DNA of 64,000 nucleotides from Bacteroidales bacterium (GTDB taxonomy: Bacteria > Bacteroidota > Bacteroidia > Bacteroidales > WCHB1-69). Under the pieces are notes generated by a model. It saw nothing but the letters and a program-made list of their open reading frames with translations, searched no databases and was not told the DNA's origin. The translations under genes were made by a program, and so were the position numbers. Below, piece after piece: positions 1 to 64,000 of this stretch. The stretch is taken from contig JAGBPS010000022.1 of NCBI GenBank assembly GCA_017633255.1, positions 2,963 through 66,962 of the forward strand, read 5' to 3'. Position 1 is the first letter of the stretch, and every line of letters starts with the position of its first letter.

Positions 1-1359
1 GGGTTGTACAATCACGTTCCACATTCGTTCGTGGTGTTCCGCGGCGCAGTTCAGGATCTTATCCACCGTGGTGGCACCGATACCGCGCTGTGGATAGTTG
101 ATGACACGGCGCAAAGATTCCTCGTCGTAGTGGTTGACCGCCAAACGGAAATAAGCCATCAAGTCCTTGACTTCCTTTCTTTTATAGAAAGACAAGCCGG
201 CATAAATCTTATAGGGAATATGTCGTTTGATGAACACTTCCTCAATGGCACGCGACTGCGAGTTGGTGCGGTACAACACGGCAAACTGGCTGTGATTGGC
301 CTGGGTGTTCACCTTGATTTCAAACAGCTTGTCGGCAATGGCAAAGGCCTCTTCGGTGTCGCTGCCGGTTTTCATGATGTCTATCTTGGTCCCCTCGCCA
401 TTTTCTGTCCATATCTCCTTGTAGAGCTGGTCTTTGTTGTTTTTGATGATGGCGTTGGCGGCATTGACGATATTCTGTGTGGAGCGGTAGTTCTGCTCCA
501 ACTTGATGATGTTGCAGGTGGGATAGTCATGCTTGAAATTGAGAATATTCTGGATGTCGGCCCCACGGAAAGAGTAGATACTCTGGGCATCGTCGCCTAC
601 CACGCAGATGTTCTGGTAAGCGGCCGCCAATTTCTTGATGATCAAGTATTGTGCGAAATTGGTGTCTTGGTACTCATCCACCAGAATGTAACGGTAGCGT
701 TGCTGGTATTTATACAGCACTTCGGGATAGTCGCGCAACAATACGTTCATGTAGTACAGCAGGTCGTCGAAATCCATGGCGTTAGCGCTCTTGAGTCTTT
801 GGTTGTAGCGCTTGTAGATGTCAGCAATGAGAGGCTTTCCACTACGCTTGTCCGCCTCGATGATTTCGGGATTCTCACCATATTCCTGATCTGAAATCAG
901 ACTTGACTTGGCGGCGGAGATGCGGTTGAGGATATAGTTGGCCACGTAGATTTTCGGGTCTAACTGCATTTCTTTCACAATCGACTTAATCATACTCTTG
1001 CAGTCGTCGGTATCATAGACGGTCACATTGTGGTCGTAACCCAAGCGATAGCCCTCCACCCTGATAATGCGGTAGAAGATGGAGTGGAAAGTGCCCATGG
1101 AGACGGCCTTGGCGTTGCTGTCGCCCACCAGTTTGAAGATACGCTCTTTCATCTCGCCGGCAGCCTTGTTGGTAAATGTCAGCGCCAGAATCTGGAACGG
1201 GCTAATGCCCAAAGTGAGCATATAGGCGATGCGGTAGGTGAGCACACGGGTTTTTCCTGAGCCCGCCCCGGCAATCACCATCACCGGTCCTTCTACCTGT
1301 TTGACAGCTTTCTGCTGAGCATCATTAAGTTGCGAAAGTAATTCCTCTGCGTTGTTCAT
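1..1359 (-). CDS. UvrD/PcrA/Rep-family (SF1) ATP-dependent DNA helicase, N-terminal 453 aa; C-terminus lies beyond the window start
   Basis: Absent from the ORF track because it runs off the edge. Own translation from ATG at 1359: MNNAEELLSQLNDAQQKAVKQVEGPVMVIAGAGSGKTRVLTYRIAYML..LALTFTNKAAGEMKERI..RYILVDEYQDTNFAQY..EQNYRSTQ (Walker A, motif II DEYQD, QNYRS). The + ORF 4..894 is its antisense shadow. Confidence 0.9.
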   Translation of the reverse strand, partial: MNNAEELLSQLNDAQQKAVKQVEGPVMVIAGAGSGKTRVLTYRIAYMLTLGISPFQILALTFTNKAAGEMKERIFKLVGDSNAKAVSMGTFHSIFYRIIRVEGYRLGYDHNVTVYDTDDCKSMIKSIVKEMQLDPKIYVANYILNRISAAKSSLISDQEYGENPEIIEADKRSGKPLIADIYKRYNQRLKSANAMDFDDLLYYMNVLLRDYPEVLYKYQQRYRYILVDEYQDTNFAQYLIIKKLAAAYQNICVVGDDAQSIYSFRGADIQNILNFKHDYPTCNIIKLEQNYRSTQNIVNAANAIIKNNKDQLYKEIWTENGEGTKIDIMKTGSDTEEAFAIADKLFEIKVNTQANHSQFAVLYRTNSQSRAIEEVFIKRHIPYKIYAGLSFYKRKEVKDLMAYFRLAVNHYDEESLRRVINYPQRGIGATTVDKILNCAAEHHERMWNVIVQP

Positions 1360-1368
1360 TGTAGTCGA

Positions 1369-2397
1369 TTAAGCTTGTTTTTTCACTAGTTGGCCGCAGG
1401 CGGCGGCGATATCTTTGCCACGGCTACGGCGAAGGTTGACCACCATATTGCGACTTTCCAGAAACTGGATGAATTTACGCACATTCTCGGGGTTGCTCTG
1501 CTGGAAAGGAGAATCGGTGGCGTTGAATTCTATCAGGTTGATTTTCACGGGAAAGGCCCTGCAATAGTTTGCCAGCACTTCCGCATCGCGTTGCGAGTCG
1601 TTGATGCCGTTCAGCAGCAAGTATTCAAAAGTCACCCGCTCACCTGTCTTCTGATGATAGTATTTCAGCACCTCCTGTAGTTTGTCCAAGGGGTTGTGCT
1701 CCGTAACTGGCATCAGGTGAATTCTCTTTTTGGGGTCGGCACTGTGCAACGATACGGCCAGCCCTGGTTTGAAACTGGCATCGGCCAGCTTTCGGATGCC
1801 TTCGATGATGCCCGCTGTAGAAAGCGTGATACGTTGTGGTGATAGTCCTTGTCCTTCCGGAGAGGTGAGCAAGTCAATGGATTTCATCACGTTGGAATAA
1901 TTCAGCAAAGGCTCTCCCATGCCCATATAGACGATGTTAGAAATGGGATTACCGTAATATTCCTGTGCTTTTTGATTCATCAGTATAAACTGATCAAAGA
2001 TTTCAGAGTAATGCAGATTCCTGATAAACCCCATCTGCCCTGTGGCGCAAAAGGCGCAGTGCATGGCGCAACCCACTTGTGTGGACACGCAAGCAGTGAC
2101 CCTTTGTCCTGAAGGAATCAGCACGCCTTCAATCATTTTGTCGTCGTGCAGGCGGAAACCGAATTTCACCGTCTGGTCGCTGCTTTTGGCCTCTACCTCG
2201 ATTCTTGCCCGCTGAAAGCTGAAAGCTTCTTTCAAGTTTTCCTGTATGGCCTTCCCAATATTGCTCATCTCGTCAAAAGAACCCACCCCCTTTTTCCAGA
2301 GCCATTCATGAATCTGTTTGGCCCGGAAAGGCTTCTCCCCGGCCTGCACCAGAAAACTCTTTAGTTCATCAACAGTAATATCGCGTATATCTTTCAT
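1369..2397 (-). CDS. rlmN: 23S rRNA/tRNA (adenine-C2)-methyltransferase RlmN (radical SAM)
   Basis: 342 aa. Has the KQIHEWLWKKGV N-terminus, the radical-SAM cluster CAMHCAFCATG, and GMGEPL. Confidence 0.93.
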   Translation of the reverse strand: MKDIRDITVDELKSFLVQAGEKPFRAKQIHEWLWKKGVGSFDEMSNIGKAIQENLKEAFSFQRARIEVEAKSSDQTVKFGFRLHDDKMIEGVLIPSGQRVTACVSTQVGCAMHCAFCATGQMGFIRNLHYSEIFDQFILMNQKAQEYYGNPISNIVYMGMGEPLLNYSNVMKSIDLLTSPEGQGLSPQRITLSTAGIIEGIRKLADASFKPGLAVSLHSADPKKRIHLMPVTEHNPLDKLQEVLKYYHQKTGERVTFEYLLLNGINDSQRDAEVLANYCRAFPVKINLIEFNATDSPFQQSNPENVRKFIQFLESRNMVVNLRRSRGKDIAAACGQLVKKQA

Positions 2398-2430
2398 TAA
2401 ACTAAGAATTAAGAGTTAAGAACTAAAAAT

Positions 2431-2550
2431 CCATAACCCATAACCTTCTCACCTTCTCACCCTCTAATCGTGTAACCTTCTAATCGTGTAACCTTCTCAC
2501 CTTCTCACCCTGTAATCGTGTAACCGTGTAACCTTCTAACCATGTAACCC
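2431..2550. repeat. Array of 15 gap-free octamers (TCTCACCT/TCTAATCG/TGTAACCT variants)
   Basis: ccataacc cataacct tctcacct tctcaccc tctaatcg tgtaacct tctaatcg tgtaacct tctcacct tctcaccc tgtaatcg tgtaaccg tgtaacct tctaacca tgtaaccc. It fills the spacer between gene 2553..3377 and rlmN. Confidence 0.9.
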
Positions 2551-2552
2551 CG

Positions 2553-3377
2553 TTAATAGATAAAAGGAAATACCCTCTTCAACTTCCTACCCTTCATTTC
2601 TTCAGGGAATTCCTCCTGATAACGTTTGTAGATGGTGCGTGTGCGCGGCACCAGGTTGGCAAAGGTCCAGATGAAGAACACCAAACCCGACACCGACCAG
2701 GTGAGGATGGCAAAACCGAGCCACTCCATCAGTTCACCGAAATAGTTGGCGGAGGTCACATAGTTGAACAGACCGCCTTTCGGCAGATAATGTTTGGTAT
2801 CGTTGTCATCTTTTCTCAGATGGCGGATGATATAGTCGGAATGCAGGTTGATGATAAAGCCTGAGATAAAGATGATGGTGCCAATGATGAATTGGGGCGA
2901 CCACAGCCAGGCTATATCCGTATATCCTAATCCAAAAACTTTATAATCAACATTATATGATTCAAAGAAAATCCAATACCCTTGCATCACGGCATTCAGA
3001 ATATTGAAACAGATGCCCATAATCATAATACCGATGGGCATTTTGCTATTGCCTTTGATAATCCAGGGGAAGATCAAAGCCCTTTGAAAATAGTGCATCT
3101 CAAAAAGAAGCAGGAATACACAGGGTACAATGTCAAAACGATGGGGAGAGCATGCCCAGATGATGATCATCACCAGAAAAACAGGCAATTCCATAAAGAA
3201 CCATGCCACTTTGTTGTTGATAGCTGGTCCCAACTTGACTGTATTTTTGCCTTTCTGGGTATAAAGCATCCCGTAACCGGCATTGAAGAACTGCAACGCG
3301 ATGAAAACTACCGCGGCGAGACACACCATCACCCACAAGTAAATGTGGAAGGCGTTGGTTAAAAAAGAAGTATCCAT
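2553..3377 (-). CDS. Steroid 5-alpha-reductase / DUF1295-family polytopic membrane protein
   Basis: 274 aa, multi-TM. The C-terminal LHSDYIIRHLRK..GGLFNYVTSANYFGELMEWLGFA is typical of this family. Confidence 0.75.
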   Translation of the reverse strand: MDTSFLTNAFHIYLWVMVCLAAVVFIALQFFNAGYGMLYTQKGKNTVKLGPAINNKVAWFFMELPVFLVMIIIWACSPHRFDIVPCVFLLLFEMHYFQRALIFPWIIKGNSKMPIGIMIMGICFNILNAVMQGYWIFFESYNVDYKVFGLGYTDIAWLWSPQFIIGTIIFISGFIINLHSDYIIRHLRKDDNDTKHYLPKGGLFNYVTSANYFGELMEWLGFAILTWSVSGLVFFIWTFANLVPRTRTIYKRYQEEFPEEMKGRKLKRVFPFIY

Positions 3378-3381
3378 AATG

Positions 3382-5205
3382 TTATTCTATGCTGATTTGC
3401 ATGGGCATCATAGCCTGTACGCCTTCAGCTCTTTTCAGTTGATTTAATCCTTGATAAATGTAATACTGGTCGCCTAATTCCTGTTTGATGAAAGCCTGGA
3501 CATTGTTGTCACTGCTGGATTTCTCCATCAATTTGGTCCAGAAATCTTTCTTCTTGGGATAATAGCTGATCTTGTAATTTTCCAGCTTAGCCAGCTCGGC
3601 GGCTTTGGCTACAGCGTCATCGATATTACCCAGGGCATCCACCAGACCGATTTTCAGGGCGTCGGAACCTGCCCATACACGACCTTGTCCGATTTCATCC
3701 ACTGCGGATTGTTCCATGCCACGGCCATCGGCCACACGCTGGGTGAATACTCCGTAGAAGTCGTCAATAAATTCTTGATAAACAGCCAATTCTTCGGCAT
3801 TCATCGGACGCATGGTGCCACCAGCGTCAGAATGCTTGTTGGTGCTTACGCCATCAACAGTTACACCCAGTTTGTTTTTCAACGCTCTTTGGAATGACGG
3901 AACCACGCCAAACACACCGATAGAGCCGGTCAAAGTGTTGGGCTGTGCGATGATGTAGTTGGAGTTGCAGGAAATGTAATAACCGCCGGAAGCTGCATAG
4001 TCGCCCATGGAGGTCACCACAATCTTACCGGCTTTCTTGGCCTGTTCGATTTCATGCCAGATAATGTCGGAAGCAGTGCCGTCGCCACCGGGAGAGTTGA
4101 CACGCAACACAATAGCCTTCACATTGTCAGAAGTATAGGCCTCTTTGATCAGTTTCACCATTGTTTCAGAGCCCATGATATCATTTCCTGATTTGCCACC
4201 TCTGATTTCGCCAACGGCATAGATTATCGCAATCTCGTCCTTGGCCGTGTTATTCTCTGCTTTGAGAGCCTTGGTGTATTCAGCCAAAGTGGTGATATTC
4301 AAATCTTTGTCATTCTCTACATTCACCAGTTTCTTCAGATCCTGAACCACGTCGCTTTTGTAGCAAGCCTTGTCGATGAGTTTGCTTTCGACGGCTTTGG
4401 CGGCCGTGCCGATGAACATGCCGTCAGCAATGTTGTTCACTTCTTCTGTACTCAATTTTCTTGATGCCGCGATGTCTTCCACCATAGTGTTCCACAAGGT
4501 GTTGGCCAACAAGGTCATCTGTTCGCGGTTGGCATCGCTCATTTTATCCGTGAGGAACGGTTCCACCGCGCTTTTGAATTTGCCGTGACGGATTACCTGC
4601 ACATCCACATCCAACTTGTCGATAAGGCCTTTGTAAAACATCACCTGCATGGCGATACCCTTGAACTGGATCAGACCAGTGGTGCTCATGGTCACCTTGT
4701 CGGCTACAGATGACAGGTAATAGCCTCCCTGTGCATAGCTGTCGGCATACGCATAGATGAATTTTCCTGATGCTTTGAATTCCATCAGCGCATCATGGAT
4801 TTCCTTGAGGGTGGCGGGAGCGGCTCCCACAGACTCGCTGTTGATGTAGATACCTTTGATTTTCGGGTCTTTGGCGGCCGATTTGATGCAGGCCAGAATA
4901 TCGTCCAAGCCGATGGAAGATTGATAGTACTGGCTGAATTCATCGCCAAACATGTCGAAAGGATTCTCCACCGCCTGTTCACTGATGTTTTTCTGCAAGT
5001 CCAGTTTCAGGATGGAATTGTCTTTCACGCTCACGGTAGTGGTAGTGCCCATGGAGGCAATCATCGCTGCGAACATGAACATGGATAAAATGGAAACGAT
5101 GATGCAGGAGAAAAAGAAGCCCACCATGGTTCCGAACACGATGCGCCAGAATTTTCTTGCTCCGGTTTCTTTTTTCTTTGGTTTGAAATAGTCTTCTTGT
5201 CCCAT
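3382..5205 (-). CDS. sppA: Signal peptide peptidase SppA, 67K type
   Basis: 607 aa with an N-terminal TM helix and two ClpP-like halves. Motifs VNSPGGDGTASD and AASGGYYIS. Confidence 0.9.
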   Translation of the reverse strand: MGQEDYFKPKKKETGARKFWRIVFGTMVGFFFSCIIVSILSMFMFAAMIASMGTTTTVSVKDNSILKLDLQKNISEQAVENPFDMFGDEFSQYYQSSIGLDDILACIKSAAKDPKIKGIYINSESVGAAPATLKEIHDALMEFKASGKFIYAYADSYAQGGYYLSSVADKVTMSTTGLIQFKGIAMQVMFYKGLIDKLDVDVQVIRHGKFKSAVEPFLTDKMSDANREQMTLLANTLWNTMVEDIAASRKLSTEEVNNIADGMFIGTAAKAVESKLIDKACYKSDVVQDLKKLVNVENDKDLNITTLAEYTKALKAENNTAKDEIAIIYAVGEIRGGKSGNDIMGSETMVKLIKEAYTSDNVKAIVLRVNSPGGDGTASDIIWHEIEQAKKAGKIVVTSMGDYAASGGYYISCNSNYIIAQPNTLTGSIGVFGVVPSFQRALKNKLGVTVDGVSTNKHSDAGGTMRPMNAEELAVYQEFIDDFYGVFTQRVADGRGMEQSAVDEIGQGRVWAGSDALKIGLVDALGNIDDAVAKAAELAKLENYKISYYPKKKDFWTKLMEKSSSDNNVQAFIKQELGDQYYIYQGLNQLKRAEGVQAMMPMQISIE

Positions 5206-5332
5206 AATTTATGTTTTAAAGTTATATTATTCCAGATATATTTAAAAATGCAATATTACAAAAAAAATTTTATATCACAGCTTTGTTTCCTGAATTTAAA
5301 TTGTATTTGTGCAGGTTATTTGAAATTTTGCG

Positions 5333-5340
5333 TACATTTG
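5333..5340 (+). promoter_or_regulatory. Bacteroidota -7 promoter box TACATTTG
   Basis: Matches TAnnTTTG, 25 nt upstream of ATG 5365. Confidence 0.55.
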
Positions 5341-5364
5341 CAAATTCATTTCAATGGAATAGTG

Positions 5365-5784
5365 ATGAAAAAACTGATATTTATCCTGATAGCTGCTGTG
5401 ATATGTGGATCCTGCAACGGCCGCTATGAGCACGAAACCATTCCCAATGTGGATTTGCGTTTCACCATTTACCCGAATAGTACCACCTATCTTAATCTGA
5501 ATTATTATGGTGGTTATGAGTATTTTACTGGTGGAGTGGCCGGTGTGATTGTCTATCGGCTCGATGAAACTACTTTCTTTGCCTACGACCGTGCTTGTCC
5601 TTACGATTGGGAAGATCCTGACTCATGGCTGTGGGTTGATGAAAGCGGTATCCTGATTGTGGACTATTGCTGCGGAGCGAAATTCAGTATCTTGGACGGA
5701 ACTCCGGTATCGGGACCCACCTCGCTTTCCTTGAAACATTACAAATGCCGTTATGACGGTGCGTCGCTCTTGGTTTACAACTGA
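5365..5784 (+). CDS. Small lipoprotein, unknown function
   Basis: Track ORF 5197..5784 trimmed to ATG 5365 (MKKLIFILIAAVICGSC lipobox), 25 nt downstream of the -7 box TACATTTG. Cys-rich (ACPYDW..CCGAKF). No family recognised. Confidence 0.55.
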   Translation: MKKLIFILIAAVICGSCNGRYEHETIPNVDLRFTIYPNSTTYLNLNYYGGYEYFTGGVAGVIVYRLDETTFFAYDRACPYDWEDPDSWLWVDESGILIVDYCCGAKFSILDGTPVSGPTSLSLKHYKCRYDGASLLVYN

Positions 5785-6587
5785 GGCATCATCTCGTAAA
5801 CAATCTTGACCATGCGGGGACCTGCCGCATTGGCTTCCTTCAGTACCTCCTCGTGAGAGGCTTTCTCCACAATTCCTACAACGCCTAAGTCGGTGATGAC
5901 TGAAAAAGCCACCACTTCCATGCCTCCATGTCGCGCCACAATGGTTTCAGGCACGGTGGACATCCCCACGGCGTCACCACCAAGGATGTGGAACATGCGG
6001 TATTCTGACGGGGTTTCATAACAAGGACCCGTTACACCCACATATACACCTTCTAGTAAGTGGATGTCGAGTTTTTTGGCTGTGGCCTGGGCGATTTTGC
6101 GAAGACGCTTGGAATAGGCTTCGCTCATGTCCAGGAAACGGGGACCCAGTTCATCATCATTCGGTCCCATCAGGGGATTGTTGCCAAACAAGTTGATGTG
6201 GTCTCTGAACAGCATAATGTCGCCTACCTTGAAGGCGGGGTTCATGCCGCCTGCGGCATTGGACAATACCAGAACCTCGATGCCCAGCTCTTTATACACG
6301 CGCACTGGGAAGGTCAGTGTTTTCATATCATAGCCTTCATAATAATGAAAACGGCCGCTTTGCACCACCACTTCCACATTGTTCAGTGTTCCGAAGATAA
6401 GGGCTCCTTTGTGTCCTTTCACTGTGGAAACAGGAAAATTGGGAATCTGTGCGTATGGAATTTCTTTCTCTATTTTCAAACTTTCCACCAGTCCCCCGAG
6501 ACCAGAGCCCAACACTATGGCAACACGGGGACGCAAGCTGGTTTGTCCTTTCAAAAATGCAGCGGTTTCCTTTATTTTAGCGATCAT
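5775..6587 (-). CDS. Purine nucleoside phosphorylase (PNP family 2, PunA-like)
   Basis: 270 aa. Motifs RPRVAIVLGSGLGG, GHKGALIFG, GDAVGMSTVPE. Confidence 0.9.
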   Translation of the reverse strand: MIAKIKETAAFLKGQTSLRPRVAIVLGSGLGGLVESLKIEKEIPYAQIPNFPVSTVKGHKGALIFGTLNNVEVVVQSGRFHYYEGYDMKTLTFPVRVYKELGIEVLVLSNAAGGMNPAFKVGDIMLFRDHINLFGNNPLMGPNDDELGPRFLDMSEAYSKRLRKIAQATAKKLDIHLLEGVYVGVTGPCYETPSEYRMFHILGGDAVGMSTVPETIVARHGGMEVVAFSVITDLGVVGIVEKASHEEVLKEANAAGPRMVKIVYEMMPQL

Positions 6588-6599
6588 AGCAAATTCATT

Positions 6600-7655
6600 T
6601 TAGTGTGCAAAATTACACAAAATCCTTGAAATATTAGATTTTTCTTGAAATAAGAAATACGGTTCTATTGGCAGAGAAAACAAGGGAATAGTTTCCAGGT
6701 GTTTGGAGAGAGTTCCATAAATCAACCGCATACTGTCTTTTTCAGTGGTAACCAGTATTCGTTTTTGATTTTTATCTGAAAAAAATGTTTTTTGGATTTC
6801 CGCTATTTCCTCGGTTGAAAAATAATGATGGTCTGCAAAATGGTAATGATGGATAATCTTGAACTTTTCAGACAGATACTTAACCATTGGCTCAGGGTGG
6901 GCGATGGCGGTGAGTACCACCACTTCGGTTTGTGGGGTCAGCTGATGCTGTTTCCCGCATTCATTCAAAGCGACCAGTTCTCCGTAATGCATGGTGGTGA
7001 AAAACAGCTGCTGATAATCTTGCAATTTCAGCAACTGAGCCATCTCAGAGCATTGTACTTCGGTCATGTCCGCTGGGCATTTGCTCACTATCACGATATC
7101 AGCATAGCGGGCAGCAGAGCGAAACTCCCTCAAACGGCCTGCCGGCAGAGGATAATCTTTTGCGTATGGGGTTTGATATTCCGTAATCAGAATATTCAGA
7201 TGAGGTTTGACCTGCAAATGCTGATAGCAGTCATCCAAAATAATGTATTGCAAGTCGGGGAAACGTTGCAGCAGTTGCTGAATACCGTCTTTTCTTTTTT
7301 CATCCACCGCCACTTTGATGTGCGGAAATTTGGTATAGAACTGCAAGGGCTCATCTCCAATCATTTCCGCCGAGAGTTGCTGAGGGTCAATGTCGTTGGC
7401 TAGCACAAAGCCTTTGGTTTTGCGCTTGTATCCGCGACTCAGGGTGGCGATTTTATATTGATTTGATAATAAACGGATTAAATATTCAACATGAGGCGTT
7501 TTTCCTGTGCCACCCACCGACAGATTGCCCACCCCGATGGTTGGAACCGGGGCTTGATATGCTTTCCTCAAACCACAGCGGTACATCCAGCGGCGAAAGG
7601 CCGCCACCGCACCGTATATCAATGCAAAAGGGTATAAAAGTTTTTGTGGACGCAC
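6600..7655 (-). CDS. lpxK: Tetraacyldisaccharide 4'-kinase
   Basis: 351 aa with P-loop GVGNLSVGGTGKTPHVEYL. The start codon is GTG (plus strand reads cac at 7653-7655). Confidence 0.9.
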   Translation of the reverse strand: MRPQKLLYPFALIYGAVAAFRRWMYRCGLRKAYQAPVPTIGVGNLSVGGTGKTPHVEYLIRLLSNQYKIATLSRGYKRKTKGFVLANDIDPQQLSAEMIGDEPLQFYTKFPHIKVAVDEKRKDGIQQLLQRFPDLQYIILDDCYQHLQVKPHLNILITEYQTPYAKDYPLPAGRLREFRSAARYADIVIVSKCPADMTEVQCSEMAQLLKLQDYQQLFFTTMHYGELVALNECGKQHQLTPQTEVVVLTAIAHPEPMVKYLSEKFKIIHHYHFADHHYFSTEEIAEIQKTFFSDKNQKRILVTTEKDSMRLIYGTLSKHLETIPLFSLPIEPYFLFQEKSNISRILCNFAH

Positions 7656-7682
7656 TTTTTGAACTGTTGATTTGTTATTTGT

Positions 7683-7849
7683 TTCGTTTATACGTTAAGG
7701 CGTTAAGTCATTCGCTGCGCTCGTTCGTCAAGACGTTAAGTCATTCGCTGCGCTCATTCGTCAAGGCGTCAAGACAATTATCGTCTTCACGAGCGAACGA
7801 AGTGAGCGTCTCCACGTCTCCACGCCTCCACGTCTCCACGTCTTAACGA
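7683..7849 (+). repeat. Composite intergenic element (family shared with 61814-62030)
   Basis: Starts with TTCGTTTATACGTTAAGGCGTTAAG (exact 25-mer also at 61814-61838). This is followed by a 33-bp tandem duplication (7701-7733, 7734-7766), GAACGAAGTGAGCGTCTCC, and (GTCTCCAC)x4 at 7808-7842. Confidence 0.85.
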
Positions 7850-8842
7850 CTACTCTCTACTTTCTTGTCTCTCCTGTCTCTCCTGTTGTTTCGCCTCTTC
7901 CCACTGCTCAAAACGCTGGATGATTTTGGTCACCAGCTGGTGGCGCACCACATCGCCATTATCCATGTAGATGAAATCAATGCCTTTAATGTCTTTCAGT
8001 ACTTTGCCGATATGAATCAGACCTGATTTTTGGTGTTTCGGAAGGTCAATCTGGGTGATGTCGCCGGTGATGAAGAACTTGGCGTTGCGGCCCATACGGG
8101 TCAGGAACATCTTGATTTGGCTTTCGGTGGCGTTTTGTGCTTCGTCCAAAATAACATAGGCGTTGTCGAGAGTGCGGCCACGCATAAAAGCCAGAGGGGC
8201 TATTTCAATGGTTTTGTCGTCCAGGTAGGAAATCAGTTTTTGCATGGGCATCATGTCCCACAGGGCGTCGTATAAGGGTTGGAGGTAGGGGTCGAGTTTG
8301 TCGCGCAGGTCGCCGGGCAGAAAGCCCAGGTTTTCGCCAGCCTCTACCGCGGGGCGGGTCAGGATAACCCTGCGCACCTGCTTGTTTTTGAGAGCCCGCA
8401 CCGCCAAAGCTACCGCTGTGTAGGTCTTACCCGTACCGGCAGGACCGATGGCGAACACCATGTCGTTGGTGGCGGCACTGGCTACCATCTTACGCTGGTT
8501 GGGCGTGATGGCCTTGATGACGCGTCCCTCACGACCGTGTAAAATGATATTGTCAACAATACCGCTGCTGTCCATGCGGTAAAAACTGTCGTCTTCAGCG
8601 GCTGTGATGTTCAGAATGTCATTCTCATTAATCTTGCCAAATTGCTCGAAATGCTTTAGCAGCAACTCGAAACGAGACAGGAATAGCTCCACTTCACTGT
8701 CCTCACCCATGACCTTCACCTCGTTGCCCCGGGCGATGATTTTCACCTTGGGATAAATGTTTCGAAGCAGGTCGATATTGGAGTTATTATGCCCATAGAT
8801 GCCCATCACATTGGCAGGGTCAAGCGTAATATTTCTTTCCAT
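7850..8842 (-). CDS. phoH: PhoH-family ATPase
   Basis: 330 aa. Walker A GPAGTGKTYTAVALAV and DEAQN. The C-terminal QERQERQESRE is encoded by a 9-nt tandem repeat (CAGGAGAGA x2). Confidence 0.9.
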   Translation of the reverse strand: MERNITLDPANVMGIYGHNNSNIDLLRNIYPKVKIIARGNEVKVMGEDSEVELFLSRFELLLKHFEQFGKINENDILNITAAEDDSFYRMDSSGIVDNIILHGREGRVIKAITPNQRKMVASAATNDMVFAIGPAGTGKTYTAVALAVRALKNKQVRRVILTRPAVEAGENLGFLPGDLRDKLDPYLQPLYDALWDMMPMQKLISYLDDKTIEIAPLAFMRGRTLDNAYVILDEAQNATESQIKMFLTRMGRNAKFFITGDITQIDLPKHQKSGLIHIGKVLKDIKGIDFIYMDNGDVVRHQLVTKIIQRFEQWEEAKQQERQERQESRE

Positions 8843-8852
8843 TATGTGGACT

Positions 8853-9776
8853 TTATTTAATGACGATATAATCTAAAGGATTGACAGGGAAACCGTTATA
8901 CCATAGTTCGAAATGCAGGTGCGCCGACTGCATGCGGTTCTGTCCGCTGCTGCCCATCTTGGCAATCGCTTCTCCCATATTCACCTTGGCACCCACAGAC
9001 TTCAGCAGCACCTCGTTGTGTTTGTATATTGAGATAATATTGCCAGGATGCTGTATCACGATGGTGTTGCCGTTCATGGGGTCGAAACCGGTATAGATGA
9101 CAATACCTTCCGCCACGCTGGTGATAATCGTGTTCTTTTTGTTCTGAATATCAATACCATAATGATTGCTGGCCGCGTCAAACTCTTGAATCAGGATGCC
9201 TGTGGTGGGTGTATATAAGGTGATATTGCTGATGTCGGCTCGGTGGGATACTGGCAGTTTGCTGTTCTCTTCCTCGCTTTTCAGGTGATTGGCCAGCAGG
9301 TCTTCCGCCTGCATATCCACTTCCCGCATGGCTTCCATCTCCTCTTCTTTTCGTTCGGTCAGTTCATGGCTGGCGGCTTTGGATTTTCCAGCGGCCATGC
9401 TGTTTTCATCTTCTGTAATATTATCATTGATAACATTATAGAAATTATCCAGATACTGCTGATTCTGCTGTACCAGCAACGAAAGGGAGTCCATCTGTGC
9501 GGATACTTTCAGGTACAGCTTATGCTCTTCCAAAGTGGTGTAGCCGGGAATATAGTATTTCAGCGGGGTGACACTGATGATGATGGCCGTGAGGGCAATC
9601 AGAGCTACCGCCGCCGTGCCGCCAATGACAAAAATACGCTGGGGAGTGAGGATAAATGAATATTTTTCCTCGTGGTTCTCCTCCGTTTTGATGGACAGAC
9701 GATACCGGGTTTTCCAGTTGGAGGACAGCTTTTTCATAAACTGCTTGAACTTTCCGAATAGCTGGACAATGGACAT
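8853..9776 (-). CDS. M23 (LytM) family metallopeptidase, membrane anchored
   Basis: 307 aa with an N-terminal TM helix. The C-terminal domain has HYGIDI..HLHFELWYNGFPVNPLDY. Confidence 0.85.
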   Translation of the reverse strand: MSIVQLFGKFKQFMKKLSSNWKTRYRLSIKTEENHEEKYSFILTPQRIFVIGGTAAVALIALTAIIISVTPLKYYIPGYTTLEEHKLYLKVSAQMDSLSLLVQQNQQYLDNFYNVINDNITEDENSMAAGKSKAASHELTERKEEEMEAMREVDMQAEDLLANHLKSEEENSKLPVSHRADISNITLYTPTTGILIQEFDAASNHYGIDIQNKKNTIITSVAEGIVIYTGFDPMNGNTIVIQHPGNIISIYKHNEVLLKSVGAKVNMGEAIAKMGSSGQNRMQSAHLHFELWYNGFPVNPLDYIVIK

Positions 9777-9782
9777 TATTAA

Positions 9783-9845
9783 GGGTTAGGGATTAGGCGT
9801 TAGTAATTCAATTTTCAGTTTTCAGTTTTCAACTTTCAGTTTTTA
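9783..9845 (-). repeat. Stop-phased heptamer array (9 units) starting at the stop codon of the M23 gene
   Basis: Minus strand from 9845: TAAAAAC TGAAAGT TGAAAAC TGAAAAC TGAAAAT TGAATTA CTAACGC CTAATCC CTAACCC. Confidence 0.9.
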
Positions 9846-10802
9846 TGATAGAGCTTGATTGACAATTTTGGAGGATTCAAGAATAGCGTCGTATTCTTCG
9901 GGAGTGATGTCATCGAAGAAATAGTGTACAGGGTTAACTTTCACCCCGTTTTTGATTACTTCGTAATGCAGGTGGGGACCAAACGACAGACCCGTGTTGC
10001 CCACATAGCCTATCAGTTCGCCTCGTTTCACCTTCTGTCCAGGTTTCACCACCTTCTTGGAAAGGTGGGCATACAGCGATTGATACGAGAAACCGTGATT
10101 GATAATCACCGTGATACCGTATCCGCTGCCGCCTTTCTCGCGCGAAACCACTCCGTCGGCGGTGGCATATACCGGGGTTCCCTTTGGGGCGGTCAGATCC
10201 ACACCGGTGTGCATACGCATGGTTTTCAGAATAGGATGGTAGCGCGGACCGAAACCGGAGGTGATGGTCTTCAGGTTTTTCAGCGGACGGATAGCCGGGA
10301 TGGAGGTGATCATCTCCGATTTGCGCTGGGCAATGTCGGCGATGGTGTCGAACGACCGTGCCTGTGCGGACAAACGCACAATCAATTGGTCTGCTTTGGC
10401 AGAGGCGTTTTGCAGCAAAGACAGAGCGTCCTGATTGCCTGCGTCAACAGTTTGGTGCGCATAGAGTTGCGGATAACGCTCCGTGGCGGGTACGGGGTTG
10501 GTCTCGAAGATGACTCGGTAGATATTGTCGTCTCTGTTTTCAATGTCCGCCAGGGCTTCCGACATCAGGTCCAGTTGCTTGTCCATGTCCTGCAACTGTT
10601 CTTTCAGTTGCTCGTTTTCCTGCTGGAGCATCTTCTCCTTGGGAGAATCAATCAGATAAAAGGCAATCCAAATAAAAATGACCGCAAACGTCAAGGCGCT
10701 GGCAAATAGCCACAACACGCGCTTGATAATATCTTTAACGCTCAGCTTCACCTTCTCGAACGATAGGGTGTTGGTGTTAAAATGATAAAAGGTCTTGGCC
10801 AT
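9843..10802 (-). CDS. M23 (LytM) family metallopeptidase, membrane anchored, coiled-coil
   Basis: 319 aa. Motifs HTGVDL..GNTGLSFGPHLHYEVIKNGVKVNPVHYF. Confidence 0.88.
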   Translation of the reverse strand: MAKTFYHFNTNTLSFEKVKLSVKDIIKRVLWLFASALTFAVIFIWIAFYLIDSPKEKMLQQENEQLKEQLQDMDKQLDLMSEALADIENRDDNIYRVIFETNPVPATERYPQLYAHQTVDAGNQDALSLLQNASAKADQLIVRLSAQARSFDTIADIAQRKSEMITSIPAIRPLKNLKTITSGFGPRYHPILKTMRMHTGVDLTAPKGTPVYATADGVVSREKGGSGYGITVIINHGFSYQSLYAHLSKKVVKPGQKVKRGELIGYVGNTGLSFGPHLHYEVIKNGVKVNPVHYFFDDITPEEYDAILESSKIVNQALS

Positions 10803-10810
10803 TAAATTTG

Positions 10811-10890
10811 TTTAGGTTTTAGGGGTTAGGTTTTAGGGATTAGAATTTAGAAGTTTATCTTTTGAATTTTGAATTCTGAATTCTTTATTA
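10811..10890 (-). repeat. Heptamer array (11 units) in phase with the glucosaminidase stop codon
   Basis: Plus strand: TTTAGGT TTTAGGG GTTAGGT TTTAGGG ATTAGAA TTTAGAA GTTTATC TTTTGAA TTTTGAA TTCTGAA TTCTTTA, then tta (the stop complement). Confidence 0.85.
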
Positions 10891-12066
10891 CTTGCAGTCA
10901 ATACAAATCAACGATCCCACCTTAAATCCTCCGTCTGGGGTTTTGTTTCTTTTTATCAGGGTTTTCAGCTGAACCGCATATTTCTGTGACAGGTATCGGA
11001 ATGAATCCGCCATCTCCAGTTTGTGGTAGCTCACATCCGATTTGGTGTTTTTCATTTGCAGATATACCACCTCGCCTGGGATGGGCTCATAGTCGTCGGA
11101 GGCATCATTGTAAAATCTTAAATCCGATTCCATCAACTGGGCATCTTTGGCAATCTTGGCGTAGGTCTCACCTTTTTTGGCAATCACAAATTTGATTTTG
11201 TTGTTCTCGTACACATCCCGCTTGGTATAAGGAAAATAGCTGACCTTGTACTCGTTGGGCTGGGCAGTGAAAACATTCATGCTCACAATTGGACGGTTGT
11301 CGTTGGCAGAAGTATTCGGACGTTTTCCACGTTGAATATATACCTCAATACCATTGATAACGGTGTCAGGTTCAGTTCCGTTTTCGTAAGTCCGCTTTTG
11401 TTGGGCTGCTTCGTTTTGCTGAGCGGTTTCCTGAACTTCAGTTTTCTTTTTAGGCTGTTCTTTCGGAGTCTGGGTATTGCCAGAAGTAGTGGTCACGGGC
11501 TTTGTCCCTGACGTTTGTTGAGGTTCGGCTACCTCTGGTTCCGCAGTTTGTGCGGGCATTCCCTGCTTGTCGAAACGGGTGAGCGTGTATTTCTCGATAA
11601 TCGCAATCAGACGCTGGGCGTATTCCGGATTGACGGAATAGCCGCATGCTTGCAAACCATTGGCCCATGCCTTGTAGTCCATCGGAGACAACTGAAACAG
11701 TGACTCATAGCGGGGACGGGTGGTGAGGAAGAGATTGTGATCCTGGAAGGATTCCTCTACAGTGGCATACGTTCTGTAGCAGTTGCCGCTGCGGTCGGAT
11801 GTCTCGTAATATTGCTCACCTTGGTATTCGGTGTTGCACAGCAGTCCGAAATGATTGCGTGCTTCCCGTGCCACCTTGCTCTGTCCCGCATTGGACGAGT
11901 AGATAGCCTGCGCCAGCTTGATACTGGCGGGAATTTTATAGGTTTTCATGGACTGCACCGCCAGTTTCGAGTAATTGTCGATGTAGTTCAAAACGTCCTC
12001 TTCAGCATATTGTGAGTAGGCGCAAATTGTTGATAAACAAACAAATAATAATAATATTTTTTTCAT
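10888..12066 (-). CDS. Glucosaminidase (mannosyl-glycoprotein endo-beta-N-acetylglucosaminidase) with C-terminal LysM domains
   Basis: 392 aa with a signal peptide. Contains IPASIKLAQAIYSSNAGQSKVAREARNHFGL (glucosaminidase domain), a low-complexity linker, and LysM-like repeats (YAKIAKDAQL.., FRYLSQKYAVQLKTLIKRN). Confidence 0.8.
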   Translation of the reverse strand: MKKILLLFVCLSTICAYSQYAEEDVLNYIDNYSKLAVQSMKTYKIPASIKLAQAIYSSNAGQSKVAREARNHFGLLCNTEYQGEQYYETSDRSGNCYRTYATVEESFQDHNLFLTTRPRYESLFQLSPMDYKAWANGLQACGYSVNPEYAQRLIAIIEKYTLTRFDKQGMPAQTAEPEVAEPQQTSGTKPVTTTSGNTQTPKEQPKKKTEVQETAQQNEAAQQKRTYENGTEPDTVINGIEVYIQRGKRPNTSANDNRPIVSMNVFTAQPNEYKVSYFPYTKRDVYENNKIKFVIAKKGETYAKIAKDAQLMESDLRFYNDASDDYEPIPGEVVYLQMKNTKSDVSYHKLEMADSFRYLSQKYAVQLKTLIKRNKTPDGGFKVGSLICIDCK

Positions 12067-12071
12067 AATGT

Positions 12072-13181
12072 TTAGTGTTTCAATAAGATTATATCATTAG
12101 GATGAATAACTGAATTTTCGTTCAAATTATTGTATTTGAAAATGGAATTAAGCTGGACTCCATATTTCTGTGAGATGTAACGTAGTGTCTCTCCGGCACT
12201 TACTGTGTGTTTCTTTTCTTTGCCGGCTTTGGCTTTCAGGCCGATATACACCACTTCGCCCACTACAGCTTCCTGTTTTTTATCCACAATATCATTATAT
12301 CTGCGGATGTTTTTTTCAGAATCCTGCACATCCTTGGCGATGGAAGCGTAAGTCTCACCCTCAGCGACAATGACAAAATAGCAGCGGTTATTGGCATACA
12401 CCTCACGTTCCGTAAACGGATACTTCACTTTCGGATACTGATTGGGTTCCGCGGTGAATACTCCTGTCCTCGTAGGCTGTTGATCTATATTCGAAGAAGT
12501 CCCTTCCTGAGGAATAGCACTATTACTTGCTACCTGATTCCTGTCACCTGATTCCTGACCACTATTTTCTGTCCCCTGTAACTTGTCCCCTGTAACCTGA
12601 TAAGCTGTAACATGAGCTTCTGCCCAAGCGATATTTTCCTCGGTAAACCAGTTGCTCTCAGCTCGCTGTTGGCAAAGCGTGTCCCATTGGGCAATGTTGA
12701 AGCGTTCAATCAGGTCGATCAGTCGTTCGGCATATTTGGGATTGGTGGCGTAGCCGGCGGCTTTCAAGCCTTTGGCCCAGGCCTTGTAGTCCATCACATC
12801 CAGCTGAAACAGTCCTGCATAGCGGGGACGGGAAGTCAGAAAGAGGGAATGGTCGTTGTAAGAGTCTTCCACCCGTTCGTATTTTCTGAAGCATTCCTGG
12901 AGTTCGTCATCGTCAATTCTCACGGTGTCGCCGGTCCATTCTTTGTGGCACTTGATGCCGAAATGGTTTTTTCCGTCACGGGCCAAGCGGCTGGTGCCGC
13001 AGGCGCTTTCAAATACGCCCTGTGCCAAAGTGATGCTGGCGGGGATCTTGTACTGGTACATCTTCAGGATGGCCAACTCCTTGTATTGGTCGATATAGCG
13101 GGCAATGTCCTCCTCAGTATATTGGGCGGAGACTTGCAAGCTGACTAACAGGCAAAGAAGTGCAATTATTGTCTTTCTCAT
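12072..13181 (-). CDS. Glucosaminidase with C-terminal LysM domains (tandem paralog of 10888..12066)
   Basis: Track ORF 12072..13208 trimmed to MRKTIIALLCLL (signal peptide). Contains IPASITLAQGVFESACGTSRLARDGKNHFGI. The linker is encoded by 7-nt periodic DNA. Confidence 0.8.
   Translation of the reverse strand: MRKTIIALLCLLVSLQVSAQYTEEDIARYIDQYKELAILKMYQYKIPASITLAQGVFESACGTSRLARDGKNHFGIKCHKEWTGDTVRIDDDELQECFRKYERVEDSYNDHSLFLTSRPRYAGLFQLDVMDYKAWAKGLKAAGYATNPKYAERLIDLIERFNIAQWDTLCQQRAESNWFTEENIAWAEAHVTAYQVTGDKLQGTENSGQESGDRNQVASNSAIPQEGTSSNIDQQPTRTGVFTAEPNQYPKVKYPFTEREVYANNRCYFVIVAEGETYASIAKDVQDSEKNIRRYNDIVDKKQEAVVGEVVYIGLKAKAGKEKKHTVSAGETLRYISQKYGVQLNSIFKYNNLNENSVIHPNDIILLKH
12531..12612 (-). 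repeat. 7-nt periodic repeat inside the coding linker of glucosaminidase 12072..13181
   Basis: cctgattcctgtca/cctgattcctgacca and tgtcccctgtaac x2. The 15-mer TGTCCCCTGTAACCT (12584-12598) recurs intergenically at 57240-57254. Confidence 0.8.
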
Positions 13182-13262
13182 CAGGTTGTTTTTTTTAATT
13201 AAGAACAAAGAATTAAGAGTTAAGAATGTTGATTTGTTTTTTTCGTTAAGAAGTTGAGATGA

Positions 13263-13325
13263 ATTTTTAATTCTTAGTTTTTAGTTCTTAATTTTCAACT
13301 TTCAGTTTTCAATTTTCAGTTTTCA
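13263..13325 (-). repeat. Stop-phased heptamer array (9 units) starting at the ddl stop codon
   Basis: Minus strand from 13325: TGAAAAC TGAAAAT TGAAAAC TGAAAGT TGAAAAT TAAGAAC TAAAAAC TAAGAAT TAAAAAT. Confidence 0.92.
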
Positions 13326-14303
13326 GTTTTTTAAAGCGTCCATCACCACACTTGTGTAAAAGTCCTTCAAGTTAAACCCACTGGCTGTCAGCTGGGCAGG
13401 AATGATACTCATCGCCGTCTGTCCCGGAATGGTGTTGATTTCGATAAAATAGGGAACTCCGTCCGGCGTGATGATAAAATCGACTCTCACAATTCCGTCG
13501 CAGTTTAAAAAGTGGTAAATCTGCTCCGAATATTTCAGCACCAGTTCATAGCTTTCTTTCGGAATACGGGCGGGGGTGTACATGTCGTGCAGACCGTCGG
13601 TGTATTTGGCTTGGTAGTCGTAGAATTCGTTTTTGGGACAGATTTCGGTCACGGCCAAAGCTCTGGGCTTGCCATCCACCAGGGCCACACCGCAGGCAAG
13701 TTCCTGACCGGGCACCAATTTCTCGATCATCAGCTGATCGTCATATTTGAAAGCCTCTTCCACAGCGGCTTTCACCTCGCTGGGGTTATGCACCTTGGTC
13801 ACCCCCACGCTGGAACCTGAGTTGCACGATTTGATGAAGCAGGGATAGCCACAAACCTTCTCTATCTCGTCCATGTCGATTTTATCGTCGTGGTAGTAAT
13901 GCAGCGACGGAGCAATCGGCACTTTCAGCTCGCGCACAGCCAAATTGCAGAAATATTTGTTGAAGGTCAAAGCCGAACAGAAGCAGTCGCAGCCGGTATA
14001 GGGGATATCGAGCATGTCGAAATAACCCTGGAACTTGCCGTTTTCGCCTGGATTGCCGTGGATGGCAATAAACACCACATCGAAAACGATTTTTTGCCCG
14101 TTGATTGTCAGCGAGAAATCGTTTTTGTCAATCAGGTGTTTCTGTTTTTGCTCATCTGTGTAGCTCCATTCGGTGCCTTTTACATGGATAAAGTAAGGAT
14201 TGAACAAATTTCTGTCTAACTGCGACATGATGTTGTCGCCGCTTCTGAGGGAGACCTCGTATTCGCCGGAATTTCCGCCTGCCAGAACTGCTACGTTTTT
14301 CAT
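13323..14303 (-). CDS. ddl: D-alanine--D-alanine ligase
   Basis: 326 aa. MKNVAVLAGGNSGEYEVSLRSG plus ATP-grasp motifs. Confidence 0.92.
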   Translation of the reverse strand: MKNVAVLAGGNSGEYEVSLRSGDNIMSQLDRNLFNPYFIHVKGTEWSYTDEQKQKHLIDKNDFSLTINGQKIVFDVVFIAIHGNPGENGKFQGYFDMLDIPYTGCDCFCSALTFNKYFCNLAVRELKVPIAPSLHYYHDDKIDMDEIEKVCGYPCFIKSCNSGSSVGVTKVHNPSEVKAAVEEAFKYDDQLMIEKLVPGQELACGVALVDGKPRALAVTEICPKNEFYDYQAKYTDGLHDMYTPARIPKESYELVLKYSEQIYHFLNCDGIVRVDFIITPDGVPYFIEINTIPGQTAMSIIPAQLTASGFNLKDFYTSVVMDALKN

Positions 14304-14407
14304 TTTACATTATTATTTATTCTGGCAAAGATACAAAAATCAACCCCAGCAATTTCTTAATGAGGGATTACTTTTGAACATGGTGAAGTTAATTTTCACC
14401 TTTGTGT

Positions 14408-14564
14408 GAGATTCTGCCTGTCGCTGCGCTCCATGCGGAATGGTGCGCAGTGATTTGAAGTAACGGAGAGGAGGGGGGATGGGCGACGCCCATCCCCCCT
14501 CCTCTTATATCCATCAGGAGCATCACCATTCCGCAAGCTCACGCAGTGAGAGCAGCGGAATCTC
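14408..14564. repeat. 157-bp nested palindromic element (MITE/REP-like)
   Basis: Imperfect ~40-bp terminal inverted repeats (GAGATTCTGCCTGTCGCTGCG..GCGGAATGGTG / CACCATTCCGC..CGCAGTGAGAGCAGCGGAATCTC) flank a perfect 19-bp-arm palindrome at 14467-14505 (AGAGGAGGGGGGATGGGCG a CGCCCATCCCCCCTCCTCT). A third arm copy lies at 14595-14626. Confidence 0.85.
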
Positions 14565-14632
14565 CATTCTTTCGAATAACTTTTGTTTTAGGTACACCAT
14601 CACGCAGTGAGCGCCGCGGAATCCCCAGCATC

Positions 14633-15019
14633 TTATCCGTGCAAATCGTCTTGTTCTGTTTCTGACTTTCCCAATAATTCATCCATAACCTGTTTCACTT
14701 GTTCTGCCCAGGTTTTCTGTTTTTCGCAAAATCCATTTTCCGTCACTAGCTCCTTCCATTCGGGATTTCGATTGTTGATGAGTGTGAGTTTCTCACTCCT
14801 TGTCATGTTCTTTAGTTGATTCTCCCGCTGGATAGCAGAGTTGTAGTCGGGGATCTCTTCGAAATACACACAATATTCACAGTTATAACGGTCGGAAAAA
14901 GAGCCTTTGTAATAATGTTTTTTATGTTGTGTTACTCGCTTGACAATGTCAACGGTGCAGCCAGTATAAAGTACATTGTGGTATTTATTGGTCATGATGT
15001 ATGTATATCCTGATTTCAT
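14633..15019 (-). CDS. GIY-YIG nuclease-superfamily protein (COG2827-like) with C-terminal extension
   Basis: 128 aa. GYTYIMTNKYHNVLYTGCT..V.RV.QHK...AIQRENQLKN matches the GIY-YIG core. A -7 box lies at 15094-15101(-). Confidence 0.8.
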   Translation of the reverse strand: MKSGYTYIMTNKYHNVLYTGCTVDIVKRVTQHKKHYYKGSFSDRYNCEYCVYFEEIPDYNSAIQRENQLKNMTRSEKLTLINNRNPEWKELVTENGFCEKQKTWAEQVKQVMDELLGKSETEQDDLHG

Positions 15020-15219
15020 AGTTTATTGTATTGGTTCACGTAGGTGTTTGAAGCAGCAAGAGTCAGCCCATTTTAAATCATTTTTTTACATTGCAAATAT
15101 ACAATTTATTTTAATATAAATTGCAAAAATTATTTTTAATGTGATGTATGAAAACCAAATTCAAAAAATTTTCAGTAAGAGTAATTTAACTCCCATGCAT
15201 GGCAATCTTCTAAAAACAA

Positions 15220-15264
15220 TTGGCACATTAGCACATTTGCTAATTAGCACATTGAAAAATTTCG
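15220..15264 (+). repeat. Promoter-proximal octamer module TTGGCAC-ATTAGCAC-ATTTGCTA-ATTAGCAC-ATTGAAAA
   Basis: Runs directly into the prfA -7 box. Related copies at 30505-30537, 31977-32033 and 57704-57778(-). Confidence 0.85.
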
Positions 15265-15272
15265 TATCTTTG
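15265..15272 (+). promoter_or_regulatory. -7 box TATCTTTG (prfA)
   Basis: Matches TAnnTTTG, 28 nt upstream of ATG 15300. Immediately preceded by the octamer module 15220-15264. Confidence 0.65.
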
Positions 15273-15299
15273 CACGCTTATTTATATATTGGAGGAGAA

Positions 15300-16382
15300 A
15301 TGAACGATTTGTTAGACAAATTAGCGGTTATCCATCAGAAATGGCTGGAAATTGGTGAGGAGATTACCAAGCCTGAAGTCATCGCCGACATGAAGCGCTT
15401 TATCAAGCTGAGCAAGGACTACAAGGATTTGCAGGCGGTGGTGGAAGCCTATAAGAAATACAAAAATGTAGTAGAGAATATCGCCAACACCAAGGAGGTT
15501 ATTGCTACCGAAAAAGACGAGGACTTCCGTGAAATGGCCAAGCAGGAACTGGATACTTTTCTGCAGGAAAAAGAGAAAATGGAGGAGGATATCCGTCTGT
15601 TGCTATTGCCTTCCGACCCGCAGGACAGCAAAAACGCCCAGGTGGAAATCCGTGCCGGTACCGGTGGCGACGAGGCCAGTATCTTTGCTGGCGACCTTTT
15701 CCGCATGTATCAGCATTATTGCGACAAGAAAGGCTGGAAATACGATGTGGTTTCCATGACTGAGGGTACTGTGGGCGGTTTCAAGGAAATTGTGTTCACC
15801 ATCAGCGGTGAGGGTGTTTATGGCCTGATGAAATACGAGTCTGGTGTGCACCGCGTGCAGCGTGTGCCGCAAACCGAGGCCCAAGGCCGTGTGCATACTT
15901 CCGCCGCTTCAGTGGTGGTGCTGCCCGAAGCCGACGAGTTCGATGTGGAACTGAAGATGAGCGATATCCGCAAGGATACCTACTGCTCTTCAGGACCTGG
16001 CGGCCAGTCGGTGAACACAACCTACTCGGCTGTGCGTCTGACCCACATTCCCACGGGTATTGTGGTGGCCATCCAGGATGAAAAATCGCAGTTGAAGAAC
16101 CTCGATAAGGCCATGAGCGTGTTGAGAACCCGTCTGTTCGAGCGCGAGTACAAGAAATACCTCGATGAGGTGGCCTCCAAACGTAAGACCATGGTGTCAA
16201 CGGGTGACCGTTCCGCAAAAATCCGTACCTACAACTATCCGCAGAACCGTGTGACCGACCACCGTATCAACCTCACTATGTATAACCTTACGGGCTTCAT
16301 GGATGGTGATATCCAGGAGACTATTGAGGCGTTGCAGGTGGCCGAAAATGCGGAGAGACTGAAAGAGGCGGTGGAAATCTAA
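15300..16382 (+). CDS. prfA: Peptide chain release factor 1
   Basis: Track ORF 15141..16382 trimmed to ATG 15300 (MNDLLDKL..), 28 nt after the -7 box. Has the GGQ motif SGPGGQSVNTT and an RF1-type tripeptide region RVPQTEAQGRVHTSA. Confidence 0.93.
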   Translation: MNDLLDKLAVIHQKWLEIGEEITKPEVIADMKRFIKLSKDYKDLQAVVEAYKKYKNVVENIANTKEVIATEKDEDFREMAKQELDTFLQEKEKMEEDIRLLLLPSDPQDSKNAQVEIRAGTGGDEASIFAGDLFRMYQHYCDKKGWKYDVVSMTEGTVGGFKEIVFTISGEGVYGLMKYESGVHRVQRVPQTEAQGRVHTSAASVVVLPEADEFDVELKMSDIRKDTYCSSGPGGQSVNTTYSAVRLTHIPTGIVVAIQDEKSQLKNLDKAMSVLRTRLFEREYKKYLDEVASKRKTMVSTGDRSAKIRTYNYPQNRVTDHRINLTMYNLTGFMDGDIQETIEALQVAENAERLKEAVEI

Positions 16383-16470
16383 TTCAGAATTTATATTGCG
16401 GCTGTGGGAAGCAGTCGCCTCCATAGAAAAACATCAAAAAAATTTCATAACAACTTAAAATCACAAAAAT

Positions 16471-16785
16471 ATGGCATTAGCAATTACATCCGAAAATTTC
16501 GAAACTATCGCCAAGGGCGATAAGTTAGTGGTTATTGATTTCTGGGCACCCTGGTGCGGTCCTTGCAGAGCTTTGGGTCCGACCATCGAAGAGGTGGCTG
16601 CTGAATACGAAGGCAAAGCCGTTATCGGCAAATGCGATACCGACGCTGAAGGCGAACTCGCCATGCAGTTTGGTGTGCGTAATATCCCTATGCTGGTGTT
16701 CCTCAAGAACGGCGAGGTGAAAGACGTGCATGTGGGCACTATCAAAAAGAGTGATTTGACCGCCAAAATCGATTCACTGCTGTAA
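16471..16785 (+). CDS. trxA: Thioredoxin
   Basis: 104 aa with the WAPWCGPC active site. Confidence 0.93.
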   Translation: MALAITSENFETIAKGDKLVVIDFWAPWCGPCRALGPTIEEVAAEYEGKAVIGKCDTDAEGELAMQFGVRNIPMLVFLKNGEVKDVHVGTIKKSDLTAKIDSLL

Positions 16786-16825
16786 TCATCGAGACAAATT
16801 TATTATTCACTAAAACTTTCATATT

Positions 16826-18484
16826 ATGGAATTTATTTCGAATTTATGGCACAACGACCCCATGAAGCTCATCTTGATTGCGGTGTTGGTTGTCGTCATC
16901 CCGTTTCTGATTTTCTACATTGTCAAGGCTAAGAAAGAACATCCCAAAGGCCTTATCGCAGCTGCATTGAGCAACATGGGCGAGCGTTTCGGTTACTACA
17001 TCATGAATGCGGTGCTGTTGCTGTTCATCTGCTCCAAGTTCGGTATCAGTGACTCTGCTGCCGGTTGGATTTACGCTGTGTTCTATTTCTTGATTTATGT
17101 GTTGAGCTTGCCGGGCGGTGTTATCGCCGACAGAAGCCAGAACTACAAGGGCACTATCATCTCTGGTCTTTGTGTGATGGCCTTGGGTTATGGTTTGCTC
17201 TCCATTCCTGTTTTCGCCGAAGCAGGTGGTTTCTCATGGGTATTGGTATTCACTTGTGTTGCCCTGCTCCTCATTGCCTTTGGTAATGGTTTGTTCAAAG
17301 GAAACTTGCAGGCTATTGTGGGTCAGATGTATGACAATTTCGAAGCTGAAGCTGCCAAGAATGGTCCCGAAGCACTGGCCGAAGCCAAATCAAAACGCGA
17401 CAGCGGTTTCCAGATTTTCTATGTGTTCATCAATATTGGCGGTGTAATCGCTCCTTTTATCGCTCCTTTGCTCCGTAGTTGGTGGTTAAAAGCCCAGGGA
17501 TTAGCTTATCAGGCTGACCTTCCTCGTCTTTGCCACAGATTCCTTGAGAATACCATGGAGGGCAACGATATGAATAACATTACTGAACTTGCTGCACAAG
17601 TGGGTCATACGGGTGCTGTTGATAGTGCTTTCTGTACCAACTATCTGCAGGTGTTCAATACGGGTGTTCATTTCTCCTTTATCGCCTCAGTGGCCGCCAT
17701 GCTGATTTCTCTGATTATTTTCTTGGCTGTCAAGAAGAAATTTCCCAACCCTGCTAAGAAAGAAAAGAAAGAAGTTGAACAATACACTCAGGAAGAACTC
17801 CAAGCCAATGCAAAAGAAATCAAACAGAGAATGTATGCTCTGTTCGCAGTGCTGGGTGTTGCCGTGTTCTTCTGGTTCTCCTTCCACCAGAACGGTCAGT
17901 CTCTGTCCATCTTCGCCCGCGACTTTGTCAACACCTCATCACTTCCTGCTGAGATTTGGCAGTTCATCAACCCGGGCTTTGTTATTATCCTGACTCCTAT
18001 CATCATGTGGCTGTTTGCTGCTCTTGCCCGTAGCGGCAAAGAGGTTTCCACTCCGAGAAAAATCGCCATTGGTATGTTCATTGCCGCTTGCGCTTATATT
18101 TTCCTGATGATTATCGCTATTCTCAACAATTATCCGTCAGGCAACGAATTCAAAGGATTGGAAGAGGCTGTTAAGGTCACCATGCGTACAAGTCCTGTGG
18201 TACTCATCCTCACTTATTTCTTCCTCACAGTTGCCGAATTGTTCATCTCTCCGCTGGGATTGTCATTTGTGTCGAAAGTAGCCCCGAAGCATCTGCAAGG
18301 TATTTGCCAGGGTTTGTGGCTTTCCGCTACAGCTATTGGTAACCTCTTTATCGCATTGGGTGTTACCATGCTCAACAATTTCCCGCATCAATGGATGTGC
18401 TGGGCTGTATTCGCTGCATTCTGCCTCATCTCCATGGGTGTGATGCTCGGTATGGTGAAATGGCTGGAAAGAGTGGCTAAGTAA
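16826..18484 (+). CDS. Proton-dependent oligopeptide transporter (POT/PTR2 family, MFS)
   Basis: 552 aa, about 14 TM helices. Contains GERFGYYIMNAVLLLF and FGNGLFKGNLQAIVGQMY (PTR2 signatures). Confidence 0.88.
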   Translation: MEFISNLWHNDPMKLILIAVLVVVIPFLIFYIVKAKKEHPKGLIAAALSNMGERFGYYIMNAVLLLFICSKFGISDSAAGWIYAVFYFLIYVLSLPGGVIADRSQNYKGTIISGLCVMALGYGLLSIPVFAEAGGFSWVLVFTCVALLLIAFGNGLFKGNLQAIVGQMYDNFEAEAAKNGPEALAEAKSKRDSGFQIFYVFINIGGVIAPFIAPLLRSWWLKAQGLAYQADLPRLCHRFLENTMEGNDMNNITELAAQVGHTGAVDSAFCTNYLQVFNTGVHFSFIASVAAMLISLIIFLAVKKKFPNPAKKEKKEVEQYTQEELQANAKEIKQRMYALFAVLGVAVFFWFSFHQNGQSLSIFARDFVNTSSLPAEIWQFINPGFVIILTPIIMWLFAALARSGKEVSTPRKIAIGMFIAACAYIFLMIIAILNNYPSGNEFKGLEEAVKVTMRTSPVVLILTYFFLTVAELFISPLGLSFVSKVAPKHLQGICQGLWLSATAIGNLFIALGVTMLNNFPHQWMCWAVFAAFCLISMGVMLGMVKWLERVAK

Positions 18485-18512
18485 TCTCACTTATTTTGCT
18501 ATATCACTTTAA

Positions 18513-18540
18513 GAAGGCTGCCGTAAGGTGGCCTTCTTTT
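18513..18540 (+). terminator. Intrinsic terminator of the POT transporter gene
   Basis: GAAGGCTGCC-gtaa-GGTGGCCTTC (10-bp stem including 2 G-U pairs, GTAA loop) followed by TTTT. Confidence 0.7.
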
Positions 18541-18823
18541 TTGTGTGGTATCCTTAAATAAGCAATGAGGACATTAAAGCGAACATATAAAGGGACAAAT
18601 TAGCCTTTTCGACAGCGAGGAGACTAGGGGAAAGCTTAACGCAATGGGTAAATCTTTGGGGAAACCTTCAAAAGTTGTTGACCTTGAGTTGTTCAGAGAA
18701 GAGTTGGAAGCACTCTTTTATAAAGATGAATTTTTATATACTACATTGATTAACAATAAATTACCCCCCCCATTTTTAAAAATAAAAAATTTCAATAAAC
18801 ACTTGAAAAATAAAAAAAATATG

Positions 18824-18831
18824 TAACTTTG
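18824..18831 (+). promoter_or_regulatory. -7 box TAACTTTG (LRR protein gene)
   Basis: Matches TAnnTTTG, 110 nt upstream of ATG 18942. Confidence 0.45.
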
Positions 18832-18941
18832 CCCTGTCGTATTTTCAGATTTTGTTTGATGAAGTTCGCAAGGTTTGAAAGTATAACATGAAAAAAAATA
18901 GAAGGCCACCAATGTGTAACTTAATGATTAACGTGTAGCTT

Positions 18942-21900
18942 ATGAAACATCTTTTATGGTCGGTTTTAACCGTTGCTTTATTATGCATAACACTAAATTG
19001 TAAATCACAGAATTATGATTTCTCGGCTATAGCCCCAACTGGGCAAACGCTTTATTACAATATTGTGAATGGAGAAGCTCAATTAACGTACCCATCTGTG
19101 TCTAATGGTTATAATAATAGTTTACCAGGGCAGTTGATTATTCCGGATTCGGTGAGTTATCAAGGGAATATATACCCTGTTACTTCTATGGTGAATTCTG
19201 TATTTTATAATTGTAGCGCATTAACCAGTTTAATTATTCCTAATACAGTAAGATCAATAGGAACCGGAGCTTTTTCTATGTGTATGGGATTAACCAGCAT
19301 TACCCTTCCGGATTCTCTTAACTCGATTTCGGCCAATATGTTCAGCAACTGTTCATCTATAGAAAGCATCTTGATTCCGAATACTGTAACTTCAATTGGA
19401 GCCTGTGCTTTTAGTCAATGTTCGGCTCTGACCCACATTACCATTCCAAATTCCGTTACCTCAATTGGTGCAATCGCTTTTTCTGATTGTAGTTCCATGG
19501 CCAGTATCACACTCCCGGATTCCATTACTGCAATACAATATAACACCTTTTATGAATGCAGATCTCTTTCTCGCATTGTTATTCCCAATTCTGTTACTTC
19601 AATAGGAGAAACTGCTTTTCAAAGATGTATCTCACTGGACAGTGTTATTATTCCCAATTCCATTACAACAATTGAAGCAGGTGCTTTTAGTAGTTGCCTA
19701 TCTCTAACGAGCGTTGTTTTGCCTGATTCCGTCATTTCAATTAATAATTCTGCATTTTATAACTGTACTTCTCTTACTGGTATCACGTTTCCGGCAACTC
19801 TTACATCCATTGGGAATAGTGCTTTTTACAATTGTTCATCTTTGGCAAATGTTATTTTTCCGGATTCTCTGACATTCATTGGAGATAATGCTTTTTACAA
19901 CTGTCCGTTTAGCAGTATCACAATTCCCAATTCCGTGGAATCAATGGGTATAAACCCTTTTGCGGGATGCTCAAGTGTTAGTCAGATTGTTGTCTCATCT
20001 GGAAATACTGCGTTTGATAGTAGAAATGACTGCAATGCAATTGTTGGGACAGCAAATAACGTATTGATATCAGGCTGCATGAATACAATCATTCCCAATT
20101 CTGTTACCTCAATAGGAAATGAAGCCTTTAACGGATGTTCATCGCTCATCAGTATCAATATCCCAAACTCAGTTATTTCAATAGGTTCGGGTGCTTTCAA
20201 TCGTTGCACATCATTATCCAGTATTAATATCCCAAATACTATTACAACTATTCAAGCCAGTACTTTTGCATATTGTGTGTCACTAACCAATTTTATTATC
20301 CCCAATAGTGTTGCAACAATTAACGCTTATGCTTTTCGGAATAGTTCAATCGAAAAACTTTATATTCCAAATTCCATCACTTTTGTTAACCCGAATGCTT
20401 TTAAAGATACTCAAATCGATATCCTGAACATTGCTTTTGACACACCGTTTTACTTGACAGGTAGTAATGGTTCATTACGAAATGCGAATAAGATTAATGT
20501 TCCTTGTGGGGCGATAGTTAATTATCAAAACACATGGGGTGCTGGCAATTATTACGAATCAGTTCCAGGTTTGCAATTGATTCTTTCTGTATCAATGGTA
20601 AATGGAGGAACCACAACCATCATTCCGCAAGACAGTAGTTTGGTGAGTTGTTCTGATTCCACGGCTGTAATACAGGCCATACCCAACTACGGTTATCACT
20701 TTGTACAATGGGATAATGGCAACTATGCCAATCCTGACACATTGCACCTTTTGGGTGATAGCTCTGTGGTGGCTATTTTGGCTAGAAACCAATATTCGTT
20801 GGACCTTTTCAGCAATAACGATTCTATAGGAAGTGTAAGTGGGAGTGGCGTTTACGAATACCTTGATACGGTGACGGTCAATGCTACAACTATAGCTCCT
20901 AATCACCATTTCGTACAATGGAGTGACGGGGTGACAGACACTATACGTGTTATAACGATAACTCAAGATATGTCGCTGACAGCATTCTTTGCAATAGATA
21001 CATATTTAGTGGTTCTTTTGGTCAACGACAGTTTATATGGCAGAGCAGATGGGGCGGGAGCATATCCTTATCGTGGTTTTGCAACTTTAACGGCTACTCC
21101 AGAAGATGGTTATTATTTTGTTGGTTGGAATAATAGCGATGAGAGTAATCCAAATATTTTTACTGTCATGAAAGATACGCTACTGACAGCCATTTTTACT
21201 CCAATAGTAGTTCCTTCTCTTTGCATGGTTAGTGTGGAAAACGAACACAATGTTCTGCTGTGGGAGAAAGATCAGCCAGTATCAAGTTACAATATTTATC
21301 GTGAGGAAATCGCTTCCAACTCGTATGAATTGCAGGCTATCATTCCGTATGATTCTTTATCTACTTGGACCGATGTCTCATCATCTCCGCGTGAAAACAG
21401 TTATAGGTATCGGATAAGTGCCACAGATGTGTATGGCCATGAGGATGATATGAGTGATGTTCATAGTACAATGCATTTGACTATTAACCAAGAGACTGAT
21501 GGACAATGGAATCTTTCATGGACAGAATATGAAGGAACGGATTATTCCAATTGTATCATTTATCGTGGAACTGATGCCTCAAACTTACAGCAGATTGATG
21601 AGATTCCATTTGGTACAACTACTTATACGGACATGACTGCCCCAGAAGGCGATGTGTATTATCAAGTGGGTATATTGTTGTCCACTCCTTGCAATCCGAC
21701 AAAAAACAATCACATTGCACTGTCAAATTTGGCAACCAATAGTACAGTGAGCATTTATGAGAATGATGTTGACGATATAAAAGTGTTTACTCATCGTGGC
21801 AAGCTTATAGTCAACAATGTATCTGATATAAAGGATGTGCAATTATATGACATCACTGGCAAGTTGCTGCAAACAATTGATGTGAATGGGAACAACGTTG

Positions 21901-21989
21901 TAATTAACATATCAAACTTTGCGTCTGGCATATACATTGTTCGTGTCAATGCTGAGAATGGTTCGGTTACCCGCAAGGTGTCGAAGTAA
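18942..21989 (+). CDS. BspA-type leucine-rich-repeat surface protein with Listeria-Bacteroides repeat domains, an FN3-like region and a T9SS C-terminal sorting domain
   Basis: 1015 aa with a signal peptide. About 17 repeats of IPNSVTSIGxxAFxxCxSLTSIxIP. Contains GYHFVQWDNG/HHFVQWSDG/GYYFVGWNN repeats. The C-terminal ..GIYIVRVNAENGSVTRKVSK is CTD-like. The gene is AT-rich relative to its flanks. Confidence 0.85.
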   Translation: MKHLLWSVLTVALLCITLNCKSQNYDFSAIAPTGQTLYYNIVNGEAQLTYPSVSNGYNNSLPGQLIIPDSVSYQGNIYPVTSMVNSVFYNCSALTSLIIPNTVRSIGTGAFSMCMGLTSITLPDSLNSISANMFSNCSSIESILIPNTVTSIGACAFSQCSALTHITIPNSVTSIGAIAFSDCSSMASITLPDSITAIQYNTFYECRSLSRIVIPNSVTSIGETAFQRCISLDSVIIPNSITTIEAGAFSSCLSLTSVVLPDSVISINNSAFYNCTSLTGITFPATLTSIGNSAFYNCSSLANVIFPDSLTFIGDNAFYNCPFSSITIPNSVESMGINPFAGCSSVSQIVVSSGNTAFDSRNDCNAIVGTANNVLISGCMNTIIPNSVTSIGNEAFNGCSSLISINIPNSVISIGSGAFNRCTSLSSINIPNTITTIQASTFAYCVSLTNFIIPNSVATINAYAFRNSSIEKLYIPNSITFVNPNAFKDTQIDILNIAFDTPFYLTGSNGSLRNANKINVPCGAIVNYQNTWGAGNYYESVPGLQLILSVSMVNGGTTTIIPQDSSLVSCSDSTAVIQAIPNYGYHFVQWDNGNYANPDTLHLLGDSSVVAILARNQYSLDLFSNNDSIGSVSGSGVYEYLDTVTVNATTIAPNHHFVQWSDGVTDTIRVITITQDMSLTAFFAIDTYLVVLLVNDSLYGRADGAGAYPYRGFATLTATPEDGYYFVGWNNSDESNPNIFTVMKDTLLTAIFTPIVVPSLCMVSVENEHNVLLWEKDQPVSSYNIYREEIASNSYELQAIIPYDSLSTWTDVSSSPRENSYRYRISATDVYGHEDDMSDVHSTMHLTINQETDGQWNLSWTEYEGTDYSNCIIYRGTDASNLQQIDEIPFGTTTYTDMTAPEGDVYYQVGILLSTPCNPTKNNHIALSNLATNSTVSIYENDVDDIKVFTHRGKLIVNNVSDIKDVQLYDITGKLLQTIDVNGNNVVINISNFASGIYIVRVNAENGSVTRKVSK

Positions 21990-22060
21990 TCACCTTACGT
22001 TCATTCTACCGAAAAGAGAAGAAGATAAAAACTGTCAACCGTATGCTGCTATATTTTGAT

Positions 22061-22300
22061 TTATGGAACGAAATGCGTATTATCGGGTCGGCAGAGTGCA
22101 AGAATAGCGATGAGGGCAATAGGCGGCATTATCAATAGTGAGATAATCGTCCAAACAAAGAAGGAATGATTGCGACGGCGGGCAATATACCCATTCAGGA
22201 CAGCCCATCCGACGTAAAGGAAGGAAGCGGAAATAATAATAAGAATAAGAAGAGTTGTTGCCATATTGGTAATGGAATAATAAAATTTCCTGTAAATCAA
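22061..22300 (-). CDS. Small two-TM membrane protein, unknown function
   Basis: 79 aa. Begins 11 nt after the bcp stop on the same strand. Only hydrophobicity and position support it. Confidence 0.35.
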   Translation of the reverse strand: MIYRKFYYSITNMATTLLILIIISASFLYVGWAVLNGYIARRRNHSFFVWTIISLLIMPPIALIAILALCRPDNTHFVP

Positions 22301-22311
22301 TCTATTGTACT

Positions 22312-22758
22312 CTAATTCAGCAACTGTGCGGTGTGGTTTTTGGTATCGACTTTTCCAATGGCGTCAATAATTACGCCCTGCTCGTCGATGACGTATGTGG
22401 TGCGAAGGGTGCCCTCGGTCACCTTACCGTACATTTTCTTCTCGCCCCATGCCTCGTAGGCTTTCAGAATGGTGAGGTCGGTATCGGCGATGAGGTGGAA
22501 GGGCAGTTCATATTTGGCGATGAACTTCTGATGTGAGGCGGCAGAGTCGCGGCTCACCCCCAACACCTCATAGCCCATCGACAGAAAACGCTGGTAGTTG
22601 TCACGCAGGTCGCAAGCCTCGGCGGTGCATCCTGGCGTACTGTCCTTGGGGTAGAAGTAAAGCACAAGTTTCTTGCCTTGAAAATCCTTTAGGGAAACAT
22701 TGTTTCCGTTTTCGTCCTTGCCCTCGAAATACGGGGCTTTTGTTCCGATTTGCAGCAT
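22312..22758 (-). CDS. bcp: Thioredoxin-dependent peroxiredoxin Bcp
   Basis: 148 aa with YFYPKDSTPGCTAEAC. Confidence 0.9.
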   Translation of the reverse strand: MLQIGTKAPYFEGKDENGNNVSLKDFQGKKLVLYFYPKDSTPGCTAEACDLRDNYQRFLSMGYEVLGVSRDSAASHQKFIAKYELPFHLIADTDLTILKAYEAWGEKKMYGKVTEGTLRTTYVIDEQGVIIDAIGKVDTKNHTAQLLN

Positions 22759-22950
22759 AATGGTAATGTTTTTCTTTGGGAAGACAAAGATACTATTATT
22801 TCTGTTTTTCGGAAAGAATTTCCAGAAATTTTTCCTGTATGTGTCCTTGTATTATATTATTTTATATTTTTGCAAAAAGAAATTAAAATATAATATTGTA
22901 TAAAACCATGCAATCACAAATTGTGACCGCATGCTAAAAATCAATGACTT

Positions 22951-23559
22951 ATGGATAGTAATCTTGTACTTACTGGCAATTCAATCCAAAATATAATCTA
23001 CGACATCAGGGGTGTTAAAGTGATGCTGGACTATGACTTGGCAACAATGTATGAAGTAGAGGTGGCTCAATTAAAACGTCAGGTTCGTCGCAATTTAGAC
23101 CATTTCCCAAAAGATTTCATGTTTGAGCTGACAACTGAAGAACTTACCGCTTTAAGGTGCCAAAATGGCATCTTAAAGACAGGACGTGGTCAACATAGCA
23201 AATACTTGCCCTTTGCATTCACCGAGGAAGGAGTTGCCATGCTATCAGGACTACTTCGAAGCAAAATCGCCATACAAGTTAACATCAACATCATGCGAGC
23301 ATTTGTCGCCGTGAGACAAGCTGTTGCTGCTATGCAATCATCAGAACTACGTTATGAGCAACTCTCCCATAAGGTTGACCAACTGAACGCTTACGTTGAA
23401 GACATCCTCCATGATCAGAATGACATCAACGAGCATCAGGAACAATTTAACAATGAACTAGCCCTGCAAATCGAGATCATTAATGATGCATTGGACCAGT
23501 TGCGCGAGAAGAAAAACACACCAGGTAATCCAATTGGATTTAAATTACAAGGGAGATGA
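22951..23559 (+). CDS. ORF6N (KilA-N-related) DNA-binding domain protein with C-terminal coiled coil
   Basis: 202 aa. IRGVKVMLDYDLATMYEV..QLKRQVRRNLDHFPKDFMFELT..SKYLPFAFTEEGVAMLSGLLRS is the ORF6N signature. Confidence 0.8.
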   Translation: MDSNLVLTGNSIQNIIYDIRGVKVMLDYDLATMYEVEVAQLKRQVRRNLDHFPKDFMFELTTEELTALRCQNGILKTGRGQHSKYLPFAFTEEGVAMLSGLLRSKIAIQVNINIMRAFVAVRQAVAAMQSSELRYEQLSHKVDQLNAYVEDILHDQNDINEHQEQFNNELALQIEIINDALDQLREKKNTPGNPIGFKLQGR

Positions 23560-23607
23560 TGCCAAGAGATGGGATTTGTGCTTTTGTTTTTGTATTGGAA
23601 TATTTTG

Positions 23608-23615
23608 TACTTTTG
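23608..23615 (+). promoter_or_regulatory. -7 box TACTTTTG (orphan membrane protein)
   Basis: 21 nt upstream of ATG 23636. Part of a ~41-bp cassette shared with 24767-24810. Confidence 0.6.
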
Positions 23616-23635
23616 TAGGGTTGAAAATACTTATA

Positions 23636-24496
23636 ATGATGAATATTTCTATGGATAAACCGTTGGATTACAAATATTTTCTGCTTGGAATTATCCTTTA
23701 TTGGATGTTTGATGTCGCTTGGGCGTCATTTGCCCCCACTTTATTCTTCGCTTTGGATGCTGTGCTGCATCCGATAGCCGTGGTTGTGGGGAAATCCGTA
23801 GCGTACCTGCTGGTCTTCTACTTCCTGTTCCGAAAGCCGAGGATGTTCAATGTCAAATGGGGACATTTCGCAATCTTTGTGGGGGCGATTGTTCTGATAA
23901 ATTTCTTGACCTCTTTTATCTTTTATCGTTTCATTGACCTTAGCACTTTCTCAGCCAATCAGATGAAATGGGATATCCCCAACTACACGATGAAAAACGT
24001 ACGGATGTGGGTAAATCTGGTCACAACGCTTCTCACCGTCGGTTTCATTTGGTGGCGCTACGATTCGGATAACGCAGCCGCTGACCCTGAAATCTCTTCG
24101 AGCGAGTCACGAAGCTTTTACGCAGGGATGCTGTTCACCATCACCCTTGGGTACATCCTTTCCGTGGTTAATGTGCTCGGCAGCGAATATTGGAAATTTG
24201 CTCACTTTCCCATATTGGTTGAGGTGATTACCTGTCTGCTGATTGTGCTTATCACTATAGGAGCTGTCTTAATGCTGAATAAAAGACAAACGATGGTACT
24301 CTCCATCACAGCGATTATTATAATCATCACCATACACTTTTTCTTATCGCATTATTTACCGAACATCATGTCCAAGTGTCTCACGCCCAACGACGCCATA
24401 TACGGACAGGTGAATTATTTTGGCTATGTTTCGGCCTTTTGCGATATTGCGTTCAACTTGGATGTCTTTATCCTTTATCGTAGGGCAAACTCTTAA
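23636..24496 (+). CDS. Orphan polytopic membrane protein (about 7-8 TM)
   Basis: Track ORF 23483..24496 trimmed to ATG 23636 (MMNISMDK..), 21 nt after the -7 box TACTTTTG. No family recognised. Confidence 0.6.
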   Translation: MMNISMDKPLDYKYFLLGIILYWMFDVAWASFAPTLFFALDAVLHPIAVVVGKSVAYLLVFYFLFRKPRMFNVKWGHFAIFVGAIVLINFLTSFIFYRFIDLSTFSANQMKWDIPNYTMKNVRMWVNLVTTLLTVGFIWWRYDSDNAAADPEISSSESRSFYAGMLFTITLGYILSVVNVLGSEYWKFAHFPILVEVITCLLIVLITIGAVLMLNKRQTMVLSITAIIIIITIHFFLSHYLPNIMSKCLTPNDAIYGQVNYFGYVSAFCDIAFNLDVFILYRRANS

Positions 24497-24779
24497 AGCG
24501 CGGCTGCCGTGTGTTGAATCTGTTGAGGCTGCCGTGACACAACAGCCCTACAAGATGCTACCTGATGTGCCCCCATGTGATGTGCGAGTAGCGCCTTATA
24601 CAGACTTTCTATGGAAGAACCCGTCGGCATGGCTTTCGCACGCGGCATTAGTGCAAGTGTCAACCAGAATCATTCGCAAGTTACAAAAGTGACAACTAAA
24701 ATCAGCGAGACACATAGTTACCTATAGTTTGAACAATATTATATTGTAAAAGAAGGATGGCAGATATCAGAATATTTTG

Positions 24780-24787
24780 TAATTTTG
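24780..24787 (+). promoter_or_regulatory. -7 box TAATTTTG (MNT-HEPN operon)
   Basis: 21 nt upstream of ATG 24808. Confidence 0.6.
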
Positions 24788-24807
24788 CAGGATTGAAAAT
24801 TCTTGCT

Positions 24808-25122
24808 ATGAAAAATGTTTTGTCAGATATAAAACATCTTGCCTTGTCGGTTGTTCCAGAAGGAGGAGCAGCATGGCTGTATGGATCCCGGGCCCGTGGG
24901 ACAGCTCATCGTCACTCCGATTGGGATGTTTTACTCATTTTAAATAAGGATTTTCTTACTCAATCTGACTATGATACAGTAAGTTATCCTTTTGTATTAC
25001 TCGGTTGTGAATTGGGTGAGGAAATCAATCCCATTATGTACACGGAAAAAGAATGGAAGTCATATCGGGCAACCCCATTTTACGAGAATGTTCAACAAGA
25101 TGCCATAAATCTATTATCATGA
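24808..25122 (+). CDS. Minimal nucleotidyltransferase (MNT) antitoxin-type protein
   Basis: Track ORF 24757..25122 trimmed to ATG 24808, 21 nt after the -7 box TAATTTTG. Contains LYGSRARGTAHRHSDWDVLLIL (GS..RG..D.D NTase motif). Confidence 0.8.
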   Translation: MKNVLSDIKHLALSVVPEGGAAWLYGSRARGTAHRHSDWDVLLILNKDFLTQSDYDTVSYPFVLLGCELGEEINPIMYTEKEWKSYRATPFYENVQQDAINLLS

Positions 25123-25514
25123 TACAGGAAGAACGGCAGTTGTTAATTAATCGGCAAGTTGAAAAGGCACATCATTTTATCAATCAAGCTGATGAAATGA
25201 TGAGTTTAGGTCATACTGATTTAGCCGTCAACCGATATTATTATGCTTGCTTCCATATTGTGCAAGCATTGTTCTTACAAAAAGGAATCTCTGTTCGTAC
25301 ACATACTGGAATGTCATCACAATTTAGCCAACATTTTGTAAAAACGGGTATTGTTTCGATGGAAGATGGAAGCTTATTAGCCAGGTTATTCCAACTTCGG
25401 CAAAAAGCTGACTATAATTGTGCTTATGATATTTCTGATGAAGAAGCGAAAAGTTTAGAAGAACCGACGCATCGTTTTGTTGATAAGATAACAACCTTGA
25501 TAGAAAAAGGTTGA
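25119..25514 (+). CDS. HEPN domain protein (toxin partner of MNT)
   Basis: Track ORF 25053..25514 trimmed to ATG 25119, which overlaps the MNT stop (ATGA). Four-helix-type sequence with LRQKADYN. Confidence 0.75.
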   Translation: MIQEERQLLINRQVEKAHHFINQADEMMSLGHTDLAVNRYYYACFHIVQALFLQKGISVRTHTGMSSQFSQHFVKTGIVSMEDGSLLARLFQLRQKADYNCAYDISDEEAKSLEEPTHRFVDKITTLIEKG

Positions 25515-25611
25515 TCCATAATTAAATTTATAGTATTAACGAAAAATAATAACGAACAAAGAAAAAGACTAAAAACGAACCAAACACATATTAGATAGCG
25601 TTTGTGGCTAT

Positions 25612-25767
25612 CCTTGACTCTCAATTTCCACAACGTCCTCATTAAGAGGACAAAAACCAATCAAGGAAAGTTACCAATGCCGTAATGATACGGCGTGGAA
25701 TGACTTGTTAGATTGGTGGGCGTGGAAACCCGAGAGTCAAGCAAGGAATAAATTCCACGCTTTTTTT
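25612..25767 (+). ncRNA. Candidate structured leader/sRNA ending in a U7 terminator (unassigned family)
   Basis: Nested helices found by eye: 25613-25622/25732-25741 (10 bp perfect); 25625-25631/25722-25728; hairpins 25635-25651 and 25679-25694; 25674-25678/25712-25716. The competing stem is GCGTGGAA 25720-25727 / TTCCACGC 25753-25760, followed by T7. Confidence 0.3.
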
Positions 25768-25847
25768 ATGATAGAATAATAGGTGGAATCAAACAAAGAT
25801 AGAAACAAGTTTCGAGAAAAATCTTTTAATCATAAAAACCAATAGAA

Positions 25848-26648
25848 ATGAAAAAATTATTATTATCCAGCTTTTTAATCTTATTTGGATGTTTGTCTTT
25901 TGCACAAATCACATTGTTGCATACCTTTAGTAATAGTGATGGGGGGTCTATAGATGGTACGTATTATGGAAGTGCAATGCCATGTTTTGAGTTTGTATCA
26001 GAACCAATGGGTTGCTATTCATTTCTTAATCGTCAAAATAATAGTATTAGATTTTACAATGCTAATTTTCAACTAGTAAAAGAATGTATTTTACCGGCAA
26101 GCATATTTGCTAATGGTGGATATCCAGAATATGTGCAAATTTTCGGAAGACATATCATAAATACTGATGATAAAATAGAATTTTTGACAATTGTTTATAT
26201 TGATCACTCAGATGGAACAATGGATTGTTTTTCATATATTATCAACGAGGATGGTGATATTATTCATGAGTGTGGGAGCGATCCTATATATCCACATTCT
26301 GTGCATAAAGTCGGAAATCAATTGAGAGCATATGGCGGAGAAGGAGGTATAGTTCGAATTTATTCCCTTGGTGGCAATTATAATCCCAGCACTATGGTGA
26401 CATATACTCAACCAAGTAGCTCTTTGAATCCTTATCCCAATCCTTCTCGGAATACTATCACTTTGCCCTATACATTGCAATCGGGCGAAACCGCACAATT
26501 GCGAGTATTCAACATGAGTGGCCAACTATTGGAGACATTTAATATAGGTAGTGATTTTGATAAAATTGAATTGAATGTAAGTGATTATGCAAAGGGAACA
26601 TACATTTATACTTACAAAGGTGTTTCAAAGAAGTTTGTAGTACGGTAA
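25848..26648 (+). CDS. Secreted protein of unknown function with T9SS C-terminal sorting domain
   Basis: 266 aa with a signal peptide. The C-terminal NPYPNPSRNTITLPY..LRVFNMSGQLLETF..GTYIYTYKGVSKKFVV is CTD-like. Confidence 0.7.
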   Translation: MKKLLLSSFLILFGCLSFAQITLLHTFSNSDGGSIDGTYYGSAMPCFEFVSEPMGCYSFLNRQNNSIRFYNANFQLVKECILPASIFANGGYPEYVQIFGRHIINTDDKIEFLTIVYIDHSDGTMDCFSYIINEDGDIIHECGSDPIYPHSVHKVGNQLRAYGGEGGIVRIYSLGGNYNPSTMVTYTQPSSSLNPYPNPSRNTITLPYTLQSGETAQLRVFNMSGQLLETFNIGSDFDKIELNVSDYAKGTYIYTYKGVSKKFVVR

Positions 26649-26774
26649 CCCTATATGGTTTAGAACATTCTCCAATAGTCACGGAAAAATCATGTGTTAG
26701 CCGTGTGACAAAAATAAAAATTTTATTCCCAATCACGGAAATTTTCTTATTTTTGCCGTTATTATTTTTGGATT

Positions 26775-27725
26775 ATGTCTCTGAATACGATAAAGGTAAC
26801 CGATTATAACTGGCAAATCATCCTTAACCCCAATGCACAGGAACATAAGGGTTTGGAGCATTGGACTGAAATCGCCACTAAACTTGATGCGAACCATATC
26901 CGCTACGAACTGCACGAGGCCAACGGCAGCCACTCGGGGATGGAAACCGCACAAAAGTTGTGCCAAGAGGGTCACCGCCATCTGATGGTGATTGGTGGTG
27001 ACGGTACCATCAACGAAGTGGTTAACGGAATTTTCACCTCCGGTATTGACACACATGAGGTGTTTCTGGCGGTGATACCGCATGGCCGCGGTAACGATTG
27101 GGCACGTACACATCATTATCCTAAAGATTACCTGGATACGGTAGATGGCTTTCTGAAAGGGAGCTTTACCGCCCATGATGTGGGGTTGACAAAGGTTTTT
27201 CAAGGGAAAAACCAAATTGAACAGCGCTATTTCATCAACATCAACAGCTTCGGATTCTCGGCCGAGGTGATTTACGAAACCATTTATACCAAACCCAAGT
27301 TCCTCAACATCTCCGTGTATGTTTTGGGGGTGTTCCTTGCTTTGTTTAAGCATAAACCCCTCCCTGTGGTCATCAGTTCTGAGAATTTTCAGTATGAGGG
27401 CAAGCCTTTCCTCTTTGCGGTAGCCAACTGCAAGTATCATGGTGACGGGATGAAGCAGGCTCCCGATGCCAGTTTCGACGACGGCCTGTTTGATGTGGTG
27501 ATTCTTCCGCAGGTTGGCATATTGACGGTACTGTTTAAGATAAAGCATATTTTCACGGGAGAGCATATCCATAAAATCAAGGGCGTAGAGTACTTACGAA
27601 CCAACAAGCTCAGCATTAACGCGGAACCTCCTATTTTGGGAGAAATGGAAGGGGAGTTGTTGTCGCCAGGACGATATGAGATAGAAATGCTGCCTTTGGC
27701 TTTTAATACACTTACCTTCAACTGA
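26775..27725 (+). CDS. Diacylglycerol-kinase-family lipid kinase (YegS/BmrU-like)
   Basis: 316 aa with LMVIGGDGTINEVVNG. The minus ORF 26733..27572 is its antisense shadow. Confidence 0.85.
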   Translation: MSLNTIKVTDYNWQIILNPNAQEHKGLEHWTEIATKLDANHIRYELHEANGSHSGMETAQKLCQEGHRHLMVIGGDGTINEVVNGIFTSGIDTHEVFLAVIPHGRGNDWARTHHYPKDYLDTVDGFLKGSFTAHDVGLTKVFQGKNQIEQRYFININSFGFSAEVIYETIYTKPKFLNISVYVLGVFLALFKHKPLPVVISSENFQYEGKPFLFAVANCKYHGDGMKQAPDASFDDGLFDVVILPQVGILTVLFKIKHIFTGEHIHKIKGVEYLRTNKLSINAEPPILGEMEGELLSPGRYEIEMLPLAFNTLTFN

Positions 27726-27734
27726 TACTGAATC

Positions 27735-28772
27735 ATGCAGAACGCCATTATCATTGCGGGACCATGTGCTGCCGAAAGCAGAGAGCAGCTATTTCTTACT
27801 GCCAGAGGATTGAAGGAAAACCTGGCGGCCAAGGGGCTGGCGTTGGATTACTTTCGTGCTGGCGTGTGGAAACCTCGCAGCAATCCAGGAGATTTTGCTG
27901 GGGTGGGTACCGAGGCGCTCCAGTGGTTGCAAGAGATACAACAAGAGTTTGGCTTTCGGGTATGTGTGGAGGTGAGTGCGCCCGAGCAGTTGAACTGGTG
28001 TGAGCAGCATGACATTAAAGCCTGTTGGATAGGTGCCCGTACCGCGGTAAATCCTTTTGATGTGCAGGAGATAGCCACTGCTGCCCGAAACCGCGATTTT
28101 ACGGTGTTGGTCAAGAATCCGATGGTGGCGGACCTGAAACTCTGGGTCGGCAATATCGAAAGATTCCTCAACGCTGGCCTCACAAAGGTGATGGCGGTTC
28201 ATCGGGGTTTCGCTGATAGCAGCGAAAGCGTGTATCGCAACCGTCCCTCATGGGAAATAGCCATCGACCTGAAGGTTCGCTTTCCTCAAATTCCTTTGCT
28301 CTGCGATCCCTCGCACATTGCCGGACAGCGTCAGTATATCGCCCAGTTGTCCCAAATCGCTCTCGATTATGGCTTTGATGGTCTGATGATTGAGTCGCAT
28401 TGCCAGCCCGACAAGGCTTTGAGTGATGCCGCCCAGCAGCTGACACCTGAGGAGTTGGCCCAGATGCTTTCCGAACTTAAGTTCAAAGACGCGATGACCT
28501 CTCCTGCCGAAAACGAATTGCGCAAGCAAAGAACGCAGATACATAATATTGATACCCAATTGAGCGTTTTGTTGAGTAAACGTATGAAAATTGTGGACTC
28601 TATCGCCAAAATCAAAGCCGAACACAACCTGCCGGTGGTGCAACCCGAACAATGGAACAAGGTGGTACGGATGTATCAGGATAATTCATTACAAGATAAT
28701 GATTATCAAGAATTTATAACTGAATTTTTAGAATTGCTGCATCAATCCTCCATCAAACGACAAAGAAAATAA
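27735..28772 (+). CDS. Bifunctional 3-deoxy-7-phosphoheptulonate (DAHP) synthase class I-beta / chorismate mutase
   Basis: 345 aa. N-terminal IIAGPCAAESREQ..KPRS (KDO8P/DAHP synthase fold). The C-terminal ~90 aa, LRKQRTQIHNIDTQLSVLLSKRMKIVDSIAKIK, is chorismate-mutase type II-like. Confidence 0.85.
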   Translation: MQNAIIIAGPCAAESREQLFLTARGLKENLAAKGLALDYFRAGVWKPRSNPGDFAGVGTEALQWLQEIQQEFGFRVCVEVSAPEQLNWCEQHDIKACWIGARTAVNPFDVQEIATAARNRDFTVLVKNPMVADLKLWVGNIERFLNAGLTKVMAVHRGFADSSESVYRNRPSWEIAIDLKVRFPQIPLLCDPSHIAGQRQYIAQLSQIALDYGFDGLMIESHCQPDKALSDAAQQLTPEELAQMLSELKFKDAMTSPAENELRKQRTQIHNIDTQLSVLLSKRMKIVDSIAKIKAEHNLPVVQPEQWNKVVRMYQDNSLQDNDYQEFITEFLELLHQSSIKRQRK

Positions 28773-28774
28773 TC

Positions 28775-30391
28775 ATGGAAAACAATTATACTGACAACAA
28801 TAGTTCAGCCAACAACCGCATCAAGAATTTCTTCACCATCGCCATCTCGTTTCTGGTGGGTATGACGGTGGCGCTGTATTTTGTTCCCGGTCGGCAAAGC
28901 GGACTGAGCAAGATGCAAAGCAACAAATTGGATGAGGTGGTGAAGTACGTTAACTCATATTATGTGGATACGGTGAACACGGACAAATTGTTTGAAATCG
29001 CCATTAATTCGATGTTGCAGGAGCTGGACCCGCACTCCACCTACGCCAATGCCACTGAAAACAAAGCCATGATGGAGAGTTTGGAAGGGGCTTTTGAGGG
29101 AGTGGGCATCCAGTTCAGCATCATGAACGACACCATTATGGTAATTTCCACGGTCAGTGGCGGTCCTTCCGAAAAGCAGGGCATTCGTGCCGGCGACCGT
29201 ATTGTGACTGTGGATGGCAAGAATGTGGCGGGTATCGGTATTCAGAATGATGAGGTGATGAAGATGCTCCGTGGCAAGAAGAAAACCACGGTGGTCATCG
29301 GCATTTTGCGACAAGGTTCCGTAAATGATTACACGGTCACCCGTGACGTGATACCTACCTATACGCTTGATATTTCCTACATGGTTGATGATCACACGGG
29401 TTATATCAAAATCAACCAGTTTGGGGCTACGACTGCCGACGAATTTGAGGCGGCGATCAAGAAGTTGAAAAAACAGGGTATGACCAAGATGATACTGGAT
29501 TTGCGAAGCAATTCAGGAGGTTTCCTGGATGCCGCTATCCAGATTTGTGACGAGTTCTTGGCCAAGGGGGAGATGATTGTTTACACGGAAGGCTTGCATG
29601 TGCCTACGGACAAGATATATGCCACTCGTTATGGTAATTTTGAAAAGGGTGAAGTGGTGGTACTGATTGACGATTTCAGCGCTTCTGCCAGTGAGATTGT
29701 GGCCGGAGCCATCCAGGATAATGACCGTGGTATTGTGGTGGGTCGTCGTTCTTTCGGAAAAGGACTGGTACAAAGACAGATAGACCTTTCTGACAAGTCT
29801 AGCATCCGTCTGACAGTGGCGCGTTATCATACCCCCAGTGGACGATGCATCCAGCGTGAATACGGCGAGGGAACGGAAGCTTATTACGAGGATTTCATTG
29901 ACCGCTATTATCGTGGCGAGATGAGCCATTCCGATAGCATCAAGTTTGATGAGAACCAGAAATTCACTACCAAGAAAGGACGTACGGTGTATGGTGGTGG
30001 CGGCATTATGCCCGACTATTTCATTCCTTTGGATGAAGACAGCACATTGAATGCTTATTACCAGGTGTTGAATTCATCAGCCATTATCCAGTTTGCTTTC
30101 AATTATGCTACTGATCATAAGGATAAAATTCTGAAACAATTCCCCACGGCTCAAGACTATGTGAAGAAAATGACGGTGAGCAATGATTTACTCAAACAAC
30201 TGCTGAATTTCTATACGCAAAAGACAGGATTGAAGGTGAAAGACCTTAATGCAGAATCTATCAAGGAACTCAAGGTTTGGCTCAAAGCCTTGATTGGACG
30301 TGATGTATACCAAGACGAAGCTTTCTATCCCGTCATCAACAGCACTGACAAAACTTTCCTGAAAGCAGTAGAGCTGACAATTGAAAACTGA
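28775..30391 (+). CDS. S41-family C-terminal processing peptidase (Ctp/Tsp) with PDZ domain
   Basis: 538 aa. Contains GVGIQF, a PDZ domain (GPSEKQGIRAGDRIVTVDG), DLRSNSGG and SASASEI..GKGLVQ. Confidence 0.9.
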   Translation: MENNYTDNNSSANNRIKNFFTIAISFLVGMTVALYFVPGRQSGLSKMQSNKLDEVVKYVNSYYVDTVNTDKLFEIAINSMLQELDPHSTYANATENKAMMESLEGAFEGVGIQFSIMNDTIMVISTVSGGPSEKQGIRAGDRIVTVDGKNVAGIGIQNDEVMKMLRGKKKTTVVIGILRQGSVNDYTVTRDVIPTYTLDISYMVDDHTGYIKINQFGATTADEFEAAIKKLKKQGMTKMILDLRSNSGGFLDAAIQICDEFLAKGEMIVYTEGLHVPTDKIYATRYGNFEKGEVVVLIDDFSASASEIVAGAIQDNDRGIVVGRRSFGKGLVQRQIDLSDKSSIRLTVARYHTPSGRCIQREYGEGTEAYYEDFIDRYYRGEMSHSDSIKFDENQKFTTKKGRTVYGGGGIMPDYFIPLDEDSTLNAYYQVLNSSAIIQFAFNYATDHKDKILKQFPTAQDYVKKMTVSNDLLKQLLNFYTQKTGLKVKDLNAESIKELKVWLKALIGRDVYQDEAFYPVINSTDKTFLKAVELTIEN

Positions 30392-30430
30392 AAACTGAAA
30401 GTTGAAAACTGAAAACTAAGAATTAAAAAT
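30382..30430 (+). repeat. Stop-phased heptamer array (7 units) spanning the ctp stop codon
   Basis: TGAAAAC TGAAAAC TGAAAGT TGAAAAC TGAAAAC TAAGAAT TAAAAAT. The second unit (30389-30391) is the real stop. Confidence 0.92.
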
Positions 30431-30492
30431 ATTTCAACAATTCAACAATTCAACAGTTCAACAATTCAACATTCTTAACTTTTAATTCTTAG
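30416..30492 (+). repeat. 13-bp perfect stem CTAAGAATTAAAA / TTTTAATTCTTAG enclosing a (TTCAACAA)x5 octamer array
   Basis: Stem arms at 30416-30428 and 30480-30492. The loop at 30433-30472 reads TTCAACAA TTCAACAA TTCAACAG TTCAACAA TTCAACAT. Confidence 0.8.
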
Positions 30493-30504
30493 TTCTTAAC
30501 TTAA

Positions 30505-30537
30505 TTGGCATATTAGCACATTGATAATTAGCACATT
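30505..30537 (+). repeat. Octamer module copy TTGGCATATTAGCACATTGATAATTAGCACATT
   Basis: Ends 7 nt before the kdsC ATG (30544). Confidence 0.8.
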
Positions 30538-30543
30538 AAATAT

Positions 30544-31065
30544 ATGAACGATTATCGCGACAAACTGAAAAACATCACCACCTTCATTTTTGATTTTGAC
30601 GGGGTGCTTTCAGATGGTAAAATATGGGTATTGCCCGATGGCGACCAACTGAGAGCCACTGGCGTAAAAGACGGCTATGCCTTGCAATACGCGCTTCGCA
30701 AAGGCTACAGGGTAGCGGTCATTTCCGGTGGCTATTCCGAATCCATGCGCCTGCGCTACAAGAATTTTCCAGGCATGGAAATCTTTTTGCAGGTACGCAA
30801 TAAGGTCAAAGTTTATAACGAGTATCTGGACAAATATGGTCTCAGCCGCGAGGAGGTGATGATGATGGGCGATGACATTCCCGATTATGAGATTATGCAG
30901 CTTAGCGGCCTCAAATGCTGTCCTGCCGATGCCGCCGAGGAAATCAAAGCCATTGCCGACTATGTTTCCGTGAAAAAAGGTGGTGAAGGAGCCGCCCGCG
31001 ATGTCATTGAACAGACTCTCAAAGCCCAGGGACGCTGGTTCGAAAAGGATGCCTGCATCTGGTAA
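30544..31065 (+). CDS. kdsC: 3-deoxy-D-manno-octulosonate 8-phosphate phosphatase (HAD family)
   Basis: 173 aa. Motifs FIFDFDGVLSDG and MGDDIPD. Confidence 0.85.
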   Translation: MNDYRDKLKNITTFIFDFDGVLSDGKIWVLPDGDQLRATGVKDGYALQYALRKGYRVAVISGGYSESMRLRYKNFPGMEIFLQVRNKVKVYNEYLDKYGLSREEVMMMGDDIPDYEIMQLSGLKCCPADAAEEIKAIADYVSVKKGGEGAARDVIEQTLKAQGRWFEKDACIW

Positions 31066-31079
31066 CAAAATGTCTGAGC

Positions 31080-31964
31080 ATGGAGGCCTGCATTCAGTTG
31101 TATAAAAACTACATCAAGCTCGAACGTTCCCTTTCACCCAAGACTGTGGAAGCGTATCTGCATGATGTGGAAAAGCTGAATGACTTTTTAAACGGAAGAA
31201 AAAAACTGGAGGAGGTTGAACTTTCTGATTTACAATCTTTTTTGGCATCTTTATATGACGAAGATATGTCCGCCCGAAGTCAAGCGCGTATCATCTCTGG
31301 TCTGAAATCCTTTTATAAATTCATGCTTTACGAGCGCCGTATTGTGCATGATCCCACGGAATTGCTGGATGCTCCCAAAATTGGCCGCCACTTGCCCGAA
31401 GTGCTCTCTATCCCTGAGATTGAGGCAATTTTGAACGGGATAGACCTGAGCAAGCCTGAAGGACACCGCAACAAGGCTATCATTGAAGTGATGTACGGTT
31501 GTGGCTTGCGGGTCAGTGAGGTGGTGAATCTGCGCATCTCTAACCTGCATTTCCGCGAAAATTATGTCCGCATCATCGGCAAAGGCGACAAAGAACGTCT
31601 GGTGCCCATTGGTCATACTGCCCAACAGGCCGTACTGCTATATTTGGAAGGCTATCGTATGCACCTGAAAATCAAAAAGGGAGAAGAAGATTTTGTCTTC
31701 CTCAACCGCCGTGGCAGTCGGCTTTCAAGAGAGATGATTTTCATGATGATCAAGGAAATGGCTGCTGCTGCGGGCATCCGCAAAACCATCAGTCCGCATA
31801 CCTTTCGCCACTCTTTCGCCACCCATTTGGTGGAGGGCGGCGCCGACCTGCGTGCCGTTCAGGAAATGCTTGGCCACGAAAGCATCACCACCACCGAAAT
31901 CTATACCCATCTGGACCGCGAATACGTCAAAAACATCATCGAACAATACCATCCGCGAAAATAG
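31080..31964 (+). CDS. xerD: Tyrosine recombinase XerD
   Basis: 294 aa. HTFRHSFATHLVEGGADLRAVQEMLGHESITTTEIYTHL, with the ARSQARIISGLKSFYKF N-domain. Confidence 0.88.
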   Translation: MEACIQLYKNYIKLERSLSPKTVEAYLHDVEKLNDFLNGRKKLEEVELSDLQSFLASLYDEDMSARSQARIISGLKSFYKFMLYERRIVHDPTELLDAPKIGRHLPEVLSIPEIEAILNGIDLSKPEGHRNKAIIEVMYGCGLRVSEVVNLRISNLHFRENYVRIIGKGDKERLVPIGHTAQQAVLLYLEGYRMHLKIKKGEEDFVFLNRRGSRLSREMIFMMIKEMAAAAGIRKTISPHTFRHSFATHLVEGGADLRAVQEMLGHESITTTEIYTHLDREYVKNIIEQYHPRK

Positions 31965-31976
31965 GGTATAAGTGTA

Positions 31977-32033
31977 TTGGCATATTAGTACATTGAAAAT
32001 TAGCACATTAACTAATTTGCTAATTTGCTAATT
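31977..32033 (+). repeat. Octamer module copy TTGGCATATTAGTACATTGAAAATTAGCACATTAACTAATTTGCTAATTTGCTAATT
   Basis: Lies between the xerD stop and the -7 box at 32042. Confidence 0.85.
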
Positions 32034-32041
32034 ATTTTTTG

Positions 32042-32049
32042 TATCTTTG
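32042..32049 (+). promoter_or_regulatory. -7 box TATCTTTG (DUF4197-like lipoprotein)
   Basis: 27 nt upstream of ATG 32076. Preceded by the octamer module 31977-32033. Confidence 0.65.
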
Positions 32050-32075
32050 CAGTTTATTGTATTAAATATTTTAAG

Positions 32076-32798
32076 ATGAAAAAACTGCAAATTTTACTAC
32101 TTGGCTTAATCGCAATTGTCTTTGTCTCGTGTAAAGACACATCTGGAAAATATATCGCTAAACAATTGACTTATACGCAGATGGAAAATGCGTTCAACGA
32201 TTGTTTGGAGCTGGCGACGGAGTTGGCCGTTGAGAGTCTCTGTCCCGAAGATGAACTGGATTATATTCTGGGTTATGGATATTATGAATACGAAGACCAA
32301 GCCTATCGTATAACTTTGCCCACATCCGCCCGTGCTATCGTGGATAGTTTGACGGCTCACGGACAGGGTGCTCTTATCGATACGATGGTACTGCATATCA
32401 ATCGTGCCGCCGAGGCTTCGGGTGCCGCTATCGGCAGTGCCTATTCTTCCGCACGGTCAAGCTTGACTTACACGAATCATCAGGCTATGGTCTCCACTTC
32501 CAATACCAGTGCTTTGACCGAATATTTCAAAACCCAGTGTTCCTCCCAGATTCACCAGTCCTTGATGACACCGGTTCGCATGAAGCTGACCGAAAAGGGT
32601 GTTCCTGATGAGTGGGACCATATTCTGTCAGTGTATTATACTTATAATCCGCAACCTGTGTCGATAGATATTTATAGCCATATTGTGGACAAGATGATGG
32701 ACGGCATTTTTGCGGAAATGGCTGAGGCGGAAGAATTGATTCGTACGGATCCTACTTTGCGAATCACTGAGAGTATGGAGATTGTTTTTGGGAATTAA
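32076..32798 (+). CDS. DUF4197-like lipoprotein
   Basis: Track ORF 32025..32798 trimmed to ATG 32076 (MKKLQILLLGLIAIVFVSC lipobox), 27 nt after the -7 box. NRAAEASG..AEAEELIRTDPTLRITESMEIVFG resembles DUF4197 as I remember it. Confidence 0.6.
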   Translation: MKKLQILLLGLIAIVFVSCKDTSGKYIAKQLTYTQMENAFNDCLELATELAVESLCPEDELDYILGYGYYEYEDQAYRITLPTSARAIVDSLTAHGQGALIDTMVLHINRAAEASGAAIGSAYSSARSSLTYTNHQAMVSTSNTSALTEYFKTQCSSQIHQSLMTPVRMKLTEKGVPDEWDHILSVYYTYNPQPVSIDIYSHIVDKMMDGIFAEMAEAEELIRTDPTLRITESMEIVFGN

Positions 32799-32832
32799 TC
32801 ATCAGAAAAATTAATAATCAAAAAATATAACT

Positions 32833-34065
32833 ATGAGAAACGAGAAAATTTTTGCCGGCAAAACCCTGGCAATTCTGTCTGGAGGTGGCGATACCCCCGC
32901 TATCAATTCAAGTATTGAAGCTGTAAGAAACCGTGCATCCATGCTGGGTTTCAAGGTTTATGGTATCCTTCGTGGCTGGAAAGGCCTCCTCGGCGACGGT
33001 GATGTGGTGGATTTGACCAACATTGCATACAATGGTATTTATGGCGGTACCGGCCTGCTGTCAAGCCGTACCAACCCCTTCCCCAGCAAGAAAAATCCGG
33101 AAGACCGCTCCCAACAGATTCTGAAAAATATCGAGAGATACAAAATCGATGTGTTGGTGACCATCGGTGGTGACGATACCAATGGCGCTGCCAAGAAGAT
33201 GTACGAGAAATATGGCATTCCCGTAATAGGTTTCCCGAAGACTATTGACAATGACTTGAGAACCAGAACAATTCATCATTATCAGGGACAGCAATATGAG
33301 ACTGTTTTGTGCCCAGGTTTCCCTTCAGGCGCAATGGCTATCAAGAAACTGACGAGTAAGTTGCATACCACCAATGAATCCCACCAGCGTATTATGGTGC
33401 TGGAGGTGATGGGTCGTGATGCTGGTTGGTTGACAGGCACGGCTGTTTTCGGTGGTGCCCAGATTGCTTTGGTTCCTGAAGTGGAGATGACCAAAGAGCG
33501 CAAGGACTTCTTCTTCGAACATGTGAAAGAACAGTATATGCGTTCCCCGAAACACAGCTTGATTATTGCTGTGTCAGAGGGTGTTAGATGGTGGAATGAA
33601 GAGAAACAGAGCCTGGAGATGGTGTATGCCAGCCCCGATTTGGATGAGTATGGTCATCCTCGTTTCGGTGGTATCAGTGGCGTTATCGCTTCCGAAATTT
33701 CCAAGAAACTGGGTATCGAGGCCCGTGGTCAGATTTCAGGTTACATTCCTCGTTCGGGCAAATGCTACGAGTACGATCGTCGCTTGACCTCTACCTTGGC
33801 TGACAAAGTGGTGGATTTGCTGCTGCGTGAGGACTATGGCAAAATGCCGGTGATGCGTGACATCGTGCCTTACAGCGAATTGGAAGAATTCCACACCGAC
33901 GCTATCGACATGGGCAATATCGGCAATTTCCCGCTGCCGTCAAATTATTACAACCCCAACGAATTCCAGTTCACCGACCAGTATGTTGACTTCCTGACCA
34001 ACATCATCGGTGCACCGTATCGTATGGAGTTCACTCACAATTTCCCGATTGTCATCCCACAGTAA
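32833..34065 (+). CDS. Phosphofructokinase family protein, probably PPi-dependent (GGDDT variant)
   Basis: 410 aa. Motifs ILSGGGDTPAIN, TIGGDDTNGAA, PKTIDNDL, MGRDAGWL. Confidence 0.88.
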   Translation: MRNEKIFAGKTLAILSGGGDTPAINSSIEAVRNRASMLGFKVYGILRGWKGLLGDGDVVDLTNIAYNGIYGGTGLLSSRTNPFPSKKNPEDRSQQILKNIERYKIDVLVTIGGDDTNGAAKKMYEKYGIPVIGFPKTIDNDLRTRTIHHYQGQQYETVLCPGFPSGAMAIKKLTSKLHTTNESHQRIMVLEVMGRDAGWLTGTAVFGGAQIALVPEVEMTKERKDFFFEHVKEQYMRSPKHSLIIAVSEGVRWWNEEKQSLEMVYASPDLDEYGHPRFGGISGVIASEISKKLGIEARGQISGYIPRSGKCYEYDRRLTSTLADKVVDLLLREDYGKMPVMRDIVPYSELEEFHTDAIDMGNIGNFPLPSNYYNPNEFQFTDQYVDFLTNIIGAPYRMEFTHNFPIVIPQ

Positions 34066-34118
34066 TTATTAGGTTATAGGGATTAGGTTTTAGGGATTAG
34101 TGAGGAGTTAGTAATTAA
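34063..34118 (+). repeat. Stop-phased heptamer array starting at the pfk stop codon
   Basis: TAATTAT TAGGTTA TAGGGAT TAGGTTT TAGGGAT TAGTGAG gagttag TAATTAA. Confidence 0.9.
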
Positions 34119-34134
34119 ACTTCAGCAGAATAAA

Positions 34135-35376
34135 ATGAAACGGATTGCAGTCGTTTTGGTCTTTTGTTTTTTGAGTCTGGCTTTGTCGGCTCAACGTTAT
34201 GTGTCAATGTCAGAAGCCAAGACGGCTGCGGTGCATTATATGTCCTCCCGCTGGGGCAGCCAATATAATCCCGAGAGTATTCTGGTGGTTCATGAGTTGA
34301 AGGAAAATGGGCATACCTTGGTGTATGAGGTGCTGTTCAAAAACAACTCTTCTATCTTGTTGACAGGGGTGAAGAGTTGTAAGGCGGTCATAGGCTATCG
34401 CTTCCAGACTGGCGGCATTTCCGTGTTGAACCAGCAGGAAGATGTGGTTTCTCCAGGAATGAATATTTTCTTGGAAAAATGTTGTGTGCAGATTCGCTAT
34501 GCTATTGAGAACTTGGAAGATAAAAACTGGGAGAACAGTGAGTGGAAGGAGTTGTTGTGTTTGGACAAGAACGCTGTCGAAATATCTTCCAAAGGCGTGT
34601 ATGGTCCCTTGCTGACTAGCGCCTGGGGACAGACAAGGGCATATCCCAAGATTTGCGATGGCTACAATTTTTATGTGAAAGAAACAGTTGCGCAATGTGC
34701 CTGTGCAAATATCAGCAAATGCCCCACGGGTTGTGTGGCAACGGCCATGGGGCAAATTGTGCGTTATTGGCAGTATCCCTCGAAATCACCATATACGGGT
34801 GAGAATTATGATTGGTCGAGTATGCCCGATACGCTGAAAGCCAAGTCTATCCATTTCGAACGGGAAAGAAAGGCTATTGCACGCTTGTTACGTGATTGTG
34901 GCGAGTCGGCGGAGACACAGTATTGCTATGCCCCGAAACGCTACGGTTGTCAATCGTTTGCATGGCCGTCAAAGGCCTGTGACGGCTTTGTGAACAAATT
35001 CAATTACAGCAGTTCAGCGGACAGAAAATTACGCTCCAGCTGTAAAACTAAAACATGGAAGGCCATGATTATCGACAATATACAGCGTGGTTTTCCAGTA
35101 CTGTACGCCAGCGCTTCGTTGGCCGTCAAGGATTATGCGGAATGCGGCCACGCCTACGTGTGCGATGGCTATAACGAGAACACCGATATGTTCCATTTCA
35201 ACTGGGGCTACGATGGTGAGGCTAACGGCTGGTATTCGCTGGATGATTTGGTGATGAAACTTTCCAAACACACCTATAACTGGAATCATCTGGAGCGTAT
35301 GGTTATCAATATTTATCCTTCTTATATGGATGAGGTGAAAGAGGTGATTTCTGGAAGTAAAGTCGCTGAAAAATAA
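34135..35376 (+). CDS. C10-family cysteine peptidase (streptopain/interpain-like) with N-terminal Spi inhibitor-type prodomain
   Basis: 413 aa with a signal peptide. Contains SEAKTAAVHYMS (prodomain), LLTSAWGQ, CPTGCVATAMGQIVRYWQYP (catalytic Cys) and GHAYVCDGY (His). Confidence 0.8.
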   Translation: MKRIAVVLVFCFLSLALSAQRYVSMSEAKTAAVHYMSSRWGSQYNPESILVVHELKENGHTLVYEVLFKNNSSILLTGVKSCKAVIGYRFQTGGISVLNQQEDVVSPGMNIFLEKCCVQIRYAIENLEDKNWENSEWKELLCLDKNAVEISSKGVYGPLLTSAWGQTRAYPKICDGYNFYVKETVAQCACANISKCPTGCVATAMGQIVRYWQYPSKSPYTGENYDWSSMPDTLKAKSIHFERERKAIARLLRDCGESAETQYCYAPKRYGCQSFAWPSKACDGFVNKFNYSSSADRKLRSSCKTKTWKAMIIDNIQRGFPVLYASASLAVKDYAECGHAYVCDGYNENTDMFHFNWGYDGEANGWYSLDDLVMKLSKHTYNWNHLERMVINIYPSYMDEVKEVISGSKVAEK

Positions 35377-35395
35377 ACTGTTATAAAATCAAACT

Positions 35396-36700
35396 ATGGG
35401 CAAATTTGTCATTCAAGGCGGTCGGAAACTGAAAGGGGAGATTGTCCCCCAGGGAGCCAAAAACGAGGCGTTGCAGGTACTGTGCGCTGTGCTGCTGACT
35501 AACGAGCCAGTGGTAATTTCCAATGTTCCCGCTATCCGTGATGTACACCGACTGATGGAAATTCTTTCCGCTATAGGGGTGGAAATCTCTCCGTTATCTT
35601 CCGATACTTTTAAGTTTCATGCGGAAAATATCAATCTCGACTTCCTGAAATCTCCGGAATTCATCCGTTTGTCAGGGGCTATACGAGCTTCCATCATGAT
35701 TCTGGGACCGCTCTTGGGTCGCTTCGGCAAAGCTTATTCCGCCAAGCCAGGTGGCGACAAGATTGGTCGTCGCCCGCTGACCACCCACTTCGAGGGTTTT
35801 GCGAACTTGGGAGCTACGGTGACCTTGACCGATGAAAATATTTATGAGCTGAGTGCCAGTCCTTTGAAGGGTACTTATATGTTGCTGAATGAGGCTTCTG
35901 TGACTGGTACAGCCAATATCGTGATGGCAGCGGTCAGAGCCAAGGGAACCACTACCATTTTCAATGCGGCCTGCGAGCCGTATCTGTATCAGCTGTGTAC
36001 CATGCTGAACAAAATGGGAGCGAAAATCAGCGGTATCGGCTCCAACTTGCTGACCATTGAAGGAGTGGATGAATTGCACGGTTGTGAGCACCGTATCTTG
36101 CCCGACATGATTGAAGTGGGCAGCTTTATGGGTATGGCTGCCATCACGGGATCGGAAATCACCATCAAGGATTGTGCGGTTAAACATCTGGGTATCATTC
36201 CTTATACTTTTTCAAAACTGGGTGTGAAATTTGACATCAAAGGAGATGATATTGTGATTCCTGAACATCAGGAATATGAAATCGAAACCAATATGGATGG
36301 TTCTATCCTGACCATTGCAGATGCTCCGTGGCCCGGCTTTACCCCCGACTTGATCAGTATCGCGTTGGTGACGGCTATTCAGGCTAAGGGTAGCGTGCTC
36401 ATCCATCAGAAAATGTTCGAGAGCCGTTTGTTTTTTGTGGACAAACTGCAGGAAATGGGAGCGCAGATTATCCTGTGTGACCCGCATCGTGCCACGGTGA
36501 TCGGCTTGAATCACAAGTACCGTTTGCGTGCCACCACCATGGCTTCGCCGGATATCCGTGCGGGTGTGGCCCTGCTGATTGCGGCCCTGTCGGCCGAAGG
36601 TACCAGCATCATCCAGAATGTGGAGCAGATTGACCGCGGTTATCAGCATATTGTGGAACGACTGAATGCGCTGGGTGCGGCTATCATCCGGGAAGCATAA
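35396..36700 (+). CDS. murA: UDP-N-acetylglucosamine 1-carboxyvinyltransferase
   Basis: 434 aa. Motifs GAKNEALQVLCAVLL and KPGGDKIGRRPL. Confidence 0.95.
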   Translation: MGKFVIQGGRKLKGEIVPQGAKNEALQVLCAVLLTNEPVVISNVPAIRDVHRLMEILSAIGVEISPLSSDTFKFHAENINLDFLKSPEFIRLSGAIRASIMILGPLLGRFGKAYSAKPGGDKIGRRPLTTHFEGFANLGATVTLTDENIYELSASPLKGTYMLLNEASVTGTANIVMAAVRAKGTTTIFNAACEPYLYQLCTMLNKMGAKISGIGSNLLTIEGVDELHGCEHRILPDMIEVGSFMGMAAITGSEITIKDCAVKHLGIIPYTFSKLGVKFDIKGDDIVIPEHQEYEIETNMDGSILTIADAPWPGFTPDLISIALVTAIQAKGSVLIHQKMFESRLFFVDKLQEMGAQIILCDPHRATVIGLNHKYRLRATTMASPDIRAGVALLIAALSAEGTSIIQNVEQIDRGYQHIVERLNALGAAIIREA

Positions 36701-36715
36701 CTTTATTGGACTGTT

Positions 36716-37459
36716 ATGATTAGAAAATTTATCGAGACTTTCGGAGAATATTTCATGTTTCTGGGCAAGGTGTTTACCAAGCCCGGAAAGTGGAAGGTTT
36801 TCTCCCGGAAACTTATCTATGAGATGGATGCCATGGGCATCGGTTCATTGCTGATTGTCAGCATCGTGTCCATCACCTTGGGTAGCGTTATCACCATGCA
36901 GACCGCCATGCAGATTGAAAGCAACTGGATTCCGAAGTGGTGCGTGGGTTACATTGTGAAGACCTCTGCGGTCATGGAACTTTGTCCCACCATCATCAGC
37001 TTGCTGCTGGTCGGTAACCTGGGCTCACGTATTACGGCCGAGATTGGCAGTATGCGGGTTACGGAACAGATTGACGCTTTGGAGGTGATGGGTATCAATC
37101 CCGCTTCTTATCTGGTGCTGCCCAAGATTGTGGCCGCCGTCATCATGATTCCTTTGCTGATAATTGTCAGTATTTTCTTCGCTTTGTCAGGTGGCTATGT
37201 CACCGTTCTCCTGACGGGCTCTGTGTCCACCTATGACTTTGTGGACGGTATGACTTCCTTCTTCCGTATGTACGACATCTTTTACGCACTGACCAAAACT
37301 TTTATTTTTGCCTTTGTAATATCTTCTGTATCATCATTTTATGGATACAGAATTGATGGCGGTGCCTTGGAATTGGGTGAAGCCAGTACAAAAGGAATTG
37401 TGGTGGCCAGTTTTGTGATTCTGATTCTCAATATGGTGGTTACACAGATTATGCTTTAA
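36716..37459 (+). CDS. mlaE: MlaE-family ABC transporter permease
   Basis: 247 aa, 5-6 TM helices. GSMRVTEQIDALEVMGINP is the MlaE signature. Confidence 0.85.
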   Translation: MIRKFIETFGEYFMFLGKVFTKPGKWKVFSRKLIYEMDAMGIGSLLIVSIVSITLGSVITMQTAMQIESNWIPKWCVGYIVKTSAVMELCPTIISLLLVGNLGSRITAEIGSMRVTEQIDALEVMGINPASYLVLPKIVAAVIMIPLLIIVSIFFALSGGYVTVLLTGSVSTYDFVDGMTSFFRMYDIFYALTKTFIFAFVISSVSSFYGYRIDGGALELGEASTKGIVVASFVILILNMVVTQIML

Positions 37460-37477
37460 TTTTCAAACTGAAAGAAG

Positions 37478-38242
37478 ATGATAGAAGTTAAGAATGTTTC
37501 GAAATATTTTGGCGAGAAGCAGGTGCTGAAAAATATCACCACGCAGTTTGAGGAAGGCAAAGTCAACCTGATTATTGGTCGTTCTGGTTCCGGCAAAACC
37601 GTGATGATGAAATGTCTGGTGGGGCTTCATACTCCTGATGAAGGTGAGATACTATACAATGACAGGGCTTTCAGACGTCTGTCGGAGAAAGAGAAACGTG
37701 ATCTGCGTGCCGATATGGGCATGGTGTTCCAGGGTTCTGCATTGTTCGATTCCATGACCATTGAGGAGAATGTGCGTTTCCCGTTGGATATGCTGAAAGA
37801 TATGGAATATGGAGAGAAAATGGAGCGTGTGAATTTCTGCCTGAAGCGTGTGGATTTGGAAAATACCAACAAACTGTTTCCTGATGAGTTGAGTGGCGGT
37901 ATGAAGAAACGCGCCGCTATTGCCCGTGCCATTGCCTGCAATCCCAAGTACTTGTTCTGCGATGAGCCCAACTCCGGTTTGGATCCGAAGACCTCTTTAA
38001 TCATTGATGACCTGATTTTTGACATTACCCATGAATTTGGCATCACCACGGTGGTGAATACCCACGACCTGAACTCGGTGATTACGATAGGGGAGACCAT
38101 CTCTTACATTTACGAGGGTAACCTGGCTTGGGTAGGCACCATGAATAATGTGCTGACCTCCGATAACAAACTGTTGAATGAGTTCATCTATGCCCAACCC
38201 CTGACACAAAGAATAAGACAGGTGTCAGGTGTTAGTGATTAG
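37478..38242 (+). CDS. mlaF: ABC transporter ATP-binding protein (MlaF-like)
   Basis: 254 aa. Walker A GRSGSGKT, LSGGMKKR and LFCDEP. The last codons lie inside the heptamer array. Confidence 0.88.
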   Translation: MIEVKNVSKYFGEKQVLKNITTQFEEGKVNLIIGRSGSGKTVMMKCLVGLHTPDEGEILYNDRAFRRLSEKEKRDLRADMGMVFQGSALFDSMTIEENVRFPLDMLKDMEYGEKMERVNFCLKRVDLENTNKLFPDELSGGMKKRAAIARAIACNPKYLFCDEPNSGLDPKTSLIIDDLIFDITHEFGITTVVNTHDLNSVITIGETISYIYEGNLAWVGTMNNVLTSDNKLLNEFIYAQPLTQRIRQVSGVSD

Positions 38243-38302
38243 GTGTTAGATGACAGGAAACAGTATACTAACCCCTAATCCCTATAACCTAACACCTAGA
38301 AT
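38219..38302 (+). repeat. Heptamer array (12 units) spanning the mlaF 3' end, its stop codon and the whole spacer to the cvpA ATG
   Basis: CAGGTGT CAGGTGT TAGTGAT TAGGTGT(real stop 38240) TAGATGA CAGGAAA CAGTATA CTAACCC CTAATCC CTATAAC CTAACAC CTAGAAT. Confidence 0.88.
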
Positions 38303-38840
38303 GAACTGGCTTGACATCGTCATATTGATTCCCACCGCCTGGTACGCATACAAGGGCTTGAAAAACGGCCTGATATGCGAATTGGCGTCCATTATCGCAT
38401 TGATTCTGGGTGTCTGGGCCACGGTGCATTATTCCGATGTGCTGGCGGCACGAATGGGCGAAGGTCAAACCTATAAAATCATCGCGTTTGCGGGCATTTT
38501 CATCGCCACGCTGGTACTGGTTCATTTTGCCGGAAAACTCATGGAGAAAGTCGTAAAACTGATGATTCCGGGCTTCTGGAACAATTTGGCAGGCTTGCTT
38601 TTCGGTGTGGCCAAGGTAGTTATTGTTTTCAGTGTGCTGCTGATGTTCATTGAGAAAGTGGACACGAAACAGGTTATCTTGAAACCCAAATTCAAAACCG
38701 AATCATTCACCTACAAATATGTGGAACCCGTCGCCCCCTTCCTCACAGACTGGTATTCAGATGTCAGAGGACAGGTGTCAGGGGATAGTGAACGGGAGAA
38801 CGAGGATACAGGGTGCCTCGAAGAGGCAACACCTCAATAA
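38301..38840 (+). CDS. cvpA: CvpA-family membrane protein
   Basis: Track ORF 38250..38840 trimmed to ATG 38301 (MNWLDIVILIPTAWYAYKGLKNG). The last 9 codons (GCLEEATPQ) are supplied by a hairpin repeat element. Confidence 0.8.
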   Translation: MNWLDIVILIPTAWYAYKGLKNGLICELASIIALILGVWATVHYSDVLAARMGEGQTYKIIAFAGIFIATLVLVHFAGKLMEKVVKLMIPGFWNNLAGLLFGVAKVVIVFSVLLMFIEKVDTKQVILKPKFKTESFTYKYVEPVAPFLTDWYSDVRGQVSGDSERENEDTGCLEEATPQ

Positions 38841-38860
38841 CCCCATACGTCAGTATGGGG
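38815..38860 (+). repeat. Hairpin element, copy A (GCCTC-GAA-GAGGC .. AATAA CCCCATAC-gtca-GTATGGGG)
   Basis: Hairpin 1 lies inside the last cvpA codons and hairpin 2 starts right after the stop. A partial second hairpin-1 copy is at 38888-38900. Confidence 0.8.
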
Positions 38861-38924
38861 TGGGTGAACAATCTCTGTCATCGTCAAGCCTCGAAGAGGC
38901 AACACTATCAATAGAAACTGTATA

Positions 38925-39212
38925 ATGAAAAATAACGAGCAACTCCTCAAAGACCTCCTCCAGCAGTTTATCGACAAGTCGGGCAGACAGCGGCTTTACG
39001 ATGAGCGGCGGGTGTTGTCGTTGTGGACTGAGGTGGTGGAGCCGGTGGTTGCCCAAAATACCCAGTGCAAGGACATCAAGAACGGGGTACTGACGGTGAA
39101 AGTCACCAACGCAGCCCTCAGATTTGAATTGTTAGCCCGCAAGAGCGAAATCATCCGCCGCCTCAACGACCGCCTCGGCGTGGAAGTGGTGAAGGATGTG
39201 ATTTTCAGGTAA
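38925..39212 (+). CDS. DUF721 (DciA-like) domain protein
   Basis: 95 aa. LWTEVVEPVVAQNTQCKDIKNGVLTVKVTNAALRFELLARKSEIIRRLN fits DUF721. Confidence 0.7.
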   Translation: MKNNEQLLKDLLQQFIDKSGRQRLYDERRVLSLWTEVVEPVVAQNTQCKDIKNGVLTVKVTNAALRFELLARKSEIIRRLNDRLGVEVVKDVIFR

Positions 39213-39232
39213 AAAATGCAAAACATCAAGCA

Positions 39233-40441
39233 ATGGAGACCTATCGTTTTAGAAAAGGAATACATCGGTTGCCAGGCAAGGTGATACATCATGTGCCGAT
39301 GCCCGAACCACAGGTGGTGGAAGGCCACCAGTCAAGGGTGAAAATCGGCGAGATTTGCAAGCAGTGTGGCTATAAGCAGGTGCTGTTAGTGACTGACGAG
39401 ACTCTCCATAAACTCGGTTACGACCAGGCAATAATGCAATCTCTTGATGCCGCTGGGGTGTCTTGTACCTTGTTTGCCGACATCAACTCCGAACCGACTA
39501 TTGACTTGATTGATGCAGGTCGCGAGGCGGCTTTTGCTTGCCATGCCGAGTGCGTGATTGCATTAGGTGGTGGTTCAGTGCTGGATACCTGTAAAATGAT
39601 TGCCGCTGGTGTGCGCTTGCCCAATCTAAGAACAAGAGCCCTATTACTCAAATTCTTGGTGGTGCCAAGCAAAACCTTGCCGATGATTACCGTGCCTTCG
39701 ACGGCAGGTACGGGCGCAGAGGTAACTGTAGGTGCGGTCGTGACCAATGCACGAGGCACGAAAGGATCCACCGTGATTGTCGGTTTGGATATTACTCATG
39801 TTATCCTCGACAGCGAGCTCACTATCCATGCTCCACAATTGGTAACTGCCGCTTGCGGCATGGATGCCCTCAGCCACGTGGTGGAGGGAACGGTGGGTGA
39901 TGTAGCGGTTGATGTGGAAGACGCCTATTATTCTATAGAGGGTGTGCGGCTGATATTGCAACACCTTCCTGTGGTGATGCGGGAACCGGAGAATATTGAG
40001 TCGCGACTGGCCATGTGCCGTGCTGCTATGTATGGGGGGAATGCCATCAACAAGCAGCTGGCAGGCTATGTGCATGCTTTCGCCCACAGTATTGGAGCTA
40101 TGTATCATATTCCTCATGGACAAGCGATTACGCTGATGATGTTGCCTGTGCTTCGTTACCAGATGAAGGCTTGCCAAAGGAAATATGCACTGCTGGCACG
40201 ATATTGTCAGTTGGCGAATGAAAATACTACTGACCATGAAGCCGCCGAAAAATTTCTGCAAACCATTGCGCGGTTGATTGTGGAATGTGGTATGGATAAG
40301 TTGGTTTCCCCAGTGAAACCAGATGATTTTGAAGCTCTGATTCACATGGTGGCCAAGGATTCCATCAATTATTCAGCCCCCATGACGTTTAGCAACGAGG
40401 ATATAGAACAAGTGTTGAAAATGGTTACAGTTTCTGATTAG
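39233..40441 (+). CDS. Iron-containing (group III) alcohol dehydrogenase
   Basis: 402 aa. Contains IALGGGSVLDTCK, a His-rich metal site (HAFAHSIGAMYHIPHG) and STAGTGAE. Confidence 0.85.
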   Translation: METYRFRKGIHRLPGKVIHHVPMPEPQVVEGHQSRVKIGEICKQCGYKQVLLVTDETLHKLGYDQAIMQSLDAAGVSCTLFADINSEPTIDLIDAGREAAFACHAECVIALGGGSVLDTCKMIAAGVRLPNLRTRALLLKFLVVPSKTLPMITVPSTAGTGAEVTVGAVVTNARGTKGSTVIVGLDITHVILDSELTIHAPQLVTAACGMDALSHVVEGTVGDVAVDVEDAYYSIEGVRLILQHLPVVMREPENIESRLAMCRAAMYGGNAINKQLAGYVHAFAHSIGAMYHIPHGQAITLMMLPVLRYQMKACQRKYALLARYCQLANENTTDHEAAEKFLQTIARLIVECGMDKLVSPVKPDDFEALIHMVAKDSINYSAPMTFSNEDIEQVLKMVTVSD

Positions 40442-40453
40442 AAAATATATCGT

Positions 40454-41398
40454 ATGAAATTCAAACTTAACATTAAAGAGCGTTGGCAGCGTTTCAAGGT
40501 ATGGAGGGAGCAGCCTTCCCAAATGACTCCGTTATCAGAGGATTCTCACGAATGTGAGTGTTGCCATACAAGTTTCCAGGGCAATTACTGTCCCCGTTGT
40601 GGACAGTCGTGGCGTATAGGAAGATATTCTTTTAAAACGGCTATGCTGGGTTTCCTGAATGTGTGGGGACTGGGCAATCGTGGTATGTTTCGCACTATTC
40701 GTGACCTTATCTTGCGTCCCGGTTATATGATCCGCGACTATCTCAAGGGTATGCAGGCAGCCTATTTCCCTCCTTTTCAGATGTTCTTTGTACTGGCGGT
40801 GTTTTCCATTCTTGTAACGCATGGCTTTAATATAAAAATGGAAACCTATGCGGAGGACAAGAGTGTGGAATCCGTTGAGCGGTCTTTGAAGTTTAAAGCT
40901 AATCAAGATGTAACTGCCATTCCCCAAACTTCATCGCAGCAGGAGAACAAGGAAGGCACTTTCCTCAGTGATGAAAATAAAGAAAAAGCACATGATATTT
41001 TTACGGATTTGCTTGTTTATCTATCCTATTTTTCGGTGCGTTTCCCTAGTATTTTTTCTTTGCTTTTATTGATGTCTTTTTCTGGCGTCCTTTATCTGTT
41101 TTTCCGACATTGTCCCAATATCCCAGACCTCCGTTTCTCCGAGTTTTTTGTCTCGCTGGTATATGCCAATAATATGTACAGTATTTATTGCATCATCTTT
41201 GGCTTTCTCCGTCTGTCAATGTTGGTTTCATTAAGCATTTTGCTCGTGATTATTCCGTTAAAACAGTTGTCAGGATACTCATGGATTCGTATCGTTTTGA
41301 AAACCTGTGCGGCTTTTCTGCTGATGGTGCTGCTGGTAGTGGCAATCTTTTTCATCATAGATCTTTTGATAATGGGATATGTGGCGTTGAGGTACTAA
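40454..41398 (+). CDS. DUF3667-like membrane protein with N-terminal zinc ribbon
   Basis: 314 aa. CECCHTSFQGNYCPRCGQ followed by TM helices. Confidence 0.7.
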   Translation: MKFKLNIKERWQRFKVWREQPSQMTPLSEDSHECECCHTSFQGNYCPRCGQSWRIGRYSFKTAMLGFLNVWGLGNRGMFRTIRDLILRPGYMIRDYLKGMQAAYFPPFQMFFVLAVFSILVTHGFNIKMETYAEDKSVESVERSLKFKANQDVTAIPQTSSQQENKEGTFLSDENKEKAHDIFTDLLVYLSYFSVRFPSIFSLLLLMSFSGVLYLFFRHCPNIPDLRFSEFFVSLVYANNMYSIYCIIFGFLRLSMLVSLSILLVIIPLKQLSGYSWIRIVLKTCAAFLLMVLLVVAIFFIIDLLIMGYVALRY

Positions 41399-41430
41399 TT
41401 TTAAAGAATATAAAGATAATTCCTTAAGCA

Positions 41431-41515
41431 GCCTCGAAGAGGCAAGATTTTAATAACCCCGCACAAGCGATAGCGCAGTGTGGGGCACCGCACAAGGCGA
41501 AGCCGAAGTGTGGGG
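41431..41515 (+). repeat. Hairpin element, copy B (three hairpins)
   Basis: GCCTCGAAGAGGC aagattttaataa CCCCGCACaaGCGatagCGCaGTGTGGGG CACCGCACaaggcgaagccgaaGTGTGGGG. Confidence 0.85.
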
Positions 41516-41539
41516 AGTGTGAAACAAAAGAAATAAGCA

Positions 41540-41624
41540 GCCTCGAAGAGGCAAGATTTTAATAACCCCGCACAAGCGATAGCGCAGTGTGGGGCACCTC
41601 ACAAGGCGCAGCCGCAGTGTGGGG
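41540..41624 (+). repeat. Hairpin element, copy C (tandem, 109-bp period with copy B)
   Basis: Identical to B through hairpin 2. Hairpin 3 differs at 4 positions (CACCTCAC..GGCGCAGCCGCA..). Confidence 0.85.
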
Positions 41625-41638
41625 ATAAAAAGAAATAT

Positions 41639-43057
41639 ATGATATACACCGAACAAGAAATCAGCAATATCGTGGCGGCACAGCGGAAATATTTCCGTAC
41701 TGGTGCTACCCTTCCTGTGAAATGGAGAATCCAGCAACTCAAAAAGCTGAAAGAGGCTGTCATTGCCCATGAGGCTGAGTTTGAAGAGGCTTTGGCCAAA
41801 GACCTTGGCCGTAGCAAAGTGGAGGCATATCTTTGCGATGTGGGTCCCATTATTGTGGAAATCAATGAGATGATACATGGTCTGCGCCGCTGGGCACGCC
41901 CCGAGTGTCATTTTAGTGGATTGATGTGCTTTCCGAGCCTGTTCACCAAAGTTTATAAGATGCCTTATGGTGTTTCATTGGTTATCAGTCCCTTTAATTT
42001 TCCGTTCCTACTCACCATTGGTGTGGTGGCGGCGGCCATGTGCGGGGGCAACACAGCAGTCATTAAGGCCAGTTCCAAGTCAGCTGCTTGCACTGAGGTG
42101 CTGAAACGCTTCTTCGCGGAGGTGTTCCCACCCGAATATGTCACAGTGATTGACGGAGGCCATGATGTGGCGGATATGTGCCTGGCTCAGCGCTTTGACA
42201 AGATTTTCTACACGGGCTCGCCTGCAGTTGGTAAACATGTGTTGGCCGAGGCCGCCAAAAACCTGACCCCTGTCGCTTTGGAGTTGGGTGGCGAGACGGG
42301 CAACTGGTGTGTGGTGCGCAAAGATGCCGACTTGAAAGACGCAGCTCACAAAATAGCCTTCTTCAAATTGCTTAATGCGGGTCAGATATGCATCAACATC
42401 AATCAGATTGCGGTGGCCAAAGAGGTTGCGGAGCCGTTTTTGGAGGAATTGAAACAAGCCTTTATTTCGCTCATTGGCGAGGAGCCTGTAAGCAACCCTG
42501 AATATCCCAAACTTATCACGGCGACGGCCTACGACAAGTGTGCCAAGCTGGCTGATGAATACCGCGATCGCATTGTGTTTGGCGGGGTAGGCAACCGTGA
42601 TACGCAGCGCTATGCACCCACTATGATTTATCCCGTGAACATCAATGAGCACATCGTTCAGCACGAGCTCTTCTGTCCATTGCTCCCCATTGTTCCATTC
42701 AATGATGCGGAGGTGGATGCTCTGATGGAAACCATTGCCGACCGTGAGCATCCCTTGGCGATGTATCTTTTTACCAAAGATATGAAGTGGGCAAAGCGCA
42801 CCATGCAAACCCAGCAATATGGTGGTGGCTGTATCAACGAAGTGTGTATCCACATGATGGTGAAGGGAGTGCCTTTTAACGGCACGGGCCATTCCGGTAT
42901 GGGAGCCTACCATGGTGAGTGGGGCTTCCGCGAGTTCACCCATCCGCAAACGGTTCTCAAGGGCAGCACCCGTTTCAATCTTCCCCTCCGCGACCATCCA
43001 TACAGCGGCAAAGCGGAAGCCCTTAAAATGAAGATTCTGAAAGTATTTGAAAAATAG
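41639..43057 (+). CDS. Aldehyde dehydrogenase (class-3-like)
   Basis: 472 aa. ELGGETGNW (catalytic Glu region) and LNAGQICININ (catalytic Cys). Confidence 0.9.
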   Translation: MIYTEQEISNIVAAQRKYFRTGATLPVKWRIQQLKKLKEAVIAHEAEFEEALAKDLGRSKVEAYLCDVGPIIVEINEMIHGLRRWARPECHFSGLMCFPSLFTKVYKMPYGVSLVISPFNFPFLLTIGVVAAAMCGGNTAVIKASSKSAACTEVLKRFFAEVFPPEYVTVIDGGHDVADMCLAQRFDKIFYTGSPAVGKHVLAEAAKNLTPVALELGGETGNWCVVRKDADLKDAAHKIAFFKLLNAGQICININQIAVAKEVAEPFLEELKQAFISLIGEEPVSNPEYPKLITATAYDKCAKLADEYRDRIVFGGVGNRDTQRYAPTMIYPVNINEHIVQHELFCPLLPIVPFNDAEVDALMETIADREHPLAMYLFTKDMKWAKRTMQTQQYGGGCINEVCIHMMVKGVPFNGTGHSGMGAYHGEWGFREFTHPQTVLKGSTRFNLPLRDHPYSGKAEALKMKILKVFEK

Positions 43058-43061
43058 AAGT

Positions 43062-44531
43062 ATGAAAAAGCGGTCCTTTTTGCTTCATTTTTTAGCTTGT
43101 TGTCTCTTATATGGGGCAGTTTTCGTCGCGTGGGCAAATGGCGGGCCGATACGGAAATATTCCGCAATGACTCTTTCACCACAACCTGTGTCGGTATATG
43201 TTCCGGAAGTCCAATTGGTGGACGAATGTGTGAGTTTTACTCCGAATGACAGGTATATGGACGTGGTGGTGCGCTATCTGTTGCACAACCATTCTGACAG
43301 TTCTTTTGATAATCTTCCATACGGTTTTCCTATCGACTATTTTGGCAGCGGTTCGGCCCGATGGGATTATTTGAATGATTATAGTGAGGCAAGGCAGGAG
43401 GTGGGCTGGCGCGATGGTTATATCCGCAATCTTAGCTTTATGTTGGGAGAACGGCAACTTGCATGGCAGTGTTCCCAAGATACCATTATTGTTCCAAAGT
43501 CTTCCGCTACCCATGAAATCTCCCGCCGTTGGTTTTATACTTATTTGACTATTCCGGCTCAAAGTTTTGTGACTCTCGAGGTGCGTTATGAGGTGGAATG
43601 TACTCGAGCGGGGGATGTTAATGGAGTGATGAATAATCTGATTGAGCCTTATTGGGGAACCTTGGATTTTCAGTATGATTTTACTCCGGCGGCTTATTGG
43701 GGCGATGGTTATGCTGACCATTTTTTAATAGTACTTGACACAAGTGAAATTAAGATCACCAATGATGAATTACTTGTATCCGCAGAAAGGAATATCAATG
43801 AACTGCTGATGAAGCAGGATGGTCAATATTGGCGTTATGAGTGCAATCATTTTGCTTTGTCGAAAGCGGTTCCTTTTAACTTGTCTTTTTATTACAAAAA
43901 TGAGGGGTTGATTCAGCAGCCTCTTGACAAGATACTTACCCATCGCATTTCTCCTTCGGAATATAGTATTGAGGTAAGTGGTGTCAACGAGGGGTATCCT
44001 ATCTCAAATCTTAGTGATGCCAATCCCGCAACGGCGGCCATGCTTTTACCTGATAAAAACGACTCTGTTTATATCACTATCCGCTTTCATCAGCCCACAG
44101 TTTTGGAGGGAATGTTATTGCTGAATGGTTATACCAGAAGTGAAGAGGATTATCGAAATTATGCCCGTATTGATAGTTTGCTCATCACTGGCCAATGTTT
44201 CTATGTAACTACTTCTACGAATAATGATGGTGTCAGAGAAACCACTAATAACAGTGTGAAAATGCTGTTTGGAAGAGAGTCTTTCGATGCAAGGAACAAG
44301 AGCTTATTGCCGAGACCAAATAAATATGCGGGCCGTGATCCTGCGGGTTTTGATTGGCAGTCACTTTTCGATAGTGCTATGATGCTTAAATTGTCGGATG
44401 GAATAATGGGGAGAGACAACTATTATTCTGAGCTATATTATTCAGAAATACGCATTGTTATTACATCCACCTCCCCGGGCTTCAAATACAAAGACCTCTG
44501 TTTGTCAGAGATTGTTTTTGTTGGCAGGTGA
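43062..44531 (+). CDS. Secreted hypothetical protein
   Basis: The track ORF starts at TTG 43047. I prefer ATG 43062 (MKKRSFLLHFLACCLLYGAVFVAWA signal peptide), which removes the overlap with the ALDH gene. The N-terminal half vaguely resembles DUF4424, from memory only. Confidence 0.6.
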   Translation: MKKRSFLLHFLACCLLYGAVFVAWANGGPIRKYSAMTLSPQPVSVYVPEVQLVDECVSFTPNDRYMDVVVRYLLHNHSDSSFDNLPYGFPIDYFGSGSARWDYLNDYSEARQEVGWRDGYIRNLSFMLGERQLAWQCSQDTIIVPKSSATHEISRRWFYTYLTIPAQSFVTLEVRYEVECTRAGDVNGVMNNLIEPYWGTLDFQYDFTPAAYWGDGYADHFLIVLDTSEIKITNDELLVSAERNINELLMKQDGQYWRYECNHFALSKAVPFNLSFYYKNEGLIQQPLDKILTHRISPSEYSIEVSGVNEGYPISNLSDANPATAAMLLPDKNDSVYITIRFHQPTVLEGMLLLNGYTRSEEDYRNYARIDSLLITGQCFYVTTSTNNDGVRETTNNSVKMLFGRESFDARNKSLLPRPNKYAGRDPAGFDWQSLFDSAMMLKLSDGIMGRDNYYSELYYSEIRIVITSTSPGFKYKDLCLSEIVFVGR

Positions 44532-44542
44532 TGATGGTGAGT

Positions 44543-44588
44543 TGTCCAACGTAAAGTGCAGTTGAGCATGCTTGTTTCTGGTTGGACA
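44543..44588. terminator. Possible hairpin between convergent genes
   Basis: TGTCCAAC..30 nt..GTTGGACA. Large loop and no clean U-tract. Confidence 0.25.
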
Positions 44589-44606
44589 TTTGTTGGCACA
44601 AATTCA

Positions 44607-44972
44607 TCAAATCCTTAATACGACTTCTGCGGGTATGTCCAGTTTGATGCACATCATACGGGCTGTCTGAAGTGTTGGGTCAGCATTTCCATTGATGATT
44701 TCACTCATTCGTGGAGCACTTATTCCGAGCATCTCTGCCATGGTTCTCTGTGACAGTCGCATATCATGCATGCATTTCCTTAGGTAATTGGAGAGCACTT
44801 CGCGCCCCATTGGATAGTGGATATTCTCATATTCTTCAACTAAGTCTATTAACATATCCAATTCCAAATAGTTGGGGTCATTTGTAGGGGTGTTGTCATT
44901 GACAATGTTGTCAAGCTCTTCAATGCGTCGCATTGCAGCTTGGTATGCTTCTTCTGATTTTAACTGTGCCAT
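44607..44972 (-). CDS. higA: HigA-type antitoxin (HTH, XRE-like)
   Basis: 121 aa. LSQRTMAEMLGISAPRMSEIINGNADPTL is the HTH. Begins 2 nt after the higB stop. Confidence 0.75.
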   Translation of the reverse strand: MAQLKSEEAYQAAMRRIEELDNIVNDNTPTNDPNYLELDMLIDLVEEYENIHYPMGREVLSNYLRKCMHDMRLSQRTMAEMLGISAPRMSEIINGNADPTLQTARMMCIKLDIPAEVVLRI

Positions 44973-44974
44973 GG

Positions 44975-45271
44975 TTATATGTTTTTGATGTCCTTAATTT
45001 TGTCATATTCACTGTGTGTACCTATAAATCTGATAAGCACATGACTTGGGTGGAATTTTATCAGTACAATAAGTCGATAGTCATTTCCTTTTATATTGAA
45101 AACATAGCGCTGATTTCCAACACTTGATACGGTATTGAAGGTGGCTTTAATATCAGCAAAGTTTTTCCAATCAGCTTTTTTTACGGTGTCATACCAGTCA
45201 TTTAAGGGTATGGTAGCGGCAGGATTTGCCACACAATACTCATTCAATATTTTTTTCGAAATCACTCTCAT
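44975..45271 (-). CDS. higB: HigB-family (RelE-fold) mRNA interferase toxin
   Basis: Track ORF 44975..45295 trimmed to ATG 45271 (MRVISKKILNEY..) because the longer start lies inside the -7 box (45293-45300). ADWKNFADIK..GNQRYVFNIKGNDYRLIVLIKF..IRFIGTHSEYDKI is HigB-like. Confidence 0.8.
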   Translation of the reverse strand: MRVISKKILNEYCVANPAATIPLNDWYDTVKKADWKNFADIKATFNTVSSVGNQRYVFNIKGNDYRLIVLIKFHPSHVLIRFIGTHSEYDKIKDIKNI

Positions 45272-45292
45272 GCCCTTTTGTTTTAACAGTTG

Positions 45293-45300
45293 CAAAGATA
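45293..45300 (-). promoter_or_regulatory. -7 box TATCTTTG (higBA)
   Basis: Plus strand reads CAAAGATA. 22 nt upstream of ATG 45271. Confidence 0.6.
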
Positions 45301-45348
45301 CAAAAATATTTCATGTTGCGAAATTATATTTTGTAATATGAAATTCAA

Positions 45349-45406
45349 GGCATCGAAGATGCCAAATCTCAGTAACCCCAGACTAAGTCGAAGACGCAGT
45401 CTGGGG
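45349..45406 (+). repeat. Hairpin element, copy D (diverged sequence, same architecture)
   Basis: GGCATC-GAA-GATGCC aaatctcagtaa CCCCAGACT-aa-GTC-GAA-GAC-gc-AGTCTGGGG. Confidence 0.75.
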
Positions 45407-45552
45407 TAGATGCGAAACTTGTGTATATCCTCCGCGGTGCGTCATGAACTTGCACCGAAGCACTGAACTTGCACACCGCGGAACGGACTCATCATAGCTG
45501 ATGCAAAAAATATGCGGCAGCTGTTGGAGTGTAGGCTACGATGAGTCCGTGT

Positions 45553-46140
45553 TTACAAATCTTCACCATTTGATTGATTATTGTAGTTGTCGTAATACAT
45601 AGTAATAGAATATTTTCCATAGTGTTCTGAAATTGTGAACCACACTACTTTCTTGGAAATTTGCTCAATTTCTTCTATAGATTTATCGTAATAGGAAGAT
45701 GCACCATTGGGACCAACCTGATAAAACCCAGCTTGATATTCTTTTTTGTGTACTGTCATTTCGTATGAAATATCTTCTGATTCACCTATTTCTTGGTTAT
45801 CTTTCATAGGTAGATATTTCTTGTTGTTTTCAAATTGATAACATAATTTGTTGAACCGGATTTTGATTTGGGATTCGCTTGTTTCATTCTTATCAATTAT
45901 GCAAATGCGGTAAACTTTATTATTTTCTGTTACAATTGCTATTAATACATCTTGACCATTGAACTCTCCTTCTAACATGTCAAGAGTTGCATCATAAGTA
46001 AAACCTTTGGCTTTCAATTTCTGAATCATGTCAATTTTTGTTCCGTCAACGGGGATACCAAGAAATTGTGTTACATCGTTTTGTGCAAAAGATGTTGCTG
46101 ACAACAACAGGATTAGTGCAACTATCAAAAATCTTTTCAT
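45553..46140 (-). CDS. Secreted hypothetical protein
   Basis: 195 aa with signal peptide MKRFLIVALILLLSATSFAQ. No family recognised. AT-rich. Confidence 0.6.
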   Translation of the reverse strand: MKRFLIVALILLLSATSFAQNDVTQFLGIPVDGTKIDMIQKLKAKGFTYDATLDMLEGEFNGQDVLIAIVTENNKVYRICIIDKNETSESQIKIRFNKLCYQFENNKKYLPMKDNQEIGESEDISYEMTVHKKEYQAGFYQVGPNGASSYYDKSIEEIEQISKKVVWFTISEHYGKYSITMYYDNYNNQSNGEDL

Positions 46141-46452
46141 GTTTTAAGGATTTTCTTGCTCTCCAGCACCCCAAGAGCAATTATACAAAAGAAGCGTGGT
46201 ACTGAATCACCGCACTTTGTTAGAAGGTCGTAGGAAACCCGAAGATAAAGATGTAGGTTAAAGCAGTCCACGCTGAAACGTGAGAACCGCTTGGCTTCCT
46301 TGCATCTTCAGAAAATTTCCTACGTTTTCTAACGCAAGTATAAGCGAAACGCTTCGTTTTTTCAACAAAATTTAGGTTTGAGTATCTACTCAAACCAACG
46401 GCAAAGATATAAAAATATCTTTTTCAAAATGCCAATCAGACATAATTGAGTA

Positions 46453-46489
46453 AAAAAATATTTACAACTACCAGTTGTAAATATTTTTT
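46453..46489. promoter_or_regulatory. Perfect 17-bp inverted repeat (candidate operator)
   Basis: AAAAAATATTTACAACT-acc-AGTTGTAAATATTTTTT. It ends 2 nt before the -7 box of the XRE gene and covers the -33 region. Confidence 0.6.
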
Positions 46490-46490
46490 G

Positions 46491-46498
46491 TATATTTG
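46491..46498 (+). promoter_or_regulatory. -7 box TATATTTG (XRE regulator)
   Basis: 20 nt upstream of ATG 46518. Confidence 0.6.
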
Positions 46499-46517
46499 CA
46501 TGTAAAATTATTTTAAT

Positions 46518-46805
46518 ATGTCTCTTGATTATTTGGAAGCACACCAAAGTAAAACAGCTTCAAAGTGGAGGGATGAAGCCGAATGGAGACGGATTAATCA
46601 TACGTGGCTCCGGCACTCACAACATATTGCTGTGAAATTGCTCTCTTATATGAAGAAGGAAAATCTCACACAAAGTGCAATGGCGGAACGTCTAAATTGC
46701 ACTCAACAATATATTTCTAAGATTCTTCGTGGTAATGAAAATATGACTTTGGAAATTCTTACCAAGCTAGAACAGGCCATGGAAACACAATTGATTGTTG
46801 AGTAG
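46518..46805 (+). CDS. XRE-family helix-turn-helix transcriptional regulator
   Basis: 95 aa. LTQSAMAERLNCTQQYISKILRGNENMTLEILTKLEQAM is the HTH. A perfect palindrome overlaps its promoter. Confidence 0.75.
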   Translation: MSLDYLEAHQSKTASKWRDEAEWRRINHTWLRHSQHIAVKLLSYMKKENLTQSAMAERLNCTQQYISKILRGNENMTLEILTKLEQAMETQLIVE

Positions 46806-46826
46806 GAAACGTTATAACAATTTCTG

Positions 46827-48764
46827 TTATCTCCCCACCTCCACAATCTTGAACTCAGTGCGGCGGTTGGCGGCGCGGCCTTCCTCGGTGCCGTTGTCAG
46901 CGATGGGCTGGCTCTTGCCATAACCTTTGTAACTTACTTGGCTGGCCTCAATGCCTTTCGACAGCAGATAGTCATACACCGCCTTGGCACGGGCCAACGA
47001 TAGACGGTTGTTGTAGTCGTCGCTGCCTTGGTCGTCGGTGTGGCCGCCAATCTCGATGGCTATGTCGTGGTTTTGCTTGAGGTAATCCACCAAGAGGTTC
47101 AGCTCTACGTAAGAGGCGGGCTGCAAGTCGCTTTTGTCAAATTCAAAGAAGATATTTTTCAGGATATAAGTCTTGCCAACTCCTGCCTTGTGAAGCGGAA
47201 TGTCCTTGATGTAAGGCTCCATTTCAGAGGCTTCTTGGTTAATCTGGAAGTTCTCGGAATAGAAGGGGTACAAGGGGTTGGATACGTTCAGCAGGACATT
47301 GGTACCGGTTAAGATACAAGCCAAAAACTCACCCGTTTCGGGGTCAGAGGTGGTGGAAGTTAGCAGTTTGTCCTGGTTGAGGTCTATCATCTCGATTTGG
47401 GCTTCTACCGGGCGTTTGGTGAAGGCGTCAATCACACGGCCTTTGAGGTAGGTAACAGGTGTAGGACGCAGTTTCTCGTCCAGAGTAAAGCTATACAAAT
47501 CCAAGCCACCGAAACCACCTTCTTTGTCAGAGGCGATATAGCCGGTGTTTCCAGCCGCATTGATGGAAATGTTGATTTCATCGGCAGGTGTGTTCAGCGG
47601 ATAGCCCATGTTGACGGGCGCACTCCAGCTCCCGTCGCTGAGCAGGGTGGAGTAGTAGATGTCCTTGCCACCCATACCGGGTCGTCCATCTGAACAGAAA
47701 TACAGGGTCTTGCCGTCGCTGTGGATAAAGGGAGCGGTGTCGTCGCCTTTGGTGTTGATGACAGGTCCAAGGTTTTCAGGCACGGAAAAAACGCCCTCTT
47801 CCGTCATGGTGGTTTTCCATAGGTCCACGCCGCCAAATCCGCCGGGACGGTTGGAGGCGAAGATAATGGTTCTGCCATCGGGAGCGATAGTGGGTTGGCT
47901 TTCCCAGTGCTTGCTGTTCACTGGCTCGCCGAAGTTGCGGGGACGGGACCAGCGGTCACCGATGCGTTTGGCCCAGTACAGGTCGCAGCTGCCCATGCCG
48001 TAATCGGTGTTGCAGAGGGTGTAAAACAGGTAACGGCCATCGGGCGAGATGCACTGCGCACCTTCGTTGTAGCCCGATTTGATGGGGGCTCCCATCGCCT
48101 CACGGGGCTGCCAGCTGTTGTTGACCTGCTTGCTCACATAAAAGTCTTCTTCCGTTTGGCAGAAGACACAAATGGTATTCTCGTTACGCGGCTGTCGCAC
48201 TGTGAAGATAATCTCCTGCTCGTCGGCGGTAAGAGCCGCCAGATATTCGTCATGCTCGCTGTTGATGTTCGGCCCCATATTGATAGGATTGAAGTGCATC
48301 GGGTTTTTGATGGCTTCTTTACCGAATTGTGCGGTTTCCATGGCTTTCTCAAATTCTTTCGCCAGAGGAGTGATGTCTTTTTCCCTTTCCTGAAAGATGA
48401 GCAGATGGTTGTATGCGTCTTGATAAAGTCCGCATTTCAATTCTTCCTCAGCGGTGATATAGAATAAAATAGGTTTCTGATTGGGTTTGAGTTGGATGGC
48501 TTTGTTGTAGTTGGCAACCGCCCCTACGGAATTTGACTGGAAATTGTACACGTCGCCTTGCAGCAGATAAGCTTCCGCAAAGTTCGGGTCCAATTCCAAA
48601 GCTTTGTCAAGGTAGGTCTGTGCCTTGTCGAAATGGTGGCTGTTAAGGGCGTCCTGAGCTTTGCGGTACAGGGCATCCGCCTTTTTGTTGGACGATTGCG
48701 CCATGAGCATACCGCATGACAAAGTCATGAACATAATGATCAGAAAGAACCATTTTTTACTCAT
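46827..48764 (-). CDS. OmpA-family protein with N-terminal TPR and TolB-like beta-propeller repeats
   Basis: 645 aa with a signal peptide and TPR repeats. Has repeated P.IS.DG..L.F.S.R.GG.GG.DL(Y/W) units and a C-terminal OmpA domain GHTDDQGSDDYNNRLSLARAKAVYDYL. Confidence 0.85.
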   Translation of the reverse strand: MSKKWFFLIIMFMTLSCGMLMAQSSNKKADALYRKAQDALNSHHFDKAQTYLDKALELDPNFAEAYLLQGDVYNFQSNSVGAVANYNKAIQLKPNQKPILFYITAEEELKCGLYQDAYNHLLIFQEREKDITPLAKEFEKAMETAQFGKEAIKNPMHFNPINMGPNINSEHDEYLAALTADEQEIIFTVRQPRNENTICVFCQTEEDFYVSKQVNNSWQPREAMGAPIKSGYNEGAQCISPDGRYLFYTLCNTDYGMGSCDLYWAKRIGDRWSRPRNFGEPVNSKHWESQPTIAPDGRTIIFASNRPGGFGGVDLWKTTMTEEGVFSVPENLGPVINTKGDDTAPFIHSDGKTLYFCSDGRPGMGGKDIYYSTLLSDGSWSAPVNMGYPLNTPADEINISINAAGNTGYIASDKEGGFGGLDLYSFTLDEKLRPTPVTYLKGRVIDAFTKRPVEAQIEMIDLNQDKLLTSTTSDPETGEFLACILTGTNVLLNVSNPLYPFYSENFQINQEASEMEPYIKDIPLHKAGVGKTYILKNIFFEFDKSDLQPASYVELNLLVDYLKQNHDIAIEIGGHTDDQGSDDYNNRLSLARAKAVYDYLLSKGIEASQVSYKGYGKSQPIADNGTEEGRAANRRTEFKIVEVGR

Positions 48765-48777
48765 ATATCATTATGTA

Positions 48778-49347
48778 TTAATGATTTAAAATTCTCTCTA
48801 ATACTTTTGGATACAACTGGTGCTCCAATTGATGAATGCGGGTTTCCACTTCTTCCACACTTTCTCCTTCTTTTTTCTTGAAGGATTCCTGGTCGATAAT
48901 GGGACCGGTATCCATGCCCGCATCCACATAATGAATGGTGATACCAAACACTTTTACGCCATGATTATAGGCTTTTTCGATAGAATGCGTGCCAGGAAAA
49001 GAGGGCAGCAATGCCGGATGGATATTGATGATGCGATGGGCATAATTTTCCAGCAACACCGAACCCACCAAGCGCATGTAGCCAGCCAGGGCAACCAGGT
49101 CAATCTGATAGGCTTGCAGCTGCTTCACAATTTCTTTCTCGTAAGCTTCCTTGGAGTCGTAGTCCTTGGGGTTGAAGGCGAATACGGGAATGTTGTGGTT
49201 ATGGGCGCGTTCCACCGCATAGCAGGCGGGCTTGTCCACTACCAACAGCGCGATATTGGCATGTAGCGTGCCATTGTTGGCAGCCTCTATGATGGCCTCG
49301 AAGTTAGAGCCGAAGCCACTGGCAAAAACAGCGATATTTTTCATCAT
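48778..49347 (-). CDS. purN: Phosphoribosylglycinamide formyltransferase
   Basis: 189 aa. Motifs IAVFASGFGSNFEAI, LAGYMRL and NIHPALLP. Confidence 0.92.
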   Translation of the reverse strand: MMKNIAVFASGFGSNFEAIIEAANNGTLHANIALLVVDKPACYAVERAHNHNIPVFAFNPKDYDSKEAYEKEIVKQLQAYQIDLVALAGYMRLVGSVLLENYAHRIINIHPALLPSFPGTHSIEKAYNHGVKVFGITIHYVDAGMDTGPIIDQESFKKKEGESVEEVETRIHQLEHQLYPKVLERILNH

Positions 49348-49446
49348 TAAAGCTTATAATTATTCATGACATCCGGATTTCGGAAAGGATTAAAATTATA
49401 GAGACGCAGTATGCCACGTCTCTACAATATATACTATACACTTATT

Positions 49447-50478
49447 TTACAGTAAATCAATTTCCACACCTTCCTTGTCGGTTACACGACCGATAACAGA
49501 GGCTTTTTCACCCAGTTCTTTCAGCATTGACAGGGTCTTCTGCTCGTCTTTGGGATCCACCACCAGAATCATGCCGACACCCATGTTGAAGATGTTGAAC
49601 ATTTCACGATGAGGCACCTTGCCGTATTTCTCCAGGAAGGGGAAGATAGGCGGAATGGTCCAGCTGCCTTCCTTGATATAGATACCTTGGCCGTCGTGCA
49701 GCACACGGGGAATATTCTCGTCGAAGCCGCCGCCAGTGATATGGCAGATGGCATGGATGTCAATATTTTTCAGCAGTTCCAGCACCGGTTTCACATAGAT
49801 GCGGGTGGGGGTCAGCAGGGTGTCGCCAAGTGTGCCACCCAATTCATCATAGTGCTGTTTCAGGTCTAATTGGTTATCCTTGAAGATAATCTTTCTCACC
49901 AAAGAGAAACCGTTGGAGTGCACGCCTGAGGAGCTGATGCCGACCAGCAGATCGCCCACGTTCACCTTGGAGCCGTCGATGAGCTTGCTTTTCTCCACGG
50001 CACCTACGGTAAAGCCGGCGATGTCATATTCGTCAATGTCGTACATGTCGGGCATCTCAGCGGTTTCGCCACCGATGAGTGCGCAGTCGCTCAACACGCA
50101 GCCGTCAGCCACGCCCTTCACAATCTGCTCAATTTTCTTGGGGTCGTTTTTGCCCACTGCGATATAGTCGAGGAAGAACAGCGGGGCAGCGCCCTGTGCC
50201 AGCACGTCGTTCACGCACATGGCCACGGCATCCTGGCCGATAGTGTCATGTTTGTCCATCATGAACGCCAGTTTTAGCTTGGTGCCCACACCGTCGGTGC
50301 CGCTCACCAGCACGGGTTCTTTCATATTGAGCAGCGAGAGGTCGAACATGCCGCCAAAGCTGCCGATGTTGCCCATCATGCCCAAGCGGGCGGTACGGGA
50401 AATATGTTTCTTGATCAGTCTTACTGATTCGTAACCGGCTTCCAGATTGACACCGGCCTTGCTATATGATTCTGCCAT
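49447..50478 (-). CDS. purM: Phosphoribosylformylglycinamidine cyclo-ligase (AIR synthetase)
   Basis: 343 aa. Motifs [22 protein letters not shown] and FLDYIA. Confidence 0.95.
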
Positions 50479-50488
50479 AACTATTTGA

Positions 50489-51547
50489 TTAATCCATTAT
50501 TAACATTGCGTCTCCGTAGGTAAGGAATCTATACTTTTCGGCCACGGCTTCCTTATAGGCCTTCATGATGAATTCATAACCGCCGTATGCGGCCACCATC
50601 ATCAGCATGGGGCTTTCTGAAGGATGGAAATTCGTGATCAATGCATCGCCGATAGAGAAAGTATAGGGAGGGAAGATGAACTTGTTGGTCCAGCCGTCGA
50701 ATATCTTTACATGTCCGTTGGTATATACGGAGGATTCCAGGGCTTTCATGGTGGTAGTGCCTACAATGGCCACTTTGTGTCCGTTGTCACGGGCGTTGTT
50801 GATGGCATTGGCGGCCTCCTCGGTGATGACCATCGCTTCAGATTCGGTCTTGTGCTTGGTGAGGTCTTCCACGTCAATTTCGCGGAAGTTGCCCAAACCT
50901 GCGTGGAGGGTAATTTCGGTGAAGTCGATGCCTTTGAGTTCCATGCGTTTCAGCAGATGTTTGCTGAAGTGGAAACCTGCGGCGGGGGCGGCCACAGCAC
51001 CCTCTACTTTAGCATAGATGGTCTGGTAGTTCTCCTCGTCCTCGGGCACAATCTCACGCAGTCTCTGCAGGTCTTCCGGCAGTGGCGTCAAGCCCAGCTC
51101 GTTCAGCTTCTGCTTGAAAGCGTCGTGGTTGTCGTCGAACAGGAAACGCAAGGTACGGCCGCGTGAGGTGGTGTTGTCGATAACCTCAGCCACCAAACTC
51201 TCGTCGTCTCCGAAATACAGTTTGTTGCCGATTCTGATTTTGCGGGCGGGATCCACCAGCACGTCCCACAGACGGCTTTCCTCGTCCAATTCGCGGAGCA
51301 GGAATACACGGATTTTGGCACCGGTTTTCTCTTTCTCGCCGAACAGCAATGACGGGAATACTTTGGTGTTGTTGGTGACAAAGATGTCTCCCTCGTCAAA
51401 ATAGTCGACAATGTCCTTGAAAATTTTATGCTCGATGGTTTGCGTTTTGCGGTGCAATACCATCAGACGGGCTTCATCACGCTCTTCGGTGGGGAACAGG
51501 GCAATCTGCTCCTGCGGGAGGTGATATTTGAATTGCGATAATTTCAT
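50489..51547 (-). CDS. queA: S-adenosylmethionine:tRNA ribosyltransferase-isomerase
   Basis: 352 aa. [27 protein letters not shown] plus [12 protein letters not shown]. Confidence 0.95.
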
Positions 51548-51550
51548 GCT

Positions 51551-51973
51551 TTATGCTTGTTTTTTATTTTCTTCCGATGAAAATTTATGTTCGTTTTCCT
51601 TTTTCAGAATGACCACTTCGAAAATGGAATACAGGAAGTAGATGATCATAAAAGCCACGACAAAGCGTATCTTGTCGTTGTCGGGGCAAAATAGCAAATA
51701 GAGTACGACGAATATAATGACGGAAAAGAACTTGATGATGCGCGACAGCATGTAGCTCGACACGAAACGCCTGTCGTTCTTGCCAATATCATCACGTAAT
51801 ACAATATATAATGTAAAGAGAGTGATGACAAAGAAGAAGAGCACGATGAAAGGCAGGGCAGGAGTGCTGTACTGCGGCAGTACAAGTTGCATAATAACCG
51901 AACAGGCCGCTATGACAGCGGAGAAGACAATCAGCCGGACTGAGAATTTTCTAATCGGTATTTTTTTCGCCAT
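51551..51973 (-). CDS. Small polytopic membrane protein, unknown function
   Basis: 140 aa, 4 TM helices. Overlaps the AtpZ-like gene end by 23 nt on the same strand. Confidence 0.5.
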   Translation of the reverse strand: MAKKIPIRKFSVRLIVFSAVIAACSVIMQLVLPQYSTPALPFIVLFFFVITLFTLYIVLRDDIGKNDRRFVSSYMLSRIIKFFSVIIFVVLYLLFCPDNDKIRFVVAFMIIYFLYSIFEVVILKKENEHKFSSEENKKQA

Positions 51974-52214
51974 GGTCGGGATGGTGATTGGTACGAAGGG
52001 TGTCTTTAATCACAACGTAGAAGGCTATAGCGACACCTAACAAGGAACAAACCAGTGTCAGAATGGGTTTGGTATGCAGCCATTCATCCAGTTTTACACC
52101 TCCAAAAGCCCCGGCGGCAATGATGAAAAACATTTCAAACGCCATACCGGAATAACGCGCATAGTTATTCAACGATCGGGTATATTGGGTTTTCCTTTTC
52201 GTGGGTTGGGGCAC
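51951..52214 (-). CDS. AtpZ/AtpI-family small membrane protein
   Basis: 87 aa. Y.RYSGMAFEMFFIIAAGAFGGVKLDEWL plus a second TM helix resembles the AtpZ/AtpI family. Confidence 0.65.
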   Translation of the reverse strand: MPQPTKRKTQYTRSLNNYARYSGMAFEMFFIIAAGAFGGVKLDEWLHTKPILTLVCSLLGVAIAFYVVIKDTLRTNHHPDHGEKNTD

Positions 52215-52231
52215 CTTCGTGGGATTAAACC

Positions 52232-52627
52232 TTATTTATTGTCGTTGGCGGGTGCGGCAGGATGGACGTCGGCTTTCATGCCCTGCATCTTGCAGTTTCC
52301 GGCGAAGTTGGCACCGGGTTCAATCGCTAACTTGCCAGCGCAGATGTTGCCTACCAAGTTGGCGGTCGATTTTAATGACATCAGGTCTGTAACGGTCACG
52401 TTGGCCTTCACATTACCTTCGATTTCAATGGATTTGCAGTTGATGTCTCCATCAATGATACCGCTTTGTCCAACGATAACTTTGGCTTTGGATCTGACAT
52501 TGCCCTTGATGTTGCCGTCAATTCTCAAATCGCCTGAGCAGACTACATCGCCAGTAATCATGGTGCCGGAGGAAATAACGTTTACACCAGCATTGCTGCT
52601 CTCTTCTTGTTCGTATAATTTTGCCAT
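52232..52627 (-). CDS. Bactofilin (polymer-forming cytoskeletal protein, DUF583)
   Basis: 131 aa. ISSGTMITGDVVCSGDLRIDGNIKGNVRSKAKVIVGQSGIIDGDINCKSIEIEGNV is the beta-helix repeat. Confidence 0.85.
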   Translation of the reverse strand: MAKLYEQEESSNAGVNVISSGTMITGDVVCSGDLRIDGNIKGNVRSKAKVIVGQSGIIDGDINCKSIEIEGNVKANVTVTDLMSLKSTANLVGNICAGKLAIEPGANFAGNCKMQGMKADVHPAAPANDNK

Positions 52628-52667
52628 AGGAAAATGATTTTATGTTATTATTATATTTTGTGTCTTT

Positions 52668-55355
52668 TTATTTCTGCTGAAGATAGTTCTCATTGAAGAA
52701 TGCAGGATACATGTCCCGTTTGTCTTTCATGTTGTAGAAGGATGTGTAGTTGGTAGATGACATGGCGTAGATATTGTAGTGACCTCCTGACAGATGCGTG
52801 GCAAAAATAGGATTCTGTACCATGATGTTGTAATAGTTTATGGCAGCTTCCTTGTTCTTGAATTTGGAGATGGTAATCATCTGGTCGGTCTTGTTCAGGA
52901 AGAAACTGTTGAGGTTGAATTGCTCCAGACTGAAGAACTCTCTGTTGAAGTTGGCCACCTCGTCTTTGACGGTTTGCATAGGTACAGCACTGGAGTTCAG
53001 AATGATCACCAAATAGTGAATCTCGTCAGGTTTGTCAACGAAAGGCGATATTCTGGCCAGCTCCTGCTTGGCCACTTCTTTCTGTGCGGTGGTGTCACCA
53101 GCCTGCGCCAAAGTCACATTCACATCCTCGGCAAAATTAGACAAGTAGATACGTGCCAGTTGCTCCACTTCGGTGTTGGGGAAGTTCATGATGACCCTGG
53201 TCAAGGCTTTTTTCAGGGAATCCTCACCCATAATCTGTCCAATGGCCACCGCCCGTATGTAGGCGAATTTGGAGGCCAGTTTTACGTCAGTACAGGAAGG
53301 CAGCACGTCGTTGGCAATCTCCACGGTCTTTTTCCAGTTTTTCTGGGTGTAATAGTCGTAGGCGATATCATATTTCCGTTCATGTTCTTTGGCTTTTTCT
53401 TCCATCCTGATGTAATACGTCGGGTCGGAAATCAGTCTGGCATAGTCGGTATTGGCATATTGGGTCAAGATAATGTTTTTGTAATAGTCCGATTGCTGCT
53501 GGTCATTCATCTTCCCGTAATTGAGGTATAGCAGATAGATGGATGACAGGGCAAGGTCGTGGTCGGGATAGCGCTCAATCAGTTTCTTCAGGGTCTCATT
53601 AGCCCTTTTCATATCGTTGAGCTGGTCCATGTAGATGAGGGCACAGTTGTAAAGAGCCTCTACCACCATGGCGTTGGATGAGTCCATGGCTGCCTGTGTC
53701 AGAGGCAAGTCCTGGGTATAGAACGCTGGCTTCTTCGGGTCCGTTTCTCTTTTGGGGATAGGATTTCCATCTTCGTCGTACTCTACTGTATCTTGGGCGG
53801 CGTTGGGATTGTTCATGACTTCCATATCCTCAAACGAAATCTGCTGTTTGTTGCTGATACGCCAGTTGTCCTCCAGTTTACGGTTACCCCAACGCCTGTA
53901 GAATTCGGTCTGACCGGCGGTAATCAGCGAGGAGTTATAAAAGTACCATTTGCCGCTTTGGTTGGTGTTGACATTCACATTGGCCATGCCAGCGGTGGAC
54001 TGGAGTGCTAGCATACGGGCGGCTTCTTCTTCGGCCTCTTTCCGTTCCTTCTCAGTATAGGCTGCAATCATGCTTTGTACCCACTGGTTGCGCTGAGCTT
54101 CGCTCATCTTGGCAATGCGCTGCAAACTGTCTTGCAAAGCAATCATTTTCAAATTATCCGTCAGATCTCGCAACACATTCGATTTCTTGATAATATCGTC
54201 GTAGCTGGGATAGTTTTTGGGCATCGTCATGGTGGCGGTGTCGTAGTAATTCTGCGCCTCCATGTAGCTCTCCTCGTTGAAATAGATGTCTGCCAATGCA
54301 AGACTCGAAAAGGTACGCTGGTACTCGTTGTTGCTGTAAGCGGCTACCGACTTGGCCAGATATTCCTTTTGCATGTCGGTGTCCTCGTCAATGCGGTAAA
54401 TCTCCGACATGGCGTAGTAAATCTGGTCTTTGTAGTCCTCGTTTTTCTTCTCGTCCAGCATCTTGTTCAATTCTTTCAAAATTGAGTTCTTGGCCTCTTT
54501 GGTGCCGTCGTAGTTGGTGGCCAGATGCATGTGTGCGCTGAATTCCATCTCGTAGGGAGGGGTGCGCTTGATGACGGTCATGAAACTCTTGTGGGCGTCG
54601 GTGGATTGGCCGAGTTGCTCATAGAGTTGTCCGCGAATAAAATACAGTCTCGTTTTGAAGTCCCGTTTCGGGCGGTTGGCAATGGCGGTGTTGATGTAGT
54701 CAATGGCACTCTCGATCTCTCCGTCAGGAGCGGTCAGGTGGTATTCCGCCATGGCAGCATTATACTGAACATTCAGTTTTTTGGATTTTTTCTTGTAGAT
54801 GGCATGGTCCACCTCGTTGAGCAGGTCGAAAGCACGGGTGTAGTACTTCTGGCGGATAGCGGTGCGGGCATTCATGATTTTGGCTTCTTCCTTGATATCT
54901 GACACTTTGTAAGTGTTCTCGATATAGGTGAAAGTCCGTTGCGCCTGGTTGTAGTCTTGTTTATAAAAATAGGCTTTTCCCATCAGGAAATAGGCGTTGT
55001 CGATATATTTCACATATTCCTTGCCACGAATGTACATCGAGTGCTTGTAGATACACTTCGAGGACTTTTGAATCACTCGGTCCATGTGGGGCAAAATGGC
55101 CCCTAACTCATTCTGTGGTGGATAGTTATAGATAGGCAGGGTGGCGGTGTAATTGTCCTTGACTTTGGTTTCCAACACCGCTTCTCCGGCTTTCATAGCC
55201 TCTTTGCCGTTGAACAGCACGTTGAATCTTGCCGTGGTGTTATGGTATGCTCTGTTCGGGAAGGTGTTCTTGCGGGTGGAGCATGAAGACAACAGCAGCA
55301 GTGCAATGATTACAAAGCTGAATGCAAAGTATGATATGTTCGTTTTCGTTTTCAA
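52668..55355 (-). CDS. porW: TPR-repeat lipoprotein, probable T9SS component PorW/SprE
   Basis: 895 aa. Lipobox LLLSSCS followed by RKNTFPNRAYHNTTARFNVLFNGKEA, which resembles the SprE/PorW N-terminus as I remember it. Many TPR-like helices. Confidence 0.6.
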   Translation of the reverse strand: MKTKTNISYFAFSFVIIALLLLSSCSTRKNTFPNRAYHNTTARFNVLFNGKEAMKAGEAVLETKVKDNYTATLPIYNYPPQNELGAILPHMDRVIQKSSKCIYKHSMYIRGKEYVKYIDNAYFLMGKAYFYKQDYNQAQRTFTYIENTYKVSDIKEEAKIMNARTAIRQKYYTRAFDLLNEVDHAIYKKKSKKLNVQYNAAMAEYHLTAPDGEIESAIDYINTAIANRPKRDFKTRLYFIRGQLYEQLGQSTDAHKSFMTVIKRTPPYEMEFSAHMHLATNYDGTKEAKNSILKELNKMLDEKKNEDYKDQIYYAMSEIYRIDEDTDMQKEYLAKSVAAYSNNEYQRTFSSLALADIYFNEESYMEAQNYYDTATMTMPKNYPSYDDIIKKSNVLRDLTDNLKMIALQDSLQRIAKMSEAQRNQWVQSMIAAYTEKERKEAEEEAARMLALQSTAGMANVNVNTNQSGKWYFYNSSLITAGQTEFYRRWGNRKLEDNWRISNKQQISFEDMEVMNNPNAAQDTVEYDEDGNPIPKRETDPKKPAFYTQDLPLTQAAMDSSNAMVVEALYNCALIYMDQLNDMKRANETLKKLIERYPDHDLALSSIYLLYLNYGKMNDQQQSDYYKNIILTQYANTDYARLISDPTYYIRMEEKAKEHERKYDIAYDYYTQKNWKKTVEIANDVLPSCTDVKLASKFAYIRAVAIGQIMGEDSLKKALTRVIMNFPNTEVEQLARIYLSNFAEDVNVTLAQAGDTTAQKEVAKQELARISPFVDKPDEIHYLVIILNSSAVPMQTVKDEVANFNREFFSLEQFNLNSFFLNKTDQMITISKFKNKEAAINYYNIMVQNPIFATHLSGGHYNIYAMSSTNYTSFYNMKDKRDMYPAFFNENYLQQK

Positions 55356-55404
55356 TTTTTTCTTTTTTAGATGATGAAAAGTGATAACGAGTAATCAGTG
55401 GCTT

Positions 55405-56019
55405 TTATTGTCTTTTCTGGTCAGCAAAATATTGCTCCAACAGTCTCTGGACATACTTTCCGAAAACGTCGAATTCGATGTTCACTACTGTGCCTTTCTT
55501 GAAGTTGTGGAAGTTGGTGACTTTGTGGGTGTAAGGAATGATGGCCACGGAAAACATGCCTTTCTCAGAGTCCACCACGGTAAGGCTGACACCGTTGACT
55601 GAAATAGAGCCTTTGGGTACAGTGAAATTGTTTTTTGTGCTGTCGTAAGAGAAATAATAACGCCAGCTGCCATTGTCGTCCACCACCTTTTCACATACCG
55701 CCGTTTGGTCCACATGTCCCTGCACGATATGGCCGTCGAAACGTCCGTCCATCTTCATGCTGCGCTCCAGGTTAACCTCATAGCCCACTTCCCAGTTCTT
55801 CAGGTTGGTTTTCAGCATGGTCTCGTCCATGGCGGTCACCACATACTGTTTTTTTTCTTTGTCCAGCTTTACCACCGTGAGACAGCACCCGTCGTGGGCC
55901 ATGCTTTGGTCAATCTTCAATTCGTCGGCAAAGTCAACTTCTATGGTGAAATGATAATTGGTGTTTTCTTTCTCTATCTTGACGATTTTTCCAGTCTTTT
56001 CAACGATTCCAGTGAACAT
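55405..56019 (-). CDS. ribE: Riboflavin synthase (alpha chain)
   Basis: Track ORF 55405..56055 trimmed to MFTGIVEKTGKIV (ATG 56019). Internal duplication with SMAHDGCCLTV / SISVNGVSLTV. Confidence 0.9.
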   Translation of the reverse strand: MFTGIVEKTGKIVKIEKENTNYHFTIEVDFADELKIDQSMAHDGCCLTVVKLDKEKKQYVVTAMDETMLKTNLKNWEVGYEVNLERSMKMDGRFDGHIVQGHVDQTAVCEKVVDDNGSWRYYFSYDSTKNNFTVPKGSISVNGVSLTVVDSEKGMFSVAIIPYTHKVTNFHNFKKGTVVNIEFDVFGKYVQRLLEQYFADQKRQ

Positions 56020-56220
56020 AATCCTCCTAATTTTGTAAATAATTTGAGTTTGCAAAAATAGTGTTTTTTTATATATAATACATTACACAAAAAGATTTTT
56101 TTTGGAATTGTTGAATTGTTTGGTGTCGCATTGAATTTTTTTTTATTTTTGCATACGATTCAAATTTGCTGAATTTTAATTTAAAATATTGATTATCAAG
56201 AAAATAAAAAATAAATTCAC

Positions 56221-57168
56221 ATGAAAAAAATTTCAAATAACGTTTTTTTGGGCCGATTGACTCAGATTTTGAATGTGGCCATTTTGGTTCTTTTTGTACT
56301 TTCTGTCGTCTTTTTGTTGAAGTTTGACAAGATCAACGTGGTGAAAGTGGGTTCGGAACCTTCTTACCTTAAGGCCAAGGATCATTTGCATGCTGTGGAG
56401 CATCCTCTGAAACAGAATCAGGCTGAGGTTGATTACTATGCATATAAGTTGGATACCTTGAGCAAGCACCAGGCTGCAGTTGCCAATGATAAAAAGGCTG
56501 TCAAGTCATTGCAGGAAGATATCGACAGAACGAAAAACACTTTATCAGAGAAGCAAAAAGCTTTGGCTGAGACCGAACAGGCTATTGCCGACGAGAAGGC
56601 CGTGTTTGAACCGATAGAGGCTGAATATAATGACCTCGTTGACCAAACTGCCAAGGCAGAGGGAACTTTCAATGTTGTTGCCATGATCACGTTGGTGCTT
56701 TTCCTGATCAAAATTGTGGTTTGGGCCGTTTGGACTTACAAGAATTCAAAGGGTCTGCGCAATGTATGCCCATGGATGACAAAGGCTGCTGCTCCCTCAT
56801 GGGCTTTCTGGGGCTGGATTATCCCTGTGTATAATCTGATTAAACCTTACACCTTCTTCAACGAATTATATGAGGAAACTGAATATGCCTTGGTTGATAA
56901 AAACATCATGCCTGAAGATAGCAAGAGCGATAATGATTTCTTGCTCGGATTCTGGTGGGGTATGTTCCTCTTTACCGTTTGTCTGTTCAGCTTTATTTTG
57001 GTGACGACTTTCTTTGGTGATGGTCCCGCTTTCTACAAATTGAACCACAACACCGTGGCTATCGTGGCTATCATTTTCTGGTTGGTATATGTCCTGATGG
57101 AAATTATGGTGGCAGGTAAATACAACAAGATGAACAAAATGATGGTGGATAACGAAGACAAGTTCTAG
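56221..57168 (+). CDS. Membrane protein with coiled-coil N-terminal region and DUF4328-like C-terminal domain
   Basis: 315 aa. APSWAFWGWIIPVYNLIKPYTFFNELY resembles the DUF4328 motif, from memory only. Confidence 0.55.
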   Translation: MKKISNNVFLGRLTQILNVAILVLFVLSVVFLLKFDKINVVKVGSEPSYLKAKDHLHAVEHPLKQNQAEVDYYAYKLDTLSKHQAAVANDKKAVKSLQEDIDRTKNTLSEKQKALAETEQAIADEKAVFEPIEAEYNDLVDQTAKAEGTFNVVAMITLVLFLIKIVVWAVWTYKNSKGLRNVCPWMTKAAAPSWAFWGWIIPVYNLIKPYTFFNELYEETEYALVDKNIMPEDSKSDNDFLLGFWWGMFLFTVCLFSFILVTTFFGDGPAFYKLNHNTVAIVAIIFWLVYVLMEIMVAGKYNKMNKMMVDNEDKF

Positions 57169-57182
57169 TATCCAAATCCAAT

Positions 57183-57222
57183 ACAACAAAAAAGGACGCT
57201 TTTAGGCGTCCTTTTTTGTTGT
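57183..57222. terminator. Bidirectional intrinsic terminator
   Basis: Perfect 17-bp inverted repeat ACAACAAAAAAGGACGC-ttttag-GCGTCCTTTTTTGTTGT, lying between convergent genes 56221..57168(+) and 57263..57667(-). Confidence 0.8.
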
Positions 57223-57262
57223 ATCTGTTCCCTGAAACCTGTCCCCTGTAACCTAAATCTTG

Positions 57263-57667
57263 TCATGGCGACATGTTGAAATACTCTTCAATCATGTCCC
57301 CTTCGTATTGTTTGATACATTCGTTGATATAATGTTTGATAAGGGCCTTGTGTTCCTTGTCTTTTTGTAAGCTGATGACTCGCAGCGCCTTGTTCACTCT
57401 GGCGATGCGGAGACGGTTGGGGTAGGGGTTGCTCACCAGTCCCGCCAGCTCGTTGAATTCGGGAATCAGTTCGGTGTTTTCCAACAGGTCTGTCCCGAAA
57501 AGTTGGATTAATTCCTCGTTGCTGAATTGGGGGGCCAGCATGATGTAAGTATATAGGCAGCTGGCACAATGACCACATTGGTCCATGCCCTTGATCTGTT
57601 CAATTAAATCTTCAGGTATGGCTTCCCCCACAGGAATCAGGTCCGCATTGAAGTCGTTACAATTCAT
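57263..57667 (-). CDS. Hypothetical cytoplasmic protein (Cys cluster CGHCASC)
   Basis: Track ORF 57263..57712 trimmed to ATG 57667 (MNCNDFNADL..), 20 nt after the -7 box TATATTTG (57687-57694, minus). Confidence 0.5.
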   Translation of the reverse strand: MNCNDFNADLIPVGEAIPEDLIEQIKGMDQCGHCASCLYTYIMLAPQFSNEELIQLFGTDLLENTELIPEFNELAGLVSNPYPNRLRIARVNKALRVISLQKDKEHKALIKHYINECIKQYEGDMIEEYFNMSP

Positions 57668-57686
57668 TCTATATTTTTTGAGACTG

Positions 57687-57694
57687 CAAATATA
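57687..57694 (-). promoter_or_regulatory. -7 box TATATTTG (gene 57263..57667)
   Basis: Plus strand reads CAAATATA. Preceded (in the minus sense) by the octamer module 57704-57778. Confidence 0.6.
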
Positions 57695-57703
57695 CGATTT
57701 TTC

Positions 57704-57778
57704 AATTAGCAAATTAGCAAATTAGTTAATTAGTAAATGATTTTAATGTGCTAATGAGTCTATGTGCTAATGTGCCAA
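57704..57778 (-). repeat. Octamer module copy (minus orientation)
   Basis: Reverse complement: TTGGCACATTAGCACATAGACTCATTAGCACATTAAAATCATTTACTAATTAACTAATTTGCTAATTTGCTAATTG, followed by the -7 box. Confidence 0.85.
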
Positions 57779-58045
57779 TGAATAATTGGTAATTTACTGA
57801 ACGAATTAATGTACCAGTGGAAGATGTTGAAGAGGACAAATACATGAAAGGGATAGAAGGAGGGTGCCGAAGGTCGGGTTTTCGGAATTTTGGAAGGAAA
57901 TTTTGCAAAACTTGAAAGCCTGAAATCGGTCTCCAAAGGGTCGACTCTCACTACCATAAGCGATGATTGATGAGGGCGTTTAAAACAAAAAACCAGCAAA
58001 CTAATTTATTTAACTTGCTGATTCTGATTGTTTTGCAAACTGCTG

Positions 58046-58130
58046 CGGAGAGAGAGGGATTCGAACCCCCGGACCCGTGAGGGTCAACGGTTTTCAAGAC
58101 CGCCGCAATCGACCACTCTGCCATCTCTCC
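58046..58130 (-). tRNA. tRNA-Ser (anticodon UGA)
   Basis: Reverse complement: GGAGAGATGGCAGAGTGGTCGATTGCGGCGGTCTTGAAAACCGTTGACCCTCACGGGTCCGGGGGTTCGAATCCCTCTCTCTCCG. It has a 7-bp acceptor stem, anticodon loop CUUGAAA, a long variable arm, T-loop TTCGAAT and discriminator G, with no encoded CCA. A -7 box TACTTTTG sits at 58136-58143(-). Confidence 0.93.
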
Positions 58131-58189
58131 GCCGGCAAAAGTACAAAAATTTTTGTTTGATGCAACAGGTGGATGAAAAAAATTTCAAA

Positions 58190-58292
58190 GGGTAGTCTCG
58201 TTTCGCTTAAGGGGAGTCTCATGCTATGCATTCGAGGGGAGTTGTGCTGACGCACAAAAGGGGAGTCTCGCACTGCGTGCTCGAGGGGAGTT
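58190..58292. repeat. GGGGAGTCTC / TCGAGGGGAGTT repeat block with small hairpins
   Basis: GGGTAGTCTCG..GGGGAGTCTC atgctatgcat TCGAGGGGAGTT gtgctgacgcac AAAA GGGGAGTCTC gcactgcgtgc TCGAGGGGAGTT. The period is about 49 bp. Confidence 0.8.
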
Positions 58293-58296
58293 TAAA

Positions 58297-58366
58297 AAGT
58301 CTAATTGTCAATTGTCAATTATCAATTGTCAACTGTTAACTGTTAACTGTTAACTGTTAACTGTCA
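58297..58366 (-). repeat. Stop-phased heptamer array (10 units) starting at the stop codon of the MurU-like gene
   Basis: Minus strand from 58366: TGACAGT TAACAGT TAACAGT TAACAGT TAACAGT TGACAAT TGATAAT TGACAAT TGACAAT TAGACTT. Confidence 0.93.
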
Positions 58367-59074
58367 ACTATTAAAGTCCTCAAACTTCCCCATATCCTTC
58401 CAGTGACCTTCATTGTGCAGAAAACCTTTAAGCAGGTTTGTTTTCGCCAAATCAATGTATATCGGGGTGATGGACTGTTTCTCGGCAGAGGGAATCTGCT
58501 TAATGAGCTCACGGTGCACCACATGGATGCCGCTGAATGCCAGTTCCTGGTAAGTGGCGGTTTGCAGAGAAATAATCTCCTCGCCAGTCTTGCTGTTGCG
58601 CCAGCCGCAGAGTCTCATCTCTTCGTCAAACAGGAAATAACGGCTGGTCTTGCGCCGTCGTACCGCCAAAGTGGCCAAAGCCCCGTGGTTTTCGTGATAA
58701 GCTATAAGTTGTCCCAGATCGATGTCGGATAGTATATCGACATTGTGCAACAGGATGTTTTCGCTGTCAGCCAGCAGGGGTTCTGCGAATTTCAACCCGC
58801 CACCGGTGTCGCGCAGGTAATCACGTTCGTCGGAAATCTGGATTTCCGCATCATGGGGATGCTCTTTCAGGTATTGGATGATGAGGTCGGGAAAATGGTG
58901 CACGTTGACCACAATGTGCTGGATGCCAGCGGTGATGATTTTGCGCAGCACGTGCTCTAACAGTGGTTCTCCGTGGTATTCAACCAGGGCCTTCGGCTTG
59001 TCGGCCGTGAGCGGATACAGGCGTGTTCCCAAGCCTGCCGCAAATATCATGGCGGAAATATTTTTCATCTTCAA
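58364..59074 (-). CDS. Sugar-phosphate nucleotidyltransferase (MurU-like)
   Basis: 236 aa. MIFAAGLGTRLYPLTADKPKALV is the NTP_transferase signature. Confidence 0.8.
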   Translation of the reverse strand: MKMKNISAMIFAAGLGTRLYPLTADKPKALVEYHGEPLLEHVLRKIITAGIQHIVVNVHHFPDLIIQYLKEHPHDAEIQISDERDYLRDTGGGLKFAEPLLADSENILLHNVDILSDIDLGQLIAYHENHGALATLAVRRRKTSRYFLFDEEMRLCGWRNSKTGEEIISLQTATYQELAFSGIHVVHRELIKQIPSAEKQSITPIYIDLAKTNLLKGFLHNEGHWKDMGKFEDFNS

Positions 59075-59077
59075 AAA

Positions 59078-60814
59078 TTATTCTTGTGCCGCATTCATTT
59101 CTTTGGCATTCAGATTATTCATGAAATTGTCCTCTATTTTGGTGAACCGTCGCAACGTGCGGCGAGAGAAGAGGAATAAAAATACTATGGCAATGGCCAT
59201 GAGGAAAATCACAAACTTGGTGAATCTGAACGATTTGGATAAAATGGCCATGACAAAGAATCCTGCCAAGATGATGCGCAAGACAGTCCAGGCTACAATG
59301 CCCACGCGGTTTAGCTGTCCTTCTTTCCACAGTTGCGCATACAGGGATTGTGTGGAGTGGTTGTTGCTCATTAGTCCGTATAGGAAGGGCGAGATGAATG
59401 TCAACAGTATCACTGCATTGATACTGTTGATGAGAGTCTCTGGCATGTGACCCGAAAGCAGCTTTGTCATAAAGGGATAGAAATACTGGAAGGCTAAGAA
59501 AGTGATGGAGAAACACAGTATTCCGAATATGGCAGTCCTTAACAGGGATTTTTTCAGAATGGTTCCCCAGGCTCCGGGAGTTCGGTTGGTCTTCCCCACC
59601 AGACTGTACTCATCCAGCGCTTTTTTTGTTTGCGGGGGAAGGACTCTCTCCACCAAGCGTGTAAATGGGTCGGCCAAACGGATGCAGTACGGAGTGGTGA
59701 AGGTGGTGATGACCGACACCGCCACGATGACAGGGTAAATGTAGTTGCTCAACACACCTAAAGACACACCCAGTGAGGCGATAATAAAGGCGAACTCACC
59801 AATCTGCGACAGACTGAAACCTGTTTTGACAGACACATTGAGCGATTCGCCGGCGACCAAGACACTGCCTGAGGAGATAAAGCCCTTTATTACCAAGGTG
59901 ATGAAGGTTAAAAAGAGGATGGGTTTCCAATAGTTAATCAAAATGGCCGGGTCAACCATCATACCGACCGAAACGAAGAAAATGGCGCCAAAAAGATCTT
60001 TGGTGCCCTTAGTGATCTTCTCAATATGCTCTCCTTCAATGGTTTCACACAAAATAGAACCCATGACGAAAGCGCCCAAAGCCGAAGAAAAACCCACATA
60101 ATTGGCAAACACCACCATGCCGAAACAAAGTCCGATGGAAATGATAAGCAGGGTTTCGTCGTTGATGTACTTCTTGGCCTTCCTGAAAAAAGTGGGGATG
60201 ATGGCAATACCTACCACAAACCATAGAATCAGGAAAAACAGCAGCTTGGCGATGACCGTCAGCATCTCTTTCCCATGGAATTGCTGCGAGGCAGCGGCAG
60301 TGGACAGCAGCACCATCATCACAATAGCTACAATGTCCTGGATAATCAGGATAACCATGGTGAGGTCGGCGAAGGGCTCTCTCTTCAGCTTCAAGTCTTC
60401 AAAGGCCTTGATAATGATGGTGGTGGATGACATGGCCAGCATACCGCCGAGGAAGATACACTCCATCAGGCTCCAGTGCATCAGGTAACCCGACAAGGCA
60501 CCAATGCCTATCATCAGCACAATCTCGGTGGCTGCCGCGATGATGGCGGTACTGCCCATCTTCAGCAGTTTTTTGAAGCTGAACTCCAAGCCCAATGCGA
60601 ACATGAGGAAGATGATGCCGATCTCTGACCATTCCTCAATGCTGGTGGTGTCGAAAACGGTGGGGAACAGACCGAAATGCGGTCCCACAATGAATCCGGC
60701 TACTATATAACCCAGTACCAAAGGCTGTTTCAACAATTTAAATATAATGGTGATAACGCCTGCGGAAATCAAAATCAATGCAAGGTCCTCCACCAAATTC
60801 ATGTTTTCTCCCAT
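59078..60814 (-). CDS. Cation:proton antiporter (CPA2/Kef-type Na+/H+ exchanger family)
   Basis: 578 aa, about 13 TM helices. Motifs GYIVAGFIVGP, FLMFALGLEF and GEFAFI. Confidence 0.88.
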   Translation of the reverse strand: MGENMNLVEDLALILISAGVITIIFKLLKQPLVLGYIVAGFIVGPHFGLFPTVFDTTSIEEWSEIGIIFLMFALGLEFSFKKLLKMGSTAIIAAATEIVLMIGIGALSGYLMHWSLMECIFLGGMLAMSSTTIIIKAFEDLKLKREPFADLTMVILIIQDIVAIVMMVLLSTAAASQQFHGKEMLTVIAKLLFFLILWFVVGIAIIPTFFRKAKKYINDETLLIISIGLCFGMVVFANYVGFSSALGAFVMGSILCETIEGEHIEKITKGTKDLFGAIFFVSVGMMVDPAILINYWKPILFLTFITLVIKGFISSGSVLVAGESLNVSVKTGFSLSQIGEFAFIIASLGVSLGVLSNYIYPVIVAVSVITTFTTPYCIRLADPFTRLVERVLPPQTKKALDEYSLVGKTNRTPGAWGTILKKSLLRTAIFGILCFSITFLAFQYFYPFMTKLLSGHMPETLINSINAVILLTFISPFLYGLMSNNHSTQSLYAQLWKEGQLNRVGIVAWTVLRIILAGFFVMAILSKSFRFTKFVIFLMAIAIVFLFLFSRRTLRRFTKIEDNFMNNLNAKEMNAAQE

Positions 60815-60820
60815 AGACAG

Positions 60821-61762
60821 TTATTTTTTGCAAGTTACAAAACGGGCTTTCCCGTTCAAATCTTTTAGTTTTTCTATATTTTGATAATGAAGTTGAAGCA
60901 GCAAGGACTCCAATTCATTGTGGTAATCTTCGTGTGTTTCAAAAAACAGCATTCCGTTGTCTGCCAGCAGCTCCCGGCCCAGGAGGGCAATGCGCTCGTA
61001 AAAGAGAAGGGGCTTCTCATCGGGGACGAACAACGCCTCCGAGGGCTCATAGTCCGTTACATTTTTGTGCAACAGTTGTTTGTTTGATTTCGGTATATAC
61101 GGCGGATTGCTGATGATGGCCTGGTAACCTTGTCCCAGTTTTTCTGTATCCTCCCGCAAAACATCATGCCGGATAAAGTGTATTTGTGTATGATTATCTT
61201 CTGCGTTTTTTTGTGCCAATTTCAGAATGTCTTCACTATAATCTGTCGCAAAAACTTCTGAATTAGGAAGTTGTTTCGAAATGGCGATAGCGATAGCACC
61301 GCTTCCTGTGCAAAAATCCAGAATACGAAGGGGTGGGGTAGCATGGTGGCCAACATTATCCTTGCTGTTGAAGGAAGAATCATGGAGTCCAACTGTGTCC
61401 TTGCAGTTGGAAGATACAGTATGGACAGAAAAGTGTTGCAATAGCAATTGTACCAATTCCTCCGTTTCGGGACGCGGAATCAGCACCAGCGGGTTCACCT
61501 GCAAAGTTAAGCCGTAAAATTCCGACTTTCCGACCACATATTGCACTGGCTCGCTGTTTTGCAAGCGCTGCATGTCCGCCTTTACCGTCGGGATGTTTTC
61601 TTCTGGGAAATTTTGGCCCCGTTGAAGCGCAAACTGGTACGGGTTGATCCCCCATTTTACTTCAAAGTAATAATTCGCAATAGCCGAAGCCTCCCTCTCA
61701 TCATATAATGTATGTAGGGAAGACTGCAACAAATCCCTGATTTCTCCCAGCGTATAATTCAT
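60821..61762 (-). CDS. prmC: Release-factor glutamine N5-methyltransferase PrmC (HemK), with ~26-aa tandem-repeat insertion
   Basis: 313 aa. ILDFCTGSGAIAI (motif I) and ISNPPYIP (NPPY). The insertion SNCKDTVGLHDSS/FNSKDNVGHHATP lies between the N-terminal domain and motif I. Confidence 0.88.
   Translation of the reverse strand: MNYTLGEIRDLLQSSLHTLYDEREASAIANYYFEVKWGINPYQFALQRGQNFPEENIPTVKADMQRLQNSEPVQYVVGKSEFYGLTLQVNPLVLIPRPETEELVQLLLQHFSVHTVSSNCKDTVGLHDSSFNSKDNVGHHATPPLRILDFCTGSGAIAIAISKQLPNSEVFATDYSEDILKLAQKNAEDNHTQIHFIRHDVLREDTEKLGQGYQAIISNPPYIPKSNKQLLHKNVTDYEPSEALFVPDEKPLLFYERIALLGRELLADNGMLFFETHEDYHNELESLLLQLHYQNIEKLKDLNGKARFVTCKK
61340..61411 (-). repeat. In-frame tandem 39-nt repeat (two hairpin-capable units) inside prmC
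   Basis: Gene strand: tCCAACTGcaaggacaCAGTTGGactccatgattcttcc / ttCAACAgcaaggataaTGTTGgccaccatgctacccca. Confidence 0.75.
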
Positions 61763-61813
61763 GCTGCAAAAATACGAAAAACGTTTGTATTGTCATATAT
61801 ATGTTTGTGCTTT

Positions 61814-62030
61814 TTCGTTTATACGTTAAGGCGTTAAGACATGCATTGCGTGCATTCGTGAAGACGGAAAGACGATATCGTATAACCGAGTGAACGAAGT
61901 GAACGACTTAACGAGCGAATGGAATGAGCGTCTCCCCGAGCGAGCACAGCGAGTGTCTCCTCAAGCGAATGAGATGAGTGTCTCCTCAAGCGAATGAGAT
62001 GAGTGTCTCCACGCCTTCACGAAAAAAATC
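61814..62030 (+). repeat. Composite intergenic element (second member of the family at 7683-7849)
   Basis: Has the same 25-mer head, GAACGAAGTGAACG, GAGCGTCTCC, then a 25-bp tandem repeat GAGTGTCTCCTCAAGCGAATGAGAT x2.4 (61961-62020). Confidence 0.85.
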
Positions 62031-62061
62031 AACACCCTGTTGTTCGTATCAAAAAAAGTTG

Positions 62062-62069
62062 TATTTTTG
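62062..62069 (+). promoter_or_regulatory. -7 box TATTTTTG (rpsF-rpsR-rplI operon)
   Basis: 50 nt upstream of ATG 62119. Confidence 0.55.
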
Positions 62070-62118
62070 CACCCCCAAAATTTAACCATTTTAATAAACC
62101 AAAAAAAAAATCAAAATT

Positions 62119-62466
62119 ATGTTGAATCAGTACGAAACCGTTTTCATTATGACGCCCGTTTTATCTGATGACCAGATGAAGGAAACGGTAAAGAAATTTG
62201 AGAACATTCTCACCAGCAATGGTGCGGAATTAGTTCACGAAGAGGACTGGGGTCTCCGCAAATTCGAGTATCCTATCCAGAAAAAGTCCTCTGGATTTTA
62301 CCACCTGTTCGAATTCAAGGCAGAAGGTCCTGTGGTGAAAGAACTCGAACTGCAGTATCGCCGTGACGAGAGAGTCCTGAGATACCTGACCGTAGCTATG
62401 GACAAACACGCCGTCGCTTACAGCGAAAAGAGACGTAACCTGAAAAAAGAACCCAAAGCAGAATAA
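62119..62466 (+). CDS. rpsF: 30S ribosomal protein S6
   Basis: 115 aa. [25 protein letters not shown]. Confidence 0.95.
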
Positions 62467-62480
62467 GGAGGTAAAGAATT

Positions 62481-62756
62481 ATGGCAACAAATAACGAAAT
62501 CAAATATTTGACCCCGATCGCGGTTGATATCAAGAAGAAAAAATACTGCCGTTTCAAAAAGAGCGGTATCAAGTACATCGACTATAAAGATGCCGAATTT
62601 TTGAAGAAATTCGTCAACGAGCAAGGTAGAATCCTGCCTCGCCGTTTGACCGGTACTTCATTGAAATTCCAGAAGAAAGTGGCCCAGGCCGTGAAGAGAG
62701 CAAGACACCTTGCCTTACTTCCTTTCGTAACTGATAACTTAAAGTCAAACAACTAA
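62481..62756 (+). CDS. rpsR: 30S ribosomal protein S18
   Basis: 91 aa. [31 protein letters not shown]...A.KRAR.LALLP. Confidence 0.95.
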
Positions 62757-62770
62757 AAGGAGGAACAGCA

Positions 62771-63226
62771 ATGGAAATTATATTGAAACAAGACGTACAG
62801 AATCTCGGCTATGCCGACGAAATCGTTAAGGTGAAAGACGGCTATGCCAGAAATTACCTCATTCCCCAGGGAATGGCTATCTTGGCTACCGAACCCAATA
62901 AGAAAATGCTGGCCGAAACTTTGAAACAGCGCGCTTTCAAAGCTGAGAAGATCAGAAAAGAAGCTGAATTCTTGGCTGGAAAGATCGACGGCCTGACCGT
63001 GAAGATCTACACCAAGGCTTCTGAAAAAGGTACTATCTTCGGTTCTGTGAACAATATCGCAGTGGCTAACGCCCTGAAAGAACAGCACGATATTGAGATC
63101 GACCGTAAGAAAATCATCATCAAGGAAGACCATATTAAGGAATTGGGCAACTACACCGCTGTGGTGAACCTGCACAAGGACTTCAATAAGGTGAACTTGA
63201 ACCTGGAAGTGCTGGCCGAAGAGTAG
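62771..63226 (+). CDS. rplI: 50S ribosomal protein L9
   Basis: 151 aa. MEIILKQDVQNLGYADEIVKVKDGYARNYLIPQGMA. Confidence 0.95.
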   Translation: MEIILKQDVQNLGYADEIVKVKDGYARNYLIPQGMAILATEPNKKMLAETLKQRAFKAEKIRKEAEFLAGKIDGLTVKIYTKASEKGTIFGSVNNIAVANALKEQHDIEIDRKKIIIKEDHIKELGNYTAVVNLHKDFNKVNLNLEVLAEE

Positions 63227-63255
63227 TCGGAAGCGATTTCCAAAACCATAAAGAA

Positions 63256-63284
63256 ACGGATGCAAATGCGTCCGTTTTTTTTTT
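63256..63284 (+). terminator. Intrinsic terminator of the rpsF-rpsR-rplI operon
   Basis: ACGGATGC-aaat-GCGTCCGT (8 bp, one G-U pair) followed by a T9-10 run. Confidence 0.8.
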
Positions 63285-63363
63285 GCTTTGGGGTACTGTA
63301 AAAACTCCAATTTAAAAAAAATTTCAGATAGTCAATTTTTTTTGCGAATTGTAATAATTATTG

Positions 63364-63371
63364 TATATTTG
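63364..63371 (+). promoter_or_regulatory. -7 box TATATTTG with ~250-nt leader
   Basis: The only TAnnTTTG between the rplI terminator and ATG 63622. Confidence 0.45.
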
Positions 63372-63621
63372 CAGGATAATGTACTATTCTGAATAGCCAG
63401 CATTGTATTCTGTGTAATTGGCTGATATTCAGAATATTACAGAAAAAAGAAAGAGCCGTGGAAGACGAAAACACGTTCGTTTTTGCGTGTGGAATGTGCA
63501 AAAATGTGCCAAAAATGAGGTGTTTTTGAGGGAGAGAGAGGGTGAAAAAAGGTAAAAAAACGAAAGAAATTGAAAAGATAAACTAAAGAAGAGAAAAACG
63601 AAAAAAACAAAAATAATTACT

Positions 63622-64000
63622 ATGAAAAAAACATTATTAATTTTGAGTATGCTCTTGTCCGTGGCACTGGTGAATGCCCAGTCTGTGGATAGGGTTTACG
63701 GTGATTTTGCCTATGGCTTTGGCATGGCTAACGGGCAAGCCGGCAATTCGAGTTTCGAGATGGGCATACCGTTCTTCAGCCAGTATGGAACTTCCTATAC
63801 AGTGAGCGAGGGCGTTATGCAGGCTCAATTGCAGCTTTTCCAATTCGATTTGGCAGGTTGCCAGAATTCTGATGAGGTAAATCCCGACACGGTGAAGTTG
63901 AAAACAGGCTTCTTCCAAGGGTATGTGCCGGAAATGATTGTTTTTAATCATGATACCCTCTGGGTTTTCCCTCCGGGACATTATGATTCCACGGCTTACA
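63622..64000 (+). CDS. Secreted hypothetical protein, N-terminal 126 aa (continues past the window end)
   Basis: Not in the ORF track because there is no stop in the window. Own translation from ATG 63622: MKKTLLILSMLLSVALVNAQSVDRVYGDFAYGFGMANGQAGNSSFEMGIPFF.. is open to the edge. The minus ORF 63637..63981 is its shadow. Confidence 0.6.
   Translation, partial: MKKTLLILSMLLSVALVNAQSVDRVYGDFAYGFGMANGQAGNSSFEMGIPFFSQYGTSYTVSEGVMQAQLQLFQFDLAGCQNSDEVNPDTVKLKTGFFQGYVPEMIVFNHDTLWVFPPGHYDSTAY

Follow-up and report, generated by a model that had tools for sequence, protein, structure and literature searches.

The window, by which we mean the whole 64,000-nucleotide stretch of Bacteroidales DNA analysed here, contains a tandem repeat at 41425-41625 (period 109, 1.8 copies, 96% matches in Tandem Repeats Finder) directly upstream of an aldehyde dehydrogenase gene. 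Each 109-bp copy consists of the mini-hairpin (MH) GCCTC-GAA-GAGGC, a 13-nt linker ending in TAA, and hairpins whose stems are clamped by CCCC/GGGG. In the first unit, which a covariance model of the family (R1) matches at 41428-41489 (C26:44390-44451), the mini-hairpin GCCTCGAAGAGGC occupies 41431..41443 on the + strand, as supported by the sequence, the R1 match and the predicted fold. It is followed on the same strand by the linker AAGATTTTAATAA (41444..41456), a first clamped hairpin in a long form with the inner hairpin GCG-ATAG-CGC (41457..41485; sequence, alignment and fold), and a second clamped hairpin, CACCGCAC..GTGTGGGG (41486..41515; sequence and fold). The second unit (41540..41624, + strand; sequence, Tandem Repeats Finder and R1 match) repeats this order, with the mini-hairpin GCCTCGAAGAGGC at 41540-41552, the linker AAGATTTTAATAA at 41553-41565 and the hairpins at 41566-41594 and 41595-41624, and ends 14 nt before the ATG of the aldehyde dehydrogenase gene (41639).

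Diverged copies are found on both sides of this tandem pair. A short-form unit at 38815..38860 (+ strand; sequence, and R1 match C26:41774-41826) is composed of a mini-hairpin (38815-38827), a linker (38828-38840) and the hairpin CCCCATAC-GTCA-GTATGGGG (38841-38860), and ORF 38250..38840, upstream of it, uses the TAA of this linker (38838-38840) as its stop codon. At 38888..38900 (+ strand), a terminal half-unit is visible in the sequence as a mini-hairpin only, GCCTCGAAGAGGC followed by AACAC.., 24 nt 5' of the ATG at 38925. Such MH-only ends, followed by GACAC/GGCAT, also lie immediately 5' of the start codon of a transposase gene described below (RAYT2) and of other genes. The other diverged copy, at 45350..45406 (+ strand; sequence, R1 match C26:48309-48372 and fold), has the compensated mini-hairpin GCATC-GAA-GATGC, the linker CAAATCTCAGTAA and the long-form hairpin CCCCAGAC..GTCTGGGG, and is flanked by two minus-strand ORFs. 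The tandem hairpins and the copies at 38815-38860 and 45350-45406 are as the initial annotation described them, and Tandem Repeats Finder and the sequence itself both bear out the tandem pair. The annotation also counted at least five C-GAA-G loops; the motif does recur, and the corrected count is seven, comprising five mini-hairpins, GGC-GAA-GCC (within 41486-41515) and GTC-GAA-GAC (within 45376-45406). The pattern GCNTCGAAGANGC, with at most one mismatch, occurs five times in the window and always on the + strand (shuffle mean 0.84; 0 of 100 shuffles reach 5), and folding of the three window units as + strand ssDNA gives z-scores of -4.3, -6.1 and -7.3.

Downstream of the unit at 45350..45406, a companion module, CCGCGGTG..CCGAAGCACT..CACCGCGGAA followed by a hairpin and an A-run, lies at 45430..45512 on the + strand and has no Rfam match. 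Such modules occur 3' of at least six units genome-wide and may not belong to the unit. A riboswitch, ribozyme or leader reading of these CGCGG modules (hammerhead-like CUGAUGA/GAAA) was rejected for want of Rfam support and of a consistent stem II.

The genome is a metagenome-assembled genome (MAG) of a rumen Bacteroidales (2.28 Mb, 44 contigs), in which R1 has 102 matches at E <= 0.01; the search thus adds about 100 copies, and they keep the pairing. The basic unit is 46-70 nt long. It starts with a 5-bp mini-hairpin whose GAA loop is closed by C-G, continues with a 13-nt linker of consensus.A.ATCTCAATAA, and ends with an 8-bp CCCC/GGGG-clamped hairpin that is capped by a GNNA tetraloop or has an inner hairpin inserted in it. 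The tetraloops are mostly GNRA-like (GTAA, GGAA, GTGA, GAGA). Within the linker, T27, A28 and A29 of alignment A1 are invariant and A20 and T21 are at least 90% conserved, corresponding to AT and the final TAA. Units are found in tandem arrays that repeat every 73, 109, 138 or 217 nt, and as inverted doublets. CRISPR-like mini-arrays (46-nt repeat, ~27-nt spacer) were considered and rejected: the 'spacers' are duplicated, the repeats vary in a compensatory manner and the loci are dispersed.

The compensatory stem changes proposed in the initial annotation are real. Mini-hairpin stems include GCCTC, ACCTC, GTCTC, GCATC, GTGTC, CCCTC, GCCCC, GTACC and GTGCC, and the other side of the stem is compensated in every case. 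In an alignment of 42 genome copies, both partners vary in 6 of the 13 pairs, giving 57 cells (shuffle mean 15; 0 of 500 shuffles reach 57), and the signal is lost when the 3' partner is slid by 1-3 columns. A set collected with the anchor CGAAG...TAACCCC alone, so that pairing itself was not selected for, contains all four outer mini-hairpin pairs in 56 of 60 matches (chance ~2% each) and at least seven of the eight pairs of the second hairpin in 57 of 60. By strand-neutral criteria, the GAA strand carries 35 G-T pairs and only 2 A-C mismatches, which points to the strand with the GAA loop as the one that folds.

Strong covariation, strand-specific wobbles compatible with G-U pairing and GNRA-like tetraloops would also suit a reading in which the unit is a structured RNA (a small RNA gene, or a leader or 3'-UTR element acting in cis) and any link to a transposase is secondary. 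The genomic placement of the units bears on this reading in both directions. Coding sequence makes up ~90% of the genome, and 96 of 97 units fall in the gaps between ORFs of 150 aa or longer, many of them directly 3' of stop codons. Several end 14-40 nt before a start codon, and between same-strand genes 35 units are co-oriented with the genes and 13 are not; these last two observations are in line with an RNA. However, 24 units lie in divergent, 17 in convergent and 13 in antisense contexts, and no consistent promoter or terminator is visible at them. Occupation of every intergenic context, together with tandem arrays and inverted doublets, is more readily explained by a mobile DNA repeat than by a gene dedicated to an RNA, and the structured-RNA candidate of the initial annotation is accordingly less well supported; we regard it as unlikely, and note that the units may have an added RNA-level effect. 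As for promoters, real promoter-like motifs are seen 3' of some elements, and the Bacteroidetes promoter TAnnTTTG was rejected as a reading of the repeat, since GACACTTTG does not fit it.

The same contexts bear on whether the hairpins are protein-independent terminators or mRNA stabilisers of the host, spread by recombination and slippage alone. Their stability is high (z down to -7), many of them come just after stop codons, secondary effects of this kind are known for REPs in E. coli, and slippage could yield changes in tandem copy number. But no T-run follows the hairpins, which rules out classical intrinsic terminators, both orientations relative to the upstream gene occur, and a pure stability element would have no need of a conserved linker sequence. 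The association of units with transposase genes, and the insertion or loss of whole 300-bp doublets in otherwise collinear spacers, both described below, also speak against it. The terminator candidate is therefore less well supported as well, and we consider this explanation very improbable.

The initial annotation further stated that all copies are on the + strand. This is correct within the window; genome-wide, both strands occur. There is a moderate bias relative to GC skew, with the folded strand on the G-rich strand in 36 of 54 single-orientation clusters (Fisher p = 0.012; 44 contigs).

Outside the window, the genome contains three Y1_Tnp genes (PF01797, 68-74 bits against a cut-off of 23), which we designate RAYT1 (C30:84691-84239), RAYT2 (C30:204115-203663) and RAYT3 (C21:14245-14700). 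They encode single-domain proteins of 150 aa with the HUH motifs DHIH, DHIH and DHVH and the tyrosine motifs YIIRQKEHH, YIMRQKEHH and YIRGQENHH, respectively. RAYT1 and RAYT2 are each preceded by tandem direct units, with an MH-only unit immediately before the ATG, and followed by one inverted unit directly after the stop codon. RAYT3 has the same flank arrangement with a different mini-hairpin family. The finding that the units flank two Y1 genes supports the first candidate of the initial annotation, a REP-like ssDNA hairpin acted on by a RAYT or IS200-type HUH enzyme, and a structured RNA offers no account of such convergent placement. The checks proposed with the annotation thus turned out as it predicted, in the further copies that keep their pairing, the Y1 genes elsewhere in the genome and the moderate strand bias.

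The Y1 proteins fail the NCBIfam model REP_Tyr_transpos (NF047646), scoring 26-32 bits against a cut-off of 80, and their best NCBIfam match is the IS200/IS605 transposase model (44-57 bits against a cut-off of 55, which RAYT2 passes). Their closest solved structures are IS200-family transposases. The class 2 motif Y---NP is absent from them, the tyrosine motif being Y---Q--HH, and YI.NQ..HH or a motif close to it is present in 27 of 30 further genes from Bacteroidota. A review of RAYT classes (Quentin et al. 2018, PMC6006769) defines a subclass 1.2, the sister of IS200 subclass 1.1, by DH[IV]H, a YIKNQKEHH-like motif, a mean length of 148 aa, low copy number, occurrence in Bacteroidetes and Cyanobacteria and no IS properties; its members are generally without the typical terminal IS200 structures, and their table entry reads 'REP: no'. 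The motifs, length and copy number of the three genes agree with the signature in this table (PMC6006769). They differ from the published description in being flanked by cognate hairpin repeats that are also scattered across the genome.

These affinities raise the question of whether the Y1 genes and their flanks amount to ordinary autonomous insertion sequences of the IS200 type, with the dispersed units as decayed ends or PATE-like MITEs. In addition to the database and structural matches and the sister relationship to subclass 1.1, the inverted doublets resemble internal-deletion derivatives, and some Bacteroidota have 5-12 copies of the gene. On the other hand, the three genes share only 70% and 37% identity and are thus not recent copies of one another, no tnpB-sized ORF is adjacent to them, and units outnumber genes by ~30:1. 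The RAYT1 locus is syntenic in three other genomes (G037, G050 and G092), with flanks 85-98% identical; for RAYT1, presence at the same locus in four species indicates a gene that stays in one place and is inherited vertically, in contrast to an IS that hops. The diversified and compensated stems of the units point to long maintenance. The ends of IS200/IS605 elements such as IS608 are two different hairpins on one strand, whereas the flanks here are inverted copies of one unit type, and an IS has defined cleavage tetranucleotides and near-identical copies, whereas these genes are diverged and syntenic across species. We therefore judge an ordinary IS to be distinctly unlikely. What the two systems do share (with IS608, ISDra2 and PATEs as references) is a related catalytic domain, an expected ssDNA hairpin substrate, and a bias of the units towards the lagging-strand template.

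The arrangement around the gene is conserved in relatives. At 12 of 12 homologue loci in 11 genomes, the R1 matches converge on the gene, and the same holds for the majority of another 80 loci, taken from uncultured Bacteroidales of rumen and hindgut, where a tally from the match tables gives ~48 loci with a + unit within 160 nt upstream and ~51 with a - unit within 150 nt downstream. At a few homologue loci the units point away from the gene. Across 121 genomes of the family, at least five units were found in 36 of the 39 genomes with a close homologue (E <= 1e-40) versus 12 of the 82 others, in a comparison of phylogenetically non-independent MAGs in which the highest per-genome unit counts are at least 44. 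Two genomes (G036 and G103) have at least five units without a Y1 match among the matches listed.

Close relatives also differ in the presence of units. Eight or nine inverted doublets of ~300 bp have the architecture of the RAYT1 flanks minus the gene. The doublet at C18:80323 is absent from both G095 and G071, that at C7:11340 is present in G095 and absent from G071, and that at C28:79450 is absent from G071. Such presence/absence differences are demonstrated for doublets; single units mostly keep their position and vary in number. The orthologous spacers at the empty sites consist of fast-evolving heptamer repeats, which obscure the insertion boundaries and the cleavage and target sites. 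The spacer orthologous to 41425-41625 illustrates the variation in number, containing one clamped hairpin in the first unit of G095 and in G071 and G050, two in G000 and three in G037, and a unit follows the stop codon of the upstream gene at the aldehyde dehydrogenase locus in six genomes of the genus. The tandem pair 5' of the aldehyde dehydrogenase gene is therefore an old insertion in which the number of hairpins and units is still changing. Variation of this kind at one locus between close relatives is a further point against a structured RNA. Contigs of a related strain from metagenome runs labelled RNA extend from the upstream gene across the unit into the aldehyde dehydrogenase gene, which would suit an RNA reading, and carry only one 109-bp unit, skipping 41516-41627; these are, however, strandless assembler contigs that may include DNA, and what they show is the presence of the unit and a one-copy variant.

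An Rfam scan of the window, at the gathering threshold and by E-value, returned only a tRNA and noise; in particular, Acido-Lenti-1 (RF01687) has no match at gathering in the window and none at E <= 5 in 38600-45700. Units elsewhere in the genome come closer to this family, with a best score of 35.3 bits for the units flanking RAYT2 (gathering 37) and 23-30 bits for others, and cmscan aligns the reverse strand of the unit to each of the 46 positions of the model. Read on the opposite strand, Acido-Lenti-1 has the same layout: a hairpin of 8 bp closing a 4-nt loop, then a 13-nt linker and a hairpin of 5 bp closing a 3-nt loop, whose UUC complements GAA. Conversely, R1 picks up genuine RF01687 instances, with identical coordinates but on the complementary strand. 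The window-type units and Acido-Lenti-1 appear to be the same kind of element. In other Bacteroidota, 4 of 19 loci with subclass 1.2 genes have an RF01687 copy that reaches the gathering score no more than 1.5 kb away, and a protein search for a link to Acidobacteria or Lentisphaerae returned only close Bacteroidales relatives. Acido-Lenti-1 was judged likely to be an RNA from its covariation (Weinberg et al. 2010, PMC2864571), and Rfam classes it as 'Gene; sRNA', a small RNA gene of Acidobacteria and Lentisphaerae of unknown function, which favours an RNA reading of the units too. The Rfam seed sequences come from Lentisphaera araneosa and Koribacter versatilis, and Acido-Lenti-1 is also reported from Tannerella forsythia. 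However, Rfam models the UUC strand, whereas the wobbles of the window-type units favour the GAA strand, and the units here sit in a DNA-repeat context.

REP/RAYT is the standard example of a transposase that persists together with its non-autonomous repeats in bacterial chromosomes: REP/BIME and REPIN elements are reportedly associated with RAYT (TnpA-REP) tyrosine transposases. To our knowledge, such partnerships have so far involved class 2 Y1 enzymes and GTAG/CGTC palindromes, for the most part in Proteobacteria, and our literature search found no paper that connects Bacteroidales repeats or Acido-Lenti-1 with RAYT or REP. The system described here resembles REP/RAYT in having a low-copy Y1 HUH gene with HUH and catalytic Tyr motifs, with a short hairpin repeat in inverted copies on either side and, for RAYT1, held at a fixed, vertically inherited locus. 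The repeat is dispersed ~100-fold in extragenic positions as singlets, tandem clusters and inverted doublets, its structure is kept by compensatory change, and its subtype fits the flanks of the gene, the third gene having its own repeat family. It differs in the enzyme, which is class 1 (subclass 1.2: DH[IV]H, Y---Q--HH, ~150 aa) and not class 2 (Y---NP; below the NF047646 cut-off), and in the repeat, which has two hairpins and a TAA-CCCC junction in place of a GTAG/CGTC head and a single imperfect palindrome of 20-40 nt.

Taken together, we consider it quite probable that the hairpins are a REP-like non-autonomous DNA repeat whose cognate enzyme is the 150-aa HUH transposase of the Y1 type, from subclass 1.2 and thus related to IS200. 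We infer that the Y1 enzyme binds and cuts the units and that its substrate is ssDNA rather than RNA. If it works as IS200/IS605 TnpA and RAYT/TnpA(REP) do, the GAA-loop strand would fold when single-stranded, for example on the lagging-strand template; the transposase would recognise the hairpins and the conserved linker, and would then cut and rejoin the GAA strand. As a result, units and ~300-bp inverted doublets could spread, tandem copies could be gained and lost, and occasional rearrangements could arise at units. On a broader reading we are evenly divided: Acido-Lenti-1 may be the ssDNA recognition repeat, or REP analogue, of subclass 1.2 Y1 transposases, with a functional strand opposite to that of Rfam, and so represent a second, independent partnership of the REP/RAYT type that arose from the IS200 branch (class 1) and not from class 2, across Bacteroidota and possibly Acidobacteria and Lentisphaerae.

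If the cognate pairing is correct, the subclass 1.2 Y1 enzymes, for which neither repeats nor IS properties were reported in 2018, would gain a function-level context, and an abundant Rfam family of unknown function would have a concrete and testable explanation. The unit, with its GAA-triloop mini-hairpin, linker and clamped hairpin, would offer a defined substrate for studying how a minimal HUH enzyme reads two hairpins. In MAGs of rumen Bacteroidales, the units also mark the junctions of indels and rearrangements as well as breaks between contigs, and one of them even provides a stop codon, which makes them relevant to the assembly and annotation of these genomes.

The tandem repeat upstream of the aldehyde dehydrogenase gene (positions 41425-41625; period 109 bp, 1.8 copies, 96% identity) is built from hairpin-forming units on the + strand. 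Each copy contains a mini-hairpin GCCTC-GAA-GAGGC (41431-41443 and 41540-41552), a 13-nt linker AAGATTTTAATAA, and two hairpins with stems clamped by CCCC/GGGG or CACC/GGGG (41457-41485 and 41486-41515 in the first copy, 41566-41594 and 41595-41624 in the second). Diverged units are found at 38815-38860 and 45350-45406, and a copy reduced to the mini-hairpin at 38888-38900, all on the + strand. The final codons of ORF 38250..38840 lie within the unit at 38815: the TAA of the unit's linker (38838-38840) is the stop codon of this ORF, so that the last 8 residues are encoded by the element. The window contains five occurrences of the mini-hairpin pattern, each on the + strand, where 0.84 are expected and no shuffle reached five. 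When folding is computed for single-stranded DNA, three window units have + strand z-scores of -4.3 to -7.3, and the 109-bp unit is clearly more stable on the + strand (-21.1 kcal/mol) than on the - strand (-15.4 kcal/mol). These results confirm the hairpin element family described in the initial annotation. Its statement that all copies lie on the + strand holds within the window but not genome-wide, as simple pattern searches found dozens of further copies on both strands of the assembly (2.28 Mb, 44 contigs, 46% G+C), in which the window corresponds to C26:2963-66962.

An alignment of 42 units shows that pairing is maintained while the stems change, as first proposed from the window copies. 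Mini-hairpin stems include GCCTC, ACCTC, GTCTC, GCATC, GTGTC, and GTACC, with a matching 3′ arm in every case, and covariation is also seen at positions 5, 6, and 8 of the second hairpin. Double-sided changes occur in 6 of 13 pairs (57 cells versus ~15 in shuffles, with 0 of 500 shuffles as high), and the signal disappears once the partner is slid by 1-3 columns. Because the first collection of units had demanded pairing, the test was repeated with the pairing-free anchor CGAAG ... TAACCCC; all four outer mini-hairpin pairs were present in 56 of 60 anchor-only matches, and at least 7 of 8 second-hairpin pairs in 57 of 60. A strand-neutral count of wobble-type pairs on the GAA-loop strand gave 35 G-T versus 2 A-C, which identifies this strand as the one selected for folding. 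The second hairpin has a short form with a GNNA tetraloop (GTAA, GGAA, GTGA, GTCA, and others) and a long form with an inserted inner hairpin, and some linkers contain a third small hairpin.

A covariance model built from the units gave 102 genome matches at E <= 0.01. On a crude ORF map, in which 90% of the genome is coding, 96 of 97 units are located between ORFs (minimum length 150 aa), and all types of gene context are represented. Between same-strand genes, 35 units are co-oriented and 13 antisense; divergent gene pairs flank 24 units and convergent pairs 17. The orientation bias relative to GC skew, examined as an indicator of replication direction, is moderate: the folded strand coincides with the G-rich strand in 36 of the 54 clusters that have a single orientation (Fisher p = 0.012). 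The window agrees with this bias, having positive skew and every copy on the + strand.

Some units are accompanied by other modules. A conserved module, CCGCGGTG..ACTTGC.CCGAAGCACT..CACCGCGGAA followed by a small hairpin (CATC.TAGCTGATG) and an A-run, lies ~20 nt downstream of at least six units (window 45430-45512; C5:14632, C7:28407, C25:10751, C30:77182, and C15:18150 on other contigs). A related form, TCGCGGCAC..CCTGATGA..TGCCGCGAAAG, follows the units at C21:37316, C22:23514, C24:26798, and C24:28770. A search of these downstream modules against Rfam found no matching family. At C21:37316, the orthologous spacer in G095, a close relative, is ~117 nt shorter, consistent with the absence of both module and unit. 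Separately, the minus strand of C36:3723-4348 carries an array of at least six units with a period of 138 nt (two 69-nt units per period), ending in a mini-hairpin-only unit 29 nt 5′ of the start codon of a putative NAD-dependent DNA ligase gene beginning MNNIEEQIKHLTEEINQHNYNYY.

The initial annotation had considered RAYT or IS200/IS605-type enzymes as partners of the hairpins, and three intact ORFs of 150-151 aa elsewhere in the genome match Pfam Y1_Tnp (PF01797), all over the cut-off. RAYT1 (C30:84691-84239) is preceded by three tandem blocks of 217 nt with several N5-GAA-N5′ mini-hairpins and full units (GTGTC-GAA-GACAC, GACATCCTATTAA, CCCCTCAC..GTGTGGGG); past its stop codon lie a mini-hairpin and a full unit, in this order and both inverted. 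Upstream of RAYT2 (C30:204115-203663) are two full units and a last mini-hairpin-only unit immediately 5′ of the ATG, and a single inverted full unit lies past the stop. The flanking hairpin CCCCGCAC-GTAA-GTGTGGGG of RAYT2 is the same as in eight dispersed units, and its terminal half-unit also occurs at 38888 in the window, where the mini-hairpin is followed by AACAC/GACAC and a start codon. The third gene (C21:14245-14700; locus C21:13900-15150) has a like arrangement with another repeat family, a GCCCC-GNA-GGGGC mini-hairpin followed by GGCAGGCGGTGGAGCG.AGCG.AACCCCTGC, with four direct copies on the upstream side of the gene and four inverted ones on the downstream side. Each transposase paralogue thus seems to have a cognate repeat.

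The three proteins contain the motifs DHIH/DHVH and YI(I/M)RQKEHH or YIRGQENHH. Their nearest NCBIfam model is IS200/IS605 transposase (44-57 bits, cut-off 55), REP_Tyr_transpos scores 26-32 bits, far under its cut-off of 80, and the closest solved structures are IS200-family transposases. NCBI labels close homologues as IS200/IS605 family transposases; the JGI label, 'REP element-mobilizing transposase RayT', is one that COG gives to this Pfam family in general. The signature fits 'subclass 1.2' of Quentin et al. (PMC6006769), for which 'REP: no' is entered in their table, and our literature search found no paper tying subclass 1.2, or Bacteroidales, to dispersed repeats. The hairpins are not canonical REP members: the GTAG/CGTC head is missing, and the associated enzyme belongs to class 1, whereas that of the canonical family is class 2.

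The pairing of units and gene extends to other genomes. Units were found in 64, and a homologue of the gene in 81, of 121 sampled genomes from the same family. With up to 44 units counted per genome, at least five occur in 36 of the 39 genomes that have a close homologue (E <= 1e-40) versus 12 of the 82 others, an association taken as a plain tally from two tables and uncorrected for the kinship of these related MAGs. At 12 of 12 homologue loci (11 genomes), units lie on both sides and are directed towards the gene. A one-genome-per-species scan gave 80 loci, and nearly all of these belong to MAGs of uncultured 'Bacteroidales bacterium' from rumen, omasum, caecum, or faeces; by our own count from the match table, ~48 are preceded by a + unit at a distance of at most 160 nt and ~51 are followed by a - unit within ~150 nt, with reverse orientation in a handful. 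The RAYT1 locus is syntenic in three further species of the genus, with flanks 85-98% identical and a varying number of flanking units.

Eight or nine convergent doublets are also found, with 208-265 bp between model matches and ~300 bp including conserved outer ends. Each consists of a unit, a spacer, a mini-hairpin, CTACA..TGTAG, an inverted mini-hairpin, a second spacer, and an inverted unit, which is how the RAYT1 flanks are built, minus the gene. Differences between relatives are evidence of turnover. When the flanks of 18 loci were searched in the close relatives G095 and G071, the doublet at C18:80323 was absent from both, that at C7:11340 was in G095 and not in G071, that at C28:79450 was absent in G071, and that at C22:4620 was present in both. 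Empty sites align as short heptamer-repeat spacers only, and for this reason the exact doublet ends and target site were unreadable from the G095 and G071 alignments. Many intergenic spacers of the window are packed with 7-8-nt tandem words (TTAGGGN, TGTCAAC, AATTAGCA, CGTCTCCA, and others), for example at 2441-2549, 9807-9843, 13264-13331, 30374-30471, and 58306-58374, and empty doublet sites hold like arrays. We also note a ~50-nt repeat, AAATTCCCCTTCTTTTAGAAGGGGTGCCCGAAGGGCGGGGTAGTGAC, at C18:76930-76985 in the left flank of the C18:76987 unit, with more than 15 near-identical copies in G095 and G071.

The units share their architecture with Acido-Lenti-1 RNA (RF01687), on the opposite strand, and score slightly under its Rfam threshold. 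In the RF01687 model, an 8-bp hairpin closed by a 4-nt loop is joined through a linker of 13 nt to a 5-bp hairpin whose loop is UUC. In a permissive Rfam scan of 12 element-bearing loci, the model aligned along its full length of 46 positions with the unit's reverse complement, scoring 23.5-29.5 bits, and the top scores in this genome, 35.3 bits (gathering score 37), belong to the units flanking RAYT2. RF01687 is above its gathering score in 25 of 301 sampled Bacteroidota genomes. Y1 gene homologues are present in 17 of 20 RF01687-bearing Bacteroidota genomes, and 27 of 30 Y1 genes fetched from such genomes contain YI.NQ..HH or a close variant. Within 1.5-kb flanks, RF01687 matches occur at 6 of 19 Bacteroidota gene loci (4 above the gathering score), where chance predicts a match in a 3-kb window at ~1-2% of loci (at most ~20 scored matches per 4-Mb genome); at one locus, L159, convergent matches lie on both sides of the gene. 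Our covariance model recovers the same instances on the opposite strand (e.g. GCCCC-GAA-GGGGC, GACATATCTTAA, CATCAGGC-GCTA-GCCTGATG). Acido-Lenti-1 is known from Acidobacteria and Lentisphaerae, at times near group II introns (Weinberg et al. 2010, PMC2864571), and has separately been reported in Tannerella near protease genes. Flanks in the Weinberg alignment place the Lentisphaera copies inside larger composites, with extra GAA/UUC mini-hairpins in both orientations.

At the aldehyde dehydrogenase locus, six genomes of the genus share a unit located past the upstream gene's stop codon, but the sequence beyond varies. The first unit of G095 has one clamped hairpin where that of this genome has two, and another relative, G037, has a single mini-hairpin followed by three clamped hairpins. 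In G071 and G050, the unit is separated from the aldehyde dehydrogenase gene by two additional genes, which encode a 413-aa membrane protein and an iron-type alcohol dehydrogenase. In G087 (locus L117, C58), the orthologue of gene 40454..41398 is followed by a unit that runs on as the window's 38815 unit and 38925 gene, and the synteny breakpoint (versus window 38815-38925 and 41431) is exactly at the 5′ edge of the mini-hairpin. A ~97%-identical strain has one 109-bp unit, not two (window 41516-41627), in contigs from two polyA 'transcriptomic' gut-metagenome runs labelled RNA (X25/X26), which span the upstream gene, the unit, and the aldehyde dehydrogenase gene unbroken. This continuity of strandless contigs fits either co-transcription or DNA carry-over. 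The aldehyde dehydrogenase gene starts 14 nt past the last hairpin, and the hairpins may have a secondary effect at the RNA level, for example on this gene if co-transcribed. We interpret the hairpins as behaving like REP/REPIN elements partnered with a RAYT-type gene, with the enzyme activity, the cut site, and a single-stranded DNA substrate predicted from the IS200/IS605 and RAYT paradigms.
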